Part shown: positions 1 through 33,851 of the stretch, piece by piece | How the letters are laid out: each line of letters starts with the position of its first letter | Numbering within the stretch: position 1 is the first letter of the stretch | Virus record (IMG/VR): IMGVR_UViG_3300025276_000015 | DNA from: a virus | Strand: one strand, 5' to 3' | Length of the DNA stretch: 33,851 nucleotides | The notes under the pieces: generated by a model | Told to the model about the DNA's origin: nothing | The model's input: the letters and a program-made list of their open reading frames with translations, nothing else | Databases searched by the model: none | Position numbers and translations under genes: made by a program

Positions 1-127
1 CACTTGCGCTGTGCGGCTGTGCTTTAAGCGTTTGCCCGTGAGTGTTAGCGTGACAATTGAGTTTAATTTGTCCTTCTACACTAGACCCATTGCCTTTTAC
101 TTCTATTATTTGTGTGGCCGGGGACAC
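1..127. repeat. 127-bp exact terminal overlap (identical to 33725..33851); circular-assembly closure rather than a biological repeat
   Basis: Base-by-base comparison: cacttgcgctgtgcggctgtgc...gtgtggccggggacac occurs at both window ends. The overlap lies inside one continuous minus-strand reading frame. Confidence 0.9.
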
Positions 128-463
128 AACCATATTTCCTGAAGCTGTAGTTGTTGTTCCACCCAAAACTGGAGAAGTTAATGTTTTGTTAGTTAGGGTC
201 TGTGTAGCCGTGACTCCCACTACGCCTGTCAGCGTATTATTAGCGTAATTAATAGTCTTATTGGTTAATGTATTTGTGCTAGTTTCGGTAATATAACCAC
301 CCGCATCAATCAAATAGCCAAGGCTATTCCAGACAGTACTTCCGTTACCAGCCTTGAGTTTTGAGGTGTTAGTCTCAAGTCCCAGCTCGCCTTGAGCTAA
401 GGTAGGATTCGCAGAAGTCCAGTTGGCTGCGGTATCTCTTCTAATTTGTATCATGTCAGCCAT
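1..463 (-). CDS. Tail fibre protein, N-terminal part of a wrap-around gene (continues 33724..33141; 348 aa in total)
   Basis: ATG at 463..461 overlaps the upstream stop (TAATG). Hand translation gives MADMIQIRRDTAANWTSANPTLAQGELGLETNTSKLKAGNGSTVWNSLGYLIDA, the widespread phage tail-fibre N-terminal motif (Mtd_N / hyaluronidase-type), followed by LTNKT-type repeats. The frame is continuous with ORF 33141..33851 through the 127-bp overlap (463-127 = 336 = 112 codons). Confidence 0.8.
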   Translation of the reverse strand, partial: MADMIQIRRDTAANWTSANPTLAQGELGLETNTSKLKAGNGSTVWNSLGYLIDAGGYITETSTNTLTNKTINYANNTLTGVVGVTATQTLTNKTLTSPVLGGTTTTASGNMVVSPATQIIEVKGNGSSVEGQIKLNCHANTHGQTLKAQPHSAS

Positions 464-1680
464 TACGCTGTACCTCCGTTAATTGATTGCGGTGCTGTGT
501 AGACGCTATTGGCAAAGCCTCCGTCTGCTGAGTTTATTGTAATATTAGTTGTGTTGGTTGGAGCAACTACTATCCAAGAACCGCTTGATCTAACAAACAT
601 TATACTGCTTGTGCTATTAAAATAAGTCGCTCCTTCAATTAGCGCATCTCCGTTGTTATCTACGGTTGGCTCTGAAGATTTAGCGCCCAAGTACCGATCA
701 TCAAAAGATGTAAAACTGGCAGCAGAAGCAGTAGCAGAGGACGCACTAGCCGTTGCGCTTGTTGCGGCAGCGTTCTTTGCTACAACAGCAGCGTCTTTAG
801 CGGCAACTGACAAGTCTTTAGCGGCTACCGATTCGTTTTTTGCTGTAACCGATAAGTCTTTTGCGGTAACTGATTCATTTTTTGCGGTAACTGATTCATT
901 TTTTGCAACTACAGATGCGTCTTTAGCTACCACCGCTGCCGCTGCCGAAGCCGCTGCTGCCGTAGCACTAGCCGCCGCCGCCGCGCTTGTGCCTACCCAA
1001 AAAGAAGCATTTGAAGCAGGAACCTTATTAATATTGTTGTTTTGTAGTGAGGTATAAAGAATACCGTCTGGGCCAACAACATTTTGATGGATTGAATAAG
1101 TTTCCGTACTCAACCAAGCAAAAGCTAACGAAACCCAAAAAGACGCTTGACTCGATGGGTTTTTATTAAGGTTATTGTTTTGCAAAGATTGAAACTGTGT
1201 TGTTCCTAAAAGAACTATATCGCCAGCACTGTAAGTAATGCCTGAGTTCCACTCTATGGAGTACAGCAGCGTCCAAAATCCAGAAGTAGTAGTAGGATTG
1301 TTATTCTGGTTTCCGTTAGCTAGTGACCTGTAGTAAACGCCATCACTGCCTATAACAACAGAGTTAGCCGAGTAGATAGTAGTCGCTACCCAAGCGTCAC
1401 CGAAGTTTGTGCCTGTCTCACCAATAGGATCTCTGACTAGGATCTGTACATCGTTCTTGTCAGTAAGAATGCCTTTGGCGTTACCGTTAAAGAATATGTT
1501 TGGTTGACGGCCTGCCGCAGTAAGAATTACCGGATTCGTGTTAGGAATGGTTAAGTTGATATCTGCAAACGTAGTTTTAGCCGTAGTTGTGCCAGACTCG
1601 TAGAAGTACAGCTTACCACCGCCTAGAGGATCGCCAGCATCGTCAAAGTATTGTGCGTTTATCTCACCGAATCTAGCCAT
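463..1680 (-). CDS. Tail fibre / receptor-binding protein with three CBM5/12-like repeats, an Ala-rich heptad coil and a C-terminal knob
   Basis: 405-aa ORF. The N-terminus (FDDAGDPLGGGKLYFYESGTTTAKTTFAD...NPVILTAAGR) resembles conserved fibre/tailspike N-termini. There are three repeats of W-x3-Y-x-[GDN]-x-V-x3-G-x2-[YF]-x-SL-x5-7-P-x5-6-FW, then eight AK[ND]xSV[TAV] heptads. Confidence 0.7.
   Translation of the reverse strand: MARFGEINAQYFDDAGDPLGGGKLYFYESGTTTAKTTFADINLTIPNTNPVILTAAGRQPNIFFNGNAKGILTDKNDVQILVRDPIGETGTNFGDAWVATTIYSANSVVIGSDGVYYRSLANGNQNNNPTTTSGFWTLLYSIEWNSGITYSAGDIVLLGTTQFQSLQNNNLNKNPSSQASFWVSLAFAWLSTETYSIHQNVVGPDGILYTSLQNNNINKVPASNASFWVGTSAAAAASATAAAASAAAAVVAKDASVVAKNESVTAKNESVTAKDLSVTAKNESVAAKDLSVAAKDAAVVAKNAAATSATASASSATASAASFTSFDDRYLGAKSSEPTVDNNGDALIEGATYFNSTSSIMFVRSSGSWIVVAPTNTTNITINSADGGFANSVYTAPQSINGGTA
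760..927. repeat. 21-bp tandem array (8 units, two identical) encoding heptads AKDASVV/AKNESVT/AKNESVT/AKDLSVT/AKNESVA/AKDLSVA/AKDAAVV/AKNAAAT
   Basis: ttttgcggtaactgattcatt occurs at 859-879 and again at 880-900, with diverged units on both sides. The period of 21 nt equals 7 aa in the fibre ORF. Confidence 0.85.
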
Positions 1681-1683
1681 AAT

Positions 1684-3984
1684 CTATTGCTCTCTTGTTC
1701 CTATGGTTTCACCTGTCTGGTATATGCCAACAGGAAGGTATGCGCTTATATAAGAAGCTAATCGCCTTGCTTCAGCGTCAGTCACCGATTCGTTAGCCTT
1801 TATTCTCATTATAGTTTCTACTATTCTGTTGGAATCTTCGCCGCCTTCTTGTATAAGAATTTCGGCAACTTGATTAAGTATTCTTGGAGTGGAATCTACT
1901 GTTTCTTCTCCTAGCTTACCAAGATAAGACCTTCCAAATTCTTGAGCTGCGTCTATAGGCTTAAGCTCTCTAGCCGATCTACCAACTCCACCTTCAGTAA
2001 TTTCTTCAATTTGACCAATAGCTTGAGTTCTAAATGCTGTTTTAGAATTTAAAGCCATGTCTCCTTCTCTGGATACTTGTTGCGCCAATCTTTCTAAAGT
2101 TCTTCTATATTCTCCTAATCTTTCAGAGCCTATAATTAAGCGCATTTTATTCAGATTTTCCGCAGTTCCGTACTCTCTCACTGATTTCATAGCGGCTCTT
2201 ATGCTGTCTTCGCTGGCAAAAGGATCTGCTAGAGTTCCTCTTATTCTTGCCATTGATTGTTCCATCTCAAAACCAAGCATCTTTCTAAGAGACTCTTGCA
2301 ATATTTCTCTTTGCTTTTTATCCTTTACAGAACCAAGAAATCTGGAAATAGTCCCAACAGTCACATCTTTAGAAAGAAAGTTTTGAGATATCTCAATAGA
2401 TTCTCTTTCTTGTATTGTATCCATGCCTAGTCTTAATGCTTCTCTATATCTAGGAATAGCTTCTTGCATAGACTTTTTTAGCTTTCTAGCAAACGAAAGC
2501 ATATCTGTGCCTGTTTGAGTTCCTCTGTATTTTGGGTCATAAGCCATGTCTCCTAAAGCACGCTTTAAATAATCAAGATGAATAGGCGTTTGATCTGGTA
2601 GCAACTCAAAAGTTTCTTCCCCAGCATCATTCAAAAAAGTTCTAAAGGCTATAGGAGGAGCTAAATCATCTCCAGCAGCAAGGCTTATATTGGCTTTTTC
2701 TATAGCTTCTTTTCTTACGCTTTCAGGAATTGAGTCTAATACTTTCTGTATATTTTTACCTTGCTTAGTATTGTAGTCAATAAGCGTATTATATACGGCT
2801 TTATAAGCGTCTTCTCTTTGAGGAGCTGTTTGCTTGTTTATTCTAGTAACAATATCCTGAGCATCGTCAACGTCAGTAAATGGTTCAAATATATTTTTTA
2901 ATGACTGCCTAAATTGTCTGCCTCTGGCGCGAGAAAGATCAATCATTCCTCTGTTTGCAGTTTCTACTGCATCACCCATTTTTGTCCGTGTTACATCTAA
3001 AAGCCGTGATGCGTTGGGGCTAGCATCAATAACTCTAGCGTCAGCTCCCATTCTAGCCATGTTTCTTCTTATGTCTTCTGGGCTTGAAGCAGACAAGGCT
3101 TGATCTTTAAGTATCCTAGCGGCATCTATATCTATATTTAATTCTTGAGCTAAATCATAAACATCAACAGCGGCAAACTTACGAGAAAGTCCTGCTTCAA
3201 GGAATCCTCCAACAGAGCCTCCAGCTCCTCCTAGAACTCCACCAAAGCCAGCGCCAAACTTTGCCATCCGCTCTCTTTCTTCTGGAGTCTCTCCTGCGCC
3301 ATATCCTGAAAGTCCTCCTTCAACAGATCCAGCAGCAGCTCCTTGAAGAAGCCTTTTTGCTATTAACCCGCCGCCTGTTTTAGCCGTTGTTCTAGTAGCT
3401 CCTAAAGCTGGCCCTCCGGTTGCTATTCCTGTTCCTATTTCTAAAGCCATACTTTCAACAGGTCTTGCTTCTTCCATTGCCTTTCGGCCTAAACGTATAT
3501 CTGCTTGCCTGCTTGGAGAAACAAATTGACCAGCAGCTTCATCAATAAACTCTCCAACAAACGGAATACCACGAGACGCTGTTTGCGCTCTAACCGTGGC
3601 AGGATTCATTTGCACTATGTCCTCGTACTGACGTTCTTTGTACATAGAGGAAGGACTTATTCCGTTGTATATTTTTAAAACTTCATCTTGGTCTGTTGTT
3701 GAATAAGCTGGATCGAAGTAACCCATAGTCCCATCAGGAGCTTGATACATATATCCTTGATCAGCGCCATAAGGCTCGTCTCCAACTTTTTGCAACGCAT
3801 AGTCAGAAGGAATATCAGGAAATCCAGAAGACTCTCTGCTTGATGCGCCAGAAGGTTGCCCAGAAGAGAAGGAAGAATCAAGCCTTTGTTGAGCTTGCGC
3901 TTGGCTCTCGCCTTCTCTTAAAGTGACGTTATAATCAGCGCCATCTAAGCCTTTTAGTGTTATAAAAGCGGTATTTTCAGCCAT
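1684..3984 (-). CDS. Large internal virion / ejection protein (putative)
   Basis: 766-aa ORF with Gly-zipper hydrophobic segments (GTGIATGGPALGA, GAGFGGVLGGAGGSVGGFLEAG) followed by a long helical region. It lies in the block after the hub gene where P22-like phages carry ejection proteins. No family recognised. Confidence 0.4.
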   Translation of the reverse strand: MAENTAFITLKGLDGADYNVTLREGESQAQAQQRLDSSFSSGQPSGASSRESSGFPDIPSDYALQKVGDEPYGADQGYMYQAPDGTMGYFDPAYSTTDQDEVLKIYNGISPSSMYKERQYEDIVQMNPATVRAQTASRGIPFVGEFIDEAAGQFVSPSRQADIRLGRKAMEEARPVESMALEIGTGIATGGPALGATRTTAKTGGGLIAKRLLQGAAAGSVEGGLSGYGAGETPEERERMAKFGAGFGGVLGGAGGSVGGFLEAGLSRKFAAVDVYDLAQELNIDIDAARILKDQALSASSPEDIRRNMARMGADARVIDASPNASRLLDVTRTKMGDAVETANRGMIDLSRARGRQFRQSLKNIFEPFTDVDDAQDIVTRINKQTAPQREDAYKAVYNTLIDYNTKQGKNIQKVLDSIPESVRKEAIEKANISLAAGDDLAPPIAFRTFLNDAGEETFELLPDQTPIHLDYLKRALGDMAYDPKYRGTQTGTDMLSFARKLKKSMQEAIPRYREALRLGMDTIQERESIEISQNFLSKDVTVGTISRFLGSVKDKKQREILQESLRKMLGFEMEQSMARIRGTLADPFASEDSIRAAMKSVREYGTAENLNKMRLIIGSERLGEYRRTLERLAQQVSREGDMALNSKTAFRTQAIGQIEEITEGGVGRSARELKPIDAAQEFGRSYLGKLGEETVDSTPRILNQVAEILIQEGGEDSNRIVETIMRIKANESVTDAEARRLASYISAYLPVGIYQTGETIGTREQ

Positions 3985-3995
3985 GAATTAACCTA

Positions 3996-5330
3996 TTAGG
4001 CACCTACTGGAGTTATAGAACCATCTGATGGAGGAGTGAATACAGGTGTACCCAAATCAAAAATAACTTGGCCTGAGATTCTATTTATTTTTCGCTTCTG
4101 TGCATCGCTGTAAAGATTTCCTTCGTCAAGTTGTAAATCTGCATCTAAGTATTGCTGAAATGTCATTTCACCAATTGCAAACTGACGAGCAAGTTCTATT
4201 TTTTGTTTTGCTCTTTCCGCTGCTGGTCTGAACGATTCTACAAGAATTTGCCTTCCTTCCACTGACTGAAGAAGACTTGGCAATGAGCCTAGATATGCTT
4301 TAAATTCTATGTCAGACGTACTACCAGATCCTGCCACTCTCATTTGTGGAGCAACTTGAGTCCTTAGTGAATCTGCCACTGCCTGTATGCCGTTTGGATC
4401 AGCCATAGATATGCTTAAATCTGGGAACATATTTCTAACTATTCTTTCAGCTCCACTCATATCTTGAGCGTTTAAAGAATTTGCCATTTGCTCTACTTTT
4501 CCAAAAGTAGCAATAGCCATTCTTTGCTCGTTCAAAGACTCTCTGGTTGGAATAAAGCCTTCCATAGCTTGCTGTTGCATTTGGTCGCTGAACGCAGGAC
4601 TTTCTGGAGAAGTATTGATGTTTATTCCTCCACCACCCATTGTTTCGGGCTTTCCTGTTTGAACATTCATCCTAGAAGGAACTCCTTCAGGTATTCCAAA
4701 TGAAGTTCTTTCCTGATCCGTCATAGCACGATAACTTTCGGCAGGCTGATAACCACCAACAGTCTGAGCGGTAGGATCACCACCCAATCTTTGAGTAACC
4801 ATCTGACCTTGATCTGTAAGCATCTTCGGATCAATGGTTTGCTTAGGCAATGCACTTAGAAAAGTATTTAGCTCTCCCATTACTATGTCTGGTCTGCCGC
4901 GCACAAGAGCGTCTCTAAGCATCTTTGTGTCTGAAGTATCCTCACCCATTTTCTCAAGAAGGCTCATGCGGTCAACAAGAACATCTATAGCTTTTGGAAA
5001 ATCTTCATTTTGAATAGCTGTCTGAATGTTTCTTGCGTCTAAAGCTGTTGCCTGCAATAACTTCATATCTTTTTGCTGGCGTTGATTCTTTAAAGACTCA
5101 AGATATTCGTCACCTTTTCCAGCATACCCAGCGCCAAAACCTCTTGCAAAACGACCAGCTTTATTAAAAAAACTGTCTTTTTCTTGGTCAGGAATAACTT
5201 TAAATGCTGGGCTTGAAACTGAGCTTGCAGTAGGCTGTCGCACATTAGCAGCCGCTCTAGATATAGGGTCAGCATCCTCATTCTTTACAGGAAGGCCAGC
5301 AAGCATTCTTTCAAATTCTTCATCAGTCAT
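3996..5330 (-). CDS. Hypothetical virion protein (putative internal/ejection protein)
   Basis: 444-aa ORF packed tightly between two large virion-block genes. No motif recognised. Confidence 0.35.
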   Translation of the reverse strand: MTDEEFERMLAGLPVKNEDADPISRAAANVRQPTASSVSSPAFKVIPDQEKDSFFNKAGRFARGFGAGYAGKGDEYLESLKNQRQQKDMKLLQATALDARNIQTAIQNEDFPKAIDVLVDRMSLLEKMGEDTSDTKMLRDALVRGRPDIVMGELNTFLSALPKQTIDPKMLTDQGQMVTQRLGGDPTAQTVGGYQPAESYRAMTDQERTSFGIPEGVPSRMNVQTGKPETMGGGGININTSPESPAFSDQMQQQAMEGFIPTRESLNEQRMAIATFGKVEQMANSLNAQDMSGAERIVRNMFPDLSISMADPNGIQAVADSLRTQVAPQMRVAGSGSTSDIEFKAYLGSLPSLLQSVEGRQILVESFRPAAERAKQKIELARQFAIGEMTFQQYLDADLQLDEGNLYSDAQKRKINRISGQVIFDLGTPVFTPPSDGSITPVGA

Positions 5331-5345
5331 TATTTTGCCTCTGCA

Positions 5346-7685
5346 TTAGATCGGAATTGAAGAAGTCACCGGAGCCGCTGCGCCTCCAGTTGCCAATCCG
5401 CTCATTGTTCTTCCAAAATCATTCACCATACCACTAACCTGAGTTGTCTGGCCTAACCCAGCTGGGTTGTAAGCAGCGCCAGTTCCTGTGGCTATTCCTG
5501 CTAACTGACCAGCCGTGCCGCCTATCATACCTGACATTCCAGCACCTGCGCCGCCTTGGATGCCAGCTAGTATATTAGCCTGCTGACCGATTAGATCAGA
5601 CATACCGACACCTTGATCGCCTTGGTACTGAGCAAGAGCATTGATCTGGTTGGTAATGTTCCCAGCAATGTCTCGGCCTGCTTGCATCCTGTTAGCAGCT
5701 AATGCGCCGCCTGTACCATAGAGATAATCACCGACTGTCATCCCCCCAGTAAGACTTACGTCACCCAACTGCCGACCTGCCTGAGAAGCTAACTGAGACT
5801 GCGCTAAAGACCTGCCGCTAGCTATGTCAGCCAATTGCGAACCTGCGCCTGTAAGTGCTTGCATTCCTAAAGTGCCGCCAGTAACACCAAGGTTTCCTAG
5901 CTGCTGACCAGCGCCTGTAAGTGTACTCAGTCCTTGCTGTCCTGCTAACGTCCCTAGTCCTGCGAGCTGCTGGCCTGTGCCAAGCTGAGACTGAGCAATC
6001 TGTGCGCGTTGTGCAGCTAACTGTTGTGCCGCTTGAGTCTGTAGATCAGCCTGTGCAGCGCCGCCTTGAGCAGCAAACTGAGCCGCCGAACCACTAGCGC
6101 CAAGACCTTGAGAGCCTAATTGCTGAAGATTAGCTATCTGGTTCTGCAAATCCTGAGAAGCTAGTCCAGTATTAAACCTAGACAACTCTTTCATTACATT
6201 GCCGCCGCCTACACCGCCTCTTGCAGCCGCTGTGCGTAACGCTGCTCGCTCGCCTTGCTCTCTTAAAAACTGTTGTTGTGGGCTGGCTTGGAAAGCCTGA
6301 TTAAACGCTTCTTGGCCTAACGCGCCAGATAAAGCAGCTTGCTGCTGAAGAGCAGCCGTGCCTGCTTGGCGGTACGGATCAAACATCTGCCCAGCTTGAC
6401 CGAACGCTTGACCAACCTGCTGGGATGCTAGATCACGAGCGGCTGTTATGTCGCCTAAGCCTTGTCCATACTGTTGAGCTGCTTGCTGTTGAGCCGTTTG
6501 AAGGTCAGTCCTTGCACCGCCTAGACCTTGGTATAACGCGCCAAGTCCAGCTTGTGCGCCTCCCATAATATCTCGTCTTGCAGCACCAAGACCTGTACCA
6601 AGAGCTTCTAGTCCCAACCCAGTGCCTGACTGAATTAAACCTCCAGCTTCTTGAGCGCCTTGGGTTAAGTCCTGACGAGCAATCTGAGTGCCGCCAAGAA
6701 TGTCTTGTCGTGCTTGGCCTGCGCCTGACTCAATAGCCTGTGCAGCAGCGGTTACACCGCCTGCTAGAGCGCGTTCTGCTCCAGCTAAACCAGTTTGACC
6801 GCCAGAGCCTGCACGGCCTCCTACGGCTGTAGAGGAAGCCACAGAGCCTGTTCCAGAGCTAACGCCAGCGCCAGTGCCTCCAGCTACCTCTGTCCCTGCC
6901 ACAGTGCCGCCAGTGGTAGTACCTGTGCCGCCAGTAGTAGTGTCACCAGTTACAGCTCCTGCGCCAGCCTTTGCTGTGTTGTAAGCAGACTGAACCTCGG
7001 CTAAAGGTATTCCAGTAGCGCGAGACATATCATCAACAGAGACACCAAAGTTGTCCATGTTAGTCGCTATCTGATCTAACGACTGATTAGTCTCTGAGGC
7101 GTAACGCTTTAATAAGTTATCCGGTATGCCGTTGGGGAAATCTTTTTTTGCTTGCTCTAAGCCGCCAGCAACAATGTTCTCTATATCTACCATCTCTTGA
7201 GCGCGAGTATAACGAGTTGTAGCCTCATCCATTGGTACGCCCAATGATTGAGCGACTTGCTCAACACCAATGCCTTGCTTAGTCATTTCACGGTAAATAT
7301 CTTGATCGGTAGTGGCTTGGCCTGAATTGATATAGTCAATGACGTTATCAAGACCAGTTTTTTCAGCAACTACAGTCTCAGTCACTTCTGCTTTTGCAGC
7401 TTCTGTAGCCGCTGCTTGCGCTTCGTTAGCGGCAGTCTCAGCAGTGCTTTGAGACGATATAGCAGTATCAAAAGCTCTTTGAGCCTCAGCCATAGGAACG
7501 CCGAGAGTGCTTGCCACAGAGCCTAGATTCGCGCCAGTAGACTGAATTAAGGAAGCAATGTCCTCTAACGAGGCATTTGGATTATTTTGAACAAATTGAA
7601 CAACCGTGTCTTCAGCGCTAGGAATATTGACTCCTATACCACTGAGAGCTTCTGCCATTGCGCGTTCATCGTCTTGTCTAGCCAT
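5346..7685 (-). CDS. Gly/Ala/Gln-rich internal virion (ejection/DNA-transfer-type) protein with three N-terminal helical repeats
   Basis: 779-aa ORF. Three repeats are visible (..LEDIASLIQSTGANLGSVASTLGVPMAEAQRAFDTA / ..DQDIYREMTKQGIGVEQVAQSLGVPMDEATTRYTRA / ..LDQIATNMDNFGVSVDDMSRATGIPLAEVQSAYNTA), followed by about 500 aa of G/A/Q/L-rich sequence. Its start overlaps the upstream stop (TAATG). Confidence 0.4.
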   Translation of the reverse strand: MARQDDERAMAEALSGIGVNIPSAEDTVVQFVQNNPNASLEDIASLIQSTGANLGSVASTLGVPMAEAQRAFDTAISSQSTAETAANEAQAAATEAAKAEVTETVVAEKTGLDNVIDYINSGQATTDQDIYREMTKQGIGVEQVAQSLGVPMDEATTRYTRAQEMVDIENIVAGGLEQAKKDFPNGIPDNLLKRYASETNQSLDQIATNMDNFGVSVDDMSRATGIPLAEVQSAYNTAKAGAGAVTGDTTTGGTGTTTGGTVAGTEVAGGTGAGVSSGTGSVASSTAVGGRAGSGGQTGLAGAERALAGGVTAAAQAIESGAGQARQDILGGTQIARQDLTQGAQEAGGLIQSGTGLGLEALGTGLGAARRDIMGGAQAGLGALYQGLGGARTDLQTAQQQAAQQYGQGLGDITAARDLASQQVGQAFGQAGQMFDPYRQAGTAALQQQAALSGALGQEAFNQAFQASPQQQFLREQGERAALRTAAARGGVGGGNVMKELSRFNTGLASQDLQNQIANLQQLGSQGLGASGSAAQFAAQGGAAQADLQTQAAQQLAAQRAQIAQSQLGTGQQLAGLGTLAGQQGLSTLTGAGQQLGNLGVTGGTLGMQALTGAGSQLADIASGRSLAQSQLASQAGRQLGDVSLTGGMTVGDYLYGTGGALAANRMQAGRDIAGNITNQINALAQYQGDQGVGMSDLIGQQANILAGIQGGAGAGMSGMIGGTAGQLAGIATGTGAAYNPAGLGQTTQVSGMVNDFGRTMSGLATGGAAAPVTSSIPI

Positions 7686-8245
7686 TAGAGTCGCCCCATT
7701 GCTTGTAGCTCAGCCAAAGCCGCTTCATCTATGCCCATGCCAGCTAACGCATTAGCTTGCCCACCCATCCGCATCATTTGAGCTTGTTGACCTTGATACT
7801 CAGGAGTTAGGTGCTGCATAACCGGATCTATTGTAGTCGCTTCAGCTAAATACGCAGGATTAGCTACCGCATCAGGCAACTGCTGCTGAGCGAAGGACAT
7901 ATCATAACTGCCTTGATATGGCTGCAATGCAGCGTAATTAACATCGCCGCCTCGTATTGCCTGTTCGTACATTGGCATACCAGATAACAATGCGCCTTGA
8001 GCTGCGACATTGCCGCCAACAAAGGCATTAGCCTGTTGAGGCATAGATTGACCGTAAACATCTAATCCAGCCTGCTGGCCTGCTGTCATTGCAGCGTATT
8101 GGCTTGGCATAGCCTTTCTTATGTCGGCCCTGCCCATAGATTCTTGGCGAGCAAGAAAGTCTCTAGTTAGCTGGTTGGATTTCTCCTGACGCTCGATGCC
8201 TTCATCAGACTCGCCGCCAAATAGCGTTTTAACTAACTTACTCAT
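7685..8245 (-). CDS. Hypothetical virion-block protein (Gln/Ala/Met-rich)
   Basis: 186-aa ORF with overlapping start and stop codons on both sides. No motif recognised. Confidence 0.3.
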   Translation of the reverse strand: MSKLVKTLFGGESDEGIERQEKSNQLTRDFLARQESMGRADIRKAMPSQYAAMTAGQQAGLDVYGQSMPQQANAFVGGNVAAQGALLSGMPMYEQAIRGGDVNYAALQPYQGSYDMSFAQQQLPDAVANPAYLAEATTIDPVMQHLTPEYQGQQAQMMRMGGQANALAGMGIDEAALAELQAMGRL

Positions 8246-8714
8246 ATCTTGCCTCTAGTTCTTCTCTAGTTATTCCAAGAATCCACTGATCGTATATTTC
8301 GCCGTTCTTCTTAAAAGATTTTCTAATCTTGCCTTCAGCCTTCATGCCGCATTGTACGGCAAACATCTTAGCGTTAGGAAAGCAGGTAGCTATCTCGGCG
8401 TTTATCTTCTCGTACTTGGTGTTCTTAGTTATCCAAGTAAAAAACTCTTTAGCGCCGTTGTAGGCTTTCTTGCCTCTAAACTCTTTCAAGATCATTGGAT
8501 GGATCTCTATGGTTATGCTGTTTCGCATCTCAGCCATCCAAATACCGCAAACTTCATCATCTTCTGTATGTAAGAACCAACCACTGCTCATGTCTGGATA
8601 CCACTCAGCTCGTGAGAAGTTGTCCTCGCTGATTTCATCAAATACTTCAGATCCAGTAACAAATGATCTTATGAAGTCAGCATCTACAGTTCTAGTTATC
8701 ACACAAGAATCCAA
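8238..8714 (-). CDS. GNAT-family (RimJ/RimL-like) N-acetyltransferase-like protein
   Basis: 158 aa. ILKEFRGKKAYNGAKEFFTWI resembles the acetyl-CoA motif A region. KINAEIATCFPNAKMFAVQCGMKAEGKIRKSFKKNGEIYDQWILGITREE matches the usual GNAT C-terminal pattern (a.v...N..s......GF..EG..r.....G...D....gi.r.e). Confidence 0.55.
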   Translation of the reverse strand: MDSCVITRTVDADFIRSFVTGSEVFDEISEDNFSRAEWYPDMSSGWFLHTEDDEVCGIWMAEMRNSITIEIHPMILKEFRGKKAYNGAKEFFTWITKNTKYEKINAEIATCFPNAKMFAVQCGMKAEGKIRKSFKKNGEIYDQWILGITREELEARYE

Positions 8715-8950
8715 CCTTTTGTTCTATCTCCTCCAATACTAGGAAGCATCTTTCTGTATTGTATCGCTCCAGCAGAGCCAGAGCCATTCAGATAAAGACT
8801 ATACTGTACAGCCTCTATCACGCCTTCAGGACTTCCTGTTCCCACTATCGGGATGCTAAGCGAAGCCTCTTGCGTGAACTGCCTAAACGCCTGACTCATA
8901 GTTCCATTATCTTCCACTATAGGTTGTCCGACATTTAATTTATAACTCAT
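8699..8950 (-). CDS. Small virion protein (hypothetical)
   Basis: 83-aa ORF whose ends overlap both neighbours. The C-terminal pattern GSPEGVIEAVQYSLYLNGSGSAGAIQYRK....GW resembles the P.G...a..GslY....g.....Y.K....GW motif seen at tail-fibre tips. Confidence 0.35.
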   Translation of the reverse strand: MSYKLNVGQPIVEDNGTMSQAFRQFTQEASLSIPIVGTGSPEGVIEAVQYSLYLNGSGSAGAIQYRKMLPSIGGDRTKGWILV

Positions 8951-10368
8951 TGAATGCCTTCTATATCAGCTGTCATCTGTATAATAACAGGCTTAACAGG
9001 ATCGCTCATCGTAAACCTAAATAACTCAAACCGTGCTGATCTGCCGTTTCTGCGCCAGATGGCTCTATGGTTATACTCACCAACCTTGCCGATGCTTCGG
9101 AATCGAGTATCGCTCCAAGTTTTAGCGTTACGGCTGCGAGCCATTCCAATCTTGGGATCTGGAGCGGCAGCATTACCAACGCCGCTCTCAACAGTTAATT
9201 CTATTTCAGGAACTAAAAACGACTCCATGTTGTTCTGGAATGGCTGAGTTACTACTGAGCGCCTTATCTCTGTTCCGTATTCTGTGTAGAAGTCAGCATC
9301 AAGGCTACCGATCCTGCCGTCTATCAAATCACCTGCCCAAATCTCGTTGTAGGCTCTAACCAAGGCAGTTACACGGTAAGCACCAAGATCTCCTTCAATT
9401 ACAGACTTTCTCTCATGCCAGCGTTTGGTGATGATGTCGTAGACCAAAGCGCCACTAGGTATTGCGAAACCAACAAAGTAAGCGCCTTTCTCTGCATATC
9501 CCCACGAGAATATGCCTGATATTTGATCCTCAGTAAGATTGCTTAGCTCTTTGTCTATCGCAGTTGTGGATATCTTCGCTACGTCATTACCTTGAAGAGT
9601 CCAGATTGCTGGTGACTCATTCTGACCAGCGCCAATAAAGACAAAGGTATCTTGCAAGGATTGAATGCTAAACGGACTCGATATGCCTTTTGATAGGAAT
9701 AACCCAGTTCGCTGGAATGGGAAGTCAGCGCCGCCAATGTTTTGAAATGCTTCTATCGTCTGCGATCCACCTATAAATAGCTGGTTCTTAAATACAATAG
9801 GAGCAACAATTTCATCAGGATCTGACTCAGCAGTACCGAAGTCTAAAGCGTTATAGCTAAGGCCATTATTTAACGCGCTTACAATAAACTTCTTACTGTC
9901 AGTCGTAAGACAAAAGAAGCCATCAATATAAACAACCAGTTGCGGGTTTCCGTTCGCAGTAAAGTCTGAATCTGTGATTTGGGCGAATGTATCCGCAACG
10001 TGGTTGTATATGTATCCGTTTCCATTAGGAACTAAGATAAGAAGTTGTGTGCCGTTGTCAGCCATTGAGACTCTTGATGTCCCAGCTATATTGCCAATAA
10101 ACGTAAGAGTGTAGTCAGCAGCCATACTGTACAGCTTTTCGGCTATAACAAAGTAAGGCACACCATTCATCTCGTGTGCGCCTCTGTTGCCAGTTAAGCT
10201 GTTGGCGTTTGCGACCTCTTCGAGTCCAGCAGTGCCGTACAAAGTTTCCTGATTGAGCGCAGGCGCTTGAGCTATATTTGGGTAGAAGTTGACGCATTCT
10301 TGCGCCGAGATAGGCAAGCTATCGCTTTCATAGAACCCATTAGCTATAGGCAGGACAACCTTTGGCAT
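8947..10368 (-). CDS. Tail hub protein, P22 gp10-like (Phage_stabilise family)
   Basis: Start refined to MPKVVLPIANGFYESDS... because the ATG at 10368 overlaps the upstream stop (TAATG). The gene is about 473 aa, close to P22 gp10 (472 aa). EKLYS...IGNIAGTSRVSMADNGTQLLILVPNGNGYIY parallels my recollection of gp10 (GKLYKG..VGDVAGSGRVSMAHGRT). The C-terminal IWRRNGR..F.F matches LWKRVGRIRR..F.L. Confidence 0.65.
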   Translation of the reverse strand: MPKVVLPIANGFYESDSLPISAQECVNFYPNIAQAPALNQETLYGTAGLEEVANANSLTGNRGAHEMNGVPYFVIAEKLYSMAADYTLTFIGNIAGTSRVSMADNGTQLLILVPNGNGYIYNHVADTFAQITDSDFTANGNPQLVVYIDGFFCLTTDSKKFIVSALNNGLSYNALDFGTAESDPDEIVAPIVFKNQLFIGGSQTIEAFQNIGGADFPFQRTGLFLSKGISSPFSIQSLQDTFVFIGAGQNESPAIWTLQGNDVAKISTTAIDKELSNLTEDQISGIFSWGYAEKGAYFVGFAIPSGALVYDIITKRWHERKSVIEGDLGAYRVTALVRAYNEIWAGDLIDGRIGSLDADFYTEYGTEIRRSVVTQPFQNNMESFLVPEIELTVESGVGNAAAPDPKIGMARSRNAKTWSDTRFRSIGKVGEYNHRAIWRRNGRSARFELFRFTMSDPVKPVIIQMTADIEGIQ

Positions 10369-11213
10369 TAAGCAACTCCAAACAAGCAATCCGTCACTGT
10401 TATGTTGTTAGTTCCAGAACCGTTAGCAACAAAGATTTCTAGGTAGTCAGACGCTGTAACTGGCACGTTAAAGAACACGCCCACATTACCAGCCGAGCCA
10501 GAAGTAACCGTCCTGCTAATCTTTGCATTGGTTATCAATGATCCGTTCTTGGCAAGATGAACAGTAAGGTCTTGATTTGTTCCAACAACATCCAAGGTGA
10601 CCGAGGCGCTTACTCTAACGGTCGCTGCCGTGCCGCCTGTATAAGTCAGCTTTCCTGTGTTATCCGCAGTAAAATTAGACACAGTGCCAACAACAAACGT
10701 GCCTGCAACTTTAACCGCAACGTCTTGCGTGGCGATAGCAGTGGCAGTTGAATTGCCGTGCATACTAACCTGTGCGTTAGTCTCATCAGCAATTGATGTT
10801 ATCTGAATGCCTGAGCTGTTTACTGCCGCAATACTAATTCCACTTCCCGCAACAATACTAGCTATCGTAGGCGAGGCTGCGGTAGTGTTCAAAAGTATAG
10901 GAAGACCTTCAGCGTTAGCCGTGAAGTTGTGGCTTATCTTCGCTCCATTTGATGCAGTGACAGAAGTTACAATGCCAGAACCGTTTTCTAGGTTTCTGAT
11001 CTTATTAACCGTTCCATCGATTTCAAGTACAGGAGTTCCTGTGCCAGATCCAGTGGTAACAATACTACCTGTAACCCCAAGACCAGCCACAAAACTAGAA
11101 TAAGAGATTCGGTAGTTAGTGTTGTTGACGAAGTAATCCATGAACGAGTTAGCAAGGACAGTATCCTGCGCTACAAAGTCCGACTTCTTGCGACCATCTG
11201 CTCTTTTAACCAT
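10368..11213 (-). CDS. Beta-rich virion protein inserted between adaptor and hub genes (possible fibre/decoration protein with a jelly-roll-like C-terminus)
   Basis: 281-aa ORF with Thr/Ser/Gly/Val-rich repeats (GSGIVTSVTASNGAKISHNF / GSGISIAAVNSSGIQITS). The C-terminal pattern ..LTVHLAKNGSLITNAKISRTV....VGVFFNVPVTASDYLEIFVANGSG resembles C1q/TNF-like knobs. This is pattern impression only. Confidence 0.3.
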   Translation of the reverse strand: MVKRADGRKKSDFVAQDTVLANSFMDYFVNNTNYRISYSSFVAGLGVTGSIVTTGSGTGTPVLEIDGTVNKIRNLENGSGIVTSVTASNGAKISHNFTANAEGLPILLNTTAASPTIASIVAGSGISIAAVNSSGIQITSIADETNAQVSMHGNSTATAIATQDVAVKVAGTFVVGTVSNFTADNTGKLTYTGGTAATVRVSASVTLDVVGTNQDLTVHLAKNGSLITNAKISRTVTSGSAGNVGVFFNVPVTASDYLEIFVANGSGTNNITVTDCLFGVA

Positions 11214-11688
11214 TAGTGTTTACCTCTAAGGCTATAGCGCCAGTGGTCTCTGCAAGGATTGACGATTCTTGATCTGGATAAAAATTACTACTAATGCCGA
11301 AGTTATTATCTTCATTGCCAGAGCCAATAGGCAGTGTGCAAGGAAATCTAGTCTTGCCCATGCTTTGACCGACCAGCCGCATAGTGTTGAAACCATCACG
11401 AGCGGCCTTTGCTAAACCTGCCGAAACGATTCCGTTGTAATCTGGTGCGACCTCAATAGCCATGTTAGCTATCAAGCCTCGCAGTGCGCCTGTAGGGATG
11501 GTGACCTCATCACCTAGATCAGATACTGTTGTATAGCCTAGCTGAATGCCTGAAGCATCTAGCTCTGCCATGTAATTATTCATTGAAAATATAAAATCTT
11601 GGTACTCGTCAGGCTGTAGTGGAGCTTCACTAGCCTGTACCAATATCCGTTGAAGTGAGGACGTTGCGACCTGAGCGACAGTAGCCAT
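11206..11688 (-). CDS. Head-to-tail adaptor, P22 gp4-like
   Basis: 160 aa (P22 gp4 is 166 aa). The C-terminal half, IEVAPDYNGIVSAGLAKAARDGFNTMRL.......RFPCTLPIGSGNEDNNFGISSNFYPDQ, parallels gp4 (..[21 protein letters not shown].......[27 protein letters not shown]). It lies after the coat gene and before the gp10-like gene. Confidence 0.7.
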   Translation of the reverse strand: MATVAQVATSSLQRILVQASEAPLQPDEYQDFIFSMNNYMAELDASGIQLGYTTVSDLGDEVTIPTGALRGLIANMAIEVAPDYNGIVSAGLAKAARDGFNTMRLVGQSMGKTRFPCTLPIGSGNEDNNFGISSNFYPDQESSILAETTGAIALEVNTNG

Positions 11689-11858
11689 TATTCGTATGTA
11701 CTCTTTGAAGGTTTTTTGGGCAGCTCTTTTTTATGAAATACCCGAACACTGTTTTTAGTGTGAGTTAATCCAGTGTGAACTGTGCCGTCAGCCATTGTAT
11801 GAGTTTTCCCATTATACGGCCTTCCAGACAATTTAAAATGCTTTGCGTTTTTAGCCAT
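11688..11858 (-). CDS. Small basic protein a (56 aa), C-terminus ..KSTYE
   Basis: Hand translation: MAKNAKHFKLSGRPYNGKTHTMADGTVHTGLTHTKNSVRVFHKKELPKKPSKSTYE*. The stop overlaps the adaptor ATG (TAATG). The ORF is below the 60-aa track cutoff. Confidence 0.55.
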   Translation of the reverse strand: MAKNAKHFKLSGRPYNGKTHTMADGTVHTGLTHTKNSVRVFHKKELPKKPSKSTYE

Positions 11859-11866
11859 AAAAACTT

Positions 11867-11992
11867 CTACTCGTATGTAGCTCCGCTCTTAACCGTTTTT
11901 GCAGGCTTCTTTTTAATTTTCTTCTTTGCCTTATTAGCAGACATCATGCCTGCTTTGGTATATGGGAACTTTTGACCGTTTACGTTTGGCAT
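11867..11992 (-). CDS. Small basic protein b (41 aa), C-terminus ..SGATYE
   Basis: Hand translation: MPNVNGQKFPYTKAGMMSANKAKKKIKKKPAKTVKSGATYE*. GAGGTGAT lies 3 nt upstream of the ATG. Confidence 0.55.
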   Translation of the reverse strand: MPNVNGQKFPYTKAGMMSANKAKKKIKKKPAKTVKSGATYE

Positions 11993-12000
11993 AAATCACC

Positions 12001-12171
12001 TCACTCAAATGTGGCTTTTTTGGCAGTCTTCGCTGAGTTCTTAAAGGCTTTTGCTGTTGGAGCGCCTTTAGATCCTACCTTACGCATCCTTTCTGGAGTT
12101 TTTCCAGCAGCTTTCTGAGCTTTGATACGTTTTTTCTTTTTGTGGATATTTGCGTAGAGACCGTTATTCAT
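12001..12171 (-). CDS. Small basic protein c (56 aa), C-terminus ..KKATFE
   Basis: Hand translation: MNNGLYANIHKKKKRIKAQKAAGKTPERMRKVGSKGAPTAKAFKNSAKTAKKATFE*. The ATG overlaps the end of ORF d (ATGAATAA). Confidence 0.55.
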   Translation of the reverse strand: MNNGLYANIHKKKKRIKAQKAAGKTPERMRKVGSKGAPTAKAFKNSAKTAKKATFE

Positions 12172-12424
12172 AAGTAGCACTCTTTGCGCCTTTACACTTC
12201 CAGCGCTTACGGCTCAAGTTGTTAGGCGTGTTGGGATCGTTCTGTTGTCTCTTAGATAACTGTTTCTTTATACCTAAAGACCTCGCGCAATACGCATCAC
12301 CTTTGCTAGTGCCTGCGCGTACACGAGAACCACCGTCACTGGCCTTCCCAGCCTGCCCATAGGAGACCTTCTTGCCAGTGGCAGTGACTTTTACTTTCGC
12401 TTTACCTTTTCTCGGAGTAGCCAT
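12164..12424 (-). CDS. Small basic protein d (86 aa), C-terminus ..KSATYE
   Basis: Track ORF, Lys/Arg/Gly-rich, containing GDAYCARS...DPNTPNNLSRKRWKC. It follows the coat-gene terminator directly and has no obvious SD. Confidence 0.5.
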   Translation of the reverse strand: MATPRKGKAKVKVTATGKKVSYGQAGKASDGGSRVRAGTSKGDAYCARSLGIKKQLSKRQQNDPNTPNNLSRKRWKCKGAKSATYE

Positions 12425-12427
12425 AAT

Positions 12428-12451
12428 AAAAAACTAGGAGCCGAAGCTCCC
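12428..12451 (-). terminator. Intrinsic terminator/attenuator just downstream of the major capsid gene
   Basis: Minus strand reads GGGAGC-UUCG-GCUCCU (6-bp stem with one G-U pair and a UUCG tetraloop), followed by AG-UUUUUU-AUU and then the ATG of ORF d. Confidence 0.6.
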
Positions 12452-12465
12452 AGAATACTACAAGG

Positions 12466-13728
12466 TTACTTACCGTAGCCTTGACCCGCAAACAGCGGAT
12501 TAAAGCAGGCATAAGCTGGCAGAAGGTCAAAACGAATCTTCTGCGTATTGGCATCACCGTCTGCGTACTTAGATACACGGATGCTCATACCATCGCTAGT
12601 AGTTGCAATAGTGTCCGTAGAGTACAGCTTAGGCAGCTTAACAGTTCCAAGACCAAACGCTTGCTTGGTAAAGAACATATTAGGCTGGAAGACAGTAGAT
12701 GCTGCACCAAGGATAGTCACAACAGCGCCAGTAGCAGGAGCTGCGTCAACGTTGTTGTACTGACCAGCGGCCTCAAAGATAGCAGCACCTGAAACAACGA
12801 CAGTTGCAGCGTTGCCAGCGATAGTGACATCCGCTATTACAGTGCCTGTCCACGGAACAGTAGCGCCTGCGGCATCAAGGATAAGCTCACGAGTAGCTAC
12901 GTTAAGACGATTAACGCCTGCAATAGTTACCTGATCGCCAGCTTTAATAGTACCAGTACCCAGATTAGCAAGAACCAAAGTCTGCTGCATAGTGTCCTTC
13001 GCCGCAACGTAAGTAGCGTTAGGCGCACCATTCAGCGTACCAGCACGGTCAGTAGTAGTACCTGAAGTGTAGCTGCTGAGAGCATTAGAAGTCAGCGCTA
13101 TCATGCCGCCAAAGTTCTGGCTGATCTGTGCTTTCTCCCAAGCTGTACGAACAAGGCCGTCAGACGCATTCAAACCGTTCTGAGCTGAAGACAGCGCAGT
13201 AGTTGTGAATGGGTTCATCAGGTAGTATTTCTCGTCTGACATTGGAACGCCGACAGAATCCATCGTGGCTCCAGCACCAGCTACATCTGACCAAGCATCA
13301 ACAACAGTTCCACGATCACCATAGGTCAACGCTGCGTTTTTACGCATGAAAGCGCCAAGGTCTAACTCAAGGTCAGTTACGATGCGGCGAGCCATAGGCT
13401 CAAGGATTTGATCAAGTTGGTCTAGCTCAAGAGCCTCTTCCACGTTGCCCCACTCAGTGGCGGCTGTGAAGTAGTTTTGAACAGTACCAGTTGCTTTACC
13501 AGCAATGATGTCTGACTTACCAGAACCGCTGATGTCACCACCAGAAGTACGGATTGTGTTGTAGTCATGAGGACGCTTGAAGTCGACATTAGAGCCGCTT
13601 GAAGGATTGAACTTTCCTGCCAGCAACTGAGTGTTGACAGTCTTTGTTACTACACGAGAAGCCTCAAAGGCATCTAGGAATACACGAGCGACTTTCCGTG
13701 TGACGTTACTATTGAGATTATTAGCCAT
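12466..13728 (-). CDS. Major capsid protein (HK97 fold; P22-coat-like by size and position)
   Basis: 420-aa ORF directly after the scaffold gene. AAGGTGAT SD lies 7 nt upstream. A terminator follows. Composition is typical of coat proteins. Confidence 0.75.
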   Translation of the reverse strand: MANNLNSNVTRKVARVFLDAFEASRVVTKTVNTQLLAGKFNPSSGSNVDFKRPHDYNTIRTSGGDISGSGKSDIIAGKATGTVQNYFTAATEWGNVEEALELDQLDQILEPMARRIVTDLELDLGAFMRKNAALTYGDRGTVVDAWSDVAGAGATMDSVGVPMSDEKYYLMNPFTTTALSSAQNGLNASDGLVRTAWEKAQISQNFGGMIALTSNALSSYTSGTTTDRAGTLNGAPNATYVAAKDTMQQTLVLANLGTGTIKAGDQVTIAGVNRLNVATRELILDAAGATVPWTGTVIADVTIAGNAATVVVSGAAIFEAAGQYNNVDAAPATGAVVTILGAASTVFQPNMFFTKQAFGLGTVKLPKLYSTDTIATTSDGMSIRVSKYADGDANTQKIRFDLLPAYACFNPLFAGQGYGK

Positions 13729-13744
13729 GATTGGATCACCTTAT

Positions 13745-14548
13745 TCATTCAAAAGTTGCTCCTTTAGGGCCACCAGCCTTGGGACTTACCCCAGCGCCTC
13801 TTGGCGTGTCTAGTGGATCAGGAGCGGCATTAACATTAGGTTTAAGTTTTCTAGCCTTTGGCATAATGGTCTGATCTAAATACAGCAACGCTTGATTTGC
13901 AGGCATATTCGCCAGCTTATCTAACTCTAAGAGATTCTGACCTAAGTACAGAGTTCCAAGACTTCCATCATCTAAATCAATCAAATGACTAGACAGCATT
14001 GGGTTTATCCCAAACTGACCTATCTTGTTTGCTGCGCTTTGCAGATCTTCAGTCTTTACACCGAGCTTCTTAGAGCGTTCTGCGTAGGTTGCGATCTTCG
14101 CATTCTGCTCACTAATTGCCGTTGCTTGCTGCTGACGCTGTAATTCTAGCTGCTGACCTTGCATGGCCTGCTGCCTAGCCTCAAACTCTGCTCGCTTAGC
14201 AATCGCCTGATCGCGCTGTCTGAGCTGCTCCTGTATCTCTCTATCAGAAAGACTATAGAAATCAGGCACATTCGGCACTTCTGGCGGCTGTTCTTTGGGA
14301 ATCCTAGCTTCTAGCTCTTCTAGGCGCTTGCGGTAATCCTCGGCCTGACGCTCTGCTTCTCGCGCCTTCCAAGTCTTCTCGCTTATAGCCTTATCAAAAA
14401 CCTTCTGCTGTTCTTCACTAAAAACAGGTCTAGTGGATTGCTCTTGGTCTTCACCAGTATCCGTTGATGAGGCGGAATCAGTTTCCTGATCTACAGTTTC
14501 TACGTCTTCAAGCTCATAAGCCTCATCGACCATATCTTCTGGTTGCAT
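13745..14548 (-). CDS. Scaffolding protein
   Basis: 267 aa. Acidic N-terminus, long Q/E/R/A-rich coiled-coil region, basic C-terminus ..GVSPKAGGPKGATFE. Lies between the portal region and the coat gene, as in P22 gp8. Confidence 0.65.
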   Translation of the reverse strand: MQPEDMVDEAYELEDVETVDQETDSASSTDTGEDQEQSTRPVFSEEQQKVFDKAISEKTWKAREAERQAEDYRKRLEELEARIPKEQPPEVPNVPDFYSLSDREIQEQLRQRDQAIAKRAEFEARQQAMQGQQLELQRQQQATAISEQNAKIATYAERSKKLGVKTEDLQSAANKIGQFGINPMLSSHLIDLDDGSLGTLYLGQNLLELDKLANMPANQALLYLDQTIMPKARKLKPNVNAAPDPLDTPRGAGVSPKAGGPKGATFE

Positions 14549-14626
14549 CTTATACCTACTGTAATGCCGTCAAATAAACGGTGACGTTCCGTGCCTCCAT
14601 GAAAGCGTGGAGTGCGCTAGTGGTCA

Positions 14627-14653
14627 AATATACCACAATTTGGTTAAAAGCAA
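14627..14653 (-). promoter_or_regulatory. Candidate sigma70-type extended -10 promoter upstream of scaffold and coat genes
   Basis: Minus strand reads TTGCTT-15 nt-TATATT, with TGG immediately 5' of the -10 (TGnTATATT). It sits in the only sizeable intergenic gap (111 bp) of the late region. The spacer is short, so the call is weak. Confidence 0.25.
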
Positions 14654-14659
14654 CATAAT

Positions 14660-16354
14660 TTACTTGAGATTTGGATTATTCCACAAATCATCAGTATTTA
14701 CGTCTGCTCCTTCAGCATCTCGATATAAAGGAAAGTCTCTGCTTGAGCGAGTATCGTCTCTAAATCTTTGAGTAGTTCTAGCTAGATATTCATCATTCAT
14801 AAGCATATATAACTGATTCGGGTTGTATTCCTCACTCAATCTTCTATATTTATCTTCTATTTCTTTGCTAATCCGAGCGGCATCATTAGTTCTGTTCAGC
14901 TCGTCTACGTTTTTTGCTGTAGCCGCAGCTATTTCCTCATCACTTGCATTAACTAAGTCACGGAATTGTGCCGAGGAACTCTTGTTTTTAATATATTGTT
15001 CTACAGCATAATCTCTAGCATTGCTTGCCCATTCAGAGCTTTCTCTTTGAAACATTTTAATATCACCATCAAAATCTTCTAGCTCTGGTTTAGGAAGTCT
15101 TGCTTCAATGCCTCTTGAGTTAAGCTGAAAAAATTCACTTGCGTCTATTTCGTCAGCGCTTGCAGTATTAGCAAACCTTTCAAAATCTCTCATCTCATTG
15201 ATTCTGTTTATATTATCTAAATTGCTTTTTGCGTAAAGATTGAAAGTAGCGTCTTCACGGTAAGGTATTTGCTCCGTAATTCTTGCCGTATCCAAACTCG
15301 TCCTTGCTCCTTCTGGACTTCCTCCTCTTGACCTTCCTTCTCTGTTTGAAATTGCGTGTTGAACTTCGTGTATTAAACTTGAGTCAGCTCCAAGCATATT
15401 TTCCATATCTGGGTTATATTTAGCGTATGAAGCAGCGTCTTCAGGAAGCATAGCTGGCGCTCCCATATTCAGCATAATTTTATCATTTGCTCTATCGTAT
15501 GATGCTCTCCCAGCATATTGACTTTCTGAGTTTTTCAAAGCTACATTCATATTTCTTAAATCTGGGTAAGCTGCGTAAACATTTGGATCATCATATATAT
15601 CTTCGAGCTTTACCATTTTAGGCTCAGCTCTAGCTTGTAAATTGAAATACAGCTCTTCTGGCTCTACCTCTCCAACAAAACTTTTTGCAGCGTCATAGTC
15701 GAAACGACTTTCATTAGTTGGTAACCAGTACATATACTCGCCATCAAGGTTCTTTTGGAATCCTGTGGCCTGCTTAATCTCTTCAGGAGAAGCACCTTGT
15801 CTTTCCATTTGATTCGCTTTGAACAGCGCTTCTTGGTCAGCAGTCCTTGAAGACGGCCCAGCAAATATGTCAGCTCTAGGAGAATTAGGAGCAGCCATGC
15901 CGCCTACCAAGCCGCCGACTATCTCGCCTCCTGTGCCGCCATACTCACGGCCTATCTGAGCGCCAGCCTCGCCGCCGAAGTAGGCGCTAAGCTCAGATAA
16001 AGTTCTACCAAAGAAGTTATTAAGAGCAGACACGCTTTTTCCAGCAACTGTTGCTGTGCCAGCGACAACGGCGGGAGCTACAGCTCCAGCTACATAGCCT
16101 ATTGAATTCGGATCGGACTCTACGTTAAGCGCAGACTTGGCTCGCTGACCTAGCATCACAGGACGGTCGTTACGGCCTGTAATCATGTTGGAGATGCCAG
16201 CTACTCCTTGAGCGCCAAGGTCAGCAAGTCCTAGCGTTCCGTCAACAACTGCTGAGTTAAACTGAGCAATATTGTTAAGCGCAGACGTAGCTTGCCTTCT
16301 GCGATTTAACCTAAATTGTTGCTCCTCTCTTGCTATTTCTGAATCAGATGCCAT
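14660..16354 (-). CDS. HExxH zincin-like metallopeptidase-domain protein with an N-terminal Gly-zipper region (putative portal-associated/packaged minor head protein)
   Basis: 564 aa. HEVQH is at 15356..15370, in the context SSLIHEVQHAISNREGRSRGG. Hydrophobic Gly/Ala segments include IGYVAGAVAPAVVAGTATVAG and GGEIVGGLVGGMAAP. The start overlaps the portal stop by 11 nt. Confidence 0.5.
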   Translation of the reverse strand: MASDSEIAREEQQFRLNRRRQATSALNNIAQFNSAVVDGTLGLADLGAQGVAGISNMITGRNDRPVMLGQRAKSALNVESDPNSIGYVAGAVAPAVVAGTATVAGKSVSALNNFFGRTLSELSAYFGGEAGAQIGREYGGTGGEIVGGLVGGMAAPNSPRADIFAGPSSRTADQEALFKANQMERQGASPEEIKQATGFQKNLDGEYMYWLPTNESRFDYDAAKSFVGEVEPEELYFNLQARAEPKMVKLEDIYDDPNVYAAYPDLRNMNVALKNSESQYAGRASYDRANDKIMLNMGAPAMLPEDAASYAKYNPDMENMLGADSSLIHEVQHAISNREGRSRGGSPEGARTSLDTARITEQIPYREDATFNLYAKSNLDNINRINEMRDFERFANTASADEIDASEFFQLNSRGIEARLPKPELEDFDGDIKMFQRESSEWASNARDYAVEQYIKNKSSSAQFRDLVNASDEEIAAATAKNVDELNRTNDAARISKEIEDKYRRLSEEYNPNQLYMLMNDEYLARTTQRFRDDTRSSRDFPLYRDAEGADVNTDDLWNNPNLK

Positions 16355-18584
16355 TCTGCATTCTCGCTATTTCGGAGTCAGACATATATCTCATTGCTCT
16401 GCGCTGAGCCTCAGCTCGCTGCCTCTCTGCGTCAGCGCGTTGCCTATCCATCATGTCAGCCATCTTCTCTTGGTTGTCTAGCTGATCACCTACAGACTTA
16501 ACCTGAGACTGATTGACCGTGGCATTAGCCTGCTGAGCTTTGATCTCAGTATCCATGCGCTTAGTCTCAGCGTTGAAGATGTCTATCTGGTTGTCAGCCT
16601 GATCGCCTTGCATCTGCGTCTGGAGCTTCTGCGCTTCCAGTTGTAGTTTCATCTGCTCGTTCTGGAGCTTGGCCTGCTCTATCTGCGCTCGCATCATCTC
16701 GGCTTCAGCTTTCATCTGCTCAGCCATTGCCAGAACCATGTTCGGATCTTGCTGTGGCTCGCCTTGCTGCTGCTGTGCTGCCGCTAGTTCTTCCTGAGTC
16801 ATCTGCTCTTGCGGTATCAGGCCAGCAGTTATCATCTGTGCGCGTTTTCGGTCAGAGATTTGCTGAGCCGAGGCCGTAGCCACGTTGTCCAGCAACACAT
16901 CGCCAGCGATCTGTAGGATCGTAGGATCAACCTTGGCAATCTCAATGATTGTCTCAATCGTCTCTTGTTGGCGGTTCTTGAAGCTCGCACCAGCCTTGAC
17001 TTGCACATCGTAGTTGCCGACTGACAGATCATTAACAGTCACCACATCGCCTGTCTGCTGGTCTATGACCTTCTGGTTGATGTCTGCAACGTCATAGGTG
17101 TTGTCTTCCTTCAGCAGCCTTACAGTACGCGCTGAGTCATAGATCTCAGGGATGGCAGATACCAAGACACGACCAGTGGCACGAATGCCAAACTCCAAGG
17201 CTTTGAAGTATTTGATCGTAGAGTTATCGCCTTTGTTCTGTAGCGCGTTAATCGCAACGCCAGACTGATTCTGTGGATTGTCGCCCATGTTGCTGCTGAA
17301 CATACCGGAGGCATAGGTAATCATACCGCGCATAGACTCAGACATTGTGCGTAGCGCTGGGTTGATCTGTGCGCCGCCTTGCTGTTGAGGCACTTGCGGG
17401 AACTCTGGGTCTACGTTGAAGAACTGCACCGGATCGTGGTTAGTGTTCAGCGTCTGCAATGAATCCTCGTGGCCTGCCGCCTGCCCCATTGTCATCCAAT
17501 ACTTAGACCGTGGCGCAAGGCTAGTCTCTGCAACCTCACGGCTGACTGAGTAGTTCAGCACTCTCTGCGAGTCCATGAGCTTCTCAACGAGTCCCCAGAA
17601 GATCGTCTTGTTCTCAAAGATCTTGTAGTTGGCAAATATAGGTATCACCGGAATCATGTTGAAGACTGTCTCTTTCTTTTCCTCCAGCCAATCGCTAGCG
17701 TCAAATAACCGTGAACATACCTCTTTCTTGACCCGCTTACGCCTACGGACTTCTGTCACTCCAATAGCTTTCAGCTCATCAGCTATCTTCTTAAAGTCAT
17801 CATTGAACTCATGAACCTGCCCATTAGACATCATGACCAGCTCGCGCTCTTCCTCTTCGCAGTACAGCAGCTCACCAATCACCACGACCTCAGCCTTGTC
17901 GTAGTAAGCCTCGCCATCACGGCCTTCATCTACTGACTCGCCAGAGCCTTCAGGAAAGCGTCTGTCATATTCTTGCCTACCAACAGCATGAAGGACAAAG
18001 CAATAGCGTGAGTCTGACTTGTCTTGCTTCTCTGCCGCAGGATCAAACCATACTCGGTCAAGCGCATTGCCAATAGGCTCAATGAACAGGTCTTGGTCAA
18101 AGCTATCCTGACTCACATACTTATGCACAACGCGCCAAGCGCCGAAGCCAGTGGTCACCATAGTACGAGCTGCGTGGTTGTAGACCTCACTAGCATCAGA
18201 CATAGACTCAATGTTGCGAACAATGCCTGAGTAGGTGTTGGCTATATCCTTGGTGCTGTTGCCGCCAGCAGGAGAGACAGAGACATCAAAGGAGGCTTGG
18301 TCAATCTCCGAGCAAACCTGATCAATGATCGGATTAACCATATCAAAGCTGTAGCGCGGAGACTTGGACTCTTTCGCATTGCTGTACCAGTAGGGTTCCC
18401 ATTGACCATCACGCTTATCCACAAACAACGCAGCCTCGCGCCCATTGTTTCGCAGGTCTTGGTCAGCCTCCTGAGAAGCAGACAGAAGGTTAGACACATA
18501 CTCGTGATCTTCATAGCTTGAAGAGTCATAGGTGTCCTCGCCATACTCTTTCTTGGAGTCTTTCTCGTATTCGTACTTATCCAT
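16344..18584 (-). CDS. Portal protein (P22-like, with a long C-terminal coiled-coil barrel)
   Basis: 746 aa, directly after TerL with an 8-nt overlap. The last roughly 150 aa are Q/E/A/M-rich coiled coil, as in the 725-aa P22 portal. Confidence 0.8.
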   Translation of the reverse strand: MDKYEYEKDSKKEYGEDTYDSSSYEDHEYVSNLLSASQEADQDLRNNGREAALFVDKRDGQWEPYWYSNAKESKSPRYSFDMVNPIIDQVCSEIDQASFDVSVSPAGGNSTKDIANTYSGIVRNIESMSDASEVYNHAARTMVTTGFGAWRVVHKYVSQDSFDQDLFIEPIGNALDRVWFDPAAEKQDKSDSRYCFVLHAVGRQEYDRRFPEGSGESVDEGRDGEAYYDKAEVVVIGELLYCEEEERELVMMSNGQVHEFNDDFKKIADELKAIGVTEVRRRKRVKKEVCSRLFDASDWLEEKKETVFNMIPVIPIFANYKIFENKTIFWGLVEKLMDSQRVLNYSVSREVAETSLAPRSKYWMTMGQAAGHEDSLQTLNTNHDPVQFFNVDPEFPQVPQQQGGAQINPALRTMSESMRGMITYASGMFSSNMGDNPQNQSGVAINALQNKGDNSTIKYFKALEFGIRATGRVLVSAIPEIYDSARTVRLLKEDNTYDVADINQKVIDQQTGDVVTVNDLSVGNYDVQVKAGASFKNRQQETIETIIEIAKVDPTILQIAGDVLLDNVATASAQQISDRKRAQMITAGLIPQEQMTQEELAAAQQQQGEPQQDPNMVLAMAEQMKAEAEMMRAQIEQAKLQNEQMKLQLEAQKLQTQMQGDQADNQIDIFNAETKRMDTEIKAQQANATVNQSQVKSVGDQLDNQEKMADMMDRQRADAERQRAEAQRRAMRYMSDSEIARMQNGI

Positions 18585-20004
18585 GCTTCCATCCTGAGAA
18601 GTTTAGAACAACCTTCTGTTGGTTTATTACCTTGGGACTATGCAACGACATCATAAGCGCATCACCCATGTTTGGACTCGGCAACCGATAGGGAGGCTTA
18701 GCCATCTCTATCTTGCTCAGTATCTGTATCTTACCAGCGTTGTTGCGTTTAAGTGGTATGCGGCAGACCTCAGCGCGTAGCTGGTCTAGCACTGCAATGT
18801 CCGAGGATAGGCTGATCATATCCTCTGGGTTCACATACTCGCCTTTGATCACGGCTCTGTGCGTGGCCTCAAACCTATCTCTTAACCGCCACCAGTATTG
18901 CGCTCGCTTGTTCTTGAAGGTCTCTCGGTTAGTCTTGTCTCGCTGGATGCCGCCGCTGGTATACGGCAGCTCTGGGTCTTCAGCAGCCTCTGAGCCTTTG
19001 AACATACTGTACTTGAGTTTGTTCTTGCCTGACAGCGCCTGATCTACTTGCCGCTTGAGAGAGACACCTAGACCGTCTGCGTCCCAGATAAAGTGGTCAG
19101 CGTTAGCCTTCAGCGCCTTGTCCAGCGCCCAATCCATACCTTCCGCTGCATCACCTGTTACCATCTCACACACATCTAAGATCACGTTGCCGTGCCTGAG
19201 CGTGAAGCCTTTGCTGTCACCGCCTTCATCAGATGGATCGTGAGAAGCAATGATGGCGCCTTCTGGCTTCCAGCCTAGCTTCACATGAGCGTCTACCGCC
19301 GACAAGAACCACTCCACTGGAATGATTGAGTCCTCATTCTCGTCATACGTCTCGCCTTCCCAGACATGAGAGTACAAAGCCGCTGACATATGCGCTTGGT
19401 CATAGGCTCGCTCTTGCTCTAGCACCTCTGGGAATGCTGGGTTGTCATTATGGTTCATCCAGACAATCGTGTGATGCTCGTCTTCGTAGACACCATCACG
19501 CCGCAGCTCTTTCTCAAACGGCTTAACGAATCGTAGGAAAAATGGATCAGCCGCTGACCTTGGGTTAGCTGCCATCCAGATCTCTGAGCCTGCCGTCCTG
19601 AGCGTAGGAGTAAGCGCCTTGAGGCTGGCCTCTGATATTGTCTGGCTCTCGTCCACGAATACACGGTTGAAGCCGTGGTAAGACTTAACACTCTCTGGCG
19701 ATCTTGCTAAGCCGATATACTTGAATGCAGTTTCGCCGTTGTAGCGGATCTCATTGCGCTGGATCTCAAAGCCTTGCAGGTCAAGCCGTTCTATCTCAGC
19801 ACACAGCAGCGTATGAATGGAGTCATCTATTGATGCTTGGAACTCACGAGCGCAGAGAGTCTTGATTCCCTGCATCTGTGCTGCCTGTAGACACAGATCA
19901 CCCATTGTCATGCTCTTACCTGAGCCTCGACCGCCGATACAGATCTTGTAGCGCTTAGGCTGCAAGAACGGAAGCATCTTCTTGGGTATCTGCATCTTGG
20001 GCAT
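18577..20004 (-). CDS. terL: Terminase large subunit
   Basis: 475 aa. Walker A motif in KICIGGRGSGKSMTMGD. Lies immediately upstream of the portal gene. Confidence 0.85.
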   Translation of the reverse strand: MPKMQIPKKMLPFLQPKRYKICIGGRGSGKSMTMGDLCLQAAQMQGIKTLCAREFQASIDDSIHTLLCAEIERLDLQGFEIQRNEIRYNGETAFKYIGLARSPESVKSYHGFNRVFVDESQTISEASLKALTPTLRTAGSEIWMAANPRSAADPFFLRFVKPFEKELRRDGVYEDEHHTIVWMNHNDNPAFPEVLEQERAYDQAHMSAALYSHVWEGETYDENEDSIIPVEWFLSAVDAHVKLGWKPEGAIIASHDPSDEGGDSKGFTLRHGNVILDVCEMVTGDAAEGMDWALDKALKANADHFIWDADGLGVSLKRQVDQALSGKNKLKYSMFKGSEAAEDPELPYTSGGIQRDKTNRETFKNKRAQYWWRLRDRFEATHRAVIKGEYVNPEDMISLSSDIAVLDQLRAEVCRIPLKRNNAGKIQILSKIEMAKPPYRLPSPNMGDALMMSLHSPKVINQQKVVLNFSGWKHG

Positions 20005-20147
20005 TATTCGTACTTCACAGTATTCTTTTTCTTCTTAGCTTTAGCCATTGCGATGGCGATAGCCTGATTCTGCGGTTTGCCTGATGCCATCTCTGTCTTG
20101 ATGTTCTTGGAGATAGTCTTCTTACTCTTGCCTTTTTCTAGTGGCAT
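20004..20147 (-). CDS. Small Lys-rich protein (47 aa) between terS and terL
   Basis: Hand translation: [47 protein letters not shown]. There are TAATG overlaps at both ends. The ORF is below the track cutoff. Confidence 0.5.
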
Positions 20148-20512
20148 TATTCCATCACCTCTATTGTCCAGTGAGTGTCAACATCCATCTGAATAGGCTT
20201 GCCATCAGCGCCTGTATGCTCTGTCCTGCTCTTCTCTGTCCAGCCAAGCGTCTGACTCAGGTAGAGCTTCAGGCTTGGAAAGTCCTTATCAAGAATAGCT
20301 TTGTCGCGCAGTGTCTTGGCGGCTAGTACACCATCCTTGTATCTGGCTCTAGTATAAGCGGTAAAAACTCGCTCATCTCTTTTGAAGATGTCTCGTAAGG
20401 TCTTGGAAGTTATAGAGAAATATTCAGCAAGCTGATCTTGAGTCATTACCGGAGCAAGCTCTTTGATCTCTTCTATCTCTTCATCTGTAAACACTCGTTC
20501 AGGTCTTGCCAT
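20147..20512 (-). CDS. terS: Terminase small subunit (HTH type)
   Basis: 121 aa. N-terminal HTH-like region ([18 protein letters not shown]). Contains [14 protein letters not shown], a pattern common in small terminases. Lies upstream of terL. Confidence 0.5.
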
Positions 20513-20545
20513 TTTTCTTCTCTGCCTCGATATCCATCATAGTAT

Positions 20546-20767
20546 CTATAGCTCTAGAATTTGAATCTCATTGAGCAGTGATTGATGAGCAAGCTGTCTC
20601 AGGTAAGAAGCGCGGCCTACTGACTGCGGCTTGTCTTTGAGTTTCTCCATTACCCAATCCTGCCATTTACCGGAAGCGGCAAGGCTATCAATGGTGTCCC
20701 AGAAAGTACGCTCCAAGACTATTGAGGTTGGATGTGTCTCTAGCTTTAAAAATCTACGCTCAGCCAT
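20546..20767 (-). CDS. Ribbon-helix-helix (RHH_4-like) protein
   Basis: 73 aa. TSIVLERTFWDTIDSLAA....SYLRQLA resembles the RHH_4 pattern (tSv.Le..FW.al..iA.......s.lr..v). Confidence 0.4.
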   Translation of the reverse strand: MAERRFLKLETHPTSIVLERTFWDTIDSLAASGKWQDWVMEKLKDKPQSVGRASYLRQLAHQSLLNEIQILEL

Positions 20768-21222
20768 TACAAAAACTCTCCTTTATCAACTTCGATAATG
20801 GTCTGCGGAATATTTAGCACAGTCCTTAGCTCTCGGCGAGCCATTGCTGCTACATACTCTTTATGGTCTTTATAGCGAATCTTCTCGCCTTTGGCCTTAG
20901 CACTGTCGTAAATGACAATAAGCCAATCATCGGCCTCCTGCGTCTTCTTGAGCAGAAAGTCTTTGTCTGGCGTGAATTCTTTGCTCCGCTCAAACAGGTC
21001 TCCTATTTTGAGTCCTAGCGATTCTACCACACTATCACCTTTTGCACCGCAAGAGAAACAATAGAATAGGAGCTTCTGGCCTTCAGGCGTGTCAGCCAGA
21101 GAGACAGACATAGAAGGATTGCTGTCATCATGTACAGGACAACAGGCAGTCCACTTGTTAGTGCCTAGCTGCTTGAGCTTGTCTAGCCTATCTAGTACAG
21201 GCGAATACCATTCATTTACCAT
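20767..21222 (-). CDS. Primase-type CHC2 zinc-finger protein (no TOPRIM or polymerase domain)
   Basis: 151 aa. CCPVHDDSNPSMSVSL...LFYCFSCGAKGD matches the DnaG-type CHC2 zinc-binding motif (CPfH.e.tPSf.v......y.CFgCG..GD). Confidence 0.65.
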   Translation of the reverse strand: MVNEWYSPVLDRLDKLKQLGTNKWTACCPVHDDSNPSMSVSLADTPEGQKLLFYCFSCGAKGDSVVESLGLKIGDLFERSKEFTPDKDFLLKKTQEADDWLIVIYDSAKAKGEKIRYKDHKEYVAAMARRELRTVLNIPQTIIEVDKGEFL

Positions 21223-22718
21223 GTGCGCTTACTCCATGCGATCTGGCGGCTCTTGATCCAGCTCAGCGCCTCTGGGATTGGTTCTCGGCCTACTTGCTTC
21301 AGGCCATTAGGAGCGCAAGAGAAGGCATCTATATACTTATGGTACGCCCAGCCTTTCTTGTAGTTATGCTCGTAACCGTAATACAGCAGTGATGAGTACC
21401 AATCTTGCTTCTGCTCCTTGGTCAGCGTCTTACGCCTCGCCTCGGCAGGTGACAGGTTCTCAGCCTTGACGAGCTGTGTGCCGTCATCCTTGAGTGTTGG
21501 CGTACCTATAGGTAACTCCCATCCACACTTACAGCGTAGTCCTGTGAAAGCTCCTGAGCATTGTTTGCACTGATGGACTACAGGCTCTTTCTGTTCTTTC
21601 TTAACCTGCTTGCGCTCGTCAAAGTTTCTTTCGCCTGAATGCAACTCTGAAGGCACGAAGCTCTCTGGGTAAGCGCCGAAGTGAGAGAGATTACCAGCGT
21701 GGTCTAGCACTGTAGCTCGCTCCTTATCAGGATGGATGCGCCAAATTCTTCCGATGCGTTGAATCCAAGTAGTGAGGCTGAATGTTTTATAGCAATCAAT
21801 ACAGATACTTACGCCACTATCGTCCCATCCCGTGTTCAAGAGTCGGCTGTTGATCATCACCTTGTACACGCCATCTTCAAAGTCTTGGTACTTTAGCTGT
21901 CTGGTTGCCTCGTCATCATAGCCGTCTATGTGTACAGCTATCTCTTGACCCAGCTCTCGGTTAAATCTATCCACAAGATTCTTACTGTAGGCAATGGAAG
22001 GAGCGAAGCACACAGCTCGCTTAGTGAGGTTCTCAGAGTGCTTAACGTAGTTAGCCACTATGTCACCTGCCAAGGTGTCATCCTCTGCCATCCGGTCTCC
22101 CAGAGCCTCAGCGTCATAGTCTGAGTTGCCTGTGTGAGACTTCTTGAGCTTGAGGTCAGAGGTGTCTGCCGTCCTGCCGTGGTAGTAATCTGTAGGACAG
22201 AGCCAGCCTTCATCTATCAGGTCTTGCGGAGTGGTAGTCACTATGAGGTCTTGCCATAAGCCTTCTGCTCCCATACCTCGGCTGTAAGGTGTCGCTGTAA
22301 GACCAATATACACAATATTGTTAAACCGCTTCATCTGGTCTAATAGACCTTTGTACATCTGATGAGCTTCATCAATTATCGCTATGTCATAGACAAAGTG
22401 ATTGCGCCGGATAGCTGTAGCTGTACTGACAATTTGAATGTTTTCATCTGGGTTGTAGCGCGAATCGCCAGCTTGCAGGACTGAGTAGCTTGCTCCCAGC
22501 GAATCAAATGTTGCCGTGGTTTGACTCAACAATTTTAACCTGTCACAAAAGAAAGCTATCTTCTTGCCTTTAGCTGCCGCATTGACAGCTATGTAGGCTG
22601 CAATATGCGTCTTGCCCATAGAGCAAGGAGCGCTGAGGATAACGCGCTTGTTACCTGCTTTGAGGCTGTCTCTAAGCGCGTCAACTGCGATTACCTGATG
22701 AGGTCTAAGGCTGATCAT
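21216..22718 (-). CDS. SF2 DEAH-box helicase with a C-terminal zinc ribbon
   Basis: Walker A is in SAPCSMGKTH and the DEAH box in IIDEAHQ. A later CKQCSGAFTGLRCKCGW forms a zinc ribbon. Start refined to MISLRPHQ (ATG 22718) with AAGGAG 10 nt upstream. The longer track start (22862) would overlap the upstream ORF. Confidence 0.8.
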   Translation of the reverse strand: MISLRPHQVIAVDALRDSLKAGNKRVILSAPCSMGKTHIAAYIAVNAAAKGKKIAFFCDRLKLLSQTTATFDSLGASYSVLQAGDSRYNPDENIQIVSTATAIRRNHFVYDIAIIDEAHQMYKGLLDQMKRFNNIVYIGLTATPYSRGMGAEGLWQDLIVTTTPQDLIDEGWLCPTDYYHGRTADTSDLKLKKSHTGNSDYDAEALGDRMAEDDTLAGDIVANYVKHSENLTKRAVCFAPSIAYSKNLVDRFNRELGQEIAVHIDGYDDEATRQLKYQDFEDGVYKVMINSRLLNTGWDDSGVSICIDCYKTFSLTTWIQRIGRIWRIHPDKERATVLDHAGNLSHFGAYPESFVPSELHSGERNFDERKQVKKEQKEPVVHQCKQCSGAFTGLRCKCGWELPIGTPTLKDDGTQLVKAENLSPAEARRKTLTKEQKQDWYSSLLYYGYEHNYKKGWAYHKYIDAFSCAPNGLKQVGREPIPEALSWIKSRQIAWSKRTW

Positions 22719-22935
22719 GCGGCTCAAGCTCCTTGCAGACATCATCATAGATGCCTTTGTAGTCGGGATGACCATAGCGGCTTGAGCCGTCAGCCATTTG
22801 GTAAGTGCGCCAGATCGCAACATCTGAGCAGTAGCGGAACTCAGCCGCCTTAGCTTCTTCAAAGTCTGAGCCTGAAACCATAAGAAATCCTACGATCACA
22901 AGTAATCCAGCAGCTATCCCAATTAGATTCCGCAT
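22705..22935 (-). CDS. Small membrane-anchored or secreted protein (hypothetical)
   Basis: 76 aa. N-terminal hydrophobic helix (LIGIAAGLLVIVGFLMV), then a soluble part with two Cys. Confidence 0.4.
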   Translation of the reverse strand: MRNLIGIAAGLLVIVGFLMVSGSDFEEAKAAEFRYCSDVAIWRTYQMADGSSRYGHPDYKGIYDDVCKELEPHDQP

Positions 22936-23168
22936 CGTGCGTCCTCCTGTTCTGCTTGAGCATACATCTTAGCGCGATAGGCAGGATAGGTTGCCTGCCA
23001 GACCTCTTCTTTGAGCCTATCCCAATCACGGCTAAACATACGGCCTAGCTTCTGGTCAGCGACTTCATGACCGTAAGACTCAACGAACTCAGGATAGTTA
23101 GCTACCATGCTGCCCATGACTAATGCGTCTAGCAGCTCATTTGTTTGATCTAAGTTAAATTCCATCAT
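22923..23168 (-). CDS. Hypothetical early protein
   Basis: 81-aa ORF in the tightly packed early operon. No motif recognised. Confidence 0.35.
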   Translation of the reverse strand: MMEFNLDQTNELLDALVMGSMVANYPEFVESYGHEVADQKLGRMFSRDWDRLKEEVWQATYPAYRAKMYAQAEQEDARCGI

Positions 23169-23169
23169 G

Positions 23170-23493
23170 TTACTTCTCCAACTGATAATGTTTGCGAGCG
23201 GCTGTTCTTAGGTAAGCTGCGGCAGTGTCCATCAAGGTTCTCTGCAAGACTTTCTGCGCCTTGCCTACTTCTTCGAGGTTGCCATAGGCGAGAGAGACAA
23301 TCATACGAGCAGCGTCAGAGCCGTCCATAAACGTGAACAGCGCAGCGTCAAGGTTATCAGCCGCATCACAGGCTAGGAAAAGATGATCAAGGATGTCATC
23401 ACGGTCAGGTTCAGGCAAAGAGTCCATGTCGTAATATGGGTCTAAGCCAAGTTCTTCTACTTTCGCAACGATCTGAGTATAGCTAAAAGACAT
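23170..23493 (-). CDS. Hypothetical acidic early protein
   Basis: 107-aa ORF preceded by the conserved hairpin/SD element. Asp/Glu-rich. Confidence 0.4.
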   Translation of the reverse strand: MSFSYTQIVAKVEELGLDPYYDMDSLPEPDRDDILDHLFLACDAADNLDAALFTFMDGSDAARMIVSLAYGNLEEVGKAQKVLQRTLMDTAAAYLRTAARKHYQLEK

Positions 23494-23499
23494 ACGTTT

Positions 23500-23539
23500 T
23501 CTCCGTCAAGAGTGATGCGCCTCCGCAGAGGCGCGGTTG
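23500..23539 (-). promoter_or_regulatory. Conserved intercistronic element, copy 1 (7-bp GC hairpin plus TGACGGAGA ribosome-binding region)
   Basis: 39 of 40 nt identical to 24118..24157. Minus strand reads CAACCGCGCCUC-UGCG-GAGGCGCAUCACUCUUGACGGAGA, then 7 nt, then ATG. Confidence 0.7.
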
Positions 23540-23541
23540 GT

Positions 23542-24111
23542 TTAGAAGTTGTAATCATAAAAAGCGTAAGGATTTTCTTTCAGACCGAAACGCAAATCTC
23601 CTTTACCCCATTCTTCTGGATTGTGCTTCTTGCGCCTAATTCGGATTACCTCAGCATTCGGGTTGCTTGCGTAGGTCACTTTCTGATTGCGCTGATCTGC
23701 AACGTGTCCAGCAAAACCACCTGCATACTGCTTGAGATGAGAGATGTCATGCTTAGTGTCCATCTTCCTGACCTCGATAGTCTTGTCGCTGATAACCTTG
23801 ACTATCTCGTAAGCATTAACATCGCTGTAGCCGTAATGAGAGGCGTGTGTAAATGTTTTGTTTTCTTCGGCAATGCGAAACTCAAAATTATCTTTAAGAT
23901 TATTAAGGTGAGCAAGCACCTCTTTATCCGTAACTACCTTTAACTCACGCTCGATGAATTCCAAATAACCGTTCTTTTCTTTAAGAATTCGCTTTTCGAG
24001 TTCAGCTTTATCAGTTGTTTCGCGTGAAACTTTAGTCCATTCCCAAACGCCAAGACCTTTAGATTTGTTATAGGTCTTTTGCTCAAGCCAGTAATATGTA
24101 GCGTTAATCAT
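23542..24111 (-). CDS. Hypothetical early protein
   Basis: 189-aa ORF preceded by element copy 2. No motif recognised. Confidence 0.4.
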   Translation of the reverse strand: MINATYYWLEQKTYNKSKGLGVWEWTKVSRETTDKAELEKRILKEKNGYLEFIERELKVVTDKEVLAHLNNLKDNFEFRIAEENKTFTHASHYGYSDVNAYEIVKVISDKTIEVRKMDTKHDISHLKQYAGGFAGHVADQRNQKVTYASNPNAEVIRIRRKKHNPEEWGKGDLRFGLKENPYAFYDYNF

Positions 24112-24117
24112 GTTGTA

Positions 24118-24157
24118 TCTCCGTCAAGAGTGATGCGCCTCCGAAGAGGCGCGGTTG
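24118..24157 (-). promoter_or_regulatory. Conserved intercistronic element, copy 2 (hairpin with C(UUCG)G tetraloop plus TGACGGAGA)
   Basis: Minus strand reads CAACCGCGCCUC-UUCG-GAGGCGCAUCACUCUUGACGGAGA, then 7 nt, then ATG of 23542..24111. Confidence 0.7.
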
Positions 24158-24163
24158 TTGTTA

Positions 24164-24445
24164 TCAGATTAGAGCGATTGTGCCACGAATGTTGAGGTCA
24201 AAAAGAGCTAGACTTGCGAGAGTCTTGGCGTGACTCTTATCGTCTATTGATAATAGGCCGCCCATTGTTGAAATAACTTTAACGCCGCCGCGCTTACCAA
24301 TCATAGCCATATAACTATACTTATTAAACGGATGGTCTTGGCCGTTGTTCCAGTTAACAAAAACGCACCCACGCTCTTCGCTCACTTTTGCCGTGCTTGT
24401 GCGTCTTTGAATTAGCTCGATTTTTTTGGCTTGTGCGTTGTTCAT
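24164..24445 (-). CDS. Hypothetical protein, first gene of the leftward operon
   Basis: 93-aa ORF. CTGACGGAGAAACATC lies immediately upstream of the ATG. Confidence 0.4.
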   Translation of the reverse strand: MNNAQAKKIELIQRRTSTAKVSEERGCVFVNWNNGQDHPFNKYSYMAMIGKRGGVKVISTMGGLLSIDDKSHAKTLASLALFDLNIRGTIALI

Positions 24446-24492
24446 GATGTTTCTCCGTCAGATGAGCAGCGTTGTGCGACTCCATGTAAAGC

Positions 24493-24520
24493 ATTCTACA
24501 CTAATTACACACAGTGTCCA
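24493..24520 (-). promoter_or_regulatory. Candidate leftward sigma70-type promoter
   Basis: Minus strand reads TGGACA-16 nt-TAGAAT. An A/T-rich direct repeat (AAATAAGT twice, 11-bp spacing) lies just upstream, like an UP element. The site is about 45 nt upstream of the first leftward ATG. Confidence 0.4.
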
Positions 24521-24926
24521 CTTATTTCACACTTATTTGGAGAAAAAAGTCATTTAGATGGTTTGGGACACCTAGTCCTAGATTTCAGCATGATCCGCAG
24601 TGTATCTATTGCCAGAACGCTTCATCATCCGTGATTGCTGCGTCAAGCCACCTCTGTGTCCACTAAACTGGTTTGCCGCCCGTCCTCTGCTGGTTGGGCG
24701 CGATCCCATCTATTCTCGGAACACTGCGCTATCTGGGTGTTTCAGGCTACCCATAGGCCATATCGCTGAGTTACGGTCAGGATTTATCACACCGGATTGC
24801 CAATATACTCCAAAACGATTGTGATGTACAATACCCATATGTGCAGGCGGTATATAGTTAAAGCCACTATATCTTGTCCTCCGTCAGCAAGCCGTTCTCC
24901 TTCGGGCTGTCTGCACACCTATTTGT

Positions 24927-24955
24927 TTGACACCTGCAAATAACCTCTGTACACT
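24927..24955 (+). promoter_or_regulatory. Candidate rightward sigma70-type promoter
   Basis: TTGACA (24927-24932), 17 nt, TACACT (24950-24955), about 35 nt upstream of the erf ATG. Confidence 0.45.
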
Positions 24956-24988
24956 TCTAGTCTCATTCATTCTTGACGGAATCTAAAA

Positions 24989-25561
24989 ATGGAAAAACAT
25001 CACTTCTGGACGGCTTTTTTTGCCGCACAATCAAACTTCACCTCTCCTAAGAAATCAGGCATTAACGGCTTTGCCAATGGTCACAAGTACCACAAGCTAG
25101 AAGACCTGTTGCCTGCTGTTTACACAGTCTTATCTGAGCAAGATATCTTCTTTCGCTTTGAAGACATCAACTGTGATGAAACCGCTGGTACTAGAATATG
25201 GATGCAACATATGCCTAGCGGTCAGCAGTTTACTCAGGACTGTTTGGTAGACAAAAAGTTGCGTGACGCGCAAGCCTGTGGCGGCTGCTACACCTACGCT
25301 AAGCGCTATCTTCTTTGCAGTCTGTTTCTCGTATCAGATCCGAAGTTAGATGATGATGCTGACCGCGCCACTAACGGTGACCGCAAGCAAAAGCCAAAGA
25401 TAGCTTCTGACTCTCGCATAGCTAAGATTAAGAAAGACCTCGCAGAGATTAAGATTACCGAAGAGCGAGCGTTGAAACTTGTAGGAGCTGAGACTTGGAT
25501 ACTGAGTCTTGATCAGGCTGACCAGCTTGAAATGGCTATTATCAACAAGAAGGCTCAATGA
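24989..25561 (+). CDS. erf: ERF-family single-strand annealing protein
   Basis: 190 aa. The N-terminal pattern FANGHKYHKLEDLLPAV and the GGCYTYAKRYLLCSLFLVSDPKLDDDAD block parallel P22 Erf (FGKYKYRSCEDILEGV; GATSSYARKYCLNGLFGIDD). Confidence 0.7.
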   Translation: MEKHHFWTAFFAAQSNFTSPKKSGINGFANGHKYHKLEDLLPAVYTVLSEQDIFFRFEDINCDETAGTRIWMQHMPSGQQFTQDCLVDKKLRDAQACGGCYTYAKRYLLCSLFLVSDPKLDDDADRATNGDRKQKPKIASDSRIAKIKKDLAEIKITEERALKLVGAETWILSLDQADQLEMAIINKKAQ

Positions 25562-25833
25562 ATAAGACCGAAACAACCTGCGATGTCTGCGCGAAGTCTA
25601 AACCGCGCAGCAATCGCTGGTGCAAAGAGTGTATAGCTTTGCATTGTTTCGCTAATTCTTTATGGAGAATACGTCATGACCAAAGTGATTTACTGCCAGC
25701 AAGGAACGCCAGAATGGCATCAGGCCCGATGCGGTTATATCAGCGCCTCAAATATGAAATCTTTGTTTACGAGCCGAGGCGAGAAGACAGCATCAGGCGT
25801 GAGAGAGACTTACCTGAATCAAGTGATAGCTGA
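25558..25833 (+). CDS. Possible small zinc-ribbon ORF overlapping the exonuclease gene (doubtful)
   Basis: Its ATG overlaps the erf stop (ATGA). The N-terminal 40 aa carry CDVC-x11-CKEC. The last 158 nt overlap the well-supported exonuclease frame and read as low-quality Arg-rich sequence. Confidence 0.25.
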   Translation: MNKTETTCDVCAKSKPRSNRWCKECIALHCFANSLWRIRHDQSDLLPARNARMASGPMRLYQRLKYEIFVYEPRREDSIRRERDLPESSDS

Positions 25834-26302
25834 ACGCCTAATGGGCAAGCCTATGGATACCTACACCAGCTACGACATGGAGCGTGGCTCTTTGTTAGAA
25901 GAGCAGGCGAGAGCTAACTTTGAGATGTACCTAGACTGTACAGTTCAAGAAGTTGGTTTCCATATGCACGATGATCATGACATAGGATGCTCGCCAGACG
26001 GCCTATTTGCCGACACAGGAGTTGAAATCAAGTGTCCTAAGGCAAACACTCACGTTAGGTATATGCGCTCCAAAAAGCTGCCTTCTGAGTACATCCAACA
26101 GGTTCAAGGCACGATGTACGTCATGAACCTAGATCGGTATTACTTCATGTCTTATCACCCAGACCTGAAGCCAATAATTATTGAAGTCAAACGCGATAAT
26201 GAACTAATAGACAAAGCTGCCGAAATACTTATAGCAGCCGCCAACATTGTTAAAACTGAAACGGAGAAGTTAAATGAGCAACGCATTCAAAACCCTAACT
26301 AG
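25676..26302 (+). CDS. YqaJ-type (lambda-exonuclease-like, PD-(D/E)xK) recombination exonuclease
   Basis: 208 aa. QQGTPEWHQARCGYISASNM is the YqaJ N-terminal signature. SPDGLFADTGVEIKCP carries the D...ExK catalytic motif. GGAGAA SD lies 6 nt upstream. Confidence 0.75.
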   Translation: MTKVIYCQQGTPEWHQARCGYISASNMKSLFTSRGEKTASGVRETYLNQVIAERLMGKPMDTYTSYDMERGSLLEEQARANFEMYLDCTVQEVGFHMHDDHDIGCSPDGLFADTGVEIKCPKANTHVRYMRSKKLPSEYIQQVQGTMYVMNLDRYYFMSYHPDLKPIIIEVKRDNELIDKAAEILIAAANIVKTETEKLNEQRIQNPN

Positions 26303-26555
26303 CGTCAATAAGTCTACATATGATGACGGATACTACGGTCAAATTGATCCAGCAGTCCTGCGAGAGCTTGTGACAGCTCTGGACAACGGTCAGGTGTCAC
26401 TCAACAAAGGCGGCAAGATAGCCTTGAAAGGTTGGAAGAACACGCCTGAAGGCGGCGGTGAGCCTTACATCTCAATGAAGTGGTCAGCTCCTATGAGCAG
26501 CGCTCCAGCAGCTCCAGCAGCAGCTCCATCTAGTTTTGAGGACATACCATTCTAA
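26274..26555 (+). CDS. Small protein with an SSB-like Pro/Ala linker and C-terminal FEDIPF tip (compact SSB or SSB-tip mimic)
   Basis: 93 aa, ending ...SAPMSSAPAAPAAAPSSFEDIPF* (FEDIPF at 26535..26552). E. coli SSB ends DDDIPF. GGAG SD lies 7 nt upstream. Confidence 0.5.
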   Translation: MSNAFKTLTSVNKSTYDDGYYGQIDPAVLRELVTALDNGQVSLNKGGKIALKGWKNTPEGGGEPYISMKWSAPMSSAPAAPAAAPSSFEDIPF

Positions 26556-26794
26556 TGAAGGTAATCAATCTTAAAGAAGAAGGCATCAAGAGAGTAGCAT
26601 CGCGCAGCAAGTATGTTGTGCGATGGCTTGATATAGATGAGAGCGAAGCTCTGTCGTTTGACGACTACGATGACATGAGGATTGCCTACCACTCAATTAG
26701 CAGCTTCTTGCGAAAGAACAAGGATCTTTACAAGGTGAAGCAATTTTCAGATCAAGGAGCAAGACGCTACTTAATCTTAAAGGTGCGCGAATGA
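26555..26794 (+). CDS. Hypothetical protein
   Basis: 79-aa ORF with a TAATG overlap to the upstream gene and an ATGA overlap to the downstream gene. Confidence 0.35.
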   Translation: MKVINLKEEGIKRVASRSKYVVRWLDIDESEALSFDDYDDMRIAYHSISSFLRKNKDLYKVKQFSDQGARRYLILKVRE

Positions 26795-27210
26795 AGATAA
26801 CTGCGGCAGATACTATGTTTAGTAAATGCGTCAGATCCAGAACTAACTGGTGCTGCGAAGCCTGCGGCACACAGTATGAGGAAGGATCGCAAGGACTCCA
26901 TTGTAGCCATTACTTTGGACGCAGAGCCTACGCTGTACGCTTTGATCCGATGAACGCCTTTGCCCATTGCTTTGGCTGTCACCAGAAGCTAGGCAGCAAT
27001 CCTGATGACTTCCAACGCTGGGCTGAGGCTCATTTAGGCGAACAGGCTATTGGTATCCTGCGTGAGAAGCGCGAAAACATTAGCCTTGCTAAAGACTATA
27101 AAAAGAACCTCAAGGATGTTGCCAAGCACTACCGTGAGCAATTTGCACTAATCCAAACAGCGCGAGCAGAAGGCAATGACGGACGAATCGAATTCATTGG
27201 ATATATTTGA
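26791..27210 (+). CDS. ninG: NinG/Rap-like recombination endonuclease
   Basis: 139 aa. FSKCVRSRTNWCCEACG....LHCSHYFGRRAYAVRFDPMNAFAHCFGCH matches the NinG Cys/His pattern (iR.RD..C..CG....GHy.sr....lrFd..N...QC..CN). Confidence 0.6.
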   Translation: MKITAADTMFSKCVRSRTNWCCEACGTQYEEGSQGLHCSHYFGRRAYAVRFDPMNAFAHCFGCHQKLGSNPDDFQRWAEAHLGEQAIGILREKRENISLAKDYKKNLKDVAKHYREQFALIQTARAEGNDGRIEFIGYI

Positions 27211-27640
27211 TATGAGTATAAATGAAGGCCAGCACTGGATAGTTAATTCAGACCACGCTATGAAGATGTTCAAAGAGCATATTGACGAGTTGTATGCTAA
27301 GGACAAGTACCTCGTAATCAAATGGGCTACTGGCAAGCAGCGCAGCTTGAAGCAGAACTCCGCGCTCCACGTTTGGTGTCAACTAATGGCTGATGAACTC
27401 AATGCCGCTGGCTTAGGAATGGAGAAGGTCTTAGAGCATAAGGCATCTATTGATTGGACTATGGGAGGAGTTAAGGAACACCTCTGGAAGCCTGTGCAGG
27501 AAGCTATGACAGGCAAGGACTCTACCTCCAGCGCAGAAAAGCTAGACTACGTTAAGGTCTATGAGACTTTAAACCGTCACTTCGGTGACAAGATGGGCAT
27601 TCATGTGCCGTGGCCTACCTTTGAAAACAGCAATACTTGA
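27176..27640 (+). CDS. ninB: NinB/Orf-like recombination mediator
   Basis: 154 aa. The pattern ..VIKWATGKQRSLKQNSALHVWCQLMADEL... W....K..W .... resembles lambda NinB (ERNRSLDQNRKLWACLGDVS...). An alternative start at 27212 lies 1 nt after the ninG stop. Confidence 0.5.
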   Translation: MTDESNSLDIFDMSINEGQHWIVNSDHAMKMFKEHIDELYAKDKYLVIKWATGKQRSLKQNSALHVWCQLMADELNAAGLGMEKVLEHKASIDWTMGGVKEHLWKPVQEAMTGKDSTSSAEKLDYVKVYETLNRHFGDKMGIHVPWPTFENSNT

Positions 27641-28139
27641 TATAGATCCGCTGTGGCACGAAATAGCCGCCGATAGTCCTGAATCGCTTAATGGACGATC
27701 TGTTAATAAACACTCGTATGCCACTGGCGTTATAGGCGAATTGGCTGTATCTCAGGCGCTGGCAAGCCTTGGGATGACTTACAGCCATGATGATACCTAT
27801 GACTACGATTTCCTTGTAAATGGCGTAAAATTAGACGTAAAGAGCAGTGCGTCTAGGTTCTCCAGAGTAGGAGAAAACAACAGCACATTACTTACCAGCT
27901 ATTTAAAGAATCAAGACTGCGATGCCTATGCTTTTGCTTCTGTGTCTTATACTGAGAATTTAGTATACATAATGGGCATTTGCGCTAAGTTCTGGTTCTG
28001 GCAGACAGAGTGTGCAAAAGACTACAAAGCAGGCGAGAAAATATCCGTAAGAAAGATAAAACAAGATGCTAGAATATTAAAATATAAGCATTTGACCAGT
28101 ATCTACGATTTGCCGTTGCTCTTGGAGGCGCTGAAATGA
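27585..28139 (+). CDS. Putative PD-(D/E)xK-fold nuclease-like protein
   Basis: 184 aa. IGELAVSQAL... YDYDFLVNGVKLDVKSS gives an E...D...(D)xK arrangement. Alternative start at 27603. No family recognised. Confidence 0.3.
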   Translation: MTRWAFMCRGLPLKTAILDIDPLWHEIAADSPESLNGRSVNKHSYATGVIGELAVSQALASLGMTYSHDDTYDYDFLVNGVKLDVKSSASRFSRVGENNSTLLTSYLKNQDCDAYAFASVSYTENLVYIMGICAKFWFWQTECAKDYKAGEKISVRKIKQDARILKYKHLTSIYDLPLLLEALK

Positions 28140-28351
28140 AGCGATTAGACTTTAATATCAAAAGCAACGAACAAATAGAAGAATGGCTTGAGGAAATAGA
28201 AGGAAGAATGTCTGAGAATGATTTGAACTACATAGCTACTATTGCTTTTAACTTAGCTAATATGGATGAGTTTATATTTAGCAATGATGAGGTCTGTGAT
28301 AAATTTTTAAATTATCAAACAACGCATTACTATGGAGGCTTGCTCCATTAA
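28136..28351 (+). CDS. Hypothetical acidic protein, last gene of the rightward operon
   Basis: 71-aa ORF with an ATGA overlap to the upstream gene. Confidence 0.35.
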   Translation: MKRLDFNIKSNEQIEEWLEEIEGRMSENDLNYIATIAFNLANMDEFIFSNDEVCDKFLNYQTTHYYGGLLH

Positions 28352-28770
28352 ATATACGAACCAGTTTCTATCATCTCAGCTAACTCAATAGCTCGCTTAC
28401 CTGTCTGTTTTGCGAAATTGCTGTCTAGCATTTGAATAGCCGCCTCTTTGTAATCAGCTATTTCAAAGGCTGCAATCATTTTGTGAAACGCACGAAATCT
28501 AGTAGCGCCCAAGCAAAAAAACGCATCTATCACTGCCTCAGTTCTAACTTCATCTAAGTCGCCAAACCAGACATATTCTTTGTTGATCTCTTTAACGCAT
28601 CTTACAATGTCATTAGACAAAAGAAAGTCTACTTCATCAGGAGAGATTCCTAGACCGCCTCTTGCATCCACGTTGCGACCAACTCCGATTGTCTGTCTGT
28701 TGGCTGAACACAAATAAACGTGCGTCTCAACGCCTTCATGTCTCTTGAGCATTTTAATTAGCTTGTCCAT
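28348..28770 (-). CDS. Endolysin, T4-lysozyme-like (GH24) muramidase
   Basis: 140 aa. LKRHEGVETHVYLCSANRQTIGVGRN fits the E-x8-[DC]-x5-T catalytic signature and the TIG.G motif. Confidence 0.8.
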   Translation of the reverse strand: MDKLIKMLKRHEGVETHVYLCSANRQTIGVGRNVDARGGLGISPDEVDFLLSNDIVRCVKEINKEYVWFGDLDEVRTEAVIDAFFCLGATRFRAFHKMIAAFEIADYKEAAIQMLDSNFAKQTGKRAIELAEMIETGSYI

Positions 28771-29156
28771 TATCTTTCTCTGCTCACACCTTTTGTTTTC
28801 TCAAATGTACGCATAGCTCCAAGTCCCAGCATACCCATTAAGACAGTAGTTAAAAGCGATGTGTCTACTTCAGGGACAGTAACCCAGATACCTAAAATTG
28901 GAGATATTATTGTTGAATACAGTAAGGCAAGTCCACATATCCAGCCGATTGCTGGCCTCCAGCCTGCAATAAAGATGCTTTTGTGAGCAGCTTCGACCTT
29001 GTTAATTTCTAGCTGTGCTTTGACTTGCTCGTTCGTATGACGAGCTGCCATAGTCGCAATGTCATGCGCTAACTTTTCTTTCAGATCTTTATCGGGTATT
29101 ACCTTGTCTAATAAGTCAGACACTGGCCCAATAAGCGATCCTAACATTGCCAACAT
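28770..29156 (-). CDS. Holin (3-TM, GTA-holin-like family)
   Basis: 128 aa. N-terminal ..LLDKVIPDKDLKEKLAHDI.., then FIAGWRPAIGWICGLALLY and further hydrophobic helices. Directly upstream of the endolysin with a 1-nt overlap. Confidence 0.6.
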   Translation of the reverse strand: MLAMLGSLIGPVSDLLDKVIPDKDLKEKLAHDIATMAARHTNEQVKAQLEINKVEAAHKSIFIAGWRPAIGWICGLALLYSTIISPILGIWVTVPEVDTSLLTTVLMGMLGLGAMRTFEKTKGVSRER

Positions 29157-29279
29157 TTAAGCCACCGCAAACACGATAAGAAAAAAAACAGCCAGCAATA
29201 TGGCAATAGTAGCTTGCTCATCAGTTGCGCTCATGAATTTAGCCTTGGCAAACTTTCCTATTACTTTAACGTATCTCAT
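29157..29279 (-). CDS. Small membrane protein (40 aa) in the lysis cassette
   Basis: Hand translation: MRYVKVIGKFAKAKFMSATDEQATIAILLAVFFLIVFAVA*. AAGGAG lies 5 nt upstream of the ATG. The C-terminus is a TM helix. Confidence 0.45.
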   Translation of the reverse strand: MRYVKVIGKFAKAKFMSATDEQATIAILLAVFFLIVFAVA

Positions 29280-29288
29280 AGTAGCTCC

Positions 29289-29510
29289 TTATTTGTCAGC
29301 TTTAGTGTCAAGTCGTTTAAAGATAGCGCCAAGCATCTCTTTGATTTCGCGTATGTCATCACGGTAATCCTCTTTCGCTACATACATTATAGGTATAGAT
29401 TTCATGTCAGCATCAATTCTATCTAGTAATGCAAAGACTCGGTTCACTAACCAACCGACAACAAATCCTGCGAGTGCTATTGTGACGTTAAACATAACTT
29501 GATAATCCAT
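29289..29510 (-). CDS. N-terminally membrane-anchored protein (candidate i-spanin, antiholin or other lysis accessory)
   Basis: 73 aa. TM helix (FNVTIALAGFVVGWLVNRVF), then a charged helical tail. First gene of the lysis cluster. Confidence 0.35.
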   Translation of the reverse strand: MDYQVMFNVTIALAGFVVGWLVNRVFALLDRIDADMKSIPIMYVAKEDYRDDIREIKEMLGAIFKRLDTKADK

Positions 29511-29517
29511 ACTACAC

Positions 29518-30705
29518 CTATAATGTCAGGTCAGGAACTTTGCGCGAGTTTCTGATTTTGTAAATGTGACGAAGCGCCTCTCCTCCATCACGATGAAAAG
29601 TGATCTGCGTCATTACGCTAGATGCGGAATAGCCGTGACTTGCGTGGTAAGAGTCAGGAGGAGCTAACGTCCCGAAACTTTCCACGAAAACACCATTATC
29701 AGTCTCTATCGCGTTCTGATGATGAATATGTCCTACTAGCCACTTTCGGTAGTTAGTAGAAGACCATTGCTCAGGTAACATCCTTGGCAAGATAGCTGCG
29801 AGTTTAGGCGCTTTAATTTTGTCAGCGTGATGTACCGCCAATAATGTTTCCCCAAATTTGAGTGTATGAAAAAATCCGTGAGGATCTAATATGTTAACTC
29901 TTTTCTCTTTCTGGTAATAAAACTTTAGTATTAAAGCTAAAGCAATAGCCGTGTCCGAATCGTGGTTACCACGAGCCATAATTACAGAGACGTTTTTGTG
30001 CTTAGCAAGCATCTTCTCAATAGCGAAAATAAACGTCTGAGCCGCAGTCTCTAGCACCACTTCGATTCGAGTGTCTACGTCTAACCTAGTGCCGCCAAAA
30101 GTAGTTCCTGCCGATCCGTTAGCGTGTATAAAATCGCCCACGTTTACCAGCAAGGAATGCTCAGAAGCTGTAGATACATCTACAAGATAGTCTATGGCCT
30201 CAAGATGAGAATTAGCCGCTATCTTAGTATCGTAGTCCTGCTCCTTAGTCTCTCTCGCGTCAGCCCTCATACCAAAGTGTGCGTCACCTATTATTATCGT
30301 AGGCAATAAATCAGAAGCAAACTTCTTTATCTTTGGTTTGGCTTTTGGTTTGTACGGTGTAACGCCTTTAACCAAACCGTCAACAAAACCTTGCAGTGCT
30401 TTATCTCGCGCTGCCTCGGTCATTGTTCTGCGGGTCTTTAACCACGCCTTCTCGCCATCGTCGGTCGTCGTGTAGATACTACGACCGATAACTATTTCGC
30501 CTTCAGGAACATGACGACTAGCATCCCAGTTGTCAGAGTAACCCGCAGCAGATGCCTTGCTCCTAACAGCGGTAACGTGATCTCGAAGCGTTGACGGCGA
30601 AATATTAAGTATTCCCGCCGCTCGCGCACCATTCCGACCGCAGTCTTCCCAGACTTGTATTGCTTCGCGCTGTCGTTCTGTCTTTGCGTAATCAACTAGA
30701 CTCAT
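29518..30705 (-). CDS. HTH domain fused to a calcineurin-like metallophosphoesterase (SbcD/Mre11-like motif set)
   Basis: 395 aa. N-terminal LuxR/sigma-r4-like HTH (RQREAIQVWEDCGRNGARAAGILNISPSTLRDHV). Metallophosphoesterase motifs: IIGDAHFG, VGDFIH, ARGNHD, VGHIHH. Confidence 0.65.
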   Translation of the reverse strand: MSLVDYAKTERQREAIQVWEDCGRNGARAAGILNISPSTLRDHVTAVRSKASAAGYSDNWDASRHVPEGEIVIGRSIYTTTDDGEKAWLKTRRTMTEAARDKALQGFVDGLVKGVTPYKPKAKPKIKKFASDLLPTIIIGDAHFGMRADARETKEQDYDTKIAANSHLEAIDYLVDVSTASEHSLLVNVGDFIHANGSAGTTFGGTRLDVDTRIEVVLETAAQTFIFAIEKMLAKHKNVSVIMARGNHDSDTAIALALILKFYYQKEKRVNILDPHGFFHTLKFGETLLAVHHADKIKAPKLAAILPRMLPEQWSSTNYRKWLVGHIHHQNAIETDNGVFVESFGTLAPPDSYHASHGYSASSVMTQITFHRDGGEALRHIYKIRNSRKVPDLTL

Positions 30706-31211
30706 TAAACGACTTCTGACACAAGTTCTTTAGGCCAAGTAACTTCGTTAGGAAAGCCTTCTTGCGCCGTGATGTCACGCAACGCTTGTCGGTAGGTAGC
30801 CATATTATCAGCCATCGTTACGTCAGACATTCCTGTCCAATCAGTCTCAGCAAGTTTGGCATCTCTGGTAGTTCGTACACCTGCCGCAGCATCAGCATCA
30901 AGCCTAGCCTGATAAGCCGTCTCATGTTCTGCCTTAGTAGTAGTAACGCCATCTTCTGTAGTGTCGGCAAACATATCTGTCTCAACGTAAGCCTCTACCC
31001 AGTTGTTGTTAGCGTCCTGCACTGCACCGTTGCGACCTACCTGTTTGTAGGCTGCGCTTGCTTCGGGCTTGGGTGCTGCGAGTACAGGGTCAACGCCTAA
31101 GAACGCGCAAGTGTCTGCGTCCCAAACTCGTGGCAGTGATGTGTTGCTGTGCATTCTCCTGACTTCGCCTTGATTTTTGACTTCGCCAGTTGCTTGAATA
31201 CGAAATTCCAT
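30705..31211 (-). CDS. Tail-fibre assembly chaperone-like protein
   Basis: 168 aa. C-terminal RTTRDAKLAETDW.......MATYRQALRDITAQEGFPNEVTWP matches the R..R..lL..tDW....w..YRqaLRDi....gfP....WP pattern of fibre-assembly/DUF4376-type proteins. Lies directly downstream of fibre-type genes. Confidence 0.45.
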   Translation of the reverse strand: MEFRIQATGEVKNQGEVRRMHSNTSLPRVWDADTCAFLGVDPVLAAPKPEASAAYKQVGRNGAVQDANNNWVEAYVETDMFADTTEDGVTTTKAEHETAYQARLDADAAAGVRTTRDAKLAETDWTGMSDVTMADNMATYRQALRDITAQEGFPNEVTWPKELVSEVV

Positions 31212-31219
31212 TATGTCAC

Positions 31220-33130
31220 CTATGCTATTGCTAAGAATATGTAATTGCCGCCACTGGCGTTAAGCGCAGCAGGAGCAGATGAGGTTACGGTAAATCCACT
31301 AGATAGCGGGTCGATGTAATCGGTGTTAGTGACTTGAGCAGCTGAAGAGTTAAGGAATGTGTAAGGATCGTTACCTGCAACAATGCCCCTCACGCTATCG
31401 TAGACGTACCAGTCTCCCGCAGAGTCTGTACGCTTAATTAGAATAAATCTCGCACCTGCTGAGAAACCACAGTCTACGTTTAAGTTATTGCCTGTGCCTG
31501 TGTAGCCGCCTACTTTGCTTACTCCGGCTACTGTGGCGAAGAGGTAATTAATAATAGATTGACCGGATGCCGGAGAGTAATACTGGAACTGAGTTGACGT
31601 TAACGTCGTCCCAAAAGCATTATAAACTTGGAAAGCGTTTGTAGAACTTAAACTTAAATATTTGGTTAGTCCTAAAGCTGAGTGATAAACATACCACCCC
31701 GCATTACTATCCCGCGACTTACTAATTATAAACTCAGGAACAACGCCAAGATTGTGTCCAGTAGCAGGTTGAACTGCTGATTGCGTGGCGGTTTGGACTG
31801 CCACATCAAAGAAGCCTGTGGCGCGTTTGAACATCCACGACATATTTGCTGAGGCGGTAGAATACCAGCCTGTGTTATGGTCAAAAGTTCCATAAGAAAT
31901 GCCACTCGCTTCTGCCTCGGATGTATTAGTCCTTAAGCGGTTGCCGTTGCCTTGTAATCTTGACATTGCAAGCCAACCGTCTGTGGCACTGACTTCTTTT
32001 GATAATGCCCAATCAACTGGGAAGCCGCTCGTAAAAGCCAAGCCATTACTGTCTACTGGATAGCCCGGATTTTTTAGAGCAAAAACTTCAGTCCCAGACT
32101 CGGGCGTTTTCATTGGTCTGCGGATGGCCATGTAGATGTAGTTCACAGAGGATTTATTAAACAAGTTGCTCGTTGTGTTTACTTGGAAACCATTTGCGGT
32201 GGGTTGAGCGAAGTTGATAGAGTTGTTTTCTGCCGCAGTTGAGTCACAACTAAGCCGCGCATCGACGCTAGTAGAGAGTCCCCGCATCGTGTCAAGCAGC
32301 ACCCAACCTTCTTCATCAGGGGCAGTTGTGCCTTTTACTAAGAGGTATTGTGGCTCAAATCCAAGAGTTACTGTTGGCCCAGTTGCATTGCCATTACCTG
32401 TATAACTCCCGCACTTAATAATGTTCTCGTCTTCATCTTCTCCGAAGCCACCTGCGTCTGAGGCGAATAGGTAGGCCATGTATGAACCACCGGAAGCGTT
32501 TACATTGACATTTGTGCCAAGAGAAAAAACAGCATCGGTTGGAGTTGTGTTATTCCAAACAGTGCTATCAGTTGTTTCTGGGGCAGCGTCGCTTAGCAAC
32601 ATTCTTTTTGTATTGCCTAAGCTAGAATGATAGCAATACCACTGATTGCCTCCGGTGTCATATCGTTTGATAAAAATAAACCCCGGAACACTAGCCAAAC
32701 TATGGCTAATTGTGCGATTAAAACCATTTCCAGTATAAGTCACAACATCAAAGAACTTCTCAGCCTTCCGAAATGTCCACGAGGCCATCTCTGTTGAAGA
32801 AACACTAGCATTTGCACCTAGAGAAAAACCATCACTATTAAACGCTGTGACAGAATAGGTTATATTTATTTCAGCGCCTGTTGTATTTGATTTTAGTACA
32901 TCATTAGCACCACGAAGTGTGTCTACCCACCAGTGACCGTCAGTATATAGGTTTGTTCTTTCTTTTAGCCAAACTAGCCCACCTTCGCCATCAAGATCAA
33001 TGTCGTTAGTGATGGTTTGCGCTGCGCCAGTACCGTCATACAAATAAGTCGAGAAAACATCCTCAACGTACAACGCTCCTGCACCTGCATTACCTGCCGC
33101 TGCTTGTAGTAATTTTTTATTACTTGGCAT
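31220..33130 (-). CDS. Virion (fibre/receptor-binding-type) protein built from about six tandem ~100-aa beta-rich repeats
   Basis: 636 aa. Recurrent signature: F(F)DV..YTGNG....i.h.Lg..P.FiiiK.rd....W..y...lG....l.l........GF......N.sG..Y..y.FA. Clear copies start near residues 20, 125, 235, 340, 435 and 535. Confidence 0.5.
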   Translation of the reverse strand: MPSNKKLLQAAAGNAGAGALYVEDVFSTYLYDGTGAAQTITNDIDLDGEGGLVWLKERTNLYTDGHWWVDTLRGANDVLKSNTTGAEINITYSVTAFNSDGFSLGANASVSSTEMASWTFRKAEKFFDVVTYTGNGFNRTISHSLASVPGFIFIKRYDTGGNQWYCYHSSLGNTKRMLLSDAAPETTDSTVWNNTTPTDAVFSLGTNVNVNASGGSYMAYLFASDAGGFGEDEDENIIKCGSYTGNGNATGPTVTLGFEPQYLLVKGTTAPDEEGWVLLDTMRGLSTSVDARLSCDSTAAENNSINFAQPTANGFQVNTTSNLFNKSSVNYIYMAIRRPMKTPESGTEVFALKNPGYPVDSNGLAFTSGFPVDWALSKEVSATDGWLAMSRLQGNGNRLRTNTSEAEASGISYGTFDHNTGWYSTASANMSWMFKRATGFFDVAVQTATQSAVQPATGHNLGVVPEFIISKSRDSNAGWYVYHSALGLTKYLSLSSTNAFQVYNAFGTTLTSTQFQYYSPASGQSIINYLFATVAGVSKVGGYTGTGNNLNVDCGFSAGARFILIKRTDSAGDWYVYDSVRGIVAGNDPYTFLNSSAAQVTNTDYIDPLSSGFTVTSSAPAALNASGGNYIFLAIA

Positions 33131-33140
33131 TTTAAATTCC

Positions 33141-33851
33141 TTACGCTAGAGCGAGTCCGGCAACAAAGCCATACCAAATAGTGCCACCGTCACAGGTTAT
33201 AAAGACTAAAACATCAGTCCCAGAGGCAGTAAGTGTAGGAGCAGTAGCAGCAGGCCAATCAACCGTGGTGGGCCAAGTCTGAGCTGCGGAGCCACCGTTA
33301 ATTAATTTAATACTAAAGCCACAGAGTTCGTCACTAGCAGTAGGATTAGAGAACGTCCAAGTCGTAGCACCAGTTGTAGTAGCCGTAACTGAGTTGCCTA
33401 GTGCAAGATCAATCGTCTTAGCCCCTGTAGCATTGCCAATGGCGTTTGTAATCTCGCCGTAGTCTAAGAGGTTAGCTCTCTGTAGAGTGTTATCTGCTAA
33501 GTTTTGCGTCCCAGTAAAAGTATTAGCACCTAGAATGGCCGCTGTACCCACTACCCCCGCAGGAGGCAGACCAGTTGCGTTAGTCAACGTTCCAGAAGCA
33601 GGCGTACCTAAAACAGGAGCAGTCAAAACAGGGCCTGTTAAGGTTTTGTTAGTCAACGTGTCTGTAGATATTAGACTGACAAGCGTTGAACTAGCTCCGA
33701 TTGGAAGCAACATTGTATTCGTAACACTTGCGCTGTGCGGCTGTGCTTTAAGCGTTTGCCCGTGAGTGTTAGCGTGACAATTGAGTTTAATTTGTCCTTC
33801 TACACTAGACCCATTGCCTTTTACTTCTATTATTTGTGTGGCCGGGGACAC
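33141..33851 (-). CDS. Tail fibre protein, C-terminal part of the wrap-around gene (5' part at 463..1)
   Basis: The ORF is open at the window edge. The track M at 33851 is really an internal GTG (Val) codon. It contains LTNKTLTGPVLTAPVLGTP repeats and a C-terminal knob (..TWTFSNP...FSIKLINGG..QTWP..VDWP....P.L...G.DV..F...DGG..W.G). Confidence 0.8.
   Translation of the reverse strand: MSPATQIIEVKGNGSSVEGQIKLNCHANTHGQTLKAQPHSASVTNTMLLPIGASSTLVSLISTDTLTNKTLTGPVLTAPVLGTPASGTLTNATGLPPAGVVGTAAILGANTFTGTQNLADNTLQRANLLDYGEITNAIGNATGAKTIDLALGNSVTATTTGATTWTFSNPTASDELCGFSIKLINGGSAAQTWPTTVDWPAATAPTLTASGTDVLVFITCDGGTIWYGFVAGLALA
33725..33851. repeat. Second copy of the 127-bp closure overlap (identical to 1..127)
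   Basis: Exact identity to the first 127 bases of the window. Confidence 0.9.

Follow-up and report, generated by a model that had tools for sequence, protein, structure and literature searches.

A scaffold-like C-terminal peptide on small polycationic proteins of marine P22/Sf6-like phages: a candidate procapsid-docking signal

Why would several unrelated, strongly basic small proteins of a phage end in the same residues as its scaffolding protein? The question is raised by IMGVR_UViG_3300025276_000015, a member of a widespread, uncultured clade of marine P22/Sf6-like phages, analysed here as one stretch of 33,851 nucleotides (the window). Four small genes, d, c, b and a, lie back to back in the interval between the coat and adaptor genes. 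The minus-strand coordinates and C-termini given for them by an earlier, sequence-only reading were recovered, as was the match that it had seen between these ends and the end of the scaffold. The features of the locus are as follows:

13745..14548, minus strand: scaffolding protein, 267 aa, ending ..GPKGATFE (phrog_8865, head scaffolding, 3e-19)
13748..13849, minus strand: C-terminal tail of the scaffold, residues 234-267, a Pro/Gly/Lys-rich tether with the tag GATFE at 13748-13762
12466..13728, minus strand: Sf6-type major coat protein, 420 aa (Pfam P22_CoatProtein, 2e-72), N-arm at 13639-13728
12434..12453, minus strand: terminator-like hairpin with a T-run, between the coat gene and d
12164..12424, minus strand: d, polycation of 86 aa, net charge +18, ending ..KGAKSATYE, tag ATYE at 12167-12178
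12001..12171, minus strand: c, polycation of 56 aa, net charge +15, ending ..KKATFE, tag ATFE at 12004-12015 (phrog_16028, 4e-17)
11867..11992, minus strand: b, polycation of 41 aa, net charge +10, ending ..SGATYE, tag ATYE at 11870-11881
11688..11858, minus strand: a, His/Lys-rich protein of 56 aa, net charge +9, ending ..SKSTYE, tag STYE at 11691-11702
11206..11688, minus strand: gp4-like head-tail adaptor, untagged, the downstream boundary of the array (Pfam P22_Tail-4, 3e-8; phrog_637)

The length of c is 56 aa from its ATG and 59 aa from an upstream GTG. The hairpin occupies the position of the annotated 't coat' terminator of Sf6 and of a stem-loop of P22. The window contains a complete tailed-phage morphogenesis module, and the tagged genes of the array lie within the phage's own late operon. 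Comparison with cultured phages at the DNA level gave short patches only and no close isolate, and no cultured member was found among the phages with tagged mini-proteins. A scan for prophage hosts matched solely MAG-binned contigs, three from Gammaproteobacteria bins and one from a Dehalococcoidia bin.

Endings in [FY]E are borne by seven of the 277 window ORFs of at least 30 aa, all seven on the coding strand; in a six-frame count [FY]E precedes 13 of 3616 stops. The carriers include the scaffold and five Lys-rich proteins. The fifth of these, e, had been overlooked by the sequence-only reading, and so had a DUF2824/gp14-like protein as a possible member:

20004..20147, minus strand: e, Lys-rich polycation of 47 aa, net charge +10, tag VKYE at 20007-20018, in the TerS/TerL interval
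8238..8714, minus strand: DUF2824/gp14-like, GNAT-like 'head morphogenesis' protein, 158 aa, ending ..EARYE (DUF2824, 8e-11; phrog_651, 2.5e-24)

The net charge of the scaffold is -16, against +9 to +18 for the tagged polycations, of which the tag is the sole acidic patch. The sharing of ends is not accounted for by chance: composition predicts 0.4% per gene (background 0.2-0.5%), and the probability of finding it in at least 6 of 60 genes is ~2e-7. The motif had been written as K-x(0-2)-[AS]-T-[YF]-E. Its aromatic-Glu-COOH core stands, usually after [GSK]-A-x, while the Thr does not, the position being variable (T/K/R/M/I/V/N).

The codons and stops quoted for five copies of the tag were correct on re-reading. 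They support the claim that conservation is at the peptide level and that the tag is not a DNA repeat: the aromatic residue is encoded by TTT, TTC, TAT or TAC and the Glu by GAA or GAG, all three stops occur, and the junctions to the next gene differ. With every synonymous codon in use, and each kind of stop, the constraint acts on the peptide. Some junctions could point to a feature of the nucleic acid, such as translational coupling, a terminator or 3'-end gene conversion: the ATG of c is located within d's ..TATGAATAA, c's GAGTGAGGTGA holds a Shine-Dalgarno sequence for b, and the TAATG of a and of e overlaps the following start, which after a is the ATG of the adaptor. Such an origin of the shared ends, or coincidence, is nevertheless barely credible, given the synonymous codons and three stops, the varying junctions (overlap, 4-nt overlap, spacers of 8-17 nt), the invariable in-frame position at the exact C-terminus, and the persistence of the motif across genomes that are 44-96% divergent (P~1e-7). 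The reading as RNA-level or translational coupling was rejected, being effectively refuted by the codon analysis.

Apart from their ends, the tagged polycations resemble little in curated collections. Scans of d, c, b, a and e against Pfam and NCBIfam gave no significant match, tblastn against phage records returned nothing for e and one weak match for a, and a PDB sequence search with d found no match; the AF2 model of d has a pLDDT of 54. For e, the direct Pfam scan gave 0 matches to DUF6496 (PF20106), and several untagged homologues that are 74-77% identical bear a precomputed PF20106 assignment. None of the window homologues of known ejection proteins has a tagged end.

A survey of about 150 related contigs bore out the expectation that small proteins and scaffold would share their terminus in related genomes. 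The tag is kept in the scaffold (111/112), d (89/90), c (74/79), b (37/38), a (5/5) and e (37/38). Endings in [FY]E are absent from the coat (0/107), the portal (0/98), TerL (0/59), TerS (0/36) and the gp10-like protein (0/56); the only one in 85 adaptor matches is a single stray ORF, and among 2469 further coding-strand ORFs such endings are limited to c remnants and one more family. Scaffold homologues end in G-A-x-[FY]-E in 119 of 120 cases, down to 44% identity. The tag persists in small proteins of genomes whose scaffolds are 44-50% identical (L156, e ..GKFE and c ..PRFE; L157, e ..HTYE and d ..GAKFE), and in two contigs (L171 and L180) scaffold, d, c and an a-like protein are all tagged. 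Distant relatives of e end in KFE or TYE, a d variant with a 46-aa deletion (L022-L026) retains ..AGTKKGATYE, and b ends in ATYE, AMYE, NKYE or NTYE within the clade, beyond which no homologue of b was found. Scaffold and cargo tags do not co-vary residue by residue: the aromatic residue is mostly F in the scaffold and mostly Y in the cargo. Genomes differ greatly in which genes are tagged and in how many, from 0 to 5. Some clade genomes (L059, L060, L079, L080) have no tagged small ORF, and in others (L021, L035, L037) c is disrupted, indicating that the cargo is dispensable.

The four small proteins are no orphans; they belong to large families of small basic head-module proteins that are untagged in many marine podoviruses. 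Other marine podoviruses, SU10-like and T7-like, commonly have members of families a, c, d and e in their head modules, and there these proteins carry Lys/Arg tails. The d family comprises >1700 database clusters, and 97 of the 120 closest database homologues of d have K/R tails, 23 being tagged. The same split is seen for e (23 tagged, 97 with K-rich tails, among the 120 closest). In a search of 1.84 billion proteins, one of 94 small representatives of a is tagged and most of the 94 have K/R tails. For c, all five copies from HTVC100P, KBS-P-1A, CRP-5, HTVC168P and L178 are untagged, with K/R tails. Outside the clade, d, e, a and c have cores that are near-identical to the tagged ones, and differ in their ends; the tag was acquired repeatedly. 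All untagged copies whose context was read lie in non-P22-like phages (SU10-type, T7-like and Zobellviridae), while the tagged d checked for context lies on a P22-like contig (Fisher test for d, 6e-13). The tag is confined to genomes whose scaffold ends in G-A-x-[FY]-E, and this co-occurrence is strict. Lineage-specific termini shared by scaffold and small proteins were looked for in SU10-like and T7-like phages, and none was found. As the head-module copies there have no shared tag, the role of these families in other lineages needs no such signal. A literature search on small basic virion proteins of marine podoviruses found nothing relevant.

The same distribution bears on the alternative, already raised by the sequence-only reading, that the tag is a common degron, processing or quality-control signal, with a host or phage protease or adaptor reading [FY]E-COOH and turning over scaffold and polycations jointly. 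A C-terminal position and a free carboxylate are typical of degrons, and free polycations, whose only acidic patch is the tag, could be toxic. That the tag is confined to a single phage clade, one with a like-ended scaffold, points instead to a phage-encoded partner and not to a host protease, and the terminus of Sf6-type enteric scaffolds is common to very different hosts. Moreover, searches of the structural module found no protease gene, scaffolds of the P22 type are reused instead of being broken down, and the C-degrons known from bacteria (ssrA ..LAA, Tsp substrates) have non-polar ends. We regard a degradation signal as very unlikely.

The scaffold gene is flanked by a portal-adjacent gene and the P22-type coat gene. 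Its product is 37% identical to the H6/1 scaffold, and a Pfam search found no scaffold domain in it. The BLASTP comparison with P22 gp8 was not significant (19% identity); homology is drawn from the PHROG match, the match of the Sf6 scaffold to the P22 scaffold in PDB (2e-9) and a MAFFT alignment. An AF2 model from a 38-sequence alignment has helices up to residue 233, followed by coil with pLDDT <50, and the tag ends this disordered tail. The body of the protein is less conserved than its tail, whose motif is LKPKV-x3-P[DE]P..GP-x-GA-x-[FY]E. The claim that the scaffold C-terminus is the coat-binding end fits in one respect: in a low-confidence alignment the tag comes after an LKP..AP.P linker, which in P22 leads into the coat-binding HTH, and the final 14-residue Pro/Gly/Lys tail stands opposite ~36 residues of that HTH. 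It fails in another, as the window scaffold has a disordered tail in place of a P22-type HTH with its basic hook residues (R293/K296 in P22). Its GATFE is instead a terminus of the Sf6 subtype, G-A-x-[I/F/Y]-E, as seen in Sf6 (..PGAKIE), APSE-1 (..PGAMIE), phiSG1 (..PGATIE) and H6/1 (..KGAKFE); L173 ends in ..KGVKYE. Judging from these termini, the tag of the scaffold is ancestral and derived from an Sf6-type end, ..PGA-x-IE.

In P22, the C-terminal hook of the scaffold binds electrostatically to the coat N-arm (PMC12005531). The coat of the window is 47% identical to that of Sf6 (PDB 5L35/7SP4, 1e-112). Its N-arm is basic, and R11, K12, R15, R25 and K29 vary little or not at all among 14 distinct sequences of the clade; the terminus of the scaffold is acidic. 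No structure of an Sf6-type scaffold-coat contact was found.

We think it somewhat probable that the terminal peptide is a scaffold-mimicking procapsid-docking peptide. A shared docking signal is the best explanation of the peptide-level conservation, the strict co-occurrence with a like-ended scaffold and the position of the tag, which is that of the coat-binding domain in the P22 scaffold. On this proposal [G/S/K]-A-x-[F/Y]-E-COOH would be a short linear docking motif ending the flexible scaffold tail of ~34 residues, and through it the scaffold would grip the inner face of the assembling procapsid. The likeliest partner would be the basic coat N-arm, in a charge-inverted form of the contact that scaffold Arg293/Lys296 makes with coat Asp14/Glu15/Glu18 in P22. 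By swapping an ancestral Lys/Arg tail for the tag, several unrelated small proteins may have come to mimic the scaffold terminus; they would be drawn to the scaffold's site and concentrated within the procapsid or capsid. Polycations inside the capsid could then bind incoming DNA and neutralise it, condense it or anchor it to the shell, and they might be co-ejected.

The receptor need not be the coat. Two further features near the scaffold gene bear on this point and on the range of tagged proteins:

16344..18584, minus strand: portal protein (phrog_156, 8e-120), with a basic run, RRRKR, at residues 280-284
14660..16354, minus strand: LPD23-domain protein, 564 aa, untagged, in the portal-scaffold slot (Pfam LPD23, 1e-9)

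The tag might recruit proteins to the portal vertex through a basic wing motif, or, in the manner of T4 CTS proteins, to the scaffold core through a pocket in the scaffold body. The run at residues 280-284 of the window portal matches, at the same position, the KRRR wing motif that P22 and Sf6 have in common, placed for Sf6 in PMC13386823. P22 scaffold hooks touch the portal too (PMC12005531), and e adjoins the portal and terminase genes of the packaging module. Such a receptor is nonetheless unlikely: a portal site offers only ~12 copies, few for DNA-neutralising polycations, and a self-binding pocket is not evident in the scaffold model, which is itself of low information.

The tag is limited neither to polycations nor to the coat-adaptor slot. 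The e gene lies near the terminases, and f109, a non-basic protein of 110 aa, is tagged in some relatives. In L067/L068 a 607-aa homologue of the LPD23 protein ends in ..RRIMGYE (L068:1029-2852, LPD23 1.5e-15). The window protein and this tagged homologue both belong to the polyvalent/LPD group, with an LPD domain among virion genes, and virion packaging of the LPD 'polyvalent' class is a prediction (PMC5512222). In all, the tag occurs in six to eight unrelated families. The DUF2824/gp14-like protein was considered as a seventh member and downgraded to doubtful: 24 of 27 near relatives end in [AT]RYE, and other homologues end differently (L180 ARYD, L155 internal ..SYE, H6/1 ..DELGK, P22 gp14 ..LLNNGR).

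The tagged non-polycations, f109 and the LPD23 protein, are consistent with a general address label. It is quite possible, if short of an even chance, that the tag is a portable label for the capsid interior, in which 2-5 residues would suffice to load any protein, mostly a variable set of trans-acting polycationic 'DNA-binding arms' and occasionally an LPD23 effector, with a polarity that is the reverse of P22's. The coat-binding element of the scaffold would then have shrunk to a terminal aromatic-Glu-COOH peptide on a flexible tether.

The sequence-only reading knew of no described system of this kind, but parallels exist in 80alpha SP with SaPI1 CpmB, the CTS of T4, the cargo peptides of encapsulins and engineered fusions to P22 SP. 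The T4 CTS is a short peptide common to IPI-III and Alt, proteins that are unrelated and often basic, enter the prohead, stay with the DNA and are ejected. That peptide stands at the N-terminus, attaches to the scaffolding core and is later removed by the prohead protease. The window's tag is C-terminal and identical to the scaffold's own terminus, and no protease family was matched among the structural genes of the window, which sets it apart from a T4-type CTS. Encapsulin cargo-loading peptides are short C-terminal sequences that bring diverse cargo to the interior of an HK97-fold shell. The tag, too, is a short C-terminal peptide on diverse proteins of a phage whose P22/Sf6-type coat has the HK97 fold. 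Encapsulins work without scaffold, portal or DNA, and the consensus of their loading peptides is rich in Gly, Ser, Leu and Ile with a hydrophobic/basic end; the window has a full tailed-phage morphogenesis module, a motif unrelated to that consensus, and a shell that is not an encapsulin. Encapsulins are mentioned in PMC11190991.

CpmB follows the same logic of mimicry, being a protein other than the scaffold that bears the scaffold's C-terminal motif, as d, c, b, a and e do. This small protein, otherwise unrelated to the scaffold of the staphylococcal phage 80alpha, shares with it the RIIK 'helix-and-hook', and the two dock at one and the same site of the HK97-fold capsid protein (PMC5644958). 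CpmB differs in being satellite-encoded, a dimeric alternative scaffold that alters capsid size, with its basic/hydrophobic RIIK following a helix. The window tag is neither an RIIK after a helix nor encoded by a satellite; here up to five or more phage-encoded mimics, mostly disordered polycations, carry an aromatic-Glu-COOH on coil and would bind in a comparable way.

The comparison also suggests another use of a common site, in which the tagged mini-proteins displace or tune the scaffold on the coat as competitors or release factors and are not stable virion components. They could time scaffold exit at DNA entry or modulate assembly like SaPI1 CpmB, which acts by competition (PMC5644958). 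The evidence for a common binding site applies equally to such competitors, cargo of this size may be able to pass through capsid pores, and a tagged set that varies from 0 to 5 is what accessory modulators would be expected to show. This is improbable in our view, as it leaves unexplained the predominance of polycations, the occurrence of the same families untagged in head modules and the tag on a 607-aa LPD23 protein, and five competitors per genome seem redundant.

Cargo fused to the C-terminal region of P22 SP is encapsidated (PMC9962691). P22 gp8, with its HTH, and the P22 VLP nanoreactors come from the same virus group, with the same gene order. In the window, by contrast, there is no HTH beyond the linker, the acidic/aromatic terminus and basic coat N-arm invert the polarity, and natural cargo would be fused to only ~2-5 residues.

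Genome charge in tailed phages is generally thought to be handled by small cations and polyamines, not by proteins. Adenovirus protein V is a basic core protein that bridges the genome to the inner capsid surface (PMC10081844). Adenovirus VII, mu and V resemble the tagged polycations in being small, very basic and involved in genome condensing or bridging, a DNA role that is proposed here; they have no sequence relationship to them and bear no scaffold-derived tag.

If the terminal peptide is a docking signal, it would be the first natural case in which a tailed phage addresses several of its own proteins to the capsid interior through a copy of the scaffold terminus, a principle of mimicry so far known only from the satellite hijacking protein CpmB and from engineered P22 nanoreactors. 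It would supply a minimal encapsidation tag of 2-5 residues for Sf6/P22-type virus-like particles, and two questions would become directly testable: by what means Sf6-type scaffolds grip the coat although they lack the hook residues of P22, and whether tailed phages can neutralise their packaged DNA with proteins besides small cations. It would also give a first functional context to the abundant families of tiny basic ORFs in marine podovirus head modules, which are usually unannotated or uncalled. Should the tag prove to be a general address label, the tailed phages of a globally abundant marine Sf6-like clade would have their own equivalent of encapsulin cargo loading and would use proteins to neutralise the charge of their genomes.

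It is almost certain that the window represents the near-complete genome (~34 kb) of an uncultured marine P22/Sf6-like podovirus. Its late operon includes the following features:

20147-20512, minus strand: small terminase (TerS)
20004-20147, minus strand: e, a 47-aa ORF, DUF6496-like and tagged, in the TerS-TerL gap
18577-20004, minus strand: large terminase (TerL)
16344-18584, minus strand: portal
14660-16354, minus strand: LPD23-domain protein of 564 aa, in the portal-scaffold slot
13745-14548, minus strand: scaffold
12466-13728, minus strand: coat
12434-12453, minus strand: terminator-like hairpin CTGGGAGCTTCGGCTCCTAG and T-run, directly 3' of the coat stop codon and ahead of d
12424-11688, minus strand: array of d, c, b and a, after the hairpin, with d at 12164-12424, c at 12001-12171 and a at 11688-11858
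11206-11688, minus strand: gp4-like adaptor, after the array
8238-8714, minus strand: DUF2824/gp14-like protein

Past the adaptor, a 281-aa protein is followed by a gp10-like one, one of 83 aa, the DUF2824/gp14-like protein, ejection-type proteins and a tail fibre. The coat belongs to the Sf6 subtype, with 47% identity to Sf6, HK620, APSE and phiSG1 and a match to PDB 5L35/7SP4 at 1e-112; the P22 coat itself gave no match to it at 1e-10. In Sf6 the annotated 't coat' terminator, and in P22 a stem-loop, lie where this hairpin does. Its placement implies that d, c, b and a are expressed by read-through, below the level of the coat.

The lengths and C-termini of these four small Lys/Arg-rich ORFs are exactly as given by the sequence-only reading, and the codons it quoted for the copies of the tag, a C-terminal [FY]E-COOH shared with the scaffold and often extended to G-A-x-[FY]-E, are correct. 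Its tagged set of scaffold, d, c, b and a holds but overlooked e and the DUF2824 protein (…EELEARYE). These seven are the only [FY]E endings among the 277 window ORFs of at least 30 aa, all seven on the coding strand; over six frames, 13 of 3616 stops are preceded by [FY]E. Amino-acid composition predicts such an ending in 0.4% of genes, which gives P≈2e-7 for at least six tagged among ~60 genes. The strong basicity first noted for the four small proteins of the array also stands, and e shares it: d, c, b, a and e carry net charges of +9 to +18 with pI above 10, versus -16 for the scaffold. Tagged genes have a second slot in the TerS-TerL gap, where e is preceded by a strong Shine-Dalgarno sequence (GAGGTGATGG) and ends in a stop that overlaps the TerL start (TAATG).

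A coat-based scan of IMG/VR recovered 428 relatives, the best 80 of which (coat identity 85-96%) were retained, and a portal-based scan added 70 further loci with 10-kb flanks; proteins of the 150 loci were assigned to families by BLASTP. Across these loci the terminus is common to the scaffold and the small ORFs, as it is in the window: [FY]E ends 111/112 scaffolds, 89/90 copies of d, 74/79 of c, 37/38 of b, 5/5 of a and 37/38 of e. Three of the five untagged c are 5' halves of a split gene. The ending is absent from the coat (0/107), portal (0/98), TerL (0/59), TerS (0/36), the gp10-like protein (0/56), the 281-aa protein (0/65) and the 83-aa protein (0/53). It also persists in relatives with scaffolds at 44-50% identity, where e ends in KFE or TYE, c in RFE and d in KFE. 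The residues ahead of the aromatic vary (ATYE, AKYE, ARYE, AMYE, PTFE, NKYE, NTYE, VRYE), leaving aromatic-Glu-COOH as the invariant core. The conserved C-terminal half is missing from a 46-aa deletion derivative of d in L022-L026, yet that protein ends in …GATYE. Phe is favoured in the scaffold tag and Tyr in cargo tags, that is, on tagged proteins other than the scaffold, with no residue-level co-variation.

Among distinct DNA versions the aromatic is encoded by TTT, TTC, TAT or TAC and the Glu by GAA or GAG, all three stops are used, and junctions with the next gene range from overlaps to 17-nt spacers. Since codons, stops and junctions all vary, the constraint acts on the peptide, as first proposed from codon and stop variety in the window, rather than on a nucleic-acid element. 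The cargo is dispensable, because some clade genomes lack any tagged cargo and c is split in L021, L035 and L037; the coat-adaptor slot holds from 0 to 5 small ORFs. The split is caused by a cassette of ~370 nt (L035:3610-4203) inside the late structural operon, which carries a 105-aa Cro/C1-type HTH ORF (Pfam HTH_3, 5e-8) and another, short ORF; what is left of c on the 3' side keeps ..NATFE. In P0259, a 58-aa database variant of e, the reading frame continues past the tag (..NTVKYEYKQETLCNMMI), either a natural loss of its terminal position or a sequencing or assembly error.

The scaffold terminus appears in 119 of 120 scaffold homologues as G-A-x-[FY]-E, and the tail …LKPKV-x3-P[DE]P-x3-P…GP-x-GA-x-[FY]E is more conserved than the protein body. 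The scaffold of the cultured Pseudoalteromonas phage H6/1 ends in …SKGAKFE, that of a more distant MAG contig in …KGVKYE, and enteric and symbiont Sf6-type scaffolds in …CPGAKIE (Sf6), …CPGAMIE (APSE-1) and …CPGATIE (phiSG1); Shewanella ZP9 (…AVIK) and Vibrio 234P9 (…GTVFI) are exceptions. These endings indicate that G-A-x-hydrophobic-Glu-COOH is old in most Sf6-type scaffolds. H6/1 has no tagged cargo, and tagged mini-proteins occur only in uncultured phages. In a multiple alignment the LKP…AP-P linker aligns with that of P22 gp8, beyond which lie a helix-turn-helix in P22 and 14 residues in the clade. Identity to gp8 is low (19%) and not significant by BLASTP; the alignment is supported by a scaffold PHROG match and by an Sf6-P22 scaffold match in PDB, which ends at P22 residue 276, ahead of the hook. 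An AF2 model (38 homologues) has helices to residue 233 and low-confidence coil at 234-267, so the tag is a short linear motif ending a flexible tether.

Outside the clade, families a, c, d and e are present untagged. The family of d comprises more than 1700 database clusters; the best 120 (70-93% identity, cores near-invariant) include 23 with [FY]E and 97 with Lys/Arg tails such as …KCSGAKSKK. The closest 120 homologues of e likewise divide into 23 tagged and 97 untagged, some of the latter annotated as DUF6496. The family of a has 101 representative clusters among 1.84 billion proteins, with the tag on 1 of 94 small ones. Copies of c are common among T7-like pelagiphages, roseophages and cyanopodoviruses and end there in …AKTAKKK, …TAKKRKA or …TAKKR. 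Wherever the context of an untagged copy was read, the phage was never P22-like: SU10-portal-type podoviruses (L160-L162, L178), T7-like phages (L163, KBS-P-1A, HTVC168P), Zobellviridae (468E53-1, CRP-5), CRP-7, HTVC100P and Vibrio phage 1.036.O, the last with no P22-type genes in the local context. As a falsification test, contexts were read for two untagged e homologues, on ~35-kb contigs, and for one tagged d, on a 34-kb contig. Both e phages were devoid of P22-type genes, one of them having an SU10-type portal; the genome with d was P22-like and had the tag on its scaffold, d, c and a-like protein. For d the association of tag with context is strong (Fisher 6e-13). The tag is a property neither of the slot nor of the family, but is tied to genomes whose scaffold has the same ending, and the small proteins evidently function in other lineages without it.

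Untagged copies mostly have portal, scaffold, capsid or terminase genes as neighbours and frequently form arrays of the same families; in L178 e, d-like and c genes are adjacent. Such untagged arrays of e, d, c, a and others (L178:5503-6034; L160:9883-10555; L163:10001-11319; L177:2385-2886) recur in unrelated lineages of marine podoviruses, SU10-like and T7-like, within the head and packaging modules, and this 'mini-polycation cassette' is widespread and unannotated. Domains like d and c are also C-terminal modules of larger phage proteins of 372-928 aa (PHROGs 3477, 10346, 28131, 11180, 22379) and are fused together in the 141-aa family phrog_11180; the small basic units thus behave as portable modules. 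The His-rich motif of a (H-x-M-x-DG-x-x-H-x-G-x-x-H) is tandemly repeated in giant proteins (P0379, P0429, P0435, P0457), with 31 matched stretches in P0379 (6326 aa). It may be a metal-binding module; a itself weakly matches the NCBIfam HypB nickel-binding prefix (E 0.02).

In distant relatives the coat-adaptor slot also holds two kinds of untagged small protein, one of 95 aa and the 'VKPSG…KRRGRPPK' family. The latter (..KPSG/KPGG..GW..), never tagged, is the ancestral occupant in P22-like phages:

L164:6135-6344, P22 orf69
L155:11674-11853
L156:11240-11413
L158:7415-7561
L159:7791-7928
L165:2915-3100, Sf6 gp6

Several members, including P22 orf69, Sf6 gp6 and those of L155 and L156, have an AT-hook-like K-R-[GR]-R-P-P-K end. 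The label 'putative acetyltransferase' on the member H6/1 gp11 looks like a misannotation.

An unbiased scan of 2469 otherwise unassigned coding-strand ORFs in clade loci found [FY]E only on split-c remnants and one new family of 109-110 aa (MAEPEF..NNPxxYPYIxNxDGSxSxHxMAAETDEDGNW.., ending in AGYE, ADFE or ATFE). The window lacks this family, which matches nothing in Pfam or PHROG and is not polycationic (only ~14% K+R). The family lies directly after e and before TerL in five genomes:

L093:1922-2254
L106:8221-8550
also L092, L116 and L143

An LPD23 protein of 607 aa, located between portal and scaffold (L067/L068:1029-2852), ends in …RRIMGYE. LPD domains are the hallmark of 'polyvalent proteins', for which packaging and injection are a prediction and not a demonstrated fact (PMC5512222). 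A general address label agrees better with both cases than a role specific to polycations. The portal-scaffold slot is variable, with LPD23 proteins of 564 aa (window) and 607 aa, ART-PolyVal of 294 aa in L156 and proteins of 218 and 483 aa in L157; solely the L067/L068 version is tagged, and the slot looks like one for cargo or effectors. Membership of the DUF2824 protein in the tag system is doubtful: it ends in [AT]RYE in 24 of 27 close relatives, but in …ARYD in L180, the motif is internal in L155 (…LSYEQNWQGDIRRH), and it is absent in H6/1 and P22 gp14. The window protein weakly resembles GNAT acetyltransferases (Pfam Acetyltransf_4, 3e-4; phrog_1249), a curious trait for a head-morphogenesis factor beside Lys-rich proteins.

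The C-terminal hook of P22 scaffold contacts the coat N-arm electrostatically, Arg293/Lys296 facing coat Asp14/Glu15/Glu18 (PMC12005531), and the C-termini of 80α and herpesvirus scaffolds also bind the major capsid protein. Clade coats have an N-arm of the form N-x-T-R-K-V-A-R-V-F-L; R11, R15, R25 and K29 do not vary and K12 hardly does. The same region has K15/K16 in Sf6-type coats and is acidic in P22. The scaffold terminus has a Glu, an aromatic ring and a free carboxylate to offer. These features suggest, but do not prove, a scaffold-coat charge polarity reversed relative to P22. The portal is a viable alternative receptor: its RRRKR run (residues 280-284) sits where P22 and Sf6 have their conserved KRRR wing motif, and the wing domain has been described as a scaffold-interaction site. 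By mimicking the scaffold terminus, the mini-proteins would be concentrated inside the procapsid. Given their strong positive charge, DNA binding would be the obvious activity there, whether to neutralise or condense the DNA, to tether it to the shell, or for co-ejection.

The original observation is thus confirmed and extended, and a docking signal, as first proposed, is the best-supported explanation of the tag, though an inferred one; the accompanying account needs correction on what the scaffold terminus is, where the small proteins come from and which precedents exist. The remark that no described system of this kind was known has to be set beside comparable ones. In the closest precedent, SaPI1 CpmB has the C-terminal RIIK helix-and-hook of the 80α scaffold and attaches to the capsid protein at the same site (PMC5644958), and in P22 nanotechnology fusion to the coat-binding region of the scaffold suffices for encapsidation (PMC9962691). 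Mimicry of scaffold termini and capsid-targeting peptides are already known; a phage-encoded multi-protein system built on a minimal C-terminal tag would be new.

Follow-up and report, generated by a model that had tools for sequence, protein, structure and literature searches.

Among the closest described systems are the single-stranded DNA-binding proteins of bacterial type (SSB, PF00436), in which a head of ~112 aa is followed by a disordered Pro/Ala-rich linker (~56 aa in Escherichia coli SSB) and an acidic tip with three acidic residues and a terminal I/L-P-F. The terminal Phe of this tip and its carboxylate enter pockets on SSB-interacting proteins. Proteins of the phage T7 gp2.5 type, including those resembling DUF2815/Enc34 ORF6, also recruit replication and recombination partners through an acidic tail that ends in an aromatic residue (gp2.5 is treated in PMC2896510). 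Members of this type, which Pfam profiles recognise, span about 200-230 aa and combine an OB fold with a long extra helix. T7 gp2.5 itself has ~230 aa, and its tail targets the phage’s own polymerase and helicase. [quoted passage not shown] RecT proteins recognise the last seven residues of SSB, and the dependence of phage annealing proteins on a host SSB tip that they recognise limits recombineering (bioRxiv 10.1101/2020.04.14.041095). The SSB linker and tip have also served as a portable module on another head in the engineered PriB-SSBc chimera, which is a laboratory construct with an OB-fold head (PMC8509808). Small phage proteins of ~77-100 aa with a linker and a DDDIPF/DDDLPF tip, hereafter called mini-SSBs, constitute the nearest system in size, and their relation to the gene described here is considered below.

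The window, that is, the whole stretch of 33,851 nt of IMG/VR record IMGVR_UViG_3300025276_000015, has an exact terminal overlap of 127 bp and thus represents a complete genome of 33,724 bp, a closed genome of a P22-like podovirus encoding Erf, YqaJ, NinG, and NinB. The rightward operon, with all of its features on the + strand, opens with the gene of an Erf-family single-strand annealing protein (24989..25561; PF04404, E 9.8e-16; phrog_155, E 3e-21). A consensus scan detected a promoter-like site, TTGACA-17-TACACT (24927..24955), ~35 nt upstream of erf, which is a candidate for the operon start; since such sites are not above chance in the region, it is the position that makes it a candidate. 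The second recombination gene encodes a YqaJ-type 5'-3' exonuclease (25676..26302; PF09588, E 1.1e-22; phrog_149, E 3e-36), and it is directly followed by the gene under study, ORF93. Downstream lie a 79-aa ORF with no family match in Pfam, PHROGs, or NCBIfam (26555..26794), a NinG/Rap-like junction endonuclease (26791..27210; phrog_5034, E 2e-26; PF05766, E 1e-4, under the curated cut-off), and a NinB/Orf-like recombination mediator with a weak match (27176..27640; phrog_7283, E 6e-6; PF05772, E 0.004, under the curated cut-off). Other genes of this genome encode a DnaG zinc-ribbon protein and a helicase of the SF2 type. Neither a polymerase nor a PF00436-type SSB was found in the complete 33,724-bp genome; the preliminary description had likewise assigned ORF93 to an Erf/exonuclease module in a phage without a polymerase. 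A canonical SSB was also sought by tblastn and jackhmmer with the OB domain of E. coli SSB in all ORFs of the window and of the loci carrying ORF93 or mini-SSB relatives (L001-L164), and none was detected.

ORF93 (26274..26555, + strand, stop codon included) encodes a product of 93 aa, MSNAFKTLTSVNKSTYDDGYYGQIDPAVLRELVTALDNGQVSLNKGGKIALKGWKNTPEGGGEPYISMKWSAPMSSAPAAPAAAPSSFEDIPF, with the C-terminal end ...APAAPAAAPSSFEDIPF, and both its position and its ending in a linker followed by FEDIPF are as previously described. Several signals mark it as a real gene. A ribosome-binding site GGAG (26263..26266, +), read from the sequence, lies 7 nt before the ATG, within the terminal part of the YqaJ gene. 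The YqaJ gene and ORF93 overlap by 29 nt, and the ORF93 stop overlaps the ATG of the 79-aa ORF in the sequence TAATG. ORF93 is translationally coupled to the upstream YqaJ gene and to the downstream ORF. Homologues were identified in 79 loci, and dN/dS, well below 1, was 0.13 for residues 1-71, 0.41 for the linker, and 0.09 for the tip (56 distinct alleles). These data already refute the reading of ORF93 as a chance ORF or an annotation artefact in which an SSB-like ending arose by coincidence in a non-functional frame, a reading to which we assign next to no probability. No support for it was found, the sole odd relatives being P0006, a 147-aa chimera on a 662-nt contig, and P0004, a 77-aa variant with an internal deletion. 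Against it stand the intact ORF in 79 loci with dN/dS of 0.09-0.41, the ribosome-binding site and translational coupling, a confident fold predicted by AlphaFold, and the frequency of the tip pattern. The six reading frames of the window and 78 related loci contain 4,723 ORFs that reach 40 aa, and in this set [DE][DE][ILVM]P[FW]-stop occurred 69 times, always in the ORF93 family, vs 0.02 times expected, and the remaining 10 family members end in xD[IV]PF.

Residues 1-71 (26274..26486, +) constitute a folded N-terminal head, as indicated by AlphaFold2, conservation, and a dN/dS of 0.13. The structure prediction proposed in the preliminary description, here carried out with AlphaFold2 and a 46-sequence alignment, yielded a confident alpha/beta domain of ~70 aa (pLDDT ~90 over residues 10-70) with predicted strands at residues 5-13, 20-24, 51-56, and 65-71 and a predicted helix at 26-37. 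Residues S14, Y20, Y21, G47, N56, G62, and K69 are invariant, and K13, K45, and W70 nearly so; the conserved Y20, Y21, W54, Y65, and W70, together with K13, K45, K52, and K69, are located on predicted strands. No relative of this domain was detected in Pfam or PHROGs (each at E 0.1) or in NCBIfam, and the Pfam scan of all 46 family members returned sub-threshold noise only (HalOD1 in 15 of them, best E 0.007), with PF00436 and DUF736 (PF05284) each matching 0/46 members at E 1. A sequence-profile search of the PDB gave a single insignificant adhesin match (E 0.26). Foldseek searches of the PDB with a low- and a high-confidence model of ORF93 both returned nothing below E 0.4; the high-confidence model gave no OB match, a best E of 0.43, and nothing above a TM of 0.4. 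Foldseek against BFVD gave marginal matches only (best E 0.015), all of them to uncharacterised small phage proteins. The PDB includes structures of gp2.5 and Enc34 ORF6; gp2.5 had no match to ORF93 in sequence or fold by Pfam, PHROG, and Foldseek against the PDB. When the ORF93 family was compared with E. coli SSB by hhalign, only the last 10 residues were aligned and nothing of the head. The head is thus indeed unlike the SSB OB domain, as had been claimed, and represents a previously undescribed family with no match in Pfam, PHROGs, NCBIfam, or the PDB and with no OB fold detectable by hhalign and Foldseek. The idea that it corresponds to the C-terminal half of the SSB OB fold (strand 3, helix, strands 4 and 5) was also considered and is unsupported by hhalign and Foldseek. 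The earlier statement that the protein is too short for an OB fold applies to the domain of the SSB family (~105-115 aa) and fails as a general rule. With ~70 aa, both the cold-shock domain and the B subunit of Shiga toxin adopt an OB fold.

The head is followed by a disordered Ala/Pro/Ser-rich linker, residues 72-88 (APMSSAPAAPAAAPSSF; 26487..26537, +), recognised by its pLDDT, variable length, and dN/dS of 0.41. The disorder suggested from sequence was borne out by AlphaFold2, with pLDDT < 50 over residues 76-92. Across the family, the linker varies in composition and in length, extending 21-32 residues beyond the conserved KW, and its columns have an entropy of 2-2.9 bits in the 46-sequence alignment. 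The SSB-Ct-like tip EDIPF (residues 89-93; 26538..26552, +), completed to FEDIPF by F88 immediately before it, is defined by conservation, a dN/dS of 0.09, and hhalign, which aligns it to PMDFDDDIPF of E. coli SSB. Neither D90 nor P92 varies among the 46 aligned sequences, of which 44/46 end in F93 and 2/46 in W. A C-terminus of the form D-[ILV]-P-[FW] was present in 79/79 loci, with overall identity down to 36%; the preliminary description had named loss of tip conservation among homologues as grounds for rejecting its proposal, and the tip is kept in all of them. Compared with bacterial-type SSB, ORF93 therefore shares the disordered linker rich in Pro and Ala and the acidic tip with its terminal I/L-P-F, the expected role of which would be the docking of annealing and host genome-maintenance proteins, and its gene is found beside that of a phage annealing protein as in HK620 (PMC5928155). 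It differs in its head of ~70 aa rather than ~112 aa with no PF00436 match, in its linker of ~17 aa rather than the ~56 aa of E. coli SSB, and in having two acidic tip residues rather than three.

The ORF93 family comprises ~50 protein clusters in 79 loci, all from uncultivated marine viruses. DNA and protein searches of 50,697 cultured phage records gave no ORF93 match, and no relatives were found in 185,579 isolate genomes, so that known bacteria do not carry ORF93 in a prophage. The immediate upstream neighbour is YqaJ in 64/79 loci and a phrog_11717 protein in 11/79; another three of the 79 are cut at the contig end, and one has no recognised upstream gene. The 79-aa downstream ORF accompanies ORF93 in 58 loci. 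The phrog_11717 protein has only its C-terminal domain in common with some Erf variants, and a resemblance of this protein (phrog_11717/Slr1353_N) to Rad52/Sak-type annealing proteins is unsupported, the probability being 0.2% when it was compared by hhalign with Erf from these loci.

In sister phages, the slot of ORF93 is filled by the mini-SSBs, a different family. These have matches in two PHROGs annotated as ‘single strand DNA binding protein’, phrog_18154 (E 2e-10) and phrog_7364 (E 5e-9), and their homologues in cultured phages carry an ssDNA-binding annotation in GenBank, such as those of Acinetobacter phage SH-Ab 15497 (AUG85480.1, 99 aa, ...DLDDDLPF) and Alteromonas phage ZP6 (AZS06529.1, 95 aa, ...FDFDDDIPF). 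The ‘SSB’ label of these proteins derives from database annotation: the mini-SSB profile aligns to E. coli SSB through the tail only, the family has no solved structure, and the literature search found no experimental paper on it. The same search found no paper on the ORF93 family, on the function of DUF736, or on Slr1353. Weak matches to DUF736 were observed in 6/24 mini-SSBs (best E 9e-4, under the family threshold), and ORF22R of Anabaena phage A-4L was discarded as a sequence homologue (hhalign probability 0.5%). Mini-SSBs were detected in at least 375 IMG/VR loci and in several cultured phages, some of them beside a DNA polymerase; they are abundant, whereas the ~50 clusters of the ORF93 family include none from cultured phages. 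Both families belong to the same size class and share the arrangement of head, linker, and DDDIPF-type tip, the slot after Erf, YqaJ, or phrog_11717 genes, and possibly a terminal beta-hairpin, and the architecture of ORF93 is thus not unique among small phage proteins. The mini-SSB signature YDNxNxGxLFKNDxK...PDYxG...W.SAW is, in contrast, not found in ORF93, which has the predicted helix at 26-37.

The exchange of the two families can be followed in loci L001 and L079, which show ~91% DNA identity on both flanks and differ only in the block encoding the head, ORF93 in one case and mini-SSB in the other. Homology resumes 54 nt before the stop codon; the head DNAs are unalignable and the tails homologous. 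In addition, ORF93 and mini-SSBs each occur both after Erf/YqaJ and after phrog_11717, which gives all four combinations of upstream partner and occupant. The swap and these combinations imply a head ligand shared by the two settings, a condition that DNA would satisfy. The natural ORF93 graft, with no detectable OB fold and with heads swapped at the linker, contrasts with the laboratory construct PriB-SSBc (PMC8509808).

With somewhat more confidence than doubt, we propose that ORF93 is the phage’s own compact substitute for SSB in the recombination module, with DNA binding as a presumed property of the head. The protein would be built as a head, a tether, and a plug. The head probably binds ssDNA produced by the YqaJ exonuclease and present at replication forks, and the flexible linker of ~17 residues would tether E-D-I-P-F, a copy of the bacterial SSB C-terminus. 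Likely clients of this tip would be Erf and NinB among phage proteins and chi, PriA, DnaG, RecO, and ExoI among those of the host; as a result, the annealing machinery and that of host replication or restart would be brought onto phage ssDNA, in a genome with neither a polymerase nor a canonical SSB. The tail of gp2.5, in contrast, targets a polymerase of the phage itself, which the present phage lacks. The proposal is supported by the reality of the gene, its architecture, the selection on both head and tip, its fixed position, and its interchangeability with a small family annotated as SSB, and also by the conserved aromatic and lysine residues of the head, the need of a complete genome with no polymerase and no PF00436 SSB, and the published recognition of SSB tips by RecT and HK620 Sak4. 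Against it count the lack of detectable similarity of the head to any OB fold or known DNA-binding domain, its near-neutral pI (~8), the annotation-based SSB label of the mini-SSBs and their similarity to the ORF93 head in the last beta-hairpin only, and the nearest cultured relatives, which do without any ORF93-like protein.

The preliminary description had offered two roles, a minimal SSB that recruits SSB partners and a decoy, and the new evidence favours the former, given that the slot holds an SSB-annotated family, that head blocks are exchanged, and that a decoy would harm the phage itself. As an adaptor or decoy, ORF93 would bear the tip without binding DNA, its head binding a protein or merely oligomerising while the tip competes with host SSB; in this way, recombination intermediates of the phage could be shielded from ExoI, RecQ, or RecG, replication factors of the host could be drawn away, or a defence that senses SSB could be blinded. 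Such a role would accord with a head that matches no DNA-binding fold and is not basic (pI ~8), with a tip under stronger constraint than the rest of the protein (dN/dS 0.09), with a short linker that may keep the tip at work close to the ligand of the head, and with the literature found, in which neither small family is tied to DNA by experiment. We nevertheless consider it distinctly unlikely. A polymerase-less phage would need chi, DnaG, and PriA of the host, and their titration would be detrimental to the replication of the phage itself; in otherwise near-identical genomes, an SSB-annotated family can take the place of the head; ORF93 occurs with two different upstream partners, which makes a partner-specific protein ligand improbable; and a decoy would need no head held at a dN/dS of 0.13, nor one whose surface-type Tyr, Trp, and Lys residues are invariant.

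Another explanation concerns the relationship of the two families rather than what ORF93 does, being a matter of classification and not of function. ORF93 could be a very diverged mini-SSB of the phrog_18154/7364 type with a helix insertion, sharing both its ancestry and its job. The size, slot, and tail common to both families agree with this, and full-length hhalign of ORF93 against mini-SSB profiles gave probabilities of 96-97% (E 1e-9 to 3e-10) over 44-45 columns, which cover the last beta-hairpin (I.LKGW.N..GG..YISLK vs yW.SAW.k..k.g.f.SLs), the linker, and the tip. Once the tails were removed, however, only 20 hairpin columns were aligned (probability 43%, E 2.5e-4), and five iterations of jackhmmer with the head of ORF93 recruited no mini-SSB; the link obtained by full-length jackhmmer was therefore seeded by the tail. 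Moreover, ORF93 has no PHROG match at E 0.1, vs ~1e-10 to phrog_18154 for mini-SSBs, and lacks the YDNxNxG...PDYxG signature. The unalignable head DNA and homologous tails of L001 and L079 fit a cassette replacement in which the tail common to both raises the full-length score, and we judge common descent of the heads unlikely, if less so than the decoy. Slightly more credit, though still tentative, may be given to a broader scheme in which the SSB linker and tip form a conserved ‘socket’ that receives one or another unrelated small head through recombination in the DNA encoding the linker. The ORF93 head would then be an unknown fold of ~70 aa, either a new ssDNA-binding class or, more radically, no DNA binder at all but a protein-targeting head that makes ORF93 a natural SSB-Ct mimic, in competition with host SSB for its interactome while infection proceeds.

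At least two families of tip-bearing proteins of less than 100 aa are common in marine phages, one of them with a head for which no relative in fold is known. That heads are exchanged in nature between near-identical genomes shows that the SSB tail is portable in evolution, as it is in engineered chimeras. Proteins of the ORF93 type represent a minimal system for finding out how small a head can be and still present an SSB tip on ssDNA, and ORF93 itself, with 93 aa, a host-type tip, and a tiny head, could be co-expressed with its cognate annealing protein as a very small SSB module.

The 93-aa protein gene ORF93 (26274-26555, plus strand; C-terminal end ...SAPMSSAPAAPAAAPSSFEDIPF) was found in the window as quoted in the preliminary description. 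A GGAG ribosome-binding site lies 7 nt upstream of its start, the gene before it runs 29 nt into ORF93, and the ORF listing gave no competing ORF of any size on the opposite strand. On the other side, the ORF93 stop and the start codon of a 79-aa ORF (26555-26794, plus strand) overlap as TAATG, and the two genes are translationally coupled; they occur together in 58 loci, and searches of Pfam, PHROGs and NCBIfam matched the 79-aa product to no family. Since the window ends 1-127 and 33725-33851 form an identical 127-bp direct overlap, the window is a closed circular assembly and a complete genome of 33,724 bp. It carries a P22-like podovirus structural and packaging set (large terminase, P22-type portal, major head protein and head closure Hc3), together with an ejection protein, the P22 tail accessory factor and tail fibres. 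The genes for DNA metabolism encode an SF2 helicase, a stand-alone DnaG-type zinc-ribbon protein, Erf, a YqaJ exonuclease and NinG, with a weak match to NinB/Orf. Neither a polymerase nor a PF00436 SSB was found when the whole genome was searched, and the earlier placement of ORF93 in the Erf/exonuclease module of a polymerase-less phage is correct for the complete genome.

The zinc-ribbon protein (151 aa; 20767-21222, minus strand) consists almost entirely of a DnaG-type CHC2 zinc ribbon (PF01807, E 5e-11) without the primase catalytic domain, and its gene adjoins that of the SF2 helicase (21216-22862, minus strand), a pair also found in the related contigs L006 and L008. A 91-aa ORF (25558-25833, plus strand) has its start codon at the erf stop (ATGA) and shares 158 nt with yqaJ in a different frame; it bears a zinc-ribbon-like CxxC...CxxC within its first ~30 residues and may be either a short genuine gene or spurious. 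The erf-yqaJ spacing varies among related loci. Between the genes for the P22 tail accessory factor and the major head protein, a stretch of 777 nt (11689-12465) holds no ORF of at least 90 aa. A calcineurin-like phosphoesterase gene (395 aa; 29518-30705, minus strand; PF00149, E 2e-6), flanked by the lysis genes and a tail assembly chaperone gene, is kept in the related contigs L008, L079 and L080.

Homology searches recovered ~50 clusters of ORF93 homologues (91-104 aa), none of which carries a name or a Pfam domain. The family was represented by 69 loci in IMG/VR and was not found in 185,579 isolate genomes or 50,697 cultured-phage records. The tip is conserved among homologues: 79/79 loci have an uninterrupted ORF whose product ends D-[ILV]-P-[FW]. 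Of 4,723 six-frame ORFs, 69 end in the stricter pattern [DE][DE][ILVM]P[FW]-stop, every one of them in the ORF93 family, where 0.02 would be expected. An alignment of 46 sequences showed D90 and P92 to be invariant and F93 to be present in 44, and the linker columns had an entropy of 2-2.9 bits with many indels. Pooled Nei-Gojobori dN/dS was 0.13 for the head (residues 1-71), 0.41 for the linker (72-88) and 0.09 for the tip (89-93). ORF93 is a real gene, and selection acts on two distinct parts of it, the head and the last five residues. Two family members are irregular: P0006 (147 aa, on a 662-nt contig) combines the first 64 ORF93 residues with a histidine-kinase ATPase fragment, probably through chimeric assembly, and P0004 (77 aa) lacks head residues 35-50.

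An AlphaFold2 model built from the 46-sequence alignment reached a pLDDT of ~90 at residues 10-70 and below 50 at residues 76-92; an earlier input of 7 sequences had given a poor model. The head is predicted to form strands at 5-13 and 20-24, a helix at 26-37, and strands at 51-56 and 65-71. Its invariant or near-invariant residues (K13, S14, Y20, Y21, K45, G47, N56, G62, K69 and W70) are for the most part aromatic, lysine or glycine, and its pI is ~8. The head matched no family in Pfam, PHROG or NCBIfam and no PDB sequence. Foldseek searches with the model gave a best E of 0.43 and nothing above TM 0.4 in the PDB, and only marginal matches in BFVD, all to uncharacterised small phage proteins. 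Because the hhalign comparison with E. coli SSB covers the last 10 residues only (APSSFEDIPF to PMDFDDDIPF), no OB fold is detectable in the head, in agreement with its earlier description as unlike the usual SSB start. The accompanying argument from length, that an OB fold needs more than ~70 aa, holds for the SSB family domain but not in general, as OB folds of this size occur in cold-shock domains and Shiga toxin B subunits. One weak BFVD match (A0A059PY23, E 0.19) was ORF22R of Anabaena phage A-4L (L167:13687-13992, 101 aa), whose gene lies immediately 3' of the Erf-like gene ORF21R (phrog_2324, E 3e-46). By eye, ORF22R has a strand-helix-hairpin similar to that of ORF93 and a P/Q-rich tail ending TPHY, without an acidic tip; hhalign gave no sequence support for the match.

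Two kinds of genes precede the ORF93 family. One is Erf followed by YqaJ, with YqaJ directly upstream in 64 loci, and the other a ~200-aa phrog_11717/Slr1353_N protein, directly upstream in 11; one further locus has no recognised upstream gene and three are cut at the contig end. The phrog_11717/Slr1353_N family (>4,800 members, uncharacterised) replaces Erf and YqaJ upstream of the small tip-bearing gene, for instance at L008:9409-10008, L001:238-861 and L079:4001-4624. No overall profile similarity to Erf was found. Its C-terminal domain (~residues 90-190, motif LWVAPSK..F.TTEER) also occurs in genuine Erf proteins from related phages (e.g., L107:401-1036, BLASTP E 4e-8), which suggests that the phrog_11717/Slr1353_N protein fills the role of the annealing protein. 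Possibly it is itself an annealing protein of an undescribed kind, and the domain in common with Erf may be the module reading the SSB tip. An E. coli-type SSB was not encoded at any locus searched.

In phages with the phrog_11717 protein and no ORF93 homologue, the same slot is filled by a different ~88-aa protein with a Pro/Ala linker and an SSB-like tip (ends ...APAAPAMPDDFAEDLPW and ...QPAAPAEDFTNDVPW). These proteins, here called mini-SSBs, match phrog_18154 (E 2e-10) and phrog_7364 (E 5e-9), both labelled 'single strand DNA binding protein', and their cultured-phage homologues are also annotated as ssDNA-binding. Examples are those of Acinetobacter phage SH-Ab 15497 (AUG85480.1, L084:2992-3291, 99 aa, ...DLDDDLPF), which adjoins a DNA polymerase, and Alteromonas phage ZP6 (AZS06529.1, L083:4989-5276, 95 aa, ...FDFDDDIPF); others lie at L079:4750-5013, L080:4618-4887 and in L085-L164. 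At least 375 loci were confirmed in IMG/VR, with lengths of 76-115 aa apart from a single 156-aa ORF call with an upstream extension. The head signature is YDNxNxGxLFKNDxK...PDYxG...W.SAW.K..G.f.SLS, the linker is variable, and most of 76 distinct sequences end in [DE][DE][ILVM]PF. The gene directly follows YqaJ (24 loci), Erf (18) or phrog_11717 (15); therefore, all four combinations of partner and occupant exist. A small head with an SSB tail is a recurring phage architecture that is already annotated, and the SSB label of the mini-SSBs is an annotation only: their profile aligns with E. coli SSB through the tail only, they have no solved structure or Pfam family, and the literature search found no experimental paper. 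In sequence they resemble the Shiga toxin B subunit, an OB fold, only weakly (E 0.14), and the matches of 6/24 to DUF736 were all sub-threshold.

ORF93 could itself be a very diverged mini-SSB, as full-length profiles of the two families align with 96-97% probability (E 1e-9 to 3e-10). That alignment spans 44-45 columns comprising the last beta-hairpin, linker and tip, and jackhmmer started from full-length ORF93 drifts into mini-SSBs via the tail. With the tails removed, only a 20-column hairpin aligns (43% probability), and five iterations of head-only jackhmmer recruited no mini-SSB; that origin is therefore rather unlikely, and we treat ORF93 as a distinct head family, possibly with a hairpin in common. 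A natural exchange between the two was observed. Locus L001 carries an ORF93-type gene (P0007) and L079 a mini-SSB gene, and the DNA identity of the loci is 91.0% across 982 nt on the upstream side and 90.4% across 1,660 nt on the downstream side, with neighbouring proteins 79-98% identical. The sole non-homologous block (L001:983-1240 vs. L079:4746-4959) is the head-coding region. Homology restarts within the gene, 54 nt before the stop, where the downstream recombination junction falls in linker-coding DNA; the distal linker and tip are therefore common to both (...PATPDEFADDIPW in L001, ...PAMPDDFAEDLPW in L079, each with the rare terminal Trp). The difference is a cassette exchange of heads with the tail retained, which argues that both heads share one job, independent of which recombinase is upstream.

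The best-supported reading is that ORF93 is the SSB-equivalent of the recombination/replication module. SSB docks its partner proteins through its last residues, above all the terminal Phe. RecT proteins recognise its last 7 residues (bioRxiv 10.1101/2020.04.14.041095), and HK620 Sak4 is stimulated by the neighbouring phage SSB via the last six residues of that SSB (PMC5928155). The client-recruiting role of the tip follows from this established work. The head would bind ssDNA bared by YqaJ or at forks, and the tip would then recruit clients. A host-compatible tip would link phage ssDNA to the phage's own annealing machinery (Erf and the NinB-like protein) and to host chi, DnaG, PriA and RecO, in a phage with a helicase and a primase-type zinc ribbon and no polymerase. 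Judged by portal protein, the closest relatives in culture are Pseudoalteromonas phage H6/1 (44% identity) and Vibrio podoviruses (35%); therefore, the host is probably a marine gammaproteobacterium, a group with SSBs ending DDDIPF. These relatives encode no tip-bearing protein, so the function of ORF93 would there be dispensable or supplied by the host SSB. That the head resembles no DNA-binding fold could also fit a decoy or adaptor acting through the tip. Such a role is unlikely, however, as ORF93 occupies a slot equivalent to that of an SSB-annotated family, is found with two different upstream partners, and belongs to a phage that itself needs the host factors a decoy would titrate.

The observation is confirmed, and its conservation is strong. 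Phage DNA-metabolism proteins that bear an SSB-type tail and adjoin an annealing protein are a known architecture, of which even the small-head form is common and already annotated. The novelty lies in the ORF93 head family, without a sequence or fold relative, and in the demonstrated exchange of heads on a conserved tail. As an SSB-equivalent, ORF93 could have potential use as a compact cognate SSB in recombineering.
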